Positions 1-42,959 of a stretch of DNA of 42,959 nucleotides are shown here, piece by piece. Numbering within the stretch: the first letter of the stretch is position 1; each line of letters opens with the position of its first letter. The notes under the pieces are model-generated. The model saw only the letters and a list, made by a program, of their open reading frames with translations. It made no database searches and was not told where the DNA came from. The translations under genes and the position numbers were made by a program. Source of the stretch: a virus (lineage: Duplodnaviria > Caudoviricetes); the IMG/VR virus record IMGVR_UViG_3300036817_000491, positions 1 through 42,959 of that record; one strand, written 5' to 3'.

Positions 1-321
1 TCAGATGGTGGGTATGTCATCCGCATCTGCGCTGTTGATAAAGAACGTCACCCTCCCCATGACTTCGACCTCTTCCGCTGCGTCGCCTTCTATCGCTTCG
101 CCGTCCTCTGTGATTAATGCTTTTCCCAGAAACCGTGCAAATTGAGTCTGACCGCCACTAAGGATCAGCAGAACCTGCCCCTGCACAAGTCGGGTGACCG
201 GCTCGATCACCGCAAACCCGGATGACGTTTCCAGGATGCGGGTATCAATGCCTACGCCGCAAATCCTTTCTGGAGTGAGCCTGGTCTCTATATAGTCGCT
301 GGCAGGTGAAGGGAATCCCAT
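1..321 (-). CDS. UmuD'-like (HumD-like) S24-fold protein, apparently non-catalytic
   Basis: Starts MGFPSPASDY (UmuD GFPSPAxDY motif). ATG at 321 overlaps the upstream TAA (TAATG). No GDSM or VKK catalytic motifs. Confidence 0.75.
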   Translation of the reverse strand: MGFPSPASDYIETRLTPERICGVGIDTRILETSSGFAVIEPVTRLVQGQVLLILSGGQTQFARFLGKALITEDGEAIEGDAAEEVEVMGRVTFFINSADADDIPTI

Positions 322-560
322 TACAGAACCCTCCCCATATTGCGCAGCATCCATAGGCGGTTCTGGCTACCGTCCGGCGTCTTATCTACGAAGCAAGTCT
401 GGTACTACTCTATCCATTCATTCGCATCAGCCTGGGTGAAATGCCAGTTCCTGGCGCGCAGCTCCCGGATGAAGTCATTCGTGTGAAGGCACTGATACCC
501 TTTGGGGTTTAGCTGTATCGCCGCGGTAAAAGCCGCGTTAATGTCTGATTTGCGGGGCAT
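321..560 (-). pseudogene. Small SOS-cassette protein (79 codons) interrupted by an in-frame TAG at codon 52
   Basis: My translation: MPRKSDINAAFTAAIQLNPKGYQCLHTNDFIRELRARNWHFTQADANEWIE*YQTCFVDKTPDGSQNRLWMLRNMGRVL. GAGG RBS; TAG at 405-407; final TAA couples to the umuD-like ATG. Confidence 0.7.
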
Positions 561-580
561 GGTGACCTCTCATTTATTAT

Positions 581-600
581 TACTGTGTATTTATACAGTA
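581..600. promoter_or_regulatory. LexA (SOS) box
   Basis: TACTGTGTATTTATACAGTA = CTG-N10-CAG, near consensus, 20 nt upstream of the ATG at 560. Confidence 0.9.
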
Positions 601-668
601 GTTTTAAAGAGAGTCCAGAGCAAGGAGGCTGTACCTATTGATAGCTACTTCTGAACGTCATGATGCCG

Positions 669-1667
669 TTACGCTTTCAGCGCGTTAATCTCTGCCTTCA
701 GGTCAGCGACTTCCTGCATCAGAGCTTCCATCTTGGCGATAGTGTGGTGGAGCGCTAGTGCGGTGTCCATCATGATGACGTTGTTATCCAGGGCCAGCGT
801 ATCATCTTTGTCGCAGCGGTTGCCGTCCTCGTCGAACTCAGGCGCAGCAGGAACCAGCTTCACATACTCACGGTCAATATCACGTAAAGCGTCCTGAGCG
901 ATGATCCCCCGGCGTGCCCGTTCGAAGTAATCCCCGTTATACACGAACGTGCAGGGTTTCAGCTTCCTGATGTTCTCGTAAGATGCCTGGCCGTCGTCAT
1001 AGGTGATATCGTGCTTCAGAGTGGCATCAGAGGTCGCTGACTTCTGATAGGTGTAGTTGCCAGCAAAGCCGCCATCACCACTTGTCGAAGTGACTAAATC
1101 CCCGTTGGCTGGGGTAAAATACCAGTATCGAATCTTAGCCCCACTATCCCCGAATTGGGTCATTGCGGTATTGGCCCAGTTTCCTGTTCCGTTCCCGACA
1201 TTACCCCACATCGATCGGAGGTTATACCCACCGCCATGTTGATATCCCCATGAAAGGCCAGCTATAGCCCCGTTACCCGGAGAATCCGTGGCGGTCTCCG
1301 CGTAATAAGAGGCATAGTGTGCCTGTGCTGAGTTCCACCACGAACTCACGGCTGGACCGCCCATATACAAACGTCCGGGAATTTGCACATTGCCGTTGGA
1401 CATGAAGTCGAAGTAGTTGTTCTGCGCGGAGTCAGTACCCCCCGCATTTTGCAACACCACCAGTCTGGCAATGGAGTAGTTCCATTCGATGCGTTTCACG
1501 ACCTGGAGTTGGGCGGATATCTTCTCAACACCATTTACGGTGTACTGTGACTTTATGTATCCGCCATAAACCGTACTCCCGACCCCTGGCAGAGACGCGT
1601 CATTGATGGTGGATGTCCAGGCAGCAATGGCCCTGCTTAATTCAGCCGTGTCTATTCTGTTTGCCAT
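669..1667 (-). CDS. Tail fibre / receptor-binding protein with C-terminal intramolecular chaperone (peptidase S74-type)
   Basis: G/N/W-rich body, SDATLKHDI autocleavage motif, RRGIIAQD and a terminal coiled coil. Confidence 0.8.
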   Translation of the reverse strand: MANRIDTAELSRAIAAWTSTINDASLPGVGSTVYGGYIKSQYTVNGVEKISAQLQVVKRIEWNYSIARLVVLQNAGGTDSAQNNYFDFMSNGNVQIPGRLYMGGPAVSSWWNSAQAHYASYYAETATDSPGNGAIAGLSWGYQHGGGYNLRSMWGNVGNGTGNWANTAMTQFGDSGAKIRYWYFTPANGDLVTSTSGDGGFAGNYTYQKSATSDATLKHDITYDDGQASYENIRKLKPCTFVYNGDYFERARRGIIAQDALRDIDREYVKLVPAAPEFDEDGNRCDKDDTLALDNNVIMMDTALALHHTIAKMEALMQEVADLKAEINALKA

Positions 1668-1678
1668 AACTTAATTCC

Positions 1679-1981
1679 TTACGCCCAGACGCGAGCCGGT
1701 GTTTTCGGTGTAACCACAAAGTCGTTCAGCCCGGATAAATCGAGCGAGTCATTCATGACCCGCAAATTGACGTGATAGCCTGGCTCTGTGGTGTACTTGA
1801 TAACTTCGTTTTCTTCACCGGGATTGATAACTTCAGCAGGAACAGTGATAAGCCCGACGATATCCAGGCTGATATCCGGGTGATAAAAGCTGCCCTGCAC
1901 GTCATCATCCACAAACCCCGCCGCGATTAACTGCGTGCGCATTTCGTCGGCGTCATTAAAGCGCAGATATAAGTCTCTCAT
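1679..1981 (-). CDS. Tail fibre-associated small protein (putative assembly or tip protein)
   Basis: 100 aa, TAATG-coupled to the upstream fibre gene. Confidence 0.6.
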   Translation of the reverse strand: MRDLYLRFNDADEMRTQLIAAGFVDDDVQGSFYHPDISLDIVGLITVPAEVINPGEENEVIKYTTEPGYHVNLRVMNDSLDLSGLNDFVVTPKTPARVWA

Positions 1982-3672
1982 TAGCGGAGTCCATTAATTT
2001 GGTTGGGAGTTAAGACACGGTGCCAGATGCGGAAGTTGCGAATGTGGTAGACCGCGAAAGAGTTGCTATTAAATCTGATGGATGTTCCCGAATATGTTGG
2101 GCCGGTAGGAGCTTGCCCGGTTCGCGTTGCGCTTTCGCCGTTGAAGTAACCGGAGACTGTATTGTCATTGGCTACATCAATTGTTTGAACATATGTTTTC
2201 TTATTGAATGGGTAAGTTACATTTGGAACAGCTATTCCACCTGATCCCCTATAAGAAATTAACTGATTCGCAATTCCTCTAATAATAATATCGTTACGCG
2301 CGCCCACATTTGCCAAAAAGTCCACATAACCAGGCCCGGTCGTAGGTACTACGAACTGATCTACTGTAAACTCAACCGCGACGGTACGTGCGAAGATATC
2401 CCCTACCACGCCATAGCCGGAATTCCCTTGCGACTGCAAATTGAGCTGATCCCCGCCCCTCGTTACAGCCGCCGTGCCGGTCGGAATGTAGCTTGTAGGT
2501 ACGGCATTTTTTTCAAACTGTACGGTCTGAATATAAAACTCAGTGCCGACAGGGATGCTATTTGTGTCAACATCTTCTGGCATAGCGTAAATCTGTGCTG
2601 TATAAGCTCCTGCCGCCGCACCTTTGAGCGTCGCAGTGGCAAGGGTGTAACCATCACCCCCTGTCTTTGTTGTTACGGTCAGCCCCCCAGACGCTCCAGT
2701 TGTCTCCCCTGTACTGAATAAGAAACGAGCCTCCCCCAAAAAAGTGGAGTCTTTCACAATGCGGAACCTGAAGCGCCCGTAATTACCTTTGAATCGAGCG
2801 GATACGGTAAAATTTTCCCCATCGGCCAGTGTCACGGCGCTACTCTGAACAATTAAAAGGTTGTTTACTGCATTATTGCAAACGCCCTTCATGGTCGCCG
2901 CCTGCGTTGTGCCGTCTTTTATTGCCGTGGCGGTTAGCGAAGCGGCCTTGCCGGCCCACTTGGTCGGGTCGTCACTGTTCAGGAAATAGTTAGTGCTCTG
3001 CCCCTCCATTAACAATCCGTCGCGTTCAAAACGCGGCTCGTTAATATCAGCGGTCTGCAATACGCCGGATTTGTCGATATACGTTGCCGTCGTAGAGCGG
3101 GTAAGTGTCGCTGATTTTGTCGTCAGCTCCAGTACCTGCCCGGAAATGGTCAGCCGGTCGTAAGGCGCAAACCCGGCCAGCAGGCGGAGGTCATCATTCA
3201 GCGGTAACCAGACATCAGGGAACGGGGCCTCCTCATAGGGTACAGACGTCAGTTTCTGCGCGGCGGCAAGGGATGCGGCGGCACTGCTGGCGCTGGCGGC
3301 TGCGTTGTTCTCCGACGTTTTGGCATTCGTCTCAGACGTTTTCGCGTTCGTCTCGGAGGTTTTGGCATTCGTTTCGCTGGTCTTTGCTGCAGAAGCGCTG
3401 CTTGCCGCTGCGGTCTTTGATGAGTTCGCGTTCGTCTCAGAGGTTTTTGCGTTCGTTTCTGAGGTTTTGGCAGCAGCGGCGCTGGTTCCTGCCGCACCCG
3501 CCTGGGCGATCAGCTTTGACCAGCTGGGACCCGTCTTTTTGGAACCGTCGTCCAGGGTTACGGTGACGTCACCGGTGCCCGATAAAATCAGATCCTGGTT
3601 GATGATACTGCTTTGCGCCAGGCGAAATCCTTCAGATACAGCTTTCGCCAAATCGTCATCAAGTGTGGCCAT
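1981..3672 (-). CDS. Side tail fibre protein
   Basis: Follows J. Has AKTSETN heptad repeats, a PDVWLPL...TRSTTATY...EPRFE...EGQSTN segment and a lectin-like HIRNFRIW C-terminus. Confidence 0.85.
   Translation of the reverse strand: MATLDDDLAKAVSEGFRLAQSSIINQDLILSGTGDVTVTLDDGSKKTGPSWSKLIAQAGAAGTSAAAAKTSETNAKTSETNANSSKTAAASSASAAKTSETNAKTSETNAKTSETNAKTSENNAAASASSAAASLAAAQKLTSVPYEEAPFPDVWLPLNDDLRLLAGFAPYDRLTISGQVLELTTKSATLTRSTTATYIDKSGVLQTADINEPRFERDGLLMEGQSTNYFLNSDDPTKWAGKAASLTATAIKDGTTQAATMKGVCNNAVNNLLIVQSSAVTLADGENFTVSARFKGNYGRFRFRIVKDSTFLGEARFLFSTGETTGASGGLTVTTKTGGDGYTLATATLKGAAAGAYTAQIYAMPEDVDTNSIPVGTEFYIQTVQFEKNAVPTSYIPTGTAAVTRGGDQLNLQSQGNSGYGVVGDIFARTVAVEFTVDQFVVPTTGPGYVDFLANVGARNDIIIRGIANQLISYRGSGGIAVPNVTYPFNKKTYVQTIDVANDNTVSGYFNGESATRTGQAPTGPTYSGTSIRFNSNSFAVYHIRNFRIWHRVLTPNQINGLR
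3305..3475 (-). repeat. Degenerate 21-bp tandem coding repeats (AKTSETN)
   Basis: About six KTSE(T/N)NA units in two blocks in the fibre stalk. Confidence 0.85.
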
Positions 3673-3691
3673 TCATGATGTCCTTAAAATG

Positions 3692-3714
3692 AAAAACCCA
3701 GCCGGAGCTGGGTT
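3692..3714 (-). terminator. Intrinsic terminator-like hairpin after J
   Basis: AACCCAGC-TCCG-GCTGGGTT followed by a T-run on the minus strand. Confidence 0.65.
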
Positions 3715-3735
3715 ATTGAGGTGAAGTTATGAGGA

Positions 3736-6700
3736 TCAGGAGGAGAAAGAGCCGGTACCGCGAGTCACAGTGATAGTTGGTGCATAAATTGCCACGGTTG
3801 CATTACTGGAAGAAACGAAAATGTTTGCGTCGATACGTTGCCCGGTCAACCCGGTTGCAGCATGACGTGCGGTGAACCATAGCCCACCAACAGGAACGTC
3901 GAAAGTGAACGTGCGAACGTTACCCGCGATAGTTATGTTAACTGTACTCCCGACCGCGCCTGTAGTCCCTCGGACATATATCAACGCCTCCACGACGGCG
4001 TTTTTATTCAGCCCGTTATTGCTGGAGTCGGTGTATGCCATGGCTACACTGGTAGAAACGGCATTGTTAGACCGGTTGCTGGAGTCGGGATACACCCCTG
4101 TGTTGGCGACATCCCCAATGAAAGATGTCGCTTCAACCGTGCCCTTAAAGCTCCCGCTGGTCGCCTCAACTCTGCCTTTAAAACTCCCGTCGGTGGCATA
4201 AATCGTCCCGCGAACGGTCACGCCGTTAAACGTGGCATACCCGGATTTATTGATATGCCAGCCTACATTGCCGGTCCCGTCCCAGTTGCTGGACTGGATA
4301 TAATTCCCGATCTTGCCGTTGTCGATGGAACCGTCCTGGATGAAGACCGAACGCATAAACATCTGGCCGCCGGTCGAAGCAAACACCAGCTCCTGCCCGT
4401 TCGTCGTCGGGTTATACACCGCGAACGTATCGGCAGAAATCAGGAAGTTTGAGGCTCCTGTACCGTCAATGCCCAGCTGGATACCCGCGATGCGTTTAAC
4501 GCCGTTCGCCTCCACCTGAACTTTAACGCCCCACTGCGCGCTCAGCTTGCCATTGATATCAGCAACAGCCTGGCTGGTCGTCTGCACATTGGCATTAGTT
4601 TTCCCAATAGACGCTGTAACCTGCTCAATGCTGGCCGCGGTAGCGCTCCCCAGATCCGTAACGGCTTTATCAATGCGCGTAATGGCTGCCGCGTTGGTCT
4701 GGCCGTTTTGCTCAACCGTGGCCTTAAGCGTCGTGACCTGTTCGGCTACAGCGCTTGTGGCATCCGCAGCGGTCTTACGGCTCTCGGTGATCTCGGCCAT
4801 CGTTTTCGTTTCGCCAACGGCAAACGTGACGCGCTGATCATAGAACGCCATGAAGTTGGCGAGCGCGTTACTGACGCTACCGACAATACCGGCGTCGCGG
4901 CTGGCCGTGTTACCGTCAACATCCACTTTCAGGCTGTCGATACGGCGACCGAGCGCGCTGTCTGCATCCGTACGGGCCGTGGTTTCTGTGCTGATATCCG
5001 CCGTGTTCTGGTCTGTTGTGGCTTTAACAGCAGCCAGCGCGGTAGTCTGCGCTTTGTTGTTATCAGCGACGGCTTTATCGATGCGCGTGATATCGCCGGT
5101 ATTTTTCCCGACGGTGGTTTGCAGGCCCGACAGCGTAGTAGCCTGCGCCTCCTGCTCAGTCGTCAGCGTTGCCAGCTCCTGCGTCACGCTGGCTTTGTTG
5201 GCGTTAACGGTCGCTTCCAGCGCCGTCCGGGCTGTCACCTCCGCTTCCTGCGCCGTGATGCGCGCCTGTCGTTCGGTGTAGAGCAGGCCCGAGGCCAGCT
5301 TCGACGGGTCATCACCGGTATAACCGCCCCGGATCTGCGTCGCCAGCGTCTCGCGCGATGTGGCTTCCGCCTGGTCGCCCTGGACACGGGCTGTCGTTTC
5401 TGCCTGAAGGGCCGCCATCCCTGCACCGGGAGTAGGCCGTCCGAGCGCCACCCAGTCAATCAGGTAGTAGTTCGTCGCGTCCTGCTTAGTGGACAGATCC
5501 AGCCTGAACTGATTCATCGTGGCTTCAGTCAGCCAGGGGATATTGTCAAACGCCAGCGTGGCGATCCCGTTCGCGTCATAAGCAGGCTCGGCGACGGTGA
5601 CCATATTGGTGTCGTTGAAACCACCAGTACCCCGCCAGCGCAGCTGCCCCACCCAGTCCGGCGCCCCGAACTTCCTGATGCGCATTTTAACGAAGCGATA
5701 GGACGACGAGTTAACACCCAGTGAGCCGGGAGACGCCACCCACGGATCGGTGGCATGGTTCGCCGGGCGTATCCAGCCGTCAACAATGGTCGGGGTCCCG
5801 TTCCCGGTCCAGCCCTCCACTGTCGAATCGAAATACCAGATTTTGAGTGGGTCAAACTGTTCGCCAGTACCCGCAGAAATCTGCGCCATCATCTGCGCCA
5901 GTGATTCGGTGGTAGTCTGGATCGTCTGATTGACGTTACTGATATCTGCGACGCGCGCGTTCTTTTCGGTCAGCAGCGCCTGGGCGCGCGCCGTTGCCTC
6001 ATCGGTGATGGCTTTCTTACGGTCCGTGACCTCCTGTGCCAAGCCTGCTTTGGTCGCCGCCGACTCTGTCGTGACTGTGCTGATGTCATCGCGCGCTGAC
6101 TGAATATCGCCACTGAGGTCAGCGATGTCTGAGACAAGGTTTTTATAGCCGTCGGTCTGCTCGAGCGTGTCGCCGATCATGTCGAGATAATCACTGGCTT
6201 TCGAGCTGGACTGGCCTGCCACCCACGTGGTCCAGTCGCCGGTGTTGCCGATGCGATCGACCAGGCGCGCGCGGTACCACTGACTGACGCCCGCCAGCAT
6301 TGGACCATGCTGATAATGCGTCGCCGGATACGGCACTAGCGCCAGTAACTGTGGGTTAGCCTTGTCATCCGTGGTGGCGCGCTGAAGCTCGGTGTATGCC
6401 GTATCGCCGGTACCATCCGGGAACGCCCAGGTGATATCGATAGCCCAGACCACATCGTCGCTCGCCAGCAGGCTCTGCGGCGTGCCAGGTTTGCCGGTTT
6501 TGCCCGTGAGGTAAGTCGTATCGGCGTAGCCCCACGGCGAACCTGACTCCTGCGCGTTCAGCGCACGCACCCGCACGTCGTAGCTCCCGGTGTAGATCCC
6601 CTGCACAGCAAACCCCTGGGCGCTGGTCACCGGCACGTTTATCCAGTCGCCATTATCCTTGCGCCACTGGGCCTGGTAACGGATCGCACCATCCACCCGC

Positions 6701-8667
6701 TCCCAGGACGCATTCATGGTGGCGACCGTAAGTCCCTGCTCGATGTGGTCGGTTTCGGTGAGGAGGATGTTTTTCGGTGCTGGCAGAACGCTTACCGGCG
6801 TAACGGTCACCGGCGCTGGGGTAATGCGCACACCGTCATCGATATAGCGGTATTTATCCGGGTCGTGCTGAACCGCAGTGATCGTAAAACCACCATTGCT
6901 GTCGTCGTTCGCCCGGATGGACGTAACGCGAAAATACTGAATAGCCAGGTTATCGCTGTCGATGGCCCACACCGCGCCGGGATCAGGCTGCAGTCTGAAG
7001 GAGGTCGCAACCGTCACCGTCTGTTTATCCGCGCTAACGGACGTGATTGTCCGCGTCTGCGCCTTGCCGTCAGGAAGGTTGACCACCAGGCGATCGCCTG
7101 CGGTGTAGTCAGCGGGACGATCAAGCGTGAAATTACGCCCGTTTACCGCCCGGATACGCCCACCGTTCTGCTTGCCAGCACGGAACGGATCCGCGATACC
7201 GATAATTTCAGCCGGCAGCGGAATATAACCATCCAGCCCAACACCAAATGATACCGTTCCGTCGCGCGCGTTTGACAGCAGTGCCCAGCGTCCACGGCGA
7301 TGCGCCTCACTCTGGGAGGTGCAGCCGATCGCCGTCATCGACATCTGGTTGACCTTGTACCGCTTCACGAGGTCAGAGTCGTAGACACTCTCTGTGGTGT
7401 CGCTGTAATGGTTCTGGGGATCAGACCAGGAGACCAGGGCAGATGAGTAGCGGTTTTTGTAACTGCCGCCGCCGTAGGTAAACAACCCGTCGATGACGTT
7501 AGATGCGTGATAGGTAAAATCAACCTCATCCTGCGGCACATCCGCCCGTACGTAAATCTGGTCGTTGCCCCAGAAGGTGATCCCACGGAATATAGCCGCC
7601 AGATCGCTGAGAACGGTGTAGGCGTCCTGCTGGCTCTGGATGTAAACGTTACAGGTAAAACGCGGCTCAGTGCCGCCCGCCCCGTTCGAAACCCGCTGGT
7701 CGCAGTACTGTGCAATGGCGTACAGCTCCCACTTATCGATCATGCTTGCATCGATGCGGGTACCCATGCCGTAAATCTCATCCAGCACGAGATCATAAAA
7801 TATCCAGGCCGGGTTGTTGGTGTAGGCCATCTTAAAGCCACCCGACCATGTGCCATTGTAAGTGCGCGTAACCGGATCGTAAGAGTCCGGCACGCGTACC
7901 AGCTTACCTTTGAGCCTGCAGGTTACCTTCGGTGCGCCACTGGTAAACTGGCTGGCATCCACCTCTATATAAAGCAGTGCCGTGTTGGGGTAGCGTAACT
8001 TGCTATCGATCACCTCAGCAAACGAGAATACCTTGAAGGCATTTATCAGTTTTGAGTTACCCACAGAATCAGGCGTAATACGACGCACCCGCACCGCCCA
8101 TCCGGTTGTGGCGGCCGGCAGGTCTATACGGTGATCGCGTTGATATTCACTGGTCGTCTTCCCGTCGAATTTACCGTTAACCACTGTTTGCCAGGCTGCA
8201 CCATCAGTCGAGAGGTCAACAGCGTACTCCGTTACCGTGCCGACCATATCGCCGTTGTCTTTATAGGTGTACTGCACGGGTAGGCTAAGCTTGATGCGTA
8301 CGGCATCCAGCATCAGGTTAGTGAACTGCCGTGTCCAGGGCGCTGAGGTGGTGACTGTCACGTTTGCTGACAGCTCGTTATTGGTTTCTGGCAATCCCTG
8401 AATGTAGGTCTGGTCCTGCGTTCCGGGGCGAAAATCCCACTTCACGCCGGTGAAGTTAAAGCTGCCGTCATCGTTAGCCAGTGGCGTGTCGTTGAGAAAA
8501 ATCTTTTGCGCGGTCAGATCACCCTGAATTTCACCTTCAGCAACGGCCACCAGCATTTTTAATTTTGCTGTCGACAGCAGGTCGTCCGGATCCTCAACAG
8601 GGGTATGCTGTTTGCCGCCACCGCCTTTGCGTCCCTGAATCAGGGCCTCATCTTCAAGATGTCGCAT
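3736..8667 (-). CDS. J: Central tail fibre / host-specificity protein J
   Basis: 1643 aa with GRKGGG N-terminus, YPNTAL and NNPAW motifs, FN3-like region, coiled coil and AGIQLG...FLISADTFAV. Confidence 0.95.
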   Translation of the reverse strand: MRHLEDEALIQGRKGGGGKQHTPVEDPDDLLSTAKLKMLVAVAEGEIQGDLTAQKIFLNDTPLANDDGSFNFTGVKWDFRPGTQDQTYIQGLPETNNELSANVTVTTSAPWTRQFTNLMLDAVRIKLSLPVQYTYKDNGDMVGTVTEYAVDLSTDGAAWQTVVNGKFDGKTTSEYQRDHRIDLPAATTGWAVRVRRITPDSVGNSKLINAFKVFSFAEVIDSKLRYPNTALLYIEVDASQFTSGAPKVTCRLKGKLVRVPDSYDPVTRTYNGTWSGGFKMAYTNNPAWIFYDLVLDEIYGMGTRIDASMIDKWELYAIAQYCDQRVSNGAGGTEPRFTCNVYIQSQQDAYTVLSDLAAIFRGITFWGNDQIYVRADVPQDEVDFTYHASNVIDGLFTYGGGSYKNRYSSALVSWSDPQNHYSDTTESVYDSDLVKRYKVNQMSMTAIGCTSQSEAHRRGRWALLSNARDGTVSFGVGLDGYIPLPAEIIGIADPFRAGKQNGGRIRAVNGRNFTLDRPADYTAGDRLVVNLPDGKAQTRTITSVSADKQTVTVATSFRLQPDPGAVWAIDSDNLAIQYFRVTSIRANDDSNGGFTITAVQHDPDKYRYIDDGVRITPAPVTVTPVSVLPAPKNILLTETDHIEQGLTVATMNASWERVDGAIRYQAQWRKDNGDWINVPVTSAQGFAVQGIYTGSYDVRVRALNAQESGSPWGYADTTYLTGKTGKPGTPQSLLASDDVVWAIDITWAFPDGTGDTAYTELQRATTDDKANPQLLALVPYPATHYQHGPMLAGVSQWYRARLVDRIGNTGDWTTWVAGQSSSKASDYLDMIGDTLEQTDGYKNLVSDIADLSGDIQSARDDISTVTTESAATKAGLAQEVTDRKKAITDEATARAQALLTEKNARVADISNVNQTIQTTTESLAQMMAQISAGTGEQFDPLKIWYFDSTVEGWTGNGTPTIVDGWIRPANHATDPWVASPGSLGVNSSSYRFVKMRIRKFGAPDWVGQLRWRGTGGFNDTNMVTVAEPAYDANGIATLAFDNIPWLTEATMNQFRLDLSTKQDATNYYLIDWVALGRPTPGAGMAALQAETTARVQGDQAEATSRETLATQIRGGYTGDDPSKLASGLLYTERQARITAQEAEVTARTALEATVNANKASVTQELATLTTEQEAQATTLSGLQTTVGKNTGDITRIDKAVADNNKAQTTALAAVKATTDQNTADISTETTARTDADSALGRRIDSLKVDVDGNTASRDAGIVGSVSNALANFMAFYDQRVTFAVGETKTMAEITESRKTAADATSAVAEQVTTLKATVEQNGQTNAAAITRIDKAVTDLGSATAASIEQVTASIGKTNANVQTTSQAVADINGKLSAQWGVKVQVEANGVKRIAGIQLGIDGTGASNFLISADTFAVYNPTTNGQELVFASTGGQMFMRSVFIQDGSIDNGKIGNYIQSSNWDGTGNVGWHINKSGYATFNGVTVRGTIYATDGSFKGRVEATSGSFKGTVEATSFIGDVANTGVYPDSSNRSNNAVSTSVAMAYTDSSNNGLNKNAVVEALIYVRGTTGAVGSTVNITIAGNVRTFTFDVPVGGLWFTARHAATGLTGQRIDANIFVSSSNATVAIYAPTITVTRGTGSFSS

Positions 8668-8678
8668 AATTCACCCAT

Positions 8679-8703
8679 AAAAAAGACCACCCGCAGGTGG
8701 CCT
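8679..8703 (-). terminator. Intrinsic terminator-like hairpin between I and J
   Basis: GGCCACC-TGCG-GGTGGTC followed by TTTTTT on the minus strand. Confidence 0.6.
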
Positions 8704-8718
8704 GGAGTTGGTCAGTTT

Positions 8719-9333
8719 TTATTGCTGATCGCTGGAGAAAATACCTGCGTTAATTATCGGACCGCCGACCTCACGCTCTCCAAGCAATGGTGGTACCGGA
8801 TATCCCATCGCCACGGTATTCACCGGCGCGCCAAAGGCGTAGTTGGGTTTATTGTCCGTACTGGATGAGGCACCGACATTATATTTCGGCTGGGGTGTCA
8901 GCAGCTGAACTGTGCCCCCTAGCATCATCGACAGACCTAGCCCGGTTAATGCCGTCGTGGTCGCGGTTGCGGCAGCTGTACTCAGGCCTATCGCCGTCAG
9001 CGAGGCGCCCGCAGTAAAATACGCGGCCACGAGCGCCACCGCCCCGATAACGATCTGCAGCACGCCGCCGCGCTTTGAGCCTTCGGTTATGGCTGAAATC
9101 CGGTACACCGCCCCGCCGCGGGTCATGTCGAACTCATCAAGGCCGATGTTGTTTTTGCCATTGAAGAAGGCGAAGCGGATCCCCTTCATATGCCCCTCTG
9201 ACAGGTAGCGTTTGAAGCCGGGAACTTGGCTGCACATGGCGCGGAGCATCTCGCGCAAATCCTCAACGTGAAATTTGTGCTCGCGCCCGAACTTTTTCGC
9301 CATACGACCTTCAAGAATCAGTGTCTTGAGCAT
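8719..9333 (-). CDS. I: Tail assembly protein I
   Basis: Ubiquitin-like N-terminus, hydrophobic middle, NTVAMGYPVP..GE..VG motif. Confidence 0.9.
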   Translation of the reverse strand: MLKTLILEGRMAKKFGREHKFHVEDLREMLRAMCSQVPGFKRYLSEGHMKGIRFAFFNGKNNIGLDEFDMTRGGAVYRISAITEGSKRGGVLQIVIGAVALVAAYFTAGASLTAIGLSTAAATATTTALTGLGLSMMLGGTVQLLTPQPKYNVGASSSTDNKPNYAFGAPVNTVAMGYPVPPLLGEREVGGPIINAGIFSSDQQ

Positions 9334-10057
9334 TCATCAACTCCTTGTGCCGGACCACACGAACGGTGCGGTCGCGGTAGTACTTGCCGTACGGAACCCG
9401 GGCAGACAGGCTGCCGAAATTATGGTGTAACATGATATTGTCCTGGTGCTCGTGGTGACCAAGGTAAACAGCCGCGTGGTTGGTTACCTGTGCCTGTACG
9501 CGCATCATGATCATATCTCCGGGCCGTATATCCGCCGGGTCGACCTGAATAAAGCCTTCTGCCTCCCAGTTATCGTCGTAGCGGTTTTCGCCCTGCTCCC
9601 ACCACTCGTACGGTACCGAGTAATCACCTAGGGCAATGCCGTGCTCGCGCTGGTACCACTCCCGGATCAGTGCCCAGCAGTCGGCAAAGCCCAGCACCCA
9701 ACGCCGCCCGGCGTAGTCCCGGTCCTCACGTGGCGCCAGCGTGCAGAAATCCCCGTCCGGCCAGCTCATAATGCCCCACTCCACTCCAGACCAGTCGCAC
9801 TGCACTCTGTCCATTTCGGACGGAACAAGCTGCACCACATCCGGGTGGGAGTGGATAATCATAATGATTTCACCCAACTCCGACGCGGCGAGCTTATCCT
9901 TCGGCGAGATAGTGAAAGCCTCTGTGGGTGTTGCCGAAATATTGCGGCACGGGATGTACTGCTGCGTCCGTCCTGCTTGCACCACCACACCACAGGCCTC
10001 GTTCGGATATTCCGCTGAGACGTGGGCGCGGATCGCATCCATCAGTTTTTTTCGCAT
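9311..10057 (-). CDS. K: Tail assembly protein K (JAB/MPN plus NlpC/P60)
   Basis: YPNEACG, HSHPD, DCW and NHAAVY motifs. Confidence 0.93.
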   Translation of the reverse strand: MRKKLMDAIRAHVSAEYPNEACGVVVQAGRTQQYIPCRNISATPTEAFTISPKDKLAASELGEIIMIIHSHPDVVQLVPSEMDRVQCDWSGVEWGIMSWPDGDFCTLAPREDRDYAGRRWVLGFADCWALIREWYQREHGIALGDYSVPYEWWEQGENRYDDNWEAEGFIQVDPADIRPGDMIMMRVQAQVTNHAAVYLGHHEHQDNIMLHHNFGSLSARVPYGKYYRDRTVRVVRHKELMNAQDTDS

Positions 10058-10059
10058 GG

Positions 10060-10803
10060 TTATTTGCCCTGAAGGTTGGCCGCCGGGAAACCGCCAAACG
10101 GCAGCGGGTTACCGGCCCCGAACCGCGCTTCGCAGTCCGGCATCAGACCACCGCACATATCCAGCGCCGGGTTATCCGTGGGGGTGCCGTCCTTAAGAAA
10201 ATAGCGGTTCCCGTTGTAGTCGCATCCTGTACCGGTGCGGTACCAGCCGCGCGTGCACCAGGTGCAGACCGGAGTGATCTGCCGGGTGGGTAGCTGCAGG
10301 TTCTGGATGTCGAACGGCGAGCACAGCTCAAAGTCGACCTGTACCCGCGTTTCTGCGGTTTTGGCATTTACGTAAAAAAGCTGTACGCGCTCATCCACCG
10401 GGCTGGCATTCGGGTTGCCCGCTGTCCAGTTGGCTGCGTCCAGATATTTCGCCAGCGTGGTGTGGATCTTCACCTTCGCCTTCGCCAGGTCGTCGAACTC
10501 AAGGCACAGCGCCGTCACGTAGTTTCCGACATTCGACACGGAAAGCGTGGGCGTGGGCTGCGCGCCCGTGCTGGAGAGTTCCAGGCCTTTCAGCTCGTAC
10601 GGGTAAGGATCGTATTGCTGACCCTGCCAGACAATCGCGGGCAGGTTATCGGCGGCGAAGGCCGCCCAGCCAGCCGTGGCAATATTGTGCGCATGGAAGC
10701 GCAGTATCGTATCCATGCCAAATTCAGTGCCGTCAATTTCAATCAGCTGGACAAGCTGCCCAGGTTCCAGCTGCTGTATATCCTGCGTGAAACTCATATT
10801 CAC
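10060..10803 (-). CDS. L: Minor tail protein L
   Basis: C-terminal Fe-S cysteines (CTW...CDY...C...C) and LPFGGFP. Confidence 0.93.
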   Translation of the reverse strand: MNMSFTQDIQQLEPGQLVQLIEIDGTEFGMDTILRFHAHNIATAGWAAFAADNLPAIVWQGQQYDPYPYELKGLELSSTGAQPTPTLSVSNVGNYVTALCLEFDDLAKAKVKIHTTLAKYLDAANWTAGNPNASPVDERVQLFYVNAKTAETRVQVDFELCSPFDIQNLQLPTRQITPVCTWCTRGWYRTGTGCDYNGNRYFLKDGTPTDNPALDMCGGLMPDCEARFGAGNPLPFGGFPAANLQGK

Positions 10804-10854
10804 TCCATAAAAAAACCGCCCGGAGGCGGCTGGTTAAACTGGATTTAAAGATAT

Positions 10855-11193
10855 TCAGGGAGCAAAGGCCTGCTCGAAAGTGAACGTCACAGTCGCTATT
10901 TTTCCAGAAGGGAATGAAACACTGAATGAATCAGCTTTCATCCGGTAGAGCTTCTTTTCTCCCCATGGGTTCGTCCACCAGAACGATTTGGTGATGTGCG
11001 ACATAAGGAACGCGCGCAGGGTGGCAGCCTCGGTGCGTGTTCCCGTCCAGTCTAGATCCCAGGATTCGGACCTGTCATTGAGCCCCATCCCGGCGATCTG
11101 TTTATACCCGTCTCCAAACTGGGACTGAAGCGTGCGGGCACTTTCACTTCCCCGGGCCGTTTTACGGGTACGCCAGCTGAATGTGTCTGTCAC
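10855..11193 (-). CDS. M: Minor tail (distal tail) protein M
   Basis: FGDGYKQ...GLN motif, SFWWTNP, FEQ end; follows the tape measure gene. Confidence 0.9.
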   Translation of the reverse strand: MTDTFSWRTRKTARGSESARTLQSQFGDGYKQIAGMGLNDRSESWDLDWTGTRTEAATLRAFLMSHITKSFWWTNPWGEKKLYRMKADSFSVSFPSGKIATVTFTFEQAFAP

Positions 11194-11195
11194 CG

Positions 11196-13694
11196 CTATC
11201 TCCTTGAGTAAAGTACACCACCAGGCCCCATTTCCTTTTTGAGTCGGTCAGTGATGGTCTGCTGGACAATGCCCTGAAGCTGCCGAGCCGTTCCGATGGT
11301 GTCAGCTTGGCTGGTGTCTCCGCCACCGCCCTGCTGACTGACACTGACTGGGGCATAGACACTTACCCCTCCCATGGGCGAAGCGGGCATACTGCCGCCG
11401 CCGACTAACCCGCCGGATGCGTAACCGCGCATCATGCTGTACAGATTGCCTACTCCGATCCGGTTGGTCGCCTCTTTGGTAAAAACGAACTCCCCGCGGT
11501 GAACCACCCCGGCAGGTTCATATTTACCGCCCGACCCGGTATAGCCGCCCCCAGCGAATCCGATTGCCGAACTCACAGCGCCCACAATCCCTACCCCCGC
11601 CTGTTTAAGGGCGATCTGCGCCAGCATTGAAAGCGTTGAGCGGGTGAAGTCACCCCATTTTGCTTTCCCGGTGGTAAGCATGTCGGCAAGGTTTTGCGTC
11701 ATGCCGTCAAAGGTGCTGGCCGCGACATTTTTCATCTGGCCGTACGCGTCTCCGGCTGAATCGGCGTAATCAGCCCAGGCGGATTTCCCACCGGACAGCC
11801 AGTCACCGCGTATCTTATCCTGCTGCTGGTAGTATCCCTGTAGCGCCTGCAGCTCTTTCTGATACCCCGGATCTTTTTCAGACCCGCCGCCGTTTTTCCA
11901 CCCCTGAAGTAACTGAGCCTCTTCATTGCGCCGCTGTGCCGCACGACTGCTCTTTCCGGCACTTTCCGCCAGCGCCCGCGTTTTCTCACCCATCTGGGTT
12001 TCATACTTCTGCGACGTGTCCTGCAGACGGTTCAGGCGCTCCTGCGTGGCGATCTGGTCACCTAGTTTTGCATTGATCTCTGCCTGCGCGAGCACCCTCT
12101 CCTTGCTGGCGAGCAGGGACTTTTCATCTTCGGTCAGCGCCCGGGTTTTCGCAGCCTGCTCAAGGACCGTAAATCTGGCCTGCTCTTTCCACAGCTGCTG
12201 ACGCTGCTGGCTAATCGTGTCGTTAATATCACTGTGCTGGCGCAACACCTCTAGTTGCGTCTGCAGCTCCAGTGTCTGCATACTGGTGCTGTCAGTGAGC
12301 CTTGCGCCACCCGGCGTCCTGATTTTTGTTGGTTTCTTCAGGGAGTCATCGTATTCCTTTTTGGCTGCCGCCATGTTGATGTTGTAGTCTGCCTGAAGGA
12401 TCCGCCCCTCTTTCAGTGCCTTGTTGAGCTCACTCTGACGGGCCGTGTATTTTTCCAGTGCTGATTGGGTTTTTGAATAGTTGGCCTGTGCCTGCGCTGC
12501 ATACTTCTGACGGTCAGATTCCGCAGCTGCTTCGCGGGAGGTACTTACCTCGTTCGCTTTAACTATTCCCGCCTGCTGCTGAGCCATATCAAGTGCCAAA
12601 CGGGCCGTTTCGCGGTCGTTCCAGAACCGGGCGCGAGCTTCGTCATTGACGTAGCGATCGTCTTTGCGAAGTGTCCATATCTCATTGGCTTTCTTGAATA
12701 CCGCTTCTGCTTTTGCCACAATCTCCTGCGCAGTATCAGGCCGACCGACATCGAGCGCCGCATCCCACATTGATTTGAAGGCGCGCTTCAGTGTGTCAGC
12801 AGCCGTCTCAATCGACCCCATGTTTTCCCGAATAGATTTGGCCTGGTCGTTAAATCCGGCTGTTGCAGCATCGTTCGCCGCCTTAAGCGCTCCGGCTTCA
12901 TCGCCTGCACGCTGCAATTGGGCAACATGTGCAACCTGCTCAGCAGTGACGTTGTGAAATTGCTGAGCCATCGCAATAAGTCCCGATGTCGGGTCAGTTG
13001 TCAGCTTGCCATACGCAGCGGCAACTTTGTCAACTGGAACACCCGATGCTTCGGTGAAGCGGGCAACGGCCTGGCTCATGTCGTCAAAATTGGAACTCGC
13101 ACGCACGCCAGCGTTGATCAACTCAGTCAGTGCTTTGGTGGTCTGGTTAAATGTCAGTCCAGCAGACTGACCGTTTCGTGCTAGCACCAGCATGCGGTCT
13201 GCGGTCAGCCCAGAAGTGTTACCGGAGAGCACCAGCGTTTTATTAAAATTAGACAATGTGGACGAGCCAGCGTACCAGGTGTAGAGCAGTGCACCCACAG
13301 CGGTCGATAGCGCCCCAACACCGATCATAAGCGGCGAGATGGTACCCAATAGCGCGCGAAATGTTGGAATAATTCCGCCAAAGGAGTCTTTAACCTGTCC
13401 GCCCTGCTGGAGCAGGATCAGCCAGGGGCTCTGCCCGCCCGCCAACTGCGTGGCGATATCTGTAAACTGCGCCGGGAGCATACGCATCGCCGCGTTGTAC
13501 TGCCCTACAGAGATGCCTGCCTTGCGGGCAGCGCTCTCCTGCCGGCTGAATGACTGCTGGATCCTCAAAGCAGAATCGTTAGCTGCATCTCCCGTCTGCT
13601 TAAATTCTTTCTTGACGTAGCTGATTTGCTCGCTAAATTTCGTCGAATTAACGTCAAGATTAACGACCAGATCACCGACTGCCGTCTGGGCCAT
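11196..13694 (-). CDS. H: Tail tape measure protein H
   Basis: 832 aa with LPAQFTDIATQLAGGQSP..ILLQQGGQ and GGYTG.GGKYEPAGVVHRGEFV. Confidence 0.96.
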   Translation of the reverse strand: MAQTAVGDLVVNLDVNSTKFSEQISYVKKEFKQTGDAANDSALRIQQSFSRQESAARKAGISVGQYNAAMRMLPAQFTDIATQLAGGQSPWLILLQQGGQVKDSFGGIIPTFRALLGTISPLMIGVGALSTAVGALLYTWYAGSSTLSNFNKTLVLSGNTSGLTADRMLVLARNGQSAGLTFNQTTKALTELINAGVRASSNFDDMSQAVARFTEASGVPVDKVAAAYGKLTTDPTSGLIAMAQQFHNVTAEQVAHVAQLQRAGDEAGALKAANDAATAGFNDQAKSIRENMGSIETAADTLKRAFKSMWDAALDVGRPDTAQEIVAKAEAVFKKANEIWTLRKDDRYVNDEARARFWNDRETARLALDMAQQQAGIVKANEVSTSREAAAESDRQKYAAQAQANYSKTQSALEKYTARQSELNKALKEGRILQADYNINMAAAKKEYDDSLKKPTKIRTPGGARLTDSTSMQTLELQTQLEVLRQHSDINDTISQQRQQLWKEQARFTVLEQAAKTRALTEDEKSLLASKERVLAQAEINAKLGDQIATQERLNRLQDTSQKYETQMGEKTRALAESAGKSSRAAQRRNEEAQLLQGWKNGGGSEKDPGYQKELQALQGYYQQQDKIRGDWLSGGKSAWADYADSAGDAYGQMKNVAASTFDGMTQNLADMLTTGKAKWGDFTRSTLSMLAQIALKQAGVGIVGAVSSAIGFAGGGYTGSGGKYEPAGVVHRGEFVFTKEATNRIGVGNLYSMMRGYASGGLVGGGSMPASPMGGVSVYAPVSVSQQGGGGDTSQADTIGTARQLQGIVQQTITDRLKKEMGPGGVLYSRR

Positions 13695-14025
13695 AACGCA
13701 CGCCTCCTGATATACCTGCCGCCTTCGCCATTAGCGCATCGTCGTCCTGCTCTGCTGCTTCTAAGGGCTCAGATGCAGGCGAAAGAATGCTGAAGCTGTC
13801 AGGCGTCAGCTCAGGGTCGGCAAAAAACAGGGTTGAAATGGTGTAGAGCAGGCCGGAGAAGTGGACATCCAGCTGCGCATCTTGAAAGAAGTTTTCCCGG
13901 TAGAATATTTTCCAGTCGCCGTATTCCGTTGAGGACATACCAGCAAGCATGGCGCGCCAGTCAGGGCGACCGAACTCACGCGCCAGTTTGAGGACAAACG
14001 TCAGCTCACTGGCGAGGGCTTTTCC
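13672..14025 (-). CDS. T: Tail assembly chaperone T segment (expressed as G-T fusion by -1 frameshift)
   Basis: The -1 frame reads KALASELTFVLKLAREFGRPDWRAMLAGMSS, like lambda gpT. Confidence 0.88.
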   Translation of the reverse strand, partial: GKALASELTFVLKLAREFGRPDWRAMLAGMSSTEYGDWKIFYRENFFQDAQLDVHFSGLLYTISTLFFADPELTPDSFSILSPASEPLEAAEQDDDALMAKAAGISGGVRYGPDGSR

Positions 14026-14414
14026 GCAGTTACGGGTTCCGCAGGCTCGCTAATCTCTCCCTCCGGGTCCTCTGACTGCGGTTCAATCATGCCGGAGAGA
14101 AGTTTCACCTTAAAATCCGCCTCTGCAATAAGCTCCGTCGGCCAGGTCTGCAGGACTTCATCCTGAATTTTCGACACTTCCGTCGGCGCGCCCTCAGGAA
14201 GCGTACCTTTCAGCGCATGACCATGCCAGAGCGACAGCGCCACTAGGTAAGCACCATTTTTCACAGTGAGGGTGATAGCGGTCTGGAAATCACCTTCTTC
14301 AACCGCTTCCAGCTTTTTCAGATACTCGAGGTGTTCAATGCGCTGTAGCGCTGACAATTGGTACAGTGTCACGCTGCTGCCGTTATGCTTGAGCTGTTCA
14401 GTTTTAAGAAACAT
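14001..14414 (-). CDS. G: Tail assembly chaperone G
   Basis: MFLKTE...LSALQRIEHL, typical of lambda gpG. Confidence 0.92.
   Translation of the reverse strand: MFLKTEQLKHNGSSVTLYQLSALQRIEHLEYLKKLEAVEEGDFQTAITLTVKNGAYLVALSLWHGHALKGTLPEGAPTEVSKIQDEVLQTWPTELIAEADFKVKLLSGMIEPQSEDPEGEISEPAEPVTAEKPSPVS
14019..14025 (-). other. Programmed -1 frameshift slippery site (G GAA AAG)
   Basis: GCG GAA AAG near the G 3' end, at the position of lambda GGGAAAG; the -1 frame is open into T. Confidence 0.75.
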
Positions 14415-14449
14415 ATTTACTCCGGAGTACGGGGCTCCCGCCCCGGGTT

Positions 14450-15187
14450 TCAGGAAACGGTCACCTTGCAGATTGCCGCAAAGTTACCGCTATTGGTCAT
14501 GACAATAATTTCAACGGTGCCCGCAGCCACGCCGGTGATGGTCAGCGTTGAGCCACTGACCGTCACTGTTGCTTTCGACGGATCAGAAGTCGCCACGCGG
14601 AAAGAAGCATCTGAAGCGCTGGCTGGCAGGACCGTCACTGCCAGTTGCGTGGTCGCACCGACAGCAACCGCTGCGGTGGATTTATCCAGGCTGATACCCG
14701 TCACGCCAATTACCGCAGTACCGCCGTCTTCTGCCAGAGAGGGTTTGCCGTTATTGGTGATTTTTACCGTTCGGGTCATCACCTCTTTAGCCGTAACCGT
14801 CTTCCCAAGGCTACTTATCCAGCCTTTGAAAACATCGACGGCACCATTCGGGTACTTAATTTTGTACCCCTTAACCGTACCGTCATCGAACCAGTTCACC
14901 AGGTCCTGCTGACCGCTTTCACCCGGCAACCAGGCGAGTGTAAAGCTGGTATCCCCAGCGGACTTTTGACCCTGCATGGTAGAGGTCCAGTCAGAGTTGT
15001 CGTCATCGATATAGGTGTCGTCCTCTGACTCAGCGGTGAGCTCGCCAGGCTGAAGATCCTTAATCTTTGCCAGACGCAGCCAGCCAACATCCGAAACCGG
15101 ATTGGCATACGGCTCACCACTTCCGGTGTAAATCCAGAGCGTAGTGCCGGCGCCTTTCGTAGGTGCCAGCGGGTTAGGTGTGGTCAT
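14450..15187 (-). CDS. V: Major tail tube protein V with C-terminal Ig-like (Big_2) domain
   Basis: [19 protein letters not shown] and GQKSAG motifs; Ig-like C-terminus. Confidence 0.95.
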
Positions 15188-15194
15188 AACATCC

Positions 15195-15593
15195 TCACAT
15201 TTCGTAGGTAATGGAATATTTCAGATCAACAGAGCCCCATGTCGCCATTTCGTCATCGCGCTGATAGTCATAGCCCTGGGCTGAAATGGATTCAATTAAG
15301 GGGGTGAGGCCGGGGATCTCGTTGAGCCGGGGGTAGATTTTGTTTTCCATCCAGGTATCAAGCGCTGTATCCGTTTCGCTCGCTTTCAGGAACACCTCGA
15401 TATGAAGTGTGGCGCGCCAGATATCTTCGTCGATCGATTCCTCTGTTGACTGCGCGTCAGTGATATAGACAGCGACAGCCGGGAGATCTTCGGACTCGAG
15501 TACAGCAGGGCGTCCATCAGACCACGTTACAGGGTCAGTAATGCCTGCTTTCAGGACATTAAGAACCGCCTGGCGGATCAGGGGATGTTTCAT
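15195..15593 (-). CDS. U: Tail terminator protein U
   Basis: MKH..IRQAV, LPAVAVY and GYDYQRDD motifs. Confidence 0.93.
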
Positions 15594-16144
15594 TTGGTCA
15601 GAATTATCCTCAGTTGATTGCGTAAGGCAGCAGAAAGTTCTTTCGGAAGATCCGTTGCCGTCAGGCGGGTGCTTTCCTGCTTAAATGCCTCAGTCAGCGG
15701 TACCGCCAAAGGAATGCTCACCACCTCAAGCGGGTAGCGGCTTTTTGTCGTTCGCCGCAGGACATGCCAGCGCCCGTTTTTGAGTTGCTGAATGAATCCG
15801 CCCGGGAAGCGAAACCGCCCGATGACCAGAACGCTACTGGCACCAGCTTTGTCACGCTTTCGTCGGGAAAGCCGGACACTAGCTACACCCAGCTTGATCG
15901 CCGGGAGGTTGCCGCGGTTTACCCGAATGGTTGCCTGCGGTTTACGTACCGTGGCTTTCTTCAGGCGTGCACGCTGATTGACGAGTTTCCGCTGCACCCG
16001 GGTATTTTTCGCAACCTGCCGGGTGCTGCGGGAGATGGCCCGGGTAGCTACACGATTCACCGCCTGAGAGGATGCCCTCGGCACCGCGGTTTTGCTGATG
16101 CTTTCTAGGTTAGCGATCGCCTGTTCGAGCCCTTTAATGGACAT
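15590..16144 (-). CDS. Z: Minor tail protein Z
   Basis: Start reassigned to MSIKGLEQAIANL (GGAGG RBS); VNRGNLPAIKLG motif. Confidence 0.9.
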   Translation of the reverse strand: MSIKGLEQAIANLESISKTAVPRASSQAVNRVATRAISRSTRQVAKNTRVQRKLVNQRARLKKATVRKPQATIRVNRGNLPAIKLGVASVRLSRRKRDKAGASSVLVIGRFRFPGGFIQQLKNGRWHVLRRTTKSRYPLEVVSIPLAVPLTEAFKQESTRLTATDLPKELSAALRNQLRIILTK

Positions 16145-16154
16145 AAATCCTCCA

Positions 16155-16430
16155 TTACTCAATCCAGATCTGTGGCTTACCATTGAACAGCTGTTTACGG
16201 GTAACGGTGTAGTCCTGCCCCTTCCAGTGAATGGCATCGCCTTTGCGTGGCGACACTGCCTGGGAGAACACCACCAGTGACAGGCCATCCCCCACCAGCG
16301 GCCCCATTTCTGCGACAAACTGGCTTTCTACAGCATCAAAACTGACACCGTTGATGGTGACCTTATCCGCCATCAGATTGACGGTGGCCGCGTCCATACG
16401 GGCCACCATCGCGTCGAAGGGGTTAGCCAT
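16155..16430 (-). CDS. Head-tail joining protein (FII position)
   Basis: 91 aa MANPFD...; lies between the capsid cement gene and Z. Confidence 0.75.
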   Translation of the reverse strand: MANPFDAMVARMDAATVNLMADKVTINGVSFDAVESQFVAEMGPLVGDGLSLVVFSQAVSPRKGDAIHWKGQDYTVTRKQLFNGKPQIWIE

Positions 16431-16746
16431 TCAGCTTAACCAGTACGGCGGCGACGTTCGCGCCGGCAGCCTGCCAGGCTTTTCCGGCCGCCGTCGCCCC
16501 GGTAGCATCCAGCTGAATCTTCCCGCTTTTGAAGTACACAGTTTTGCCCTGGGCAATATCATCAGCTGCCAGTTTCGGCAGCTGGACAACGCCAGTGGTT
16601 AGCCCTGTGCCGGTTTCGCCGACGGCAATATCAGCAATAGCGATCGCCAGGACATCACCCACGGCAACAGGCGTGCCACTGGCGATTACCGCAGAACCCG
16701 GGTTGGTTAAATCAATGGTATGACCATCCTGTACGTAATTCTTCAT
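16423..16746 (-). CDS. DUF2190-like capsid cement/decoration protein
   Basis: MKNYVQDG start with GGAG RBS; directly after the capsid gene. Confidence 0.85.
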   Translation of the reverse strand: MKNYVQDGHTIDLTNPGSAVIASGTPVAVGDVLAIAIADIAVGETGTGLTTGVVQLPKLAADDIAQGKTVYFKSGKIQLDATGATAAGKAWQAAGANVAAVLVKLNG

Positions 16747-16826
16747 GAGCTCTCCGTATGGCCCACATCGGGGCCATGTTGCAGATATAAAAAAAGCCCT
16801 GTCGGGCCGGTTCATTTTCGGGGGGA

Positions 16827-18824
16827 TTACTTACCGGTAGATTTGACCAGGCCGCGATAATCCAGCGGCGCTACGCCCGCATCGATACGCACTTTAGTAG
16901 CCACGCCATCGGTGGTGAAACCTTCCTGCTGATCGATATACGGAGTATCAACGCCGTTCAGGTAAGCAACCTCAATGGTATCGCTGCCTTTCTGTGCCGC
17001 CAGATACCATGCGGCTGGATCGGCATCGTCCAGGCGCGCTTCAGAGATAATCTGCGCAAAGTTCTGGATGGGGTTAAAAATACCGGCATTGACGTCGGCA
17101 CCCTTAACGCTGGCAGACTTAATGGTCTGGCTCGCTACGGTTTCCAGCGCTGTTGGTACCAGCACGTAAGCTGGCCGAATATTCAGCGAACGCTCACCTT
17201 CTTTCTGTACGCGCATAAGCTGGCGCGCTTTATCGAGGTTAGATACATCGATGGCGCCGGAAGAGAGGTTTTTATGATCTGAGCTGAACAGAGCTTTATT
17301 GTCAGACATTTTTGGGTTTTCAGTCAGCACCGCGTATACCAGATCGCCAATAGTGGCTTTCGCCGCACGGCCCATTTTCATAGGGACATCGGTTAGCTGG
17401 TTCAGATCGTCGTTGATAATGGCCTGACGGGTAATAGAGAAGATCTCGCCGTAGGTTGCCAATGCGATTGTTTCACCTTTATCGCCGGTGGTGACGTACT
17501 TATATTCAGCACCTTCGCGAACCTGGCGCAGCGACGGGAAACCGCCCATGCCAACACGATGTGCGGTCTTGAAGTCGCTCAGGCTGCCTTTCTTGGTCCA
17601 TTGTTCAAAGGTCTCTGCCGCTTCATCCCAGCCCTGCAACAGCGCCTTGTTGGCGACATCGAGCAGGATATTGCCAAAATCAGAGGTGCTGTGCGTCAGC
17701 GCAAAACCGACCATCTGCATCGGGTTGTAACTGGAGACCCCGATGCCGCGCTCAGTCAGGGACATGCGGGCGTATTCGCGCAGCGTCATACCGTTATAGA
17801 CGTTATCACGCTCAAGATTTTCATAGCCGGCACGCGCCATTAGCGCCTGGCGGATCCCGTCGCCGACAAAGTTACCGTTCCCGGCGTGAATATGTGGCTG
17901 GTTGGTTTTGTTGGAAGGCGTAGCGGTTTTCCCCAGCTCAGCCAGCAGCAGGTCTTTTGCCTGTTCTACCGAACAATCCGGATCAGCCACGCACTTGTTT
18001 TGCAGTTCCATATGCTTGTTGCCGAACATGGCAAAGAGATCACTGATGCCATTTACACGGGCTTTTTGCTCTGCCAGAACCTGAGCGCGAATGTCGCTCT
18101 CATTAACAACAGGAGCTGCTGGCGGCTGTTGATTCAGTGGTTCGCGCTGGGTGGAGTTGCGCGGCGGGGTAATCATATTACGAATGCTTTTTGGCATCTT
18201 TTCAAATTCCTCAATACGTTTCGAATGGATACAGGCCATTGCCTGCAAGGATGGTGTGACCTGGTCAGCGAAGCCCAGCTCCAGACATTCCGTGCCGGAG
18301 AGCCAGGTCTCATCCTCCAGCATTGCCGCAATTTCTTCGGTGCTTTTGCCCGTCTTTTGCGCGTATGCCGGGATCAGCACCGACTCCACTTTGTCGAGCA
18401 GGTCGGCATAGTCGCGCATGTCATCAGCGTCACCGCCAGCAAAACCCCAGGGCTTGTGGATCATCATCATGGTGTTTTCCGGCATGATCACCGGATCTCC
18501 TACCATGGCGATTACTGATGCCATTGAGGCAGCCAGACCGTCGATATAAACGGTGATCGCCGCGCCGTGGAATTTCAGGGCATTAAAAATGGCGATCCCA
18601 TCAAAGACATCGCCACCAGGGGAGTTGATATGCAGTTTGATGTGGGTGACGTCGCCCAGAGCCTTAAGGTTTGCGACGAACTGCTTCGCCGTTACCCCCC
18701 AATAGCCGATCTCGTCGTAGATATAGATCTCAGCTTCGTTTTCCGAACTGGCCTGCATACGGAACCAGCTATTTTTTGCGTGGGCTTTTGGGCGATTCTT
18801 TACCCGGTTTTGTTTCCTCGACAC
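16827..18824 (-). CDS. ClpP-like (S14) prohead protease / major capsid fusion protein
   Basis: INSPGG, GLAASMAS and MIHKP protease motifs, then HSTSDF...DYRGL capsid region. GTG at 18824 has an AGGAG RBS. Confidence 0.93.
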   Translation of the reverse strand: MSRKQNRVKNRPKAHAKNSWFRMQASSENEAEIYIYDEIGYWGVTAKQFVANLKALGDVTHIKLHINSPGGDVFDGIAIFNALKFHGAAITVYIDGLAASMASVIAMVGDPVIMPENTMMMIHKPWGFAGGDADDMRDYADLLDKVESVLIPAYAQKTGKSTEEIAAMLEDETWLSGTECLELGFADQVTPSLQAMACIHSKRIEEFEKMPKSIRNMITPPRNSTQREPLNQQPPAAPVVNESDIRAQVLAEQKARVNGISDLFAMFGNKHMELQNKCVADPDCSVEQAKDLLLAELGKTATPSNKTNQPHIHAGNGNFVGDGIRQALMARAGYENLERDNVYNGMTLREYARMSLTERGIGVSSYNPMQMVGFALTHSTSDFGNILLDVANKALLQGWDEAAETFEQWTKKGSLSDFKTAHRVGMGGFPSLRQVREGAEYKYVTTGDKGETIALATYGEIFSITRQAIINDDLNQLTDVPMKMGRAAKATIGDLVYAVLTENPKMSDNKALFSSDHKNLSSGAIDVSNLDKARQLMRVQKEGERSLNIRPAYVLVPTALETVASQTIKSASVKGADVNAGIFNPIQNFAQIISEARLDDADPAAWYLAAQKGSDTIEVAYLNGVDTPYIDQQEGFTTDGVATKVRIDAGVAPLDYRGLVKSTGK

Positions 18825-20274
18825 TGGTGTCTCCTTTGTCGTTTGCCGGGTCTGTATCGAACACCAGCCCCTGTTTACGGTTTTCATCTATCTCCGCCTT
18901 ACGGCGGCGTTTCACATCATCGGGATTTGCACCGCGGGCACGCACCCATTCACTTTCGGTTGCAGCACCACCACGGAGCAGAATTTTCCATGCATTCGCC
19001 TCTTTAACGGGGTCAATCCACGGCATAACGGGACCGGAGAACACGGCACTGTAAAGCGTGGCTTTATCCACATTTTGCGGGACCGTGATCTCTCCTGTAG
19101 CAATCGCCATCTTGAGCCAGGCCCGGTACATCGGTCGGGTGATTGCAGCGATGAATGCGTCCTGAAGAATGAAATAGCCTTCGGTTGACTCCACCAGCTC
19201 CTGGCGCTGCGCGCTGTATGTCCCGTCGTAGTTACGGGCGATACTGGAGAAGCTACCGCGCGATCCGGCAGCCACAGCACGGAGCTGCCCATTGCGAAAA
19301 GTTTCGAGGTTGGGATTTGGTCGGTCCGATTTAATCATCCCGATATCTTCACCGGGACGGAGATCGTCAAACAGCATGCCGGGTTCAATGTTCAGTTCCC
19401 GGGAGCCTTGCGAGCTGTCTTCCGGATACGACTGACCATCACCTTTCTTGATGAACATGCCCAGCGCCGCAGCGATGCGGGCAGCGGTCAGCTCGGCGTC
19501 CTCGTATTCCTTCAATGCCGAGAGACGCATCAGCACCCCGGCCAGCAGTGAGTTACCTCTGATTTGATGTAGGCGGCGCATGAACTTCAGGTGAAGCATG
19601 TTCTCTGCCTGAATATCCTTTGTGTCACCCTGGCGCATACCTTCTGCCGGAAGGTTCTTGTAGACCATGTATCTGGTCGGGCGGCCCCAGTCGTTGAGAT
19701 AAATGCCCTGGCATAACTTCTGACCCGTCTCAGTCTTCTCCATCGGTACAAAGTCGGGCTCCAGCGCCTCTATCCAGAAAGGAATTTCTGCCACAGGCGA
19801 CAGCCCATTTCCGGTGCCACTGACCAGCTGCGCGAACACTTCGCCGTCACGTAACCAGGTCCGGCACATCAGACGCTCAAGCACTGGCCGGGTAAACTGG
19901 CCGGTAACATCTGGAGAAACGGACCATTCCGCCCATTTGGCACGGATCTGCTTGGCAACGTCAGCGGCTATCTCGCCGTTTTTCATCAGGGGTTGAGGCT
20001 CAACGATGATGCCTTTCGCACCCACGATGCGCTCCTCGAGCTTATCAAGGATGCCGATCACCAGATCGTGGTTACAATCGAGCCACCGGGCCTGCTCGCG
20101 CAGTGAGCGTCCGCCAAATTGCGTCAGCTGATTCGCTGAACGGTTCTCGCGTTTTGCACGGTGCGTTCGGGTAGGAATGACAGCCTCGTATGCCTGGATC
20201 ATCAGGCGCGACTTAAGGCGCTCTGCTTTCCAGCCAGGAGAAAACACGCCTATCAGATTATCCAGGGCGCTCAT
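18769..20274 (-). CDS. Portal protein (lambda family)
   Basis: 501 aa with LREQAR, DGEVF, Q.RG.S and WIDPVKE motifs. Confidence 0.95.
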   Translation of the reverse strand: MSALDNLIGVFSPGWKAERLKSRLMIQAYEAVIPTRTHRAKRENRSANQLTQFGGRSLREQARWLDCNHDLVIGILDKLEERIVGAKGIIVEPQPLMKNGEIAADVAKQIRAKWAEWSVSPDVTGQFTRPVLERLMCRTWLRDGEVFAQLVSGTGNGLSPVAEIPFWIEALEPDFVPMEKTETGQKLCQGIYLNDWGRPTRYMVYKNLPAEGMRQGDTKDIQAENMLHLKFMRRLHQIRGNSLLAGVLMRLSALKEYEDAELTAARIAAALGMFIKKGDGQSYPEDSSQGSRELNIEPGMLFDDLRPGEDIGMIKSDRPNPNLETFRNGQLRAVAAGSRGSFSSIARNYDGTYSAQRQELVESTEGYFILQDAFIAAITRPMYRAWLKMAIATGEITVPQNVDKATLYSAVFSGPVMPWIDPVKEANAWKILLRGGAATESEWVRARGANPDDVKRRRKAEIDENRKQGLVFDTDPANDKGDTSVEETKPGKESPKSPRKK

Positions 20275-20492
20275 CGCGGGAACCTCGCCAGTTTAAAGGA
20301 GCCACCTCTGCCGGTTGCGGCAGCCAAAGCAATTGCCTGTTTTCGTTCCCACTCCTGACGACCTTTCCGTATCTCGCTCAGGTTTTCCATGGTCATCTGC
20401 TGACCGTTAAACGTGATGGACTTGCCCTGTAGAATCGCCATTTCCGCTTCGGTATAGCGTCTGACCATGTCCTGAATATCATTGAGATTCAC
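20271..20492 (-). CDS. Head completion protein (gpW-like position)
   Basis: GTG start overlaps the terminase stop; GKSITFNG...L.EIRKGR. Confidence 0.75.
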   Translation of the reverse strand: MNLNDIQDMVRRYTEAEMAILQGKSITFNGQQMTMENLSEIRKGRQEWERKQAIALAAATGRGGSFKLARFPR

Positions 20493-22591
20493 ACCCAGCC
20501 TCCTGATGATGATGACCATGCCGATTCACGGGCTGGTTTCGTAGCCTTAGATTCTGATACTGACGGTTTTGCAACCGGCGCCGCTGCCACTGCAGGCGCG
20601 TCTGGCGATGGCTCAGCCACGAGATAACTCTCACGGCGCGCCCACTCAGGGGCGTCAGGCCACTTAATCTTTTCGTAACCATGAAGAATGACCAGGGCAT
20701 GTGCGTAAACCATAAGGTCAAACGCTTCGTTGGCCCCCTTGCCTGGCTTCGTCCATTTCCCATCAGATGATCGCTCCTCATAGGTCAGTTCGTCGTAAAA
20801 CCATCCTCCCAGCCAGTCAGGAAAATGCACATAGTTCGGCCCCGGCACATCGCGCCACAGCGCGTTGTTGATCCGGTCTTTAAGTGCGTTTGTCTGGAGA
20901 AGGTAGAGAGGGACATCACCGGCCGCCTTCGCACGTCGGGTAGAACGCCCGGTGTTATCCGGGTAGGTTTTGGTAATTAACTTCGCCCGGGTCTGGCTAT
21001 CACCCTTGAAAAGCCAGACTTTGCGCTGCAGACCGTCACGGCGACAGCGCCGCCAGAACTCATAGGCGTTGTCCGTAACACCATCTTCACCGCCGGAGTC
21101 GACGGCCATTGCCAGCAGGCTCATTCGCTTTCCCGGTTCGCCATCAAGCGCCCAGGTTTTCTCCAGCACATCGGTACGCAGAAGATCCCAGTCCTCCGGG
21201 TAGCTGGCAGGGTCGATATGATAGCTTTCGCCGTCAGGTGTGGTGCGCATCGACTGCATGATGTTGTACCGGTCAACCACCCACCGTTCGCCGTGGGCAC
21301 CATAGCCAACAACCTGCACCACAAATCGCCGGTTTTTACCGCCCTGAACATCGACAGTCGCCACGAGGAAGTTAACCCCAGCAGGCACGCGCCGACGTTC
21401 TACCGGTTCGGCGCGCTGCAGCAGTTCGTCACCTTTGCGTTGCTCAATGCTGGAGCGCGGGAGATACGGAAGCCCCCAGTCGGTGTTAATAACCGTCTTC
21501 AGCGTTTCTTCACTGCCGGTCGCTTCGTACTCCTGTTCAGCGGTCAGCAGTTTGTAAACCAGCTGGGCCCATGTCTGATATGCAGCTGCCGGGCCTTCCA
21601 TCCAGAACGACGCGATTCGTGACCGCCGTCCGGTACCCGTTATTGTTCCGCTGCTGTCGATCTGCTGATCCTCACGCAGCCAGACACCTTTCATATTAAG
21701 GGCGCGTTTCTGGCCGGCGGTGATCACCCCGGAGCAGGAAGGGCAATGTATACAGGCCGCTTCGCTGGCCTTTACCGGGTCGGTGATTTCCCGGTACCCG
21801 GTCATCGCCGTCATCTCAGGCTGGAAAAATTCACCACAATGCGGACAAGGCCAGTACCAGCGGCGGCGATCGCCACGGTTGTACAGTGATAGAATCCCGG
21901 TTGTCGGCGGGGCTTCATGCGCGGAACTCCGGCGCCACTTCGTATCGCGGATGTCCCGGCCTGGTGAACTCTCCACCAGCGTCATGCCGGACGACATAAA
22001 TGTGGTGGTACGTTTGGAGGCGAGAGAGAATGCATCCCCTTCCCCGTCGATATCCTCCGGGAAGCGGTCATAATCTGTCAGGGCGACGCACTTGTAATCT
22101 GACGAGGACATGATATTGACCGACGGCCAGCCTATCTTGAGATAGTTACCTGCCCTGAAAGTCCTGTCGTAAACGTTGTTATCGTTCCTGCGGGGACTCA
22201 GGCGGGTTGCCACTTCCGGACTGCAACGGAACGTCCTATCCAGTCGTTTTTTCGAGTGCTCGCGTGCCTTTTCCTCTGTCATCTGAATGATCAGCATGTC
22301 TGACGGGTCGCAGACCACGTTATAAACCACCCACCCGTCAATCAGGCCGATCGTCTTTCCCGTTCGAGCCGGGCCGACAAACACAACCGCGTCATACTCA
22401 CGCGACGCGAGGCAGTTCATTGGTTCGAGTACATACGGAGCCAGGTTCGGATCCCAGGGAACAGAGTTACCGGCTCCCATTGGCACGCGCATAAATTTAC
22501 TGACTGCATCGGCCACCAGCATGCGGCGTGGGGCACGAAGTATTCCAGGGATATCCTTTCGGATCCCCCGGGCAGATGCCCGCTTCGCCAT
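20489..22591 (-). CDS. Terminase large subunit (gpA family)
   Basis: Walker A GPARTGKT, CPHC and CPSC zinc motif, TVDVQ and NEAFD nuclease motifs. Confidence 0.96.
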   Translation of the reverse strand: MAKRASARGIRKDIPGILRAPRRMLVADAVSKFMRVPMGAGNSVPWDPNLAPYVLEPMNCLASREYDAVVFVGPARTGKTIGLIDGWVVYNVVCDPSDMLIIQMTEEKAREHSKKRLDRTFRCSPEVATRLSPRRNDNNVYDRTFRAGNYLKIGWPSVNIMSSSDYKCVALTDYDRFPEDIDGEGDAFSLASKRTTTFMSSGMTLVESSPGRDIRDTKWRRSSAHEAPPTTGILSLYNRGDRRRWYWPCPHCGEFFQPEMTAMTGYREITDPVKASEAACIHCPSCSGVITAGQKRALNMKGVWLREDQQIDSSGTITGTGRRSRIASFWMEGPAAAYQTWAQLVYKLLTAEQEYEATGSEETLKTVINTDWGLPYLPRSSIEQRKGDELLQRAEPVERRRVPAGVNFLVATVDVQGGKNRRFVVQVVGYGAHGERWVVDRYNIMQSMRTTPDGESYHIDPASYPEDWDLLRTDVLEKTWALDGEPGKRMSLLAMAVDSGGEDGVTDNAYEFWRRCRRDGLQRKVWLFKGDSQTRAKLITKTYPDNTGRSTRRAKAAGDVPLYLLQTNALKDRINNALWRDVPGPNYVHFPDWLGGWFYDELTYEERSSDGKWTKPGKGANEAFDLMVYAHALVILHGYEKIKWPDAPEWARRESYLVAEPSPDAPAVAAAPVAKPSVSESKATKPARESAWSSSSGGWV

Positions 22592-23079
22592 CAGTCCTCC
22601 TCTGGCTCGTCCTCCTCCGGTTCTGCGTCCAGAACGCGCTGCGCAATCTGGTCGCGAAGGTCATCAATAACACTTTGCACTCGACTTATAGCCGAAGGAC
22701 TCATGGCGCAGTCACGCTCCAGAATATCCGGCAACGTTTCCAGCACCTGCACCACAGCTTTTGCCATGACTGAAAATTCGCGGGCCACTTCATCAGCCGG
22801 GATTAACTGGCCGGTATCCTGTTCGAATTTGAGCCGCTCGTTTTCCGCTTTCCAGTGGGCGAGTCTGTCCGAAGGCGTCATATCTTCGGCGCTGGACGCA
22901 ACGACGGGTGCCATCAGTTCGGTCAGCACATCGGTGATGAGATAGAGTTTGAGTTTGTTGTTGCTGCCCAGCGCAGGCTCGAGTTGCTTAAGCCTGGCGG
23001 CAACGGTCTGGCGATGAACGCCGGTGATCCCTGCCAGCTGATTGATGTTCAGCTTCAGGGTGGAGAGTTCCTGGTCCAT
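22591..23079 (-). CDS. Terminase small subunit (Nu1/DUF1441-like)
   Basis: N-terminal wHTH LNINQLA.ITGVHRQTV; directly upstream of terL. Confidence 0.92.
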   Translation of the reverse strand: MDQELSTLKLNINQLAGITGVHRQTVAARLKQLEPALGSNNKLKLYLITDVLTELMAPVVASSAEDMTPSDRLAHWKAENERLKFEQDTGQLIPADEVAREFSVMAKAVVQVLETLPDILERDCAMSPSAISRVQSVIDDLRDQIAQRVLDAEPEEDEPEED

Positions 23080-23192
23080 GATGGTGAGCGCTTTTTGAAC
23101 GATTCGACATCATTGCAAAATGGTACTGATAAAAATCATACAGTTATGCACATGATGATGATGACCCTGGATCACGAAAACTAGCCGTTTTC

Positions 23193-23237
23193 CGCGTGCC
23201 CGCCGCCTCGTGGCAGGCCACCCCTCCGGGAGGACCC
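23193..23237 (-). other. cos site: cosQ-like GGGTCCT plus cosN-like 12-mer AGGCGGCGGGCA
   Basis: Minus strand GGGTCCT-N19-ACG^AGGCGGCGGGCA-CGCG parallels lambda GGGTCCT...ACG^GGGCGGCGACCT-CGCG; upstream of terS. Confidence 0.8.
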
Positions 23238-23242
23238 GCCGA

Positions 23243-23264
23243 AATGATAATTGATATCATTATC
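23243..23264. promoter_or_regulatory. Fur-box-like palindrome next to cosQ
   Basis: Minus strand GATAATGATATCAATTATC matches 16/19 positions of GATAATGATAATCATTATC. Confidence 0.45.
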
Positions 23265-23889
23265 TTTTATGGAGCAAGCCGCCGGGCTGCGTCGCGTTGC
23301 GAATGACATCATGAACAGCCGCTTTCAGACTGTCGATTGAAGCCACCTGTCCGCTCAACTCAGCACGCAGGGAGGCAAACAGATCGCTGTTACGCACAGC
23401 ATCTAACACCGCTTCACGCATGTCGTCTGAAAGCTCAATCTTGGTTGCAGTTGCCTGCGCCCGGAAAAGGCTGCCTTTAACTGAGAGCGTCCCGACAACA
23501 CTTCGCTTTTCGCTCTCGCTGTCATTTACACGGATGCTGTAAGTGCTGCTGGTGGTTGCGTTACCCAGCTTCTCACTTTGAATGATGCCAGGCTGAACAT
23601 GTGCATCATTGAGAACAGTTTCGCCCACCAGCTTTTTATCAGCTTTCTCTTTGCGCCCGGCCCGAATGAACTCGATCGCATCTTCAATCTCTTCAGGCGT
23701 AAACCCACCAGCAAACACGGTGTAACGACAACCCAGTAGGATAACGGGCACCTTACCTTCTGGGGATGCACCAAGGCTCTGCTCCCAGCAGTATTTGAAA
23801 TGGTCAAGTTGGTCAGCAATAGCGTTCTGCAAACGCAGGATATGGTCGAACGATAAGCCAGCTAAAGGCTCCGACTTTTGAATGTCCAT
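23260..23889 (-). CDS. Hypothetical phage protein
   Basis: 209 aa with AAGGA RBS; lies between lysis and cos. Confidence 0.7.
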   Translation of the reverse strand: MDIQKSEPLAGLSFDHILRLQNAIADQLDHFKYCWEQSLGASPEGKVPVILLGCRYTVFAGGFTPEEIEDAIEFIRAGRKEKADKKLVGETVLNDAHVQPGIIQSEKLGNATTSSTYSIRVNDSESEKRSVVGTLSVKGSLFRAQATATKIELSDDMREAVLDAVRNSDLFASLRAELSGQVASIDSLKAAVHDVIRNATQPGGLLHKR

Positions 23890-24045
23890 AGTTGTTTCCT
23901 TTTAGATGTGAGCCTGTCGTACGGGATAGCCGTTCGAGAGAAGCGGATCCCCAAGCTCACGACTGAAAGACTCTCTTCGAAGCGCGTACGATGCGCATAA
24001 AAAAGCCCCGCATAAGCGAGGCTGTATTTCATGGAGTGTCTGAGG

Positions 24046-24249
24046 CTATTCGTCTTTTTTAATCACGACTTCCTGCGGTCTCATCTGCTGTATTGCACGG
24101 CAGATGCAGTATGGAATTACTGCCCAAGCAACACCCATTGCTGCGCCAGCTGCCTGCTGAGGCGCGCTGACAGCGCCAAACACGCTAACAATACCCTCTA
24201 TAAAACCAATTACTCCGAATACGATACAAAGTGCCCAAAGGAATTTCAT
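24046..24249 (-). CDS. Small two-TM membrane protein (moron)
   Basis: MKFLWALCIVFGVIGF...; two hydrophobic helices; hairpin terminator at about 23999-24023. Confidence 0.7.
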   Translation of the reverse strand: MKFLWALCIVFGVIGFIEGIVSVFGAVSAPQQAAGAAMGVAWAVIPYCICRAIQQMRPQEVVIKKDE

Positions 24250-24436
24250 CAACCTAACTCCATTTAAAAAAGAGCTATTAGGATAAATCTGCAAACCATT
24301 TAGTAAAGCATTATCGCCTGCTGAAAATGCATGCCTACCGATAAACGTAGCTTATCCCCTACAGGGTATATTTTCGATTTAACCGCCAGAGGGGATATCC
24401 ATTACCAATCCCACCAGCAGATGGGCTTTGTAATGG

Positions 24437-24634
24437 CTAGCCGTCGAGTTGCAATACACCATGTTCCAGTGAGTCGGAGTATGCAATCAGTCCAGTATAT
24501 TCCGGGATAATCTCACCATCATCCGCTTCGAACTGCGGGATTGTCACAGTAGTGATGGTGTATTGTGGCTGGCCGTCTTCTTTAGCGAAGGCTGCCAGGT
24601 CCTCAATCTGTTTTGCTGTAAGAATTACTGTCAT
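24437..24634 (-). CDS. Hypothetical acidic small protein
   Basis: 65 aa with GAGG RBS. Confidence 0.7.
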   Translation of the reverse strand: MTVILTAKQIEDLAAFAKEDGQPQYTITTVTIPQFEADDGEIIPEYTGLIAYSDSLEHGVLQLDG

Positions 24635-24942
24635 GCTTATTCCTCGGTGTTTAAAAAGCCTCTCGATTTCGAGGCTAAGAATTCTCTATGCTTACAGTCC
24701 AGAAGAGAGACGGTGTAAGAGCCTCAGAGTTAAGGCTTTAATCAAGCATATGACCCTATATCAGGACGTTTGCTTTTATGTATTAAGAATCATCCTGGTG
24801 TTACCGCTTCCGCTTGTTAAATCAGAACCACGTACCATATTTATAACTCCCTGCAAGGCTCCTACCTACACCAGGGAATCCCATGGAACTATCTCATGAC
24901 CCGCATGAGCACACTCAGAAACATCTGTTCATAGCATGTGTT

Positions 24943-24969
24943 GCCCTCTCTCCAGGGGGCTTTTTTTTT
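24943..24969 (+). terminator. Intrinsic terminator (plus strand)
   Basis: GCCCTCT-CTCC-AGGGGGC followed by T9. Confidence 0.8.
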
Positions 24970-24972
24970 GCC

Positions 24973-25002
24973 AAAAAAAGACCAGCTCGGACAGAACTGG
25001 TC
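24973..25002 (-). terminator. Intrinsic terminator (minus strand)
   Basis: GACCAGTTC-TGTCC-GAGCTGGTC followed by T7. Confidence 0.8.
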
Positions 25003-25074
25003 AGGGTCATGCAGCAATGTAGATAGCTTTTGCACAAAGTTCGACGTTATGCCTGTTCCTTCAGTCTTCCCCTC

Positions 25075-25169
25075 AAACCCCGGGTGCCTCCCGGTGAGCT
25101 TACTCCAGTAAGCAAATTCGCATACGTCCAGCTTTTACTGGTTGCCCCACCGCTTAGGGGGATTGGCTT
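25075..25169 (-). ncRNA. Putative pseudoknotted structured RNA, copy 2
   Basis: Shares conserved blocks and co-varying stems with 26847-26940. Confidence 0.65.
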
Positions 25170-25480
25170 AAATGGCAAAGATGTCGAATCACTCATGCCC
25201 TTTGAATGTAGTTGATGGCGGAATTTTTAATGTGAGTTGTATAAAATTTTTTGCTTAGTCGGGCTAATAAATATTCGGTAGGTATTAGCCTACTCAGAAA
25301 AAAGCGTCATTTACGTTATTATTTTAATACTTCGGATTTTTGTTGAGTCATGCACTACATTGATATCCTCCTTGTAATGATGACCCCTTTGGTCTCCCTT
25401 TCGAACTGCAGGATTTCATTTCGGAAGGGATATTTTTTCAAAGCAAGTAAGGCCACCAGCAGATCAGCTTTGCCCGGTAT

Positions 25481-25720
25481 TCACTTCACAGCTTTATACC
25501 ATGCCTGCCAGCGGTACTTATCGAGGCGCAGCTGTCGTAAGCACTCTGCCGTCTCGATGTCAGCTTGCAGATCAGCATCGCTGTCAGCACCAGCATCACT
25601 TGCCTTGCATGGCTCCCGCATCAAATCCGCTGATGGAGTTGGCAGCGTCGATGGCACGTTGGCGCAGCCGGATAGACTCATCGTCAAAATCACAAACGGT
25701 ACGATTTGGATCTTGGACAT
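25481..25720 (-). CDS. o-spanin (Rz1-like lipoprotein)
   Basis: LSGC lipobox, Pro-rich segment, overlaps the 3' end of the i-spanin. Confidence 0.8.
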   Translation of the reverse strand: MSKIQIVPFVILTMSLSGCANVPSTLPTPSADLMREPCKASDAGADSDADLQADIETAECLRQLRLDKYRWQAWYKAVK

Positions 25721-25961
25721 ATTTCACCACGTCACGGGTTATGGTTCGGTAGATTACCCGGCCTTCGTCTCTGGCCTGAGCGGCCTTCAGTTCGACAGGC
25801 TGAATAGCTTTTTCTGCTTTGGCCCGCTTATCAGCAGCCAGCACGTTGATATGGTCGGCATGGGCGTACCAGCCATTCCGGTAACGTAGCTCGCCATAAC
25901 CACCTGCCAGCAGAACGGCTGCGAGAGTAATCAGCAGAATCGTTCGAAAGCTAAAGGTCAT
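25596..25961 (-). CDS. i-spanin (Rz-like)
   Basis: N-terminal TM helix followed by a helical periplasmic region; follows the endolysin. Confidence 0.8.
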   Translation of the reverse strand: MTFSFRTILLITLAAVLLAGGYGELRYRNGWYAHADHINVLAADKRAKAEKAIQPVELKAAQARDEGRVIYRTITRDVVKYVQDPNRTVCDFDDESIRLRQRAIDAANSISGFDAGAMQGK

Positions 25962-26454
25962 GTTTGCTCTCCGCCAGGCACATCGAGCGCTCCATCTCGC
26001 GCCGGTTCTGGAGGCCTTTCCATTTCATGCCACCAGCGTAAACCCAGCGGCGCATTTCTTCGCACGCACCGTCGTGATCACCTTTGTTCAGCTTGCGCAG
26101 AAGCGTGGACTTCGAGAACGCGTCAGAACCAACGTTAAAGACAAAGCTGTAAAGCGCGGCGCGCTGATACTCGCCCAGCGGCACCCTGACCAGATTGTCT
26201 ACCGTACGCTTGGCTGGCTGGAGATCTTTCCATAGCAGCTGGTCACATTCGCGATCGGTATACTTCTTACCTCTCAAGATATCCCGCCCCGTATGGCCGT
26301 CGCAGACAGTCCATACTCCGGCGACGTCTTTATAAGCTTCGTACTTTCGCCCTTCTACGCCATCCTGCCCACCGAGGAACAGCGAGGCAATCAGCATTGC
26401 GCCGCCACCAGCTGCGGCGATCAGTTTATTGCGAAGGCTGCTGGTCATTGGCAT
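25951..26454 (-). CDS. SAR endolysin (GH24 lysozyme)
   Basis: Ala/Gly-rich SAR helix, E-x8-D-x5-(H)T-like triad region (VEG...KDVAGVWTVCDGHTG), GLQNRR. Confidence 0.93.
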   Translation of the reverse strand: MPMTSSLRNKLIAAAGGGAMLIASLFLGGQDGVEGRKYEAYKDVAGVWTVCDGHTGRDILRGKKYTDRECDQLLWKDLQPAKRTVDNLVRVPLGEYQRAALYSFVFNVGSDAFSKSTLLRKLNKGDHDGACEEMRRWVYAGGMKWKGLQNRREMERSMCLAESKHDL

Positions 26455-26455
26455 A

Positions 26456-26695
26456 TCAGTCTTCTCCAACTTTCACAGCCGGGCCGTATTTCTCCAGCGC
26501 CTTAACCTGCGCATTAGCGACCTTGCGTTTGAAATACCAGTTAATCAGTCCTGTAACGATTATCCCGGCAATACCTGCCAGTACGCCGATGGCGCTCCAT
26601 TCGTCAGGACTCAGTTTTGTGAGGACGCCGTTCAGGATGGTTCCTCCTGAGGTGCCGAGGGCGACTCCGGTGACAAGTTTGCTCATACGGGACAT
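26456..26695 (-). CDS. Class II pinholin (phage 21 S-like) with dual start M-S-R-M
   Basis: Two TM segments, LSPDEW..IG and NWYFKRK; ATGs at 26695 and 26686; GAGG RBS. Confidence 0.88.
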   Translation of the reverse strand: MSRMSKLVTGVALGTSGGTILNGVLTKLSPDEWSAIGVLAGIAGIIVTGLINWYFKRKVANAQVKALEKYGPAVKVGED

Positions 26696-26797
26696 TTCTC
26701 TCACCTCGCTGTTCGCGGGTGTTATGTTTGAAGAATCAGGCTCTCCGGATGAATTAACGACAAGACCTTGATGGGGGTTTCCGGGAGCCTGAAATAG

Positions 26798-26822
26798 AAA
26801 AAGGCCGCCAATTGGCAGCCTT
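26798..26822 (-). terminator. Intrinsic terminator upstream of the holin
   Basis: GGCTGCC-AATT-GGCGGCC followed by TTTTT. Confidence 0.8.
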
Positions 26823-26846
26823 AGAAATAGATGATATTGAGGTTGT

Positions 26847-26940
26847 GGTGCCGGGTGCCTCCCGGTGACTCTGTGCCAGACCACAGACCCGCGTTACTCA
26901 CCTGCCTGTCTGGACGCCCCACCGCATAGGGGGATTCACC
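26847..26940 (-). ncRNA. Putative pseudoknotted structured RNA, copy 1
   Basis: Closing stem, two conserved hairpins, and a variable hairpin whose loop GTCTGG pairs with upstream CCAGAC. Confidence 0.65.
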
Positions 26941-27110
26941 ACCCGGGCACTCTACTTTGCTTACATCTTAAAAGATACATTAACTTACATGTTACTTAAT
27001 AATAAAAAACTCCGCCGGATGAAGCCATTGAATGAATGCGTGCCCCTGGGAGCGCGTCACATCGTCTGCTATCGTTGTTTTCCAATAACCATACAGACAA
27101 GGAGATTAAC

Positions 27111-27569
27111 GTGTCTGAATACCACAATCTTTTGCATGTAATCAGGTCTCGCGTGTGTGAAAACAGAAAAATGTCACACTCCGCTTATTACCCAGACAGC
27201 TTGCAGGACAATCAGATCAGGAACAGAACGGCGCTGATATACGTCCTTGAAATGCTTCTTCATAAGCACAGACAGAAATATGCCACTATTTTCAATCCAC
27301 TTGAGGGAAAGGCAGCTTTGTACCACCTCATCTTTATGAAAACAAAATGGCAACCTTCTGAGATCAGAAAACTGACTCTGGAGGATGCTCTGTTTGTTAT
27401 TCAGGATGAACTAAGAGTAGAAAATATCAGTGATGAAGCCCAGGAGGCTTTGAGTGCATTTAATCTGCCTTCAACAGCTTTTCTGTTTGACGATTTTCCA
27501 GAAGAGGACTGGGCCTATAGGGAAAACTCAACCTTCCTTCAAAGCCTGACCCTGAAAGCAGCTCAATAG
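27111..27569 (+). CDS. Phage-associated moron protein (ECs1072-like), antisense to late transcription
   Basis: GTG start with AAGGAG RBS; AT-rich; family name is from recollection only. Confidence 0.65.
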   Translation: MSEYHNLLHVIRSRVCENRKMSHSAYYPDSLQDNQIRNRTALIYVLEMLLHKHRQKYATIFNPLEGKAALYHLIFMKTKWQPSEIRKLTLEDALFVIQDELRVENISDEAQEALSAFNLPSTAFLFDDFPEEDWAYRENSTFLQSLTLKAAQ

Positions 27570-27729
27570 TTTTACTGACTTCTTCCAGCCGTTCCTCAAG
27601 AGCGGCTTTTTCTTCCACGAGACGGTTGAAATGAGCAAGGTGGGTTTTCTGCTGCCCAAGCCAGTCTTCCAATTGCTCAGCTGTCATGCCAGGGTTAAAA
27701 AAATACGGCTGCTGCTTACCGTCTTGCAT
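27460..27729 (-). CDS. Hypothetical coiled-coil protein, first ORF after tR'
   Basis: GGAGG RBS; 89 aa; 3' end overlaps the convergent gene by 110 nt. Confidence 0.65.
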   Translation of the reverse strand: MQDGKQQPYFFNPGMTAEQLEDWLGQQKTHLAHFNRLVEEKAALEERLEEVSKTIELLSGSGFEGRLSFPYRPSPLLENRQTEKLLKAD

Positions 27730-27748
27730 TGCAGACCTCCAGAAAAGG

Positions 27749-27773
27749 AAAAACCCCGCCGGAGCGAGGTTTT
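27749..27773 (-). terminator. tR'-like terminator
   Basis: AACCTCGC-TCCG-GCGGGGTT followed by a T-run, about 60 nt after the pR'-like promoter. Confidence 0.75.
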
Positions 27774-27837
27774 AGAATCTGTTTAATAAGGGCTTTTCGA
27801 CGCTGCCATCGCGGCGCAGCTCTGCCAAGCATGAATG

Positions 27838-27866
27838 AATTATTCATTTTTCTGGCCCGTTTTCAA
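27838..27866 (-). promoter_or_regulatory. Late promoter pR'-like
   Basis: TTGAAA-N16-AATAAT immediately downstream of the Q-position gene. Confidence 0.6.
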
Positions 27867-27901
27867 CTCCCTTTTAAAAATATTTAACAGACCTCTCACT
27901 T

Positions 27902-28510
27902 TTACCTGGTTTCTATCTGGCGGCGCACGGCCAGAAACACCTTCGCCTGGAATATCTCAAGGCACCAGCGCACGCGCTTACGCGCCTCTCCGGTGGTCAG
28001 CCAGGGAGCCACCAGCTGCAACTCTCTGGAGATATCGGATATCTTTTTGCGGGTGGTGTAAAACTGCAGACCGACCAGATAAACAGGATCCTCAGCACTG
28101 AAGGTTTTCAGCATGACCTGTTCGATAAAGTCAGCATCATCCCGGCGCTCACTCTCTTCAATCAGCTCATTCAGCGTCACCGGCCACAGGATAGCGCGTG
28201 CGCGTAATGCCGCCTGAACGCCACGGAATCCCTCTTCCCTTGCCTGCCCCAGCGCTTCTGTGATGCGCGACAGCTGAGCATCCGACCACTCCGATTGTTT
28301 CACCTCAGACCAGAACTGGCTGCAGTTCTCCAGGCGATATTGCGCCCGGGTTTTACCGCCTACACACTCCCCCCAGACGGTCAGCAAAGACTTAATCCAT
28401 GCAGACTGAACGCTCTTTAATGGAGTGAACTTTCCGAGGTAACTTTTTCTAGTTGCAGCTGCTGCTTTACCCAGACCTTCGACATGAATGCGGCGTTGAC
28501 GTGGTGTCAT
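27902..28510 (-). CDS. Putative late antiterminator (Q position)
   Basis: Last gene before pR'/tR'; C-terminal HTH-like segment; AAGGAG RBS. Function inferred from synteny. Confidence 0.6.
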   Translation of the reverse strand: MTPRQRRIHVEGLGKAAAATRKSYLGKFTPLKSVQSAWIKSLLTVWGECVGGKTRAQYRLENCSQFWSEVKQSEWSDAQLSRITEALGQAREEGFRGVQAALRARAILWPVTLNELIEESERRDDADFIEQVMLKTFSAEDPVYLVGLQFYTTRKKISDISRELQLVAPWLTTGEARKRVRWCLEIFQAKVFLAVRRQIETR

Positions 28511-28523
28511 CCTGTACTGCTCC

Positions 28524-29570
28524 TTAAGCCAGAACGCCGAGCGCAAAGGCCCGGTCCAGCACTCTGATTATCATTGCCGGCTGAGAAGAATGTTCTCTCT
28601 CGAATTTCACCGGGTCATTGTGTAGTTCGGTATGGTGTTTGCGACATAAGGGGATCGCGAAGATGTCGTGCGCCTTCGTTCCCATCCCTCCCTGTCCCCA
28701 GCCAATCAGGTGATGAGCATCATCTGACGGCATTCCGCAGCATTCGCACGGCTGCGTCTTTACCCATGCCAGATATTTTTCATCCATCCAGCGAATACGC
28801 TTTGGCCGCTTCATGAAAGTCTGTGGGGATTCGGGATCCACCAGCACGCCAACTACTGGCCTGATGGCTGGTGATGTTGCTGGCGCTGGTGGTTCGCTTG
28901 GAGGTGTTGTAGGTAACGCGCGGGCTTTGTCCGAAATAATGCTGGTGGCCGGTACTGACGGTACGATCTCGCTTTCGCGAAAGGTTTCTTTCGCTTCTGG
29001 TAGCCGCAAAGCCTCACGGGCAACTGACTCTGGTAACGCATCTGCAACGCCAGCACGTACAGCCCACCAGCACAGTTCAGCCAGAGAAATTTCGCGAGAC
29101 CGGTCGAGCGCCAGCGCAACCCGGGCGGAATCCAGCACCCAGTCGATTACGTTCTGGCGCGCCAGTTCCGCTAGGCGTTCGGTGTGCTGCTCGCGCAGCT
29201 GGTTGTCGCAGTGGCCGCAAAGGCGGATTGCGCCGGGAGCATGCCGCATGGTGGTCATTTCGTGGTAGTGGTAATCGCTGTGCGGGTACTGGCATGTGTC
29301 TCCACTGCGCATTAACCAGTATTCGAGGCCACTCAGCCCACCAGCAGCGGTGATCACCTTTTCGTGAAGGAAGAACGGGCGCAGTGCCGCATTACCGGCC
29401 AGCGGCTGGCGCGCATCGGGCACGCGGCCTGTAGCGAAGCTTGCCATGCTGGCGGGCTGGCTCTCCACCAGCACACGACCGCCACTGAACATGCTCATCA
29501 GCTCGCTGCCGGGCTTTAACAGCACAACGCCCATCTCCCGGGCAATTACTGGTTTCAGTAAGGCGCGCAT
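28524..29570 (-). CDS. DUF968-like protein with C-terminal zinc/HNH-like domain
   Basis: MRALLKP start; WVKTQPCECCG..DDAHH...PLCRKHH. Confidence 0.85.
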   Translation of the reverse strand: MRALLKPVIAREMGVVLLKPGSELMSMFSGGRVLVESQPASMASFATGRVPDARQPLAGNAALRPFFLHEKVITAAGGLSGLEYWLMRSGDTCQYPHSDYHYHEMTTMRHAPGAIRLCGHCDNQLREQHTERLAELARQNVIDWVLDSARVALALDRSREISLAELCWWAVRAGVADALPESVAREALRLPEAKETFRESEIVPSVPATSIISDKARALPTTPPSEPPAPATSPAIRPVVGVLVDPESPQTFMKRPKRIRWMDEKYLAWVKTQPCECCGMPSDDAHHLIGWGQGGMGTKAHDIFAIPLCRKHHTELHNDPVKFEREHSSQPAMIIRVLDRAFALGVLA

Positions 29571-29938
29571 CAGGCAATCTCCCCGATGATGATCTGCCCT
29601 TCTTCACCCCAGAGCTTTGTCACGCGAGAATCCCAGATATGGGAGTCATCAGCATAGATGGCATCCATTAACGCTTTTTCCAGATTGTCTTTGTCTGGTT
29701 TCTGCTGGTGGGGTTTGCCCGCCATTGCCTGGCGCTTCTTCTTGCTCCAGCTCGGTGGCATCGGTAGGATGAACGTAACGTGAGCGCCAGCTTCCGGCAG
29801 CTCGACGCCCAGTAGCCGAACGTGATCACAGAACGCGCGGTACCGGAGAACCTCCGGGCGTTTCTTCCACTTATCGGCACGGGTTTGGCGGGGCTTGCCC
29901 ATCGGGATGATGTTATAGGTTTTCACACTCACCTCCAC
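29570..29938 (-). CDS. rusA: RusA-family Holliday junction resolvase
   Basis: KPDKDNLEKALMDA..DD motif. Confidence 0.9.
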   Translation of the reverse strand: MEVSVKTYNIIPMGKPRQTRADKWKKRPEVLRYRAFCDHVRLLGVELPEAGAHVTFILPMPPSWSKKKRQAMAGKPHQQKPDKDNLEKALMDAIYADDSHIWDSRVTKLWGEEGQIIIGEIA

Positions 29939-30129
29939 ATCGGCTGCTGGAAGGTCTTATCCTGCCGTGGGGCTTTATTAGCCTCCGGCAGATAAGCGGT
30001 GAGCGTCCAGTGGATCAGATCGACATCAAGGCTTCGCGCAGTGCGCACGTCATTAGCGCGATAGCGGGCCTCGAGTTCGTCCACTTCTTTCGAGGTGAGT
30101 TGCGTGTGAATGAAGTTAGTTTTCTTCAT
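29929..30129 (-). CDS. Hypothetical nin-region protein
   Basis: 66 aa, overlapping both neighbours. Confidence 0.7.
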   Translation of the reverse strand: MKKTNFIHTQLTSKEVDELEARYRANDVRTARSLDVDLIHWTLTAYLPEANKAPRQDKTFQQPMWR

Positions 30130-30230
30130 GCCGCCACCTGGTAGCGCGCAGGCAAAAAGAAATCGCTGGCCCCGGAAGAGGTCAGTTGAAGTGTTTGCTT
30201 AAGTGTCTGTTTGATTGGTTTTTGCGCCAT
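30126..30230 (-). CDS. 34-aa leader-like ORF (MAQKPIKQTLKQTLQLTSSGASDFFLPARYQVAA), not in the ORF track
   Basis: GGAG RBS; TGA overlaps the next ATG (ATGA). Confidence 0.55.
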   Translation of the reverse strand: MAQKPIKQTLKQTLQLTSSGASDFFLPARYQVAA

Positions 30231-30271
30231 GGTATCTCTCCAGTGGCGCAGCAGGTATAGGTTGTTCAGGC

Positions 30272-30517
30272 CTATGACGGGAGTGTAACAGAATTCTGCG
30301 AAACGCGATAACCAGCCCTCTCCAGCATCAGCGTGAAGAGTGTCGGCGTTCCTACAATTTCATCGGGCTGGAGCGGCATAAACGATACTTCGTCACCACG
30401 TCTGTACATTAGCGCTCGCTCGCATTCCGGAAATGTGTGCAGTCGTGCAACGATAACCCCATCGTGACATCTGATGACCGCATAGCCCTTTTTTGGTAAT
30501 TCTTCTGTTTCTTTCAC
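30272..30517 (-). CDS. Putative LexA-regulated antirepressor (Gifsy GftA/GfoA position)
   Basis: 81 aa, GGAGG RBS, second gene of the LexA-dinI operon; the phage cI lacks an autoprotease domain. Confidence 0.6.
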   Translation of the reverse strand: MKETEELPKKGYAVIRCHDGVIVARLHTFPECERALMYRRGDEVSFMPLQPDEIVGTPTLFTLMLERAGYRVSQNSVTLPS

Positions 30518-30554
30518 CGCACCCCTCCACCCGGGAAACTAATTGCATGCTGTA

Positions 30555-30788
30555 TTAATAAAACCAGTCGTCTGCGCTTTCCCAGGTCTGCTGAAGGATT
30601 TCTTCAACCGTCTTTTTAACCTCTTTCTCACCACCGTAAACACTTAACCCATCCGAGCCTGCGCGACGTATCACCAGACTGCAATCATCGAACTGGTTCT
30701 GGAGTCGTTTTAATAGTTCTTTTTCCAGTGCCGGAACCGCGCCCTTAGGAAGTTCTTTAGTACGATCAATGGTTAACTCAACTTTCAT
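30555..30788 (-). CDS. dinI: DinI-family protein
   Basis: MKVELTID...LPKGAVPALEKEL...LQQTWESADDWF. Confidence 0.95.
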   Translation of the reverse strand: MKVELTIDRTKELPKGAVPALEKELLKRLQNQFDDCSLVIRRAGSDGLSVYGGEKEVKKTVEEILQQTWESADDWFY

Positions 30789-30806
30789 AATTGCCTCCGC
30801 TGCATC

Positions 30807-30826
30807 AACTGTATATTCATACAGTA
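30807..30826. promoter_or_regulatory. LexA (SOS) box
   Basis: AACTGTATATTCATACAGTA (CTG-N10-CAG) upstream of dinI. Confidence 0.9.
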
Positions 30827-30984
30827 TACCTGTGAGCTGATTTGATCAATGTTTTAAGCGCACAAAATGCCTGGCGATTTTGAAAAAAAAGAAAGTAAAG
30901 CGCCACAGTGCGCTCATGGAAAAGGCCTCCGAAGAGGCCCTGGCCGGGTCGGTATGGGAATACCCATATCGCTGGTATGGTAGG

Positions 30985-31068
30985 TTATGCGGCCTGTTCT
31001 CGCTGTTCGCACATCTCCGGCAGGTTTGCACGTACCAACGCCTCAGCGAACGCCAGCGGGACGGCATT
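30985..31068 (-). pseudogene. 3' remnant of a phage C5 cytosine methyltransferase
   Basis: Reads NAVPLAFAEALVRANLPEMCEQREQAA*, a motif X (GNAV)-like C-terminus with no upstream body. Confidence 0.7.
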
Positions 31069-31094
31069 GTGGCTTATGGATGTATTTCAGAACG

Positions 31095-31124
31095 AAAAAA
31101 AACCTCCCCGTTGGGGAGGCTTTT
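31095..31124. terminator. Bidirectional intrinsic terminator
   Basis: A8-CCTCCCC-GTT-GGGGAGG-CTTTT. Confidence 0.75.
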
Positions 31125-31326
31125 AATTATTGCGAGGCGTACCATGACTGAGTTGCTTGATCAAAACCTTCATCAAGTTAATCAGTGCAATAATTACGCC
31201 TCCTAGTGTACTTATAGCAATGTCACTCATGTCAATTTTCTCCATCCCGAGCATAATGCATATGACAAAGAAGGTGAAAATGCTTAAGCAAAATGTATAA
31301 GTCACTGGTTTGATAAAAAATAGCAT
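31123..31326 (-). CDS. Small two-TM membrane protein (moron with its own promoter and terminator)
   Basis: 67 aa, hydrophobic, AT-rich. Confidence 0.6.
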   Translation of the reverse strand: MLFFIKPVTYTFCLSIFTFFVICIMLGMEKIDMSDIAISTLGGVIIALINLMKVLIKQLSHGTPRNN

Positions 31327-31386
31327 GGCCTAGAAGTCCCCTCCCAGGCGCGAGGTCACCAGAGTTGTTCAGGCTCTGGTGAAGTA

Positions 31387-31415
31387 ATTATGGCTGGTTG
31401 ATTAATGAAAATCAA
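31387..31415 (-). promoter_or_regulatory. Sigma70-like promoter
   Basis: TTGATT-N17-CATAAT, with +1 falling at the hairpin leader. Confidence 0.65.
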
Positions 31416-31422
31416 AGAGTAG

Positions 31423-31935
31423 TTACACCGTTTTTGCAGCAGAGATAACCGCACTCATGAGGCCTTGATATGGGCCCAGGTAACCATCGATATAAAAATG
31501 ACCGGAAAGCCGATAGGCTCCCTTATACCAATAGATATGGCCAAATCCATCTTCGTGAGGAATGATTGTTAACTGGAATCCAGAACAATTACGCGTACTT
31601 GGCTTTTCGGTCGGGGGTATTTCTTCGAATTTTTCAGTCCAGATCACCATCCATTTCGAGTCGTCTGAATCCGTAAGCTCGAAGCCATCACCATCAAATT
31701 CAACATTTAGATATACCTTTCGGTGTTTGTTTTTGCTTAGAAAACGTTCAAAACAATTCGCATCTTCTGAAAATTGCCTTAAGATGCAAATCTTCTCTCT
31801 GGGATTTTTCTCTGGGAATGAGGTCTCCTTGGATGAGGCAAACGCCTTGTATGCGTAATAGCAACTTGCAATAGACACTAAAACCCCAACTAAACTCAGA
31901 AAGTTTCCCAAACGTGCTCTCCCGTTTTTTAACAT
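31423..31935 (-). CDS. Hypothetical protein with N-terminal TM anchor (AT-rich moron)
   Basis: 170 aa; FLSLVGVLVSIASCYYAY helix. Confidence 0.7.
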   Translation of the reverse strand: MLKNGRARLGNFLSLVGVLVSIASCYYAYKAFASSKETSFPEKNPREKICILRQFSEDANCFERFLSKNKHRKVYLNVEFDGDGFELTDSDDSKWMVIWTEKFEEIPPTEKPSTRNCSGFQLTIIPHEDGFGHIYWYKGAYRLSGHFYIDGYLGPYQGLMSAVISAAKTV

Positions 31936-32012
31936 CTGAAAGTTAAAAATAACGCAGCTAAGTCCCTCTCTAAAGATCCGCTATCGCTGCGTTCTTACTC
32001 ACCGTCACTTTA

Positions 32013-32348
32013 TTACTTTATATCTATCTTTGGAGAGTATTCTTTTTTCCAAAAATCGTATTCCACTCGTATCGGCTTACCGCAGACGGTAATGATATGC
32101 TCACTCTTTCTATTACCTTCAGCATTGCAACCGACCATTACAACATCTTTTAATTCTTCATCAAAGCGGGTAAATGTTGTGCTTACAGTGTAACGATCAC
32201 CACTCCATCGAGCATACGCCTTGTCTAACGACCATTCTGATCTTTCCCGAGGAGGATATGTTTCATTCAGAATTGCTCTGATTGATTCATAGGCAGACCC
32301 ATACTCACACCAGAGATCGTCCTCTTGCTCATTCTTATAAACTTTCAT
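32013..32348 (-). CDS. Hypothetical AT-rich moron protein
   Basis: Start reassigned to MKVYKNE (GGAGG RBS). Confidence 0.7.
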   Translation of the reverse strand: MKVYKNEQEDDLWCEYGSAYESIRAILNETYPPRERSEWSLDKAYARWSGDRYTVSTTFTRFDEELKDVVMVGCNAEGNRKSEHIITVCGKPIRVEYDFWKKEYSPKIDIK

Positions 32349-32420
32349 ATTCCAATGCCTCCCCAAGTAATAGGCGTATTTTATGCCATATTCAGCACCA
32401 GAAATACGCCTGAACACACT

Positions 32421-32894
32421 CTATTTCGCCGCACCCTTTGGCACTGCTGCAACCATCGCAGCCCAGCACCATTTGGCACGTAGGGCAGCCTGCTCACAGC
32501 CGCTCATACCTTCGTATGTCTCCCATGCATCCGGGTCGCGAAACTCTTCGCGCAGCTCTGCTTCGAAACCAGCAATCACCATGTCTTCTGTCGGCTTAAC
32601 CGGCACTAGTGCATAACCATCCGGCACTACCGGCGCTGGCGGGGCGGTGTAGACTATGCGGCCTCTGCCCCCTGCACTAACAACACTCTCATAAACGTCT
32701 TTGGTTGTGTCGTACCAGTCGTAGTTTATGAGTTGGTAAACTGGCTCAGCCGTCATCGCTGCCAGTGCGATTTCAAACAGCGCCGAACATTGGTTTACGT
32801 GGGCGCGGCCTTCGCCTGTTATCTTCGTGTTGCGGCAGAATGCAATCTGCTCTCGTGCCTTTGCACTTAACTGCTCTTTGGTGAATTTAGTCAT
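32421..32894 (-). CDS. Eaa/Ea-region mosaic hypothetical protein
   Basis: MTKFTKEQL start; LAAMTAEPV, YTAPPAPVVPDG and VPVKPTEDM modules. Confidence 0.75.
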   Translation of the reverse strand: MTKFTKEQLSAKAREQIAFCRNTKITGEGRAHVNQCSALFEIALAAMTAEPVYQLINYDWYDTTKDVYESVVSAGGRGRIVYTAPPAPVVPDGYALVPVKPTEDMVIAGFEAELREEFRDPDAWETYEGMSGCEQAALRAKWCWAAMVAAVPKGAAK

Positions 32895-33243
32895 TCCAGG
32901 CCTCCAGCTCGTTCTGAATCTCTTCGTCGATCTCGTCGTTGGTGGCATCCTCATTGAGATAGCTCAGGGCTTCTTTCAGGTAATGCTCTCGACGGCGCTT
33001 GTCGTACCAGACCGAAAACTCAGGAGACCAGCCGGTGTCATCTCCATTTTCAGCAAAAAAATCATGCATGGCGTTGTTGTAGGCCAGACGGTCTACCATG
33101 CAGTCAGCTGTTGTAAGCGCAATGCCACGGATGAAATCGCGAAGATGATGTTTACGCCACCATGGACTTACTTTCGAATCGCAACGGCCTTTAAATTCAA
33201 CTTCCCAGCGGCGAATGCAGCGTGCGTTTAGTGATTTGCTCAT
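32887..33243 (-). CDS. Hypothetical phage protein
   Basis: 118 aa, overlapping start and stop with neighbours. Confidence 0.75.
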   Translation of the reverse strand: MSKSLNARCIRRWEVEFKGRCDSKVSPWWRKHHLRDFIRGIALTTADCMVDRLAYNNAMHDFFAENGDDTGWSPEFSVWYDKRRREHYLKEALSYLNEDATNDEIDEEIQNELEAWND

Positions 33244-33770
33244 TGGGCTGCATCCTGGCGAATTTGGGTTGCTAGATCCTCAAGTTCGTTAGCCTGCATA
33301 TCCAGCGCAGCTATCACTGAACCTAAAGCGAAAGTATCTGGATGAAGTGACATCTTCTCAGCGCGCTTTTTCTTCGCCAGATCTTCCAACGTGCTGGCTC
33401 GCACTTCAGCCAAGAAGGCGTCGGTCTCTTTGAACGGGTTTTCAGCGTTGACGTCGCGGGATACATACATGTTCACCTCTGACACATAATCTAGAGGCAC
33501 TGAAGCGTAGAGATATTCGTCTTCCTCGTTGACAAACTCTCCGTGGTTTTCGCTGATGTCGGTGAGCAGGCGCAGCATCTGCCCGTTCTCAGCCGCCAGC
33601 GCATCCCGCTGTTTAGTCGCTTCCCGTAGCGCCAGGGTGGTGCAGTCCAGACGTTCAGCCAGACGGGAAACAATCTTCGCCATATCGATGATCGGCGTGT
33701 CGCTGCTCATCGCCTTCGCAAACTGATGACCAACGGCCACCAGCTCTTTGTTGCTCAAAGAATCATTCAT
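33240..33770 (-). CDS. Ead/Ea22-like coiled-coil protein
   Basis: LAAEN and TDAFLAEVRA modules; start MNDSLS with GAGGAG RBS. Confidence 0.7.
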   Translation of the reverse strand: MNDSLSNKELVAVGHQFAKAMSSDTPIIDMAKIVSRLAERLDCTTLALREATKQRDALAAENGQMLRLLTDISENHGEFVNEEDEYLYASVPLDYVSEVNMYVSRDVNAENPFKETDAFLAEVRASTLEDLAKKKRAEKMSLHPDTFALGSVIAALDMQANELEDLATQIRQDAAQ

Positions 33771-34026
33771 GTGATGCTCCTCGGTGCGTGTAACGTTCCA
33801 TGTCAAAGTCGATAACAGCCCGCTGGTCGCGGAAGACGCCGCAGCGCCCATGGCGGATAAGTTTCCCCTGCTCTACGGCAGCCCGGATGTATTTCTCGGC
33901 AGTGGTGCGGTGCAGGCCGAACATGGCGGCGACATCTCTGGTCGTTGCGCGGCCATGCTTTTTCACCATTTCGATAATCCAGGAGATGAACAGCGTGCGC
34001 TCGCTATGCGTTTTTGGTCTCGGCAT
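33763..34026 (-). CDS. DUF977-like winged-HTH protein
   Basis: MPRPKT..ER; VKKHGRAT..DVAAMFGL. Confidence 0.75.
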   Translation of the reverse strand: MPRPKTHSERTLFISWIIEMVKKHGRATTRDVAAMFGLHRTTAEKYIRAAVEQGKLIRHGRCGVFRDQRAVIDFDMERYTHRGASHE

Positions 34027-34029
34027 CAG

Positions 34030-34449
34030 TTAAGCCCTCCCCGCCTGGCGCAGGCATTCTTTACGCCGTTTGGCGATCCGGGCAACTTCGACAGCACTGC
34101 AGGCGATACCGAACATGTCCGAATACACCGCTGCGGCGCGGCGCCACAGTCCCTTTTCTTCCAGCGCCTTCGCTTTCTGTTCAGCGGCCTGCATCTTCAC
34201 CGGGTCGCTTTTCTCCTCCATGCACGGAAGGATCACATCCGGAATATCGGCGTGCGGTACCGCCGTATAGGTGTACTGGACGCTGTTACGGGATCGGGTT
34301 ATCACTCCATCGTCGCTCAGCTCGCGCAGCATTTTGCCTGCTGTAGCGCCTGACATATCCAACGCTTCGGAAACATCGCCGACGGCGCAGTTCGGTTGGT
34401 AGCGATCAAAAATCGCCACCTGGTCTTTCTGGGTTAATTGTTTGGTCAT
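34030..34449 (-). CDS. HTH plus PerC-like transcription regulator
   Basis: N-terminal wHTH and A..LEEKGLWRRAA PerC-like motif. Confidence 0.75.
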   Translation of the reverse strand: MTKQLTQKDQVAIFDRYQPNCAVGDVSEALDMSGATAGKMLRELSDDGVITRSRNSVQYTYTAVPHADIPDVILPCMEEKSDPVKMQAAEQKAKALEEKGLWRRAAAVYSDMFGIACSAVEVARIAKRRKECLRQAGRA

Positions 34450-34465
34450 TGGTCAAAACTCGATT
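34447..34465 (-). repeat. 19-nt early-operon motif AATCGAGTTTTGACCAATG, copy 1
   Basis: Exact match to the copies at 36060 and 38836. Confidence 0.9.
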
Positions 34466-35136
34466 TAGTTGATTAAACCAGCCGCTTTACGGCGTTTGTA
34501 CTCTTCCATCAGCAACTGTGCCGGCGTTGGCCCTGCCTGGTGCTGCGGTGCTGCAAGCTGGCGACGAATCGGCGGTACCGACAGGCCGTTACTGACGTGC
34601 TTGCTCCATTTCGTTAACAGCTTTTCTGCCAGTTTTTTAAGCTCCCCCTCTGTCATCTGGCGCTCCACGCCCGTTCTGCGCATCTCAATGCAGATGTGGT
34701 ACAGCACCGGCTGCGGCCACGGGTATTTGTCGCTTCCTGAATACCGATAGGACTCGTTGCGCCAGCGGCGATACTCCCCCATGACACTGTCGGAGGTCAG
34801 GCCGAAGGCGTTCGCACCACTTTCGGAAACGAGCGACACGAACTCAGCGAGATCTGGTGGCCAGGTGTTCCCACCCGCGCAGCGCTCCATGCACTGCTGG
34901 CAGACCAGACTGATTTGCTGTTCAGTCATCGAACCGATCTGGGCTATCCAGAGCGGCGAAGGTTCCGCCCCATTCTTCTGCGTCCACCGGTTCGAGAATA
35001 CTTCCCCCATGACCTGCCACAGGCGCCATGCCGTTTCCGTTGCCATCAAGTCCATTGCGACGTCTCCACTCTGCGTGTGCTGACTGAATCTGCTGAACAG
35101 CTCTGGATGCTGTAGGCTCTCCCCGAACTCCTGCAT
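34465..35136 (-). CDS. Replication protein P-like (helicase loader position); start uncertain
   Basis: WPPDLAEF and YPW..PVLYHI motifs; follows the initiator. Confidence 0.8.
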   Translation of the reverse strand: MQEFGESLQHPELFSRFSQHTQSGDVAMDLMATETAWRLWQVMGEVFSNRWTQKNGAEPSPLWIAQIGSMTEQQISLVCQQCMERCAGGNTWPPDLAEFVSLVSESGANAFGLTSDSVMGEYRRWRNESYRYSGSDKYPWPQPVLYHICIEMRRTGVERQMTEGELKKLAEKLLTKWSKHVSNGLSVPPIRRQLAAPQHQAGPTPAQLLMEEYKRRKAAGLIN

Positions 35137-36028
35137 TGGCCTTACCTCCGGTTTCCGGTTGTTTTTTCGATCTCACCAGCACGATGTGCCGGGCGAATTT
35201 TTGTTCCCACTGGACCTGGGTGAACACCTTCCCCTCCGACTCCCAGTACGATGAGAACTCCGCGAGCTCCGTCGGCAGGTAATCTGGATCAGGCAAAGCT
35301 ATCCCCCACGTGGCTGCGCGCTGGCGGAAATCACGGCTGGGCAACCAGGCGGCTGTCATCGTGAATTTGCCGATGGGTTCATCCAGACCGTCAACGTATC
35401 GCGGAGCAACGGGTTGTTCTGGTAAACCAGCAACACCAGAATTTTCATTCGCGCCCGCGTTAAGAGAGGGGTTTAAGATCTGTTTACTGCTTACTGCTTT
35501 CTGGATACCTGATGGCAAAGGGCAAGCCTTATCCTTAGGCAAAGGCATAGCCATGTCGTATGCCTTCCCCATAGACTCAGACACCCCATAACACGCGGCC
35601 TGTAGCGCCACCCATGCCTCCCATTTCAGTTCACACTCGGGCAATAACTCGAAAGCCCGCGCCCATGATTTGATCACATTCACTGAAGCTGGCGGGTTAT
35701 GTGCCGCCGCCTTAGGAAGCCAAAAAACTCTGGCTTTCAGGTCGGCTTTAACCATGCCTAAAGCTAAGCCTTCGCTTAAGGCAGAGTCGAAAGCTTCCAG
35801 TTCCCACCCCAACTCTTCAGCTAGCGCCGCGCGACCGCCTTTGAATAAGCCCGGGATAATCCCGGTGAACGGGCTGGTCAGCAGATAAATAAACAGGCTT
35901 TGCCCGCTGGGCGGCAAAGGTGATAACGCGCGAAACTTTGGATCATCCCACATGGTGATCTTCACCTTGCGGTAAGGCTCATTTGTAGCCTTACTTTTAG
36001 GCATCGCCTTAGGCAAAGGGTTAGACAT
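34922..36028 (-). CDS. Replication initiator (O position) with C-terminal DnaT-like domain
   Basis: MWDDPKFRALS wHTH start; KFTM..AWLP...EF.SYW...QVQWEQKFAR. Confidence 0.85.
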   Translation of the reverse strand: MSNPLPKAMPKSKATNEPYRKVKITMWDDPKFRALSPLPPSGQSLFIYLLTSPFTGIIPGLFKGGRAALAEELGWELEAFDSALSEGLALGMVKADLKARVFWLPKAAAHNPPASVNVIKSWARAFELLPECELKWEAWVALQAACYGVSESMGKAYDMAMPLPKDKACPLPSGIQKAVSSKQILNPSLNAGANENSGVAGLPEQPVAPRYVDGLDEPIGKFTMTAAWLPSRDFRQRAATWGIALPDPDYLPTELAEFSSYWESEGKVFTQVQWEQKFARHIVLVRSKKQPETGGKANAGVRGEPTASRAVQQIQSAHAEWRRRNGLDGNGNGMAPVAGHGGSILEPVDAEEWGGTFAALDSPDRFDD

Positions 36029-36059
36029 ATCTCACCTCGCGGTTATTAGTCGGAGAACT

Positions 36060-36078
36060 CATTGGTCAAAACTCGATT
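36060..36078 (-). repeat. 19-nt early-operon motif, copy 2
   Basis: Exact AATCGAGTTTTGACCAATG directly after the cII-like stop. Confidence 0.9.
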
Positions 36079-36631
36079 ACGTAAAAAGTGGTGCCAGTGC
36101 CTGCAGGTGAGCGATCATCACCCCGGCAAGCTCACCGGGTAAAAGTGCTGCGTTAGCCAGGAGGTTCTCAAAGCCCTCCTTCGCTTGCTTCTTGCTCGGC
36201 AGGCCCAGCAGTTTTGCCTGATGGTGCTCGCCGCTCTCTTTTATCGCCTCAGCCACCAGCTCGATATCGGTTTTACCCTGACGGAGACCGTGTTTTCTGG
36301 CGATCTCAATCGGCATGGCGTTACCGATCGCGTTCGCGAGCTGCATGACATAGGCCGTGTATTTGCCGGAGTTGGTTTCGTTTTTCAGGTAGCGAAAAAG
36401 GTTCTGTTTGTTCACAGTGATCCCTCGCCCACCCTCCTTTGCCCAGTGTTCGGCCACCAGCTGCGTAACAACGTCCTGCGCCTGGCCCGGGATAGTTGCC
36501 TCCCACTCACGAACGGCAGACAGAATCGCGCGATGGCGTGTTGAGTCCCGGCGACGATGCTCAATCTGATTTCGGGTTTTCAGCGGAGCGGTGTTCTGCC
36601 GGTTAAGATGTTCAAACGTTACTGATTGCAT
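36077..36631 (-). CDS. CII-like regulator (YdaT family)
   Basis: Follows cro; AI..AVREW...GQ.Q..VTQLV; start MQSVTF with a GGAAGG RBS. Confidence 0.8.
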   Translation of the reverse strand: MQSVTFEHLNRQNTAPLKTRNQIEHRRRDSTRHRAILSAVREWEATIPGQAQDVVTQLVAEHWAKEGGRGITVNKQNLFRYLKNETNSGKYTAYVMQLANAIGNAMPIEIARKHGLRQGKTDIELVAEAIKESGEHHQAKLLGLPSKKQAKEGFENLLANAALLPGELAGVMIAHLQALAPLFT

Positions 36632-36633
36632 GA

Positions 36634-36858
36634 TTAACCTTCCTGATTTGTGGGGAGATCGGTTGGAAAAACACTGTCCAGAGAGCACACCGCTCCTAAG
36701 GCATTAAGTGTCTCAACGATGGTCCTGCATTCAGACAGTCCTGGTTCTCGAAGACCGGCTTCGTAGTTAGATAATCGCGAGCGGCCCCAACCAAGAGCCT
36801 CGGCTAGCTGCGATTGCGACAATCCCAATTTCTGACGCTCAATGGCAATGTTGTTCAC
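36634..36858 (-). CDS. cro: Cro-like HTH regulator
   Basis: 74-aa XRE HTH divergent from the repressor. Confidence 0.85.
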   Translation of the reverse strand: MNNIAIERQKLGLSQSQLAEALGWGRSRLSNYEAGLREPGLSECRTIVETLNALGAVCSLDSVFPTDLPTNQEG

Positions 36859-36887
36859 GGTTTACTCCTACACAGATTTTATGCGTC

Positions 36888-36917
36888 ATATTAGACACGT
36901 TTTGTGTCTACCGTCAA
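36888..36917 (-). promoter_or_regulatory. pR-like promoter with operator TAGACAC-N5-GTGTCTA (36892-36910)
   Basis: TTGACG-N18-TAATAT; 19-bp palindrome over the spacer; weaker copies at about 36914-36933 and 36939-36957. Confidence 0.8.
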
Positions 36918-36951
36918 CCTCAGAATGTGTCAGCTCGTTAGCCACAGAGCG

Positions 36952-36960
36952 TGGTAATAT
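36952..36960 (+). promoter_or_regulatory. pRM-like extended -10 giving a leaderless cI mRNA
   Basis: TGGTAATAT ends 6 nt before the ATG at 36967; no SD. Confidence 0.6.
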
Positions 36961-36966
36961 TTTGGA

Positions 36967-37356
36967 ATGAAATCTATGGCTGAAATTATTGGTGAGAGGC
37001 TCAGGTCTCTTCGAGAAAGGAAGAAGTTAAGCCAAGCGCAACTATCTAAGTTGTGCGGGTGGTCCACTGCCTCAAGAGTAGGTAACTACGAGGGAGGGCT
37101 GAGGAACATTGGTGTCGATGACGCTATTACACTTGCCAGATACCTTGATACCACTCCTAGTTTTATTCTTTTTGGTGATGAACAAAACAAAGGTCAGGAA
37201 TTGCCAGAAAAACAACGGCGCCTATTGCTATTGTTTAATCAGCTCCCCTCAACTGAACAAGATAAAATGATCGATCTCTTCGAAGTGCGACTCAGGGAGA
37301 TAGACGATTACGTCGCCAAGTATCTACAAGGTAGATATAAACCAGCAGAAGAATAA
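36967..37356 (+). CDS. cI: Prophage repressor, short DicA/Gifsy type without an S24 peptidase domain
   Basis: 129-aa XRE HTH with LL.LFNQLP..EQ C-terminus. Confidence 0.88.
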   Translation: MKSMAEIIGERLRSLRERKKLSQAQLSKLCGWSTASRVGNYEGGLRNIGVDDAITLARYLDTTPSFILFGDEQNKGQELPEKQRRLLLLFNQLPSTEQDKMIDLFEVRLREIDDYVAKYLQGRYKPAEE

Positions 37357-37366
37357 CCCCTTAAAC

Positions 37367-37390
37367 AACCGGCCTTGAGCCGGTTTTTTT
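37367..37390 (+). terminator. cI terminator
   Basis: AACCGGC-CTTGA-GCCGGTT followed by a T-run. Confidence 0.8.
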
Positions 37391-37453
37391 ACGGCCCACT
37401 TAACATCCTTGCTAAGTCTACTTATCGCTCGCTCTTACTTGTCACTTTTTGTG

Positions 37454-37484
37454 TTGACACATAGACACATTGCGTGTCTATAAT
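37454..37484 (+). promoter_or_regulatory. pL-like promoter with operator TAGACAC-N5-GTGTCTA (37462-37480)
   Basis: TTGACA-N19-TATAAT; same palindrome arms as at pR. Confidence 0.8.
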
Positions 37485-37630
37485 GATTCCACAAATTCAG
37501 TCATCCAGGCAGGACGCCCACGAAGTAGCTGCCGGCGGCATACGAAACACCGGATGAGATGACAAATGCAATCGCGCAGCAGGCTTTACCGTTCCGTCGG
37601 CCAGACGTAAATGGCAATAAGGAGATAACC

Positions 37631-37753
37631 ATGATCGACTATGCACGTAACCCCGTAAAACAGCAGGCCATTCGCCTTAACATCGTTGAAGTCTTGATCC
37701 GCAAGTTCTGCTACTTCATGGCGCAGAAAGGCAATCCAGAACTCAACGCATGA
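37631..37753 (+). CDS. 40-aa first gene of the pL operon
   Basis: MIDYARNPVK...; TAAGGAG RBS; ATGA-coupled to the next gene. Confidence 0.7.
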   Translation: MIDYARNPVKQQAIRLNIVEVLIRKFCYFMAQKGNPELNA

Positions 37754-37932
37754 GCATGTTCTTCGCCTTAATCATTCCAGTCTGCGCCCTCACTGGGGAA
37801 TGCTCAGACATCATGCTCGGTCTCTATAAAACCGAAGCGATTTGTGAAGCAGTTGCCGCAGAGCAGCACGTGAAAGGACAGTGTTACCCGTACAAACCGG
37901 CTGACGACCAACAGCCAGCGTTACATTTTTAA
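37750..37932 (+). CDS. YebW/DUF1482-like small Cys-containing protein
   Basis: FALII.VC..TGEC.DI..G.Y.TE..C...C pattern. Confidence 0.75.
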   Translation: MSMFFALIIPVCALTGECSDIMLGLYKTEAICEAVAAEQHVKGQCYPYKPADDQQPALHF

Positions 37933-37949
37933 TCGAGTTTCGACCAATG
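37931..37949 (+). repeat. 19-nt early-operon motif, copy 3 (1 mismatch)
   Basis: AATCGAGTTTCGACCAATG. Confidence 0.88.
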
Positions 37950-38059
37950 GCTGTTACCAGCCTGATGCCAGGTGCACATGGCATCGCGATGGTAATCCCG
38001 CCATCACAACCAAACAGGAGACGAAGACCTGTTCTGGTTAAATTGGAAAAGTTCTCTTT

Positions 38060-38086
38060 GCCCGTCACCCGTGGCGGGCCTTTTTT
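38060..38086 (+). terminator. tL-like intrinsic terminator
   Basis: GCCCGTCAC-CC-GTGGCGGGC followed by CTTTTTT. Confidence 0.75.
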
Positions 38087-38097
38087 CCGGAGGTTTT

Positions 38098-38433
38098 ATG
38101 TCAGCGAACGAACTGGCATTGCGATTCAGCAGCGCACCTGCAGAGAAGTTGATCGGCGTTCTGCCGGTTCTCGAAGTCAAAGAGGCGCTGCGCAGTGAAG
38201 TTGAAGAGGACGTGCTGGATGAAGTCTGGCAGGAGCATCAGTTTGAAATAGAAGCTGTTGAGGAGCAGACCGAGGAAGCGAACCGCCTGGCGCAGAAGTT
38301 TGAACTGGTTGCGGAGACGTTTGGAACGGCGATTAAGCTGGCCCTCACCCTTCCGCACTGCGAAGCGATTCAGGTTCTGCAGGATGCTATTGAAGATAAT
38401 CCGGGCTATGGCCGGGATCCGGTGAAGGGGTAA
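38098..38433 (+). CDS. Hypothetical acidic protein
   Basis: MSANELAL start with GGAGG RBS. Confidence 0.75.
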   Translation: MSANELALRFSSAPAEKLIGVLPVLEVKEALRSEVEEDVLDEVWQEHQFEIEAVEEQTEEANRLAQKFELVAETFGTAIKLALTLPHCEAIQVLQDAIEDNPGYGRDPVKG

Positions 38434-38436
38434 GCC

Positions 38437-38778
38437 ATGGAGTTTGGAATGAAACGAGTGATGGCATCTGTCCAGGCCGTTGCAGTGCTGGAAAGAATCT
38501 ACCGCGGAACGCCTGTACCGCTCGCCACACTGAGTAAAGAAATGAAGCTCTCGGTTTCTTATCTGGAGCAAATTTTCAAGCGGTTGCGCAGCGGCAACCT
38601 GGTGACCTCGCACAGAGGCCCGGGCGGTGGTTACAGCCTGCGTGAAGGAGATATCTCAGTTTCAGCAGTAATCCGCGCAGTAAGCAAGATCCCGTCGAAC
38701 ACCACGTTCGACCCTGTGCTGGATGCGCTTGATGGCGTGCTTGTCTCCCAGCTGGCGAAAAAAACCAGCGTCCAATAA
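38437..38778 (+). CDS. Rrf2-family winged-HTH regulator (Cys-less)
   Basis: LSVSYLEQIF..LR...LV.S.RGPGGGYSL. Confidence 0.88.
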   Translation: MEFGMKRVMASVQAVAVLERIYRGTPVPLATLSKEMKLSVSYLEQIFKRLRSGNLVTSHRGPGGGYSLREGDISVSAVIRAVSKIPSNTTFDPVLDALDGVLVSQLAKKTSVQ

Positions 38779-38835
38779 GCACAAAACCCGCGCAAGGCGG
38801 GTTAAGTACCCGGTCAGCCGACCAAAGCTTTCCGG

Positions 38836-38854
38836 AATCGAGTTTTGACCAATG
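38836..38854 (+). repeat. 19-nt early-operon motif, copy 4
   Basis: Exact AATCGAGTTTTGACCAATG upstream of the exonuclease gene. Confidence 0.9.
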
Positions 38855-38916
38855 ACCACTACCCAAGGCGGCGATCATCAGCTGTTGGGTATCTTACACC
38901 CAAATGAGGCTCCAAG

Positions 38917-41553
38917 ATGGAATTTTTTTATCAGATTAAGGCAACCCAGAAATCAGGGAAACCTGACGGCGTTATCTGGTTCAGTGCCAATACGGCATCA
39001 CGCGCAGCGCTGCAGCTGGACGTCGCGCTGGAAGACGCCGAAATCGAAACTGGCCGCGGTAAGGATTACGCCAAGCCTGTACGCACAGACATGCCGGTTG
39101 TGGACGATCTGCCTGAAGAAGGCGTGATTGATTACACCTGGTGCGAGCGCTATACCCTGGCCGACGACCAGCGCACCTGGATTGTGATCCCTGGTGCCGC
39201 GCCTCAGAGCGAAACCACCATTGCCCCGGCCACCGCCGCCAGCGCTGAGAATCAGCCTGCCGCAACGGTAACCACCACTGATATCGCTGATATGGGCAGC
39301 ACCTCCCCGCTTGAAAATCGCACCCCTGCAGTACGCTTTGCTGTCCATCTGCTGGGCGACAAATATCACACCGAGATTACCAAGGAGCAGCTGATTGTCG
39401 CCAACGAACTGGTGATGGACGAGGAAATTGTTTATTTCCAGAACCTGCTGCAGGCCAAAAATGACGTTGCTGATATTGATGATCTCAGCCTGCATGCAGA
39501 GTGGAAGCTGGTCCAGGCCGTCAAAGACGTTTTCCCGCAGGACAAAGAACACGAACCTGCACTTGTGGCCGTTTTCATGTCGAGCTGGATTAAAGCCGAA
39601 GCTGACGAGCGCAATCAACTGGTTGACGACTGGAAGAGCGGAAAGCTTCCAGCCAAAGAAGAACCTGAGAACTTATTTGAGCATGGCCTGAGGATCAGTA
39701 AACATGATGACGGGGGCGCTCATTATCCCGTCTGCAAAATGCCATTCCGCAAACAGCTCCTGGCTCAGTTGACAGCTGATGAACTGCGCCATCATATCAG
39801 CCGCAAAGAACACGCGGATCTTCACTTAATGGAAATGGACACCGATAACGGATATGTCCAGAACCTGCTTCTGGCCGCAGAGAACTCTCCAGAAGTTAAG
39901 GCTTATGACACCAAAGACCTGTGGCGCTACACGAAAGCGATCCGAGAAGTCTTCAGCATGGATAAACGCCATGAGCTTGCGCTGCTGTTGCAATTCACTA
40001 AAGCTTGGGTAGCCACCTCATATATAGACCGCGGCATCCTGACGCGTGAGTGGGTCGCCGACAATCGTATTAACCTTGTGCAACGCACTGACGCAAGCAC
40101 CAATGCCGACGGCGGGTATGTGACTGACCGCGGCGCAGATGCGCATCACACCCTGGACACCCTGGATCTGGAGATCGCCTGCGCCCTGCTGCCGATGGAT
40201 TTCCACCCTTTTGAAATCCCTTCCAGTGTTTTGCGCCGCGCTAAAGAGATTGTCGCGAACAAAGAAGAACCCTGGAAATCATGGAGCAAAATCCTGCGCA
40301 ACCAGCCAGGCGTTCTGGGGGTCAACCGCGCGGCCATCTTCAACCTGGTTCGCATCGCGCCGGAGAATATCCACCTGACGCCAGCTGCGCATCTGGAGTT
40401 CGTGAACCAGACGATGACGGCTGAGTTCTGCCAGGCGACTGAGCTTCTCCCTCTGCCGTCCATCGAATCGGAAGAGGACACTCAAGCCGTCGAGCAGCAA
40501 CAAGCATTGCCGAAATGGGTAGAAGCCGGTGAGAAAAAACTCGCTGATGAAGATGAAGCAGAAACGCAGACCCTGCCAAAGTGGGTGAGTGCTGCCGACA
40601 GCCAGCCGCAGGTCGCGAACCTCGGCGGCGGCGTGTTCTCTATCGAGGGCCTGATGGGTACAAATAATGACCCGGTCATCAATACCCTCTCAAACGCAGT
40701 CGAAAAAACGGAAACAGTAACGGAGACCACCAGCGATGTGCAGATGGAAGAGACTAACCCGGCGAAAGGAGAAAGTGTTGGCGCGGTTCCACCAGGCGAA
40801 AGCGCTGATGCAACTGCTGCGCAAACAGATGCCGTAGCGGGAACCATCTGTGCTAGCTGTGGTACCGAAGGTGGCAGCGGTTGCCCTGACTGTGGCGCCG
40901 CGGTTGGCGATGCAACCTATGCGGTGATGGAAGCGGGTCTGAAAGAGGAACTGGAAGCGCTGGAGCCTAATTCTACAAATTCGGAAATCATGTTCACGCA
41001 CCTGATGGTGGATCTCGAAACCATGGGTAAAAAACCGGGCGCGCCGATCGTTTCAGTAGGGGCCGTATTCTTTGACCCGGCCAGCGGTATGACCGGTACT
41101 GAATATTATCAGGTGATTAATCTCGAATCGTCGATGTCATTCGGGGCCAGGCCAGACGCCAGCACTATTCTCTGGTGGCTGAAGCAATCGCCTGAAGCAC
41201 GATCTGCAATCGTGGTGGATGATACGGTCGGCATGGTAGAAGCGCTTGAGCAGCTTCTCGACTTCATAGCTGAAAACGCAGCCAACGGTTCTAAGAATGT
41301 GCAGCTCTGGGGAAATGGTAGTTCGTTTGATTGCTCTCTTCTGGAGGCAGCATTTGAGTTAGCCGACACGCCCTTCCCGATCCCGCACTGGAACTACCGT
41401 GACGTGCGAACCGTCGTTGAGCTGGGTAAAGCGGTTGGGCTAAATGCTCGCTACGACATCCCTTTTGAAGGCGATCAGCATAACGCCCTGGCCGACGCCC
41501 GCCACCAGGTCAAATACGTATCGGCTATCTGGCAACGCCTGACAGCAATCTGA
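38917..41553 (+). CDS. RecE/ExoVIII-like N-terminus fused to a DEDD 3'-5' exonuclease domain
   Basis: N-terminal KATQKSGK...DDLPEEG..D..WCERY; C-terminal HLMVDLETMG, WGNG..FD and HNALADA. Confidence 0.85.
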   Translation: MEFFYQIKATQKSGKPDGVIWFSANTASRAALQLDVALEDAEIETGRGKDYAKPVRTDMPVVDDLPEEGVIDYTWCERYTLADDQRTWIVIPGAAPQSETTIAPATAASAENQPAATVTTTDIADMGSTSPLENRTPAVRFAVHLLGDKYHTEITKEQLIVANELVMDEEIVYFQNLLQAKNDVADIDDLSLHAEWKLVQAVKDVFPQDKEHEPALVAVFMSSWIKAEADERNQLVDDWKSGKLPAKEEPENLFEHGLRISKHDDGGAHYPVCKMPFRKQLLAQLTADELRHHISRKEHADLHLMEMDTDNGYVQNLLLAAENSPEVKAYDTKDLWRYTKAIREVFSMDKRHELALLLQFTKAWVATSYIDRGILTREWVADNRINLVQRTDASTNADGGYVTDRGADAHHTLDTLDLEIACALLPMDFHPFEIPSSVLRRAKEIVANKEEPWKSWSKILRNQPGVLGVNRAAIFNLVRIAPENIHLTPAAHLEFVNQTMTAEFCQATELLPLPSIESEEDTQAVEQQQALPKWVEAGEKKLADEDEAETQTLPKWVSAADSQPQVANLGGGVFSIEGLMGTNNDPVINTLSNAVEKTETVTETTSDVQMEETNPAKGESVGAVPPGESADATAAQTDAVAGTICASCGTEGGSGCPDCGAAVGDATYAVMEAGLKEELEALEPNSTNSEIMFTHLMVDLETMGKKPGAPIVSVGAVFFDPASGMTGTEYYQVINLESSMSFGARPDASTILWWLKQSPEARSAIVVDDTVGMVEALEQLLDFIAENAANGSKNVQLWGNGSSFDCSLLEAAFELADTPFPIPHWNYRDVRTVVELGKAVGLNARYDIPFEGDQHNALADARHQVKYVSAIWQRLTAI

Positions 41554-41605
41554 TTTCTTTTATTCACCTTTTGGCCCTGCAAAGGGCCATTATCTGGAGA
41601 AGATA

Positions 41606-41854
41606 ATGTCCAGGTTAGTTCTATTATCTGAATGGGCAAAGCGCGAATTTGGAGAGCCGGTACCCGGGACATCCACCCTTTGCAAATACGCCAAGAACGG
41701 CATGATTTCACCGCCCCCATGCAAAGTGGGAAAAAGCTGGCGCGTCGAGGTCACGGCCCGGTTCGTTGGCTTATCAGCAGAACCAGAGATAAAGAAACAG
41801 GATCACCCGCTCCTGAGGAGGATTTTAGAAGATGGCGCGACCTCGGAAACATAA
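41606..41854 (+). CDS. xis: Excisionase
   Basis: LSEWA...TL.KYAK.G.I.PPP.KVGK.WRV; overlaps the int start. Confidence 0.88.
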   Translation: MSRLVLLSEWAKREFGEPVPGTSTLCKYAKNGMISPPPCKVGKSWRVEVTARFVGLSAEPEIKKQDHPLLRRILEDGATSET

Positions 41855-42959
41855 CGTATCTATACCAGGCCTTTCCTGTTTTCTGGACTCGCGCACCAAA
41901 AAAGTTTACTGGCGGTATAAGCACCCTGTTACTGGGAAATTTCACGGCCTCGGCACCGATGAAAGTACCGCCAAAGAAATTGCCATTGAAGCTAACAGCC
42001 GTTTAGCCGAACAAAAAATGAGGCATCTGATCCGCGCTAAAAATGACATCAACAAGCGCCTGGGCGGAGCCGCAACGATCAGCGAGTATTTGGTCCGGTA
42101 CAGAAAGCTTCAGGAAGAGCGGCTGCAACAAGGCGAGATTAAGCTAAATACATTCAAGCAAAAGGCCTCACCGTTAAAGGTTCTTGAGGAATCTTTGGGG
42201 CCACGCCAGCTGGATGAGATTACCGTAAAGGATATTGTTTCGATTCTGGAAGATTATAAAGAGAAGGGACATAACAGGATGGGTCAGATTTTCAGGAAGG
42301 TTACGATCGATGTGTTTAAGGAAGCGCAGCAAGTCGGAGAAGTCCCGCCTGGATTCAACCCGGCGCTTTCCAGCAAGAAGCCCCACGTAAAGATCAGCCG
42401 GCAAAGGCTTACTTTCGAGGAGTGGATGCTTATCTTCAACGCGGCAGAAAAAGATAATTATTTCCTTCAACGCGGTATGCAGCTCGCCATTATCACCGGG
42501 CAGCGCCTGTCTGATATATGCAACATGAAGTTTACTGACATCCAGGAAGGTTGTTTGTGTATCGAGCAAAGCAAGACCGGATACAAGCTGGCTATTCCTT
42601 TAGAGTTACGCTGTAACGCACTTGGCATCTCGCTCGGTGAGGTGATCTCCTCGTGCCGCGACAAGGTTCTGAGCCCTTACTTGTTGCATCATCACCACGC
42701 TAAAGGGAAAGCCAAGCGGGGCGGCATGGTTAAACCGGCAACCTTAACTGTCGCATTTAGCAAAGCGAGAGATAGCGTCGCGTACGAGTGGGAGAAAAAC
42801 GGCACGGCACCGAGCTTCCACGAACAGCGATCTTTATCGGAGCGGCTTTATCGCGAGCAAGGTATAGACACTCAAGTTTTACTTGGGCACTCCAGTGTAA
42901 TCATGACGAATAAATATAATGACACTCGAGGAAAAGAGTATAAAAAACTGGTCATTTAA
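41832..42959 (+). CDS. int: Tyrosine integrase (lambda family)
   Basis: Arm-binding N-terminus; catalytic TGQR, QSKTG, FHEQR, LGH and Y residues. Confidence 0.97.
   Translation: MARPRKHNVSIPGLSCFLDSRTKKVYWRYKHPVTGKFHGLGTDESTAKEIAIEANSRLAEQKMRHLIRAKNDINKRLGGAATISEYLVRYRKLQEERLQQGEIKLNTFKQKASPLKVLEESLGPRQLDEITVKDIVSILEDYKEKGHNRMGQIFRKVTIDVFKEAQQVGEVPPGFNPALSSKKPHVKISRQRLTFEEWMLIFNAAEKDNYFLQRGMQLAIITGQRLSDICNMKFTDIQEGCLCIEQSKTGYKLAIPLELRCNALGISLGEVISSCRDKVLSPYLLHHHHAKGKAKRGGMVKPATLTVAFSKARDSVAYEWEKNGTAPSFHEQRSLSERLYREQGIDTQVLLGHSSVIMTNKYNDTRGKEYKKLVI

Follow-up and report, generated by a model that had tools for sequence, protein, structure and literature searches.

Two diverged copies of a compact RNA flank the lysis genes of the lambdoid phage genome analysed here (the window: 42,959 nucleotides, IMG/VR record IMGVR_UViG_3300036817_000491), which raises the question of what family this RNA belongs to, how it folds and whether it serves lysis. 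The genes of the window lie mainly on the minus strand, as do all of the features given below. According to PHROGs, a Q-like antiterminator gene (27902–28546; phrog_753, E = 8e-55) is followed by holin, endolysin, two spanin and terminase genes. The lysis cassette between the two RNAs (25481–26695) comprises a P21-type holin (26456–26695; also Pfam PF04971), an endolysin (25951–26457) and the spanins (25596–25961 and 25481–25720). A likely late promoter just after Q (27866–27839; 10/12 promoter match), to which this role is given from lambdoid biology, is followed by a terminator located by a terminator scan (27773–27750). The slot behind the late promoter is described in the accessible text of Tree et al. 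(2014; PMC4104026) as a moron site carrying sRNA genes. Together with the varied genomic contexts of the relatives described below, this suggests that the RNAs around the lysis cassette are best read as two filled slots.

The presence of two copies is borne out by their shared sequence blocks, each of which is found at two places in the window, and no more, when up to three mismatches are allowed, both on the minus strand (26916–26936 and 26851–26867 in copy 1; 25144–25164 and 25080–25096 in copy 2), compared with chance means of 0.00 and 0.14. The core of copy 1 (26845–26942) scores 78.7 bits against the Rfam family STnc100 (RF02076) over model positions 1–206, exceeding the gathering cut-off of 47, and is a member of that family. 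The core of copy 2 (25072–25172) scores 43.3 bits (E = 4.4e-7) over model positions 38–140 only; it is a homologue of the STnc100 core that falls formally under the cut-off. Two conserved GC-rich hairpins within a closing stem, a trait of STnc100, are found exactly in both copies, and so is the 3' intrinsic terminator. A covariance model built here from the nested structure gives 89.5 bits for copy 1 and 81.0 bits for copy 2, both of which are training-set scores since the underlying alignment includes the two copies; this model finds no further copy in the window (E up to 1). A third Rfam STnc100 match (23993–24079) covers a terminator only. The original prediction that the RNA could not be assigned to a named family is thus overturned. 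It had also held that a match to an already characterized family would remove the novelty of the element; such a match was found, but the function of the core is unassigned in that family and the Rfam consensus is without a pseudoknot. Both copies are ordinary members of a common family, and it is the fold and the division into core and tail that go beyond the catalogue.

Both cores adopt the same five-way junction, supported by the model scores and by covariation. In copy 1, helix P1 (26942–26937/26850–26845) is followed by the joining segment J1/2 (26936–26934), P2 (26933–26918, with one bulge), P3 (26917–26915/26893–26891), P4 (26890–26867), a single A (26866) and P5 (26865–26851). The corresponding elements of copy 2 are P1 (25172–25165/25079–25072), J1/2 (25164–25162), P2 (25161–25146), P3 (25145–25143/25122–25120), P4 (25119–25096), the A (25095) and P5 (25094–25080). 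In each copy, a stretch of the P3 loop forms 6 bp with the loop of P4 (26908–26913 with 26881–26876 in copy 1; 25136–25141 with 25110–25105 in copy 2). The closing stems had been predicted correctly as to their presence but are longer than claimed, at 6 bp in copy 1 and 8 bp in copy 2. P1, P2, P4 and P5 are common to the Rfam model and both copies, as is the terminator for copy 1, and the position of STnc100 in the moron slot after Q is that seen in the window. Unlike the fold described here, the Rfam consensus shows neither the pseudoknot nor the 3-bp helix P3 at the base of the kissing loop, and the Rfam model takes in about 30 nt of likely promoter.

The two intrinsic terminators that had been predicted are present, with stems at 26822–26801 and 25002–24980, 22 and 69 nt behind the cores. 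In copy 1 the A/U/C-rich tail of 22 nt and the terminator with its U-tract (together 26791–26844) separate the RNA from the holin gene and are included in the Rfam match. In copy 2 a tail of about 70 nt precedes the terminator and its U-tract (together 24973–25071) and is conserved within the sub-family of this copy. A conserved flank also lies on the 5' side of copy 2 (25173–25215), in which 25188–25183 could pair with 25045–25040 of the tail. The resulting outer stem is predicted in a consensus fold of ten sequences, in which it is almost invariant and only one of ten outer pairs has changed on both sides; it would possibly place copy 2 inside a longer precursor. As to the promoter-like stretches expected upstream, scanning for promoters gave no sigma-70 site immediately upstream of either copy. 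Copy 2 also lacks a −10 box, but copy 1 is preceded by a likely −10 box (26949–26954; 4/6 match) ending 12 nt before J1/2. This box has no good −35 partner and is not called by the promoter scan. Transcription from it would likely begin with the first base of P1. Its spacing is the one most often seen in the family, being shared by 35 of 161 distinct upstream regions, whereas the next commonest, in 19 of 161, is at an unrelated distance.

The strand assignment of the original prediction is upheld by 286 G-U compared with 44 A-C cells in the helices of 177 distinct cores, a comparison somewhat biased by the helix parser, which accepts G-U as paired. Folding energies computed for single sequences do not stand out (z = +0.48 and −1.02, with both strands between −1.5 and +0.5), so the case for a structured RNA rests on covariation. 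Here the family is informative: 129 of 133 distinct cores parse into the five-way junction, and the four that do not comprise three variants lacking P4 and a single Streptomyces match, which fails the fold and is likely due to chance. The predicted complementarity between a loop and an upstream linker is exact in both copies and covaries across the family. Since the 'linker' is itself a hairpin loop closed by the 3-bp helix P3, the pseudoknot is a loop–loop pairing. The third pair of P3 is Watson–Crick in 32 of 38 cluster representatives, with all four types in use. The mismatch shared by the two copies at pair 3 of P4 is real in both but is not a conserved feature, as the pair forms in 36 of the 38 representatives.

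The kissing pair was assessed without an alignment: the first 11 nt of the P3 loop were set against the middle of the P4 hairpin, and the longest pairing was scored. With 38 clusters at 70% identity, which lowers relatedness without removing it, the mean for a core's own loops is 5.34 Watson–Crick base pairs compared with 3.25 for swapped loops; none of 20,000 permutations attains the mean of the own loops. The result holds with clustering at 80% and 60% (41 and 26 clusters), and the distal part of the P3 loop, taken as a control, shows no such excess (3.79 own, 3.92 swapped). Fewer than five Watson–Crick kissing pairs are formed in 11 of the 38 representatives. In a MAFFT alignment of 40 sequences that was left unfitted, pairing is seen in 84.0% of the cells, compared with 70.9% when shuffled and 38–46% when slid. 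Changes on both sides are seen there in all six kissing pairs; only 69.7% of the kissing cells are paired because the register shifts. Pairs of P2, P3 and P5 also flip among the 177 distinct cores. The notion of a compact family of phage RNAs that is pseudoknotted and lies on the minus strand is thereby confirmed as a five-way junction that covaries across relatives.

Only J1/2, the loops of P2 and P5 and one junction A are conserved in sequence, and flanks and neighbours vary freely. Among the 177 distinct cores, which are those that parsed (15 matches failed), 166 have AAU in J1/2, 173 have the junction A and 170 have AGGCA in the P5 loop, counts that are inflated in that the first search patterns fixed P2 and P5. 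For P5 alone, an unbiased check is provided by a sub-family retrieved through its 5' half, in which the P5 loop is the same in 113 of 117 members and a 7-bp kiss is almost universal. Both the length and the sequence of the distal P3 loop differ widely between cores. Natural variants without P4 and the kiss (L128, L163 and L178) keep P1, P2 and P5. No compensatory pair was seen that would indicate a contact between the P2 and P5 loops; the two loops change together in PasD1, a relative discussed below, and in five divergent rows from related arrays. The likeness of copy 1 to its relatives stops at 26843–26942, so that the core is the conserved unit.

Relatives are common. A pattern scan gave 124 viral loci, from an estimated total of about 1400 stretches, and 66 genome loci, of which 62 have enterobacterial titles and four, the Streptomyces locus among them, do not. 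A BLAST search with copy 1 located relatives in 2568 of 5426 complete E. coli genomes. The model built here matches at least three of 151 genomes in a sample of the order and at least 21 of 151 in a sample of the family (centre genome included), lower bounds given that at most 25 candidates were scored per genome. It also retrieves a sub-family with three P2 pairs flipped; all seven loci of this sub-family that were tried (L199, L204, L221, L230 and L236–L238) are missed by Rfam at its cut-off. The sub-family sits in early-left operons, after cI in ST64B and SfIV and before kil in phiES15, and has two copies in E. coli K-12, one between DicF and dicB (Qin) and one before kilR (Rac). Long extensions of P1, mutually unrelated, recur in the sub-family retrieved by its 5' half.

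These contexts do not bear out the proposed tie to lysis timing. Lysis genes were found within 1.5 kb of 13 of 47 genome loci, with Q alone at three more (a count drawn from 114 of the 242 open reading frames of these loci), and copies are also found before kil, dicB and tRNA genes. One core lies 4 nt upstream of a tRNA operon and two relatives stand directly before tRNA operons; other copies are found among host-type genes, a peptidase M3 gene adjoining five loci. Downstream genes do not fall into one functional class, comprising holin, kil, dicB, tRNA, esterase and host-type genes. Cores also occur in tandem arrays, some only 8–40 nt apart. Of 167 distinct units, 88 have a terminator no more than 130 nt behind the core, with gaps of 12–80 nt; the other 79 have none by a strict rule, and in arrays some cores have none between them. 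A lysis-specific role was rejected on the basis of this gene context, namely the early-left operons, tandem arrays, tRNA operon and host-type neighbourhoods.

Published data, cited here from the accessible text and tables of each source, show how some relatives acquire their ends. In K-12, RNase III-dependent 5' ends are reported at 1649454 (padj 1e-10) and 1649584 (padj 1e-4) (PMC6212723, Tables S3 and S5). The present model places the Qin core at 1649454–1649581, so that the two cuts, 130 nt apart with a 2-nt offset, enclose the whole core with a 9-bp P1; the base-exact agreement depends partly on the flank used in the model. The end of the 72-nt DicF (cited in PMC5069750) lies at the same site. 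For the Rac copy only a 3' RNase III cut is detected in the accessible data of PMC6212723. The K-12 core is absent from the small RNAs of one deep-sequencing study, in that the P5 motif has no match in 11 supplement files (PMC3175480), with the caveat that the dicB operon is described as largely repressed in K-12. STnc100 homologues are expressed in EHEC lysogens and in EPEC; in EHEC EDL933, 11 STnc100 copies are covered by reads and one is confirmed by Northern blot (PMC5331693). Among 24 RNA runs listed for the window, none contained half of the search words, and the four that were compared yielded contigs of relatives, mostly less than 95% alike.

A second route to the same 5' end is provided by PasD1 of EPEC E2348/69, listed at 1060260–1060432 (173 nt; PMC8550237, Table S6), which starts at P1 behind clear −35 and −10 boxes. 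The mapped start of PasD1 and the RNase III cut in K-12 thus represent two ways of making one core 5' end. PasD1 is reported to be Hfq-dependent (PMC8550237); a sequence complementary to its target motif is located in the tail, with 37 nt separating it from the core and the terminator following closely. PasD1 scores 28.9 bits, keeps a 7-bp kiss and has lost the conserved P2 and P5 loops. PasD1 and PasD2 are related to STnc100 in a preprint of which part was accessible (bioRxiv 10.64898/2026.05.13.724894), and STnc100 overlaps EcOnc27/sRNA103 of E. coli O157 Stx2 phages according to the accessible text of two papers (PMC12711010, PMC7873438). Like the window copies, PasD1 starts at P1, has P1, P3, P4, the kiss, a tail and a terminator, and lies upstream of a holin gene; unlike them, it has lost the conserved P2 loop and P5, and its seed motif is found in neither window tail. 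With regard to membership of the PasD-type Hfq sRNAs, the window copies do have U-tailed terminators. The K-12 Qin and Rac elements share the five helices, J1/2 and the loops with the window copies and have a 7-bp kiss, but differ in the three flipped P2 pairs and in having no terminator tail. P1 of the Qin type is extended to about 21 bp and is cut by RNase III, compared with 6 and 8 bp in the window copies.

In topology only, the core resembles a class II tRNA: it is a five-way junction in which P5 runs straight into P1 over 11–14 bp, like the T arm and acceptor stem. In contrast to tRNA, the P5 loop has 5 nt and is unlike a T loop, and the loop at the anticodon position has at least 18 nt and is engaged in the kiss. 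Membership of the tRNAs was rejected, as there is no ARAGORN or Rfam tRNA match, no 7-nt T loop and no anticodon loop.

The conserved unit is the core, and its flanks, its neighbours and the way in which its ends are made vary. The kiss keeps its pairing and not its sequence, and is replaceable by a longer P3, which suggests a strut, whereas the fixed letters in J1/2 and the two loops suggest a binding face or a second tertiary contact. It is tentatively proposed, at a little under even confidence, that the core functions independently, as an RNA the size of a tRNA to which a host protein binds, and that tails have secondarily come into use as Hfq seeds. Of the roles listed in the original prediction, this comes closest to the protein decoy. 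Copy 1 would have a promoter of its own that is active also in the lysogen and yields a transcript of about 150 nt, beginning with the first base of P1 and ending at the terminator, and Q-modified late transcription would read through both terminators. The kissing pair would act as the strut holding the fold and the P2 and P5 loops as the working face, and the released or trimmed core would sequester or modulate a host RNA-binding protein. The tail upstream of the terminator would form a second module, serving as an Hfq seed in some lineages. Arrays, free flanks, the two routes to the same 5' end and persistence among host-type genes speak for the idea of a self-contained core. Against host-protein binding, the conserved loops could serve folding alone, the sole functional data on relatives point to Hfq-dependent base pairing through the tail (PasD1, in the accessible sources), and the K-12 piece is missing from the accessible supplement of the deep-sequencing study (PMC3175480), with Rac showing the 3' cut only. 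A bolder version, in which the STnc100 core is a widespread tRNA-shaped decoy of enterobacterial prophages whose fixed two-loop face blocks a host enzyme that binds RNA or recognises tRNA, for instance a defence nuclease, is rather unlikely; it would take in release by the core's own promoter or by RNase III, multiplication into arrays and retention by some hosts.

Pseudoknots hinder scanning by RNase E, and the core might accordingly be a protective 5' scaffold whose working part is the Hfq-bound tail, pairing with host mRNAs as in PasD and EcOnc27. This is unlikely on balance but deserves serious weight: in the data accessible for PasD1, its 173 nt consist of core, tail and terminator, it is Hfq-dependent and carries the complement of its target motif in the tail, and it retains the 7-bp kiss while having lost the P2 and P5 loops; the terminators behind 88 of 167 units and the conserved tail of copy 2 point the same way. 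However, in Qin RNase III is reported, in the part of the data available, to remove the core on both sides, so that it cannot shield the RNA behind it, and 79 units are without a terminator by the strict rule, as are some of the stretches between arrayed cores. Moreover, a plain 5' hairpin suffices for RNA protection, so the invariant loops would be left unexplained. Action in cis on transcription, as a riboswitch, attenuator or put-like antiterminator governing read-through into toxic genes and lysis timing, is quite improbable. It accords with the order promoter, core, terminator, holin at copy 1, with core, terminator, kil in phiES15 and with the cores just before dicB and kilR, but copy 2 comes after the lysis genes, core–terminator gaps range from 12 to 80 nt and the downstream genes have no common function. 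The riboswitch platform suggested earlier was looked for as pairing between core and terminator in 39 distinct arms and was not found: own terminators pair no better than swapped ones, with 967 and 2258 of 5000 permutations being as strong, a result that addresses RNA switching and not protein- or polymerase-mediated antitermination. No riboswitch family was matched in Rfam.

Tight junctions with few conserved unpaired letters, pseudoknots and tandem arrays occur in small ribozymes and are all features of this family, which by analogy might suggest a ribozyme, self-cleaving or otherwise, with a role in processing the transcripts of the phage. This is very unlikely, given that no ribozyme family is matched in Rfam at E up to 5 over 23000–29000, that the ends known from the accessible sources are accounted for by promoter, terminator or RNase III, and that variants without P4 and the kiss exist. 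Likenesses to SAM-IV, FMN, cobalamin and pistol motifs were dropped, as no such family was matched in Rfam. The high variability of the distal P3 loop in length and sequence would suit a C4-like antisense scaffold in which this loop has its target in the phage that carries it; this is hardly probable at all, since the best complementarity that the loops and tails of the two copies find in the window extends over 9–10 nt, within the range of shuffled queries.

In the accessible literature STnc100 is treated as an Hfq sRNA with a nested fold. The word 'pseudoknot' is absent from the main text of the 2026 Pas preprint (bioRxiv 10.64898/2026.05.13.724894), supplements and figures aside, and neither an STnc100 pseudoknot nor a link to the spacer between dicF and dicB was found in accessible text, subscription papers and figures aside. 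Neither is mentioned in the passages available from PMC12370729, PMC10794520, PMC7873438, PMC10798246, PMC8175672 and bioRxiv 10.1101/2023.04.14.536235. Besides this covarying kissing loop, which is missing from the catalogue entry, the family has fixed loops and a sister sub-family that is bracketed by RNase III cuts in K-12. The value of the finding lies in the family rather than in these two copies. PasD, as a degenerate branch with its seed outside the core, separates core and tail as two modules. Since two unannotated copies reside in E. coli K-12, the job of the core is testable at once in a laboratory strain.

Two unannotated relatives of the five-helix STnc100-type core are present in Escherichia coli K-12 (NC_000913.3), one in Qin at 1649454–1649581, before dicB (L242:454–581), and one in Rac at 1418262–1418390, before kilR (L243:262–390). 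Published data (PMC6212723) place RNase III cuts on both sides of the Qin relative and just 3' of the core in the Rac relative. Elsewhere, a core of this same sub-family, defined by three flipped P2 pairs, is followed directly by matches to the Rfam families isrK and C4 (L199:1501–1905).

Diverged cores also occur in arrays of up to six adjoining a Q-like gene (L231, L147, L155 and L151), and the P2 and P5 loops of some are altered. The genome of L231, titled Pantoea sp. App145 plasmid, has 12 model matches to the core, with arrays at L231:4950–5990 and 15116–16487. In four natural variants (L128, L145, L163 and L178) P4 is reduced to a mini-hairpin, the loop–loop pairing between P3 and P4 is absent and P3 is longer, with P1, P2 and P5 intact.

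In the window, a convergent, overlapping pair of uncharacterised open reading frames, phrog_5286 (27036–27569, plus strand) and phrog_3501 (27460–27729, minus strand), occupies the stretch that separates the probable late promoter from copy 1 of the core (26845–26942, minus strand); phrog_5286 likewise lies upstream of a core at L136. The copy 2 terminator is back to back with a plus-strand terminator at 24943–24960 (24943–25002 together). Four sites in the early regions (34443–34465, 36059–36085, 37931–37958 and 38829–38863) carry a 20–27 nt repeat, in mirror orientation on the left versus the right of the repressor; these are possibly operator, recombination or antitermination sites.

Some cores adjoin tRNA or host-type genes. 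At L160:1491–1752 and L170:450–790, a tRNA-Met(CAT)/Thr/Gly run begins 4 nt after a core, which sits where the leading unit of a tRNA operon would be expected. In several Kosakonia/Enterobacter-type genomes, intact cores with clear sigma-70 boxes adjoin a peptidase M3 gene (L139, L157, L171, L177 and L181), and this peptidase-linked core looks like a host-kept copy.

Follow-up and report, generated by a model that had tools for sequence, protein, structure and literature searches.

Four co-oriented copies of a short motif in the early region of a lambda-like prophage suggest a predicted IsrB-like antisense RNA and its candidate targets

The window analysed here, the whole 42,959-nt stretch of a Caudoviricetes genome (IMG/VR record IMGVR_UViG_3300036817_000491), contains a divergent early region whose genes and RNA features are listed in Table 1. 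A 19-nt motif ending in ATG recurs at four places in this region. The positions and strands of the four copies and their absence from the late genes had been predicted from the sequence alone, and a search tolerating up to three mismatches bears this out: the whole window holds exactly four matches, three of them exact and copy 3 with a single T>C change, none lies in the late region, and 100 shuffled windows yielded no match. The gene layout based on Pfam and PHROGs likewise confirms that all four copies are co-oriented with early transcription and that three of them meet a TAA stop codon, with copies 1–3 overlapping that of the P-like, CII/YdaT-like and DUF1482 genes, respectively, and copy 4 situated 57 nt downstream of the Rrf2 stop. 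The terminal ATGs also open the reading frames that had been assigned to them, namely the PerC-like gene (139 aa) at copy 1, at copy 2 a 13-codon ORF that overlaps the start of the initiator (36028), and at copies 3 and 4 ORFs of 83 and 91 aa, respectively, that are out of frame; the terminator proposed after copy 3 is found at 38060–38079, 111 nt downstream.

Some elements of the original prediction required revision. The length of 19 nt applies to the core common to the four copies, the identity between copies 1 and 4 reaching 23 nt; the statement that the ATG lacks a Shine–Dalgarno (SD) sequence is too strong, because a weak GAG sits 9 nt before it; and the proposed mini-hairpin UCGA-GUU-U(U/C)GA, in which the T>C change would turn a G-U into a G-C pair, is disrupted by alleles common in relatives. 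TTGACC was also considered as a −35 promoter box and rejected, with no −10 box at the proper distance on either strand. Across relatives, motif conservation resolves into two blocks, CGAG and GACCAAT, around a variable T-run, and the least variable letters are the TAA, the weak GAG and the ATG.

Table 1. Genes and predicted RNA features of the early region (positions in the window)
Feature	Position	Strand	Remarks
PerC-like transcriptional activator gene	34030..34449	-	PF06069
Copy 1	34443..34465	-	23-nt perfect predicted target; covers weak SD and PerC-like start codon, after P-like stop
P-like helicase loader	34465..35136	-	PF06992, phrog_109; ORF as listed, true start may be further in
Replication initiator	34922..36028	-	phrog_1408
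Copy 2	36059..36078	-	20-nt perfect predicted target; covers start of 13-codon leader ORF (36062-36021)
CII/YdaT-like gene	36077..36631	-	PF06254, phrog_163
DUF1482 gene	37750..37932	+	PF07358
GACCAA-containing stretch	37898..37915	+	Upstream of copy 3; partly complementary to RNA loop 2; kept in relatives
Copy 3	37931..37949	+	18/19-nt predicted target after DUF1482 stop; conserved 4-5 bp hairpin directly 3'
Rrf2-family regulator gene	38437..38778	+	PF02082
Predicted IsrB-like small RNA gene, ~103 nt	38783..38885	-	Hairpin 1, unpaired linker, hairpin 2 with UUGGUC loop, terminator
Intrinsic terminator of small RNA	38785..38803	-	Helix 3, 95% paired in 26 sequences
Copy 4	38836..38854	+	Template of RNA linker and hairpin 1 3' strand; master copy; predicted cis partner on pL mRNA
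Predicted -10 hexamer TAAGAT of small RNA promoter	38891..38896	-	No good -35 in this lineage
RecE-like exonuclease gene	38917..41553	+	PF06630, PF16473; start region contains upstream part of RNA promoter

The four copies are not equivalent, as copies 1–3 occupy gene junctions of the early mRNAs and copy 4 falls within a predicted small RNA gene on the opposite strand, which the original prediction had missed and which is the likely partner of the motif sites. This gene lies antisense and directly before recE in a lambdoid prophage, matching the mapped Gifsy isrB genes (before recE/sbcA) in both location and strand, and its antisense strand folds into three hairpins (z=−3.9) with the UUUGGUCGG loop and a terminator. 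Since the Rfam isrB model matches the window only weakly (19.2 bits, E 4.7) and below its gathering cut-off of 35 bits, we refer to the RNA as an IsrB-like homologue and not as a curated member of RF01386. In 26 genes of the same motif type, 96.4% of the pair cells are paired and eight pairs show two-sided change, a result reached by 0 of 500 shuffles; for helix 1, 96% of the cells are paired on the minus strand versus 62% on the plus strand. A model built from these 26 genes recovers the HK225 gene at E 2.4e-5 and the Gifsy isrB at E 0.03, and the HK225 gene, which itself scores above the Rfam isrB cut-off, bridges the motif-type RNA to IsrB. At a fixed distance, a TAnnAT −10 box is present in 132 of 145 distinct regions versus 13% in shuffles (82/83 among motif-type regions), with TAGAAT, TACAAT and TAAAAT as variants in relatives; inspection by eye for a shared box that would link CII to activation of this promoter revealed none.

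The complement of the motif corresponds to the unpaired linker of the RNA together with the weak, G-U-rich strand of hairpin 1, and the stretch shared between copies begins at the base of hairpin 2 and spans the linker. Linker conservation is 0.89 in motif-type genes versus 0.53 in the other types, at similar background divergence (0.61 and 0.66). In a prediction of RNA binding over 853 windows of the genome, the best partners outside the cis site are copies 1 and 2. Copy 3 gives the weakest predicted binding (−15 kcal/mol in the full-length model), within the tail of the background, which speaks against an antisense role.

Related prophage loci follow the same pattern. Extra sites accompany the motif-type RNA in 132 of 135 loci, compared to a single doubtful case among 51 loci with other IsrB types, and motif-free anchoring at the P ends of the latter found sites in 0/15. 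Orientation in relatives is not random, with all 113 loci that bear sites on both arms following divergent early transcription, in agreement with the strand-specific RNA site that had been proposed. A copy-2-type site follows the CII stop in 63/63 CII-anchored loci, and among the 57 contexts binned as P junctions, 56 have the motif ATG in the reading frame of the gene that follows. In non-enterobacterial genomes, 23 single matches were obtained, close to the chance estimate of about 35, and these were excluded from the junction-context and RNA-joining counts; in E. coli, the copy-2 region is matched in one of 5426 genomes, a truncated prophage. Because the motif-type RNA is for the most part associated with a single CII clade, its co-occurrence with the sites partly reflects kinship. 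Gifsy-1/2, SPN3UB, HK225 and mEp237 have no motif copies beside their own IsrB-type gene, and neither these phages nor the further IsrB types compared (best diagonals of about 12–14 matches in the latter) offer their RNA a long self-target, so that the basic job of the IsrB family appears to be something else.

Variation of the RNA and its sites provides evidence in both directions. All distinct sites of the one-base-shorter lineage (4/4) and of the TTCTG lineage (3/3; 7/7 together) pair better with their own RNA, which they thus follow across the immunity region, and in the GAAC lineage 14 of 15 pL sites are changed at that position versus 1 of 70 beside the canonical RNA. Loci L653 and L654, where the site occupies the final codons of another CII family, with the stop inside the motif and no ATG, still follow the RNA variant. 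Other observations weigh against an antisense role. Of the 21 distinct sites in the GAAC and ATA lineages, only 6 find a better partner in their own RNA than in the canonical one; where sites depart from their own RNA, G-U pairs are not over-represented (11/41, with 22% expected); and the T-run, the predicted partner of the toehold, varies more than any other part of the sites. Moreover, concerted change of RNA and sites is also expected from a co-evolving protein or from gene conversion.

Taken together, we consider the best reading, to which we assign a probability of roughly 0.55, to be that copy 4 belongs to a predicted IsrB-like RNA gene and that copies 1–3 are its likely base-pairing targets, making this RNA a putative one-to-many antisense repressor. 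With one copy in a predicted antisense RNA gene and three at early mRNA junctions, a single RNA would probably dampen replication and regulator genes on both arms. The sequence, positions and orientation of the sites, the covariation of the RNA structure and the co-occurrence of RNA and sites are observed, and from these we infer its expression in this phage, the pairing, the sign of the effect and the threshold described here. The four sequencing runs compared with the phage consist of contigs, two of them flagged as probable DNA. Transcribed from its own promoter in the lysogen, as has been shown for Salmonella IsrB, the RNA would make its initial contact through the unpaired linker, with the first 12 nt of a site, and would then open its weak, G-U-rich hairpin 1 so that a duplex of 18–23 bp forms across the weak SD and the AUG. 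Such pairing would shut off the PerC-like activator at copy 1 and, at copy 2, the leader ORF bringing ribosomes to the replication initiator, in the manner of CopA on tap-repA; at copy 3, it would affect the downstream pL genes, the GACCAA stretch preceding this copy being a possible second contact. Full pL transcription crosses the RNA gene and would titrate the small RNA in cis, so that translation from the pR arm would be freed only if both arms are active, which would set a threshold that guards against leaky induction.

A tentative and rather doubtful extension assigns an IsrB-family RNA a phage-internal regulon that silences both early arms independently of the repressor, is titrated by pL transcription so that the replication genes are freed only with both arms active, and also acts as clade-wide RNA immunity against incoming or co-resident heteroimmune relatives. 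The latter part is suggested by the constancy of the RNA and its sites while repressors vary widely, a CI more than 90% like that of this phage occurring in only 9 of the 135 loci with the motif-type RNA.

The four copies might instead be equivalent early mRNA (or DNA) sites for a phage or host protein controlling translation, processing or termination, with an RNA gene that merely overlaps copy 4; the phage-controlled translational activation that had been proposed might act in this way. The two-block conservation around the variable T-run, the lack of G-U bias in site differences, the covarying hairpin directly after copy 3 and the single CII clade accompanying most sites would all fit, yet none of the candidate proteins is restricted to loci that carry the motif. 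Among the 51 loci without sites, 33 have the 40-aa first pL ORF and 18 have DUF1482, Rrf2 and PerC are absent from many site-bearing loci, and L653/L654 retain sites despite another CII family. An operator for YdaT/CII was rejected, the published YdaT box being an inverted repeat (TTGATT-N6-AATCAA), unlike the one-way motif. As the start of the shared stretch at the edge of RNA hairpin 2 is also left unexplained, we regard a protein-bound site as unlikely.

It had also been suggested that the motif is a conserved linker for module exchange. It could then be mainly a recombination boundary at which early modules are swapped, with copying to multiply it and recombination to keep it uniform. Modules do change partners at the sites: five initiator types occur downstream of one CII end, several CII ends occur upstream of one initiator type, and the change falls at the motif. 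The P-junction site is found after both P-like and DnaC-like genes, and the part of the pL arm that separates copies 3 and 4 ranges from about 95 to 1400 nt. As the main role, it is quite unlikely, because exchange needs shared sequence at one junction and not the same 19 nt at four, and direct repeats flanking the initiator and loader would favour deletion. Furthermore, none of 268 distinct non-RNA sites is joined to the 5′ part of the RNA gene and no crossover with copy 4 was seen, and the overlap with a structured RNA and the concerted variants on opposite strands 2–5 kb apart would be unexplained. The linker proposal thus holds as a side effect, exchange being likely secondary.

A stop–restart element that couples translation without a trans-acting factor would agree with the low variability of the TAA, GAG and ATG and with the 29 of 37 distinct CII-junction contexts in which an ORF starts, abuts or overlaps the next gene. 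We consider it very improbable, since four of these 37 contexts lack the ATG, as do L653/L654, the ORFs opened by copies 3 and 4 are conserved in neither frame nor length, and coupling does not require identical spacers at unrelated genes. Finally, the proposed N-independent antitermination through a nut-like site is hardly tenable: the co-orientation on both arms, the terminator downstream of copy 3 and the lack of an N-like family among the 19 early proteins, as originally noted, would suit it, but the pL-arm site is followed by this terminator in only 49 of 115 cases (absent in 66), sites lie deep in operons and not just past promoters, the boxA core GCUC is absent, and the motif-free phages named above manage without it.

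If the antisense reading is true, lambda-like prophages of Enterobacter, Klebsiella, Citrobacter and their kin carry, in addition to the repressor, an RNA that acts as a second brake on both early operons and that controls the replication initiator through a leader ORF, as is known from plasmids. This would also account for a short sequence kept constant at module borders, with recombination served as a by-product. The lineage gives the IsrB family, known since 2008, three testable predicted targets along with natural compensatory variants, making the mechanism directly testable.

The closest known relatives are Salmonella IsrB-1 and IsrB-2 (RF01386; Gifsy-2 and Gifsy-1, respectively), which share the antisense position before recE/sbcA, an own −10 box, a 5′ hairpin, a middle hairpin with the UUUGGUCGG loop and a terminator; the linker and 5′ hairpin differ, and the early arms of the Gifsy phages offer their IsrB no further long match, compared to three for the RNA described here. 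Salmonella lysogens express IsrB, and starvation induces it (PMC2330248); the literature searched, covered in part, names no target or mechanism for this RNA, and the main text of Barquist 2013 (PMC3632133) does not mention isrB. The svsR RNA, considered as a relative, sits at the 3′ end of cI (PMC12803456) and is unrelated.

C4 of P1/P7 and CI of P4 arise from the same strand and operon as their own targets, whereas the present RNA is predicted to be read from a separate promoter on the opposite strand, and its sites are spread over two divergent operons. Like these antisense RNAs (Rfam clan CL00128), it is predicted to be complementary to the early mRNA of its own phage; by pairing with such mRNA, C4 and CI add a further level of control to that of the protein repressor (PMC8198154, PMC3632133). 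The C4, c4-a1b1 and IsrK models find no match in the window, and the same models do match Gifsy-1. Short conserved intergenic boundary sequences where modules switch are known from lambdoid mosaics (PMC3233612), and modules likewise switch partners at the motif, which differs in being repeated at four junctions of one genome and in overlapping a structured RNA gene. Lambda OOP is a small antisense RNA acting at the cII–initiator junction (10.1101/787010) and encoded there; in this phage, nothing but a 20-nt site is present at that junction, and the predicted RNA gene belongs to the opposite arm. In plasmid R1, the CopA antisense RNA blocks a leader ORF coupled to the replication initiator (tap-repA; PMC4393325), a layout that copy 2 shares through its leader ORF overlapping the initiator; CopA acts in cis on one target, whereas the predicted target here lies 2.8 kb off on another transcript.

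The 19-nt motif is a real feature of this lambda-like prophage, which carries cI and cro in the middle, a pR arm encoding CII/YdaT-like, initiator, P-like loader and PerC-like proteins, and a pL arm with a 40-aa ORF, DUF1482, an optional ORF, Rrf2, recE, xis and int. A match search of the window (≤3 mismatches) confirmed the four copies at the positions originally predicted, with no fifth copy in the window at that threshold and 0 matches in 100 shuffles of the sequence. The original prediction thus placed the copies correctly, but it overlooked a predicted RNA gene on the opposite strand over copy 4.

Features of the window and of related phage or prophage DNA (L handles)
Feature	Position	Strand	Remarks
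Motif copy 1	34447-34465	minus	overlaps P stop
Motif copy 2	36060-36078	minus	overlaps CII stop
Motif copy 3	37931-37949	plus	overlaps DUF1482 stop
Motif copy 4	38836-38854	plus	between Rrf2 and recE
Predicted IsrB-like RNA gene	38885-38783	minus	over copy 4
Structured element	37949-38088	plus	four hairpins and terminator, z -4.4; starts at G of copy 3's ATG
Hairpin, 4-5 bp	37949-37962	plus	starts at G of the same ATG
pL leader stretch	37506-37560	plus	shared at 85-92% with numerous phages, among them SfV, ST64B and SfII; 37495-37630 shows no significant fold (z -0.3)
STnc100 sRNA (Rfam)	26792-26975	minus	78.7 bits; part recurs at 25138-25164 (repeat family D18)
Degenerate 21-nt period repeat	3269-3496		probably in tail fibre gene
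Distant IsrB-like genes	L395:6971-7086; L418:859-977; L481:250-357		two or three UUGGUC words each
9-nt match to IsrB loop, SPN3UB	L168:7305-7315	minus	at cro start codon; may be chance

With permissive settings, Rfam returned a weak match to the Salmonella sRNA IsrB, on the minus strand over copy 4 (19.2 bits, below the cut-off of 35). The Gifsy isrB genes, as described in passages of PMC2330248, are 88-94 nt long, antisense and located just before recE/sbcA, and their RNA is lysogen-expressed and starvation-induced; the window gene has the same antisense layout before recE. In the fold of its predicted 103-nt RNA (z -3.9), an unpaired linker joins a 5′ hairpin to a second one whose loop reads UUGGUC, and a terminator comes last. 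Across 26 distinct genes picked from 110, 96.4% of pair cells are paired, eight pairs are changed on both sides, and the covariation is higher than in any of 500 shuffles or any slid control. Owing to 116 G-U cells, pairing of helix 1 reaches 96% of cells for the minus strand versus 62% for the plus strand. At a constant distance, 132 of the 145 distinct regions have a TAnnAT box (82/83 of motif type, i.e. with RNA genes containing the motif complement), compared with 13% in shuffles. A model built from motif-type genes detects both the HK225 gene (E 2.4e-5), itself above the Rfam isrB cut-off, and Gifsy isrB (E 0.03). We therefore consider the RNA gene well supported by comparison and an IsrB homologue, albeit not a curated Rfam member. 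A passage of PMC5391140 includes IsrB in a list of prophage RNAs that associate with ProQ and probably function in lysogeny; on Hfq, IsrB shows hardly any enrichment (PMC2515195). The repetition of UUGGUC in the three distant genes suggests that this word is the basic functional unit of the family, perhaps a protein-binding loop.

The exact motif was found in 165 viral stretches (total estimated at ~310) and in 62 species-genome stretches, 23 of which are single matches in distant bacteria, in agreement with chance (estimate ~35); apart from one short contig labelled Pseudomonas, the others are loci of prophage type that bear the names of ten enterobacterial genera. Matches occur in 15 of 401 sampled genomes, and in three host genomes every match (≤1 mismatch) falls within one cluster per genome. 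In all 63 loci anchored by the CII protein rather than by the motif, the motif lies directly at the CII stop (62 exact). The predicted orientation held in relatives: the sites (motif copies outside the RNA gene) diverge like the early transcripts in 113/113 loci with sites on both arms; they occupy one arm only in 22 loci and are missing from three. Neither strand of the motif, written as DNA or as RNA, turned up in the literature searched.

On the RNA, the motif complement begins at the base of hairpin 2 and takes in the unpaired linker and hairpin 1's 3′ strand. Helix 1 varies mostly on one side only, its 5′ strand, which points to an extra constraint on the 3′ strand. Linker conservation is 0.89 in motif-type genes versus 0.53 in other IsrB types, and the region ahead of the -10 box is about equally diverged in both (0.61 and 0.66). 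When the whole RNA was folded against 853 genome windows in transcript sense (mean -5.7, sd 6.0), the best predicted partners outside the RNA gene were copies 1 (-27.7) and 2 (-22.3), compared with -19.6 for the best window other than the copies and only -15.1 for copy 3.

Extra sites are present in 132 of 135 loci with motif-type RNA (related and partly found through the motif, hence not independent tests) versus 1 of 51 with other types, the one being a loose pattern match. With protein ends as anchors, a site follows P in 53/59 motif-type versus 0/15 other contexts, and among 44 listed CII ends of motif-type loci, 41 have a site and two more have one overlapping the last codons. In two loci (L653 and L654) with a CII of another family, whose stop lies inside the motif and which lack the ATG, the site nonetheless tracks the RNA. 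Four variant RNA lineages were found. All four distinct pR sites of the one-base-shorter lineage lack a base as well, and the C is present in 3/3 sites of the TTCTG lineage; for all seven, pairing is predicted to be better with the lineage's own RNA. Of 15 pL sites in the GAAC lineage, 14 are changed at the same position, versus 1/70 with canonical RNA. Against such matching, a preference for the own RNA holds for only 6 of the 21 distinct GAAC- and ATA-lineage sites, and the T-run facing the toehold is the most variable part of the sites; differences between site and own RNA show no G-U bias (11/41 versus 22% expected). One relative (L452) has three pR-arm sites instead of two, and another (L429), with a motif-type RNA gene next to a foreign pR arm without sites, is a natural recombinant holding the RNA without its predicted targets.

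Taken together, we put the probability that the RNA targets sites on both early arms at about 0.55. A sense-strand site bound by a protein is a less likely alternative that would account for the two-block conservation; however, no candidate protein occurs solely in loci that carry the motif, and the YdaT box given in PMC9986795 and PMC11879457 looks different. The linker for module exchange envisaged originally is borne out insofar as exchange at the motif is observed in relatives, but exchange does not require the same word at four junctions, and no crossover between the other copies and copy 4 was seen (268 sites). Non-N antitermination fails on position, the terminator being absent at 66 of 115 pL sites. 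In relatives, most copy-3 sites are still followed by the short hairpin, whose strands change in pairs; it can also pair with a stretch matching it on the upstream side of the motif. The longer structured element has a homologue without the motif in the HK225 pL arm and no Rfam match, and might act as an attenuator or give rise to a small RNA by processing.

As for targeting by the RNA, the most likely effect would be repression of translation by pairing over the site start codons. At the P junction the motif ATG shares its reading frame with the gene that follows in 56 of 57 contexts. Among 37 distinct CII contexts, the leader ORF ends between -4 and +2 relative to the initiator start in 11, inside the initiator gene in 14 and earlier in four, while the motif ATG starts the gene itself in four and is lacking in four; for the ORFs that begin at copies 3 and 4, neither frame nor length is preserved among relatives. 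The RNA gene lies in the path of pL transcription, and we therefore propose that full opening of pL would eliminate the RNA in cis, leaving the pR-arm sites free, which may set a threshold against leaky early expression. No IsrB target is named in the passages of the literature searched, a point on which subscription papers and supplements (e.g. RIL-seq and ProQ tables) may bear. The prophage carries an IsrB homologue with three likely built-in targets on both early arms, and its leader-ORF layout at the CII junction is that of plasmid tap-repA under CopA control, as described in passages of PMC4393325.
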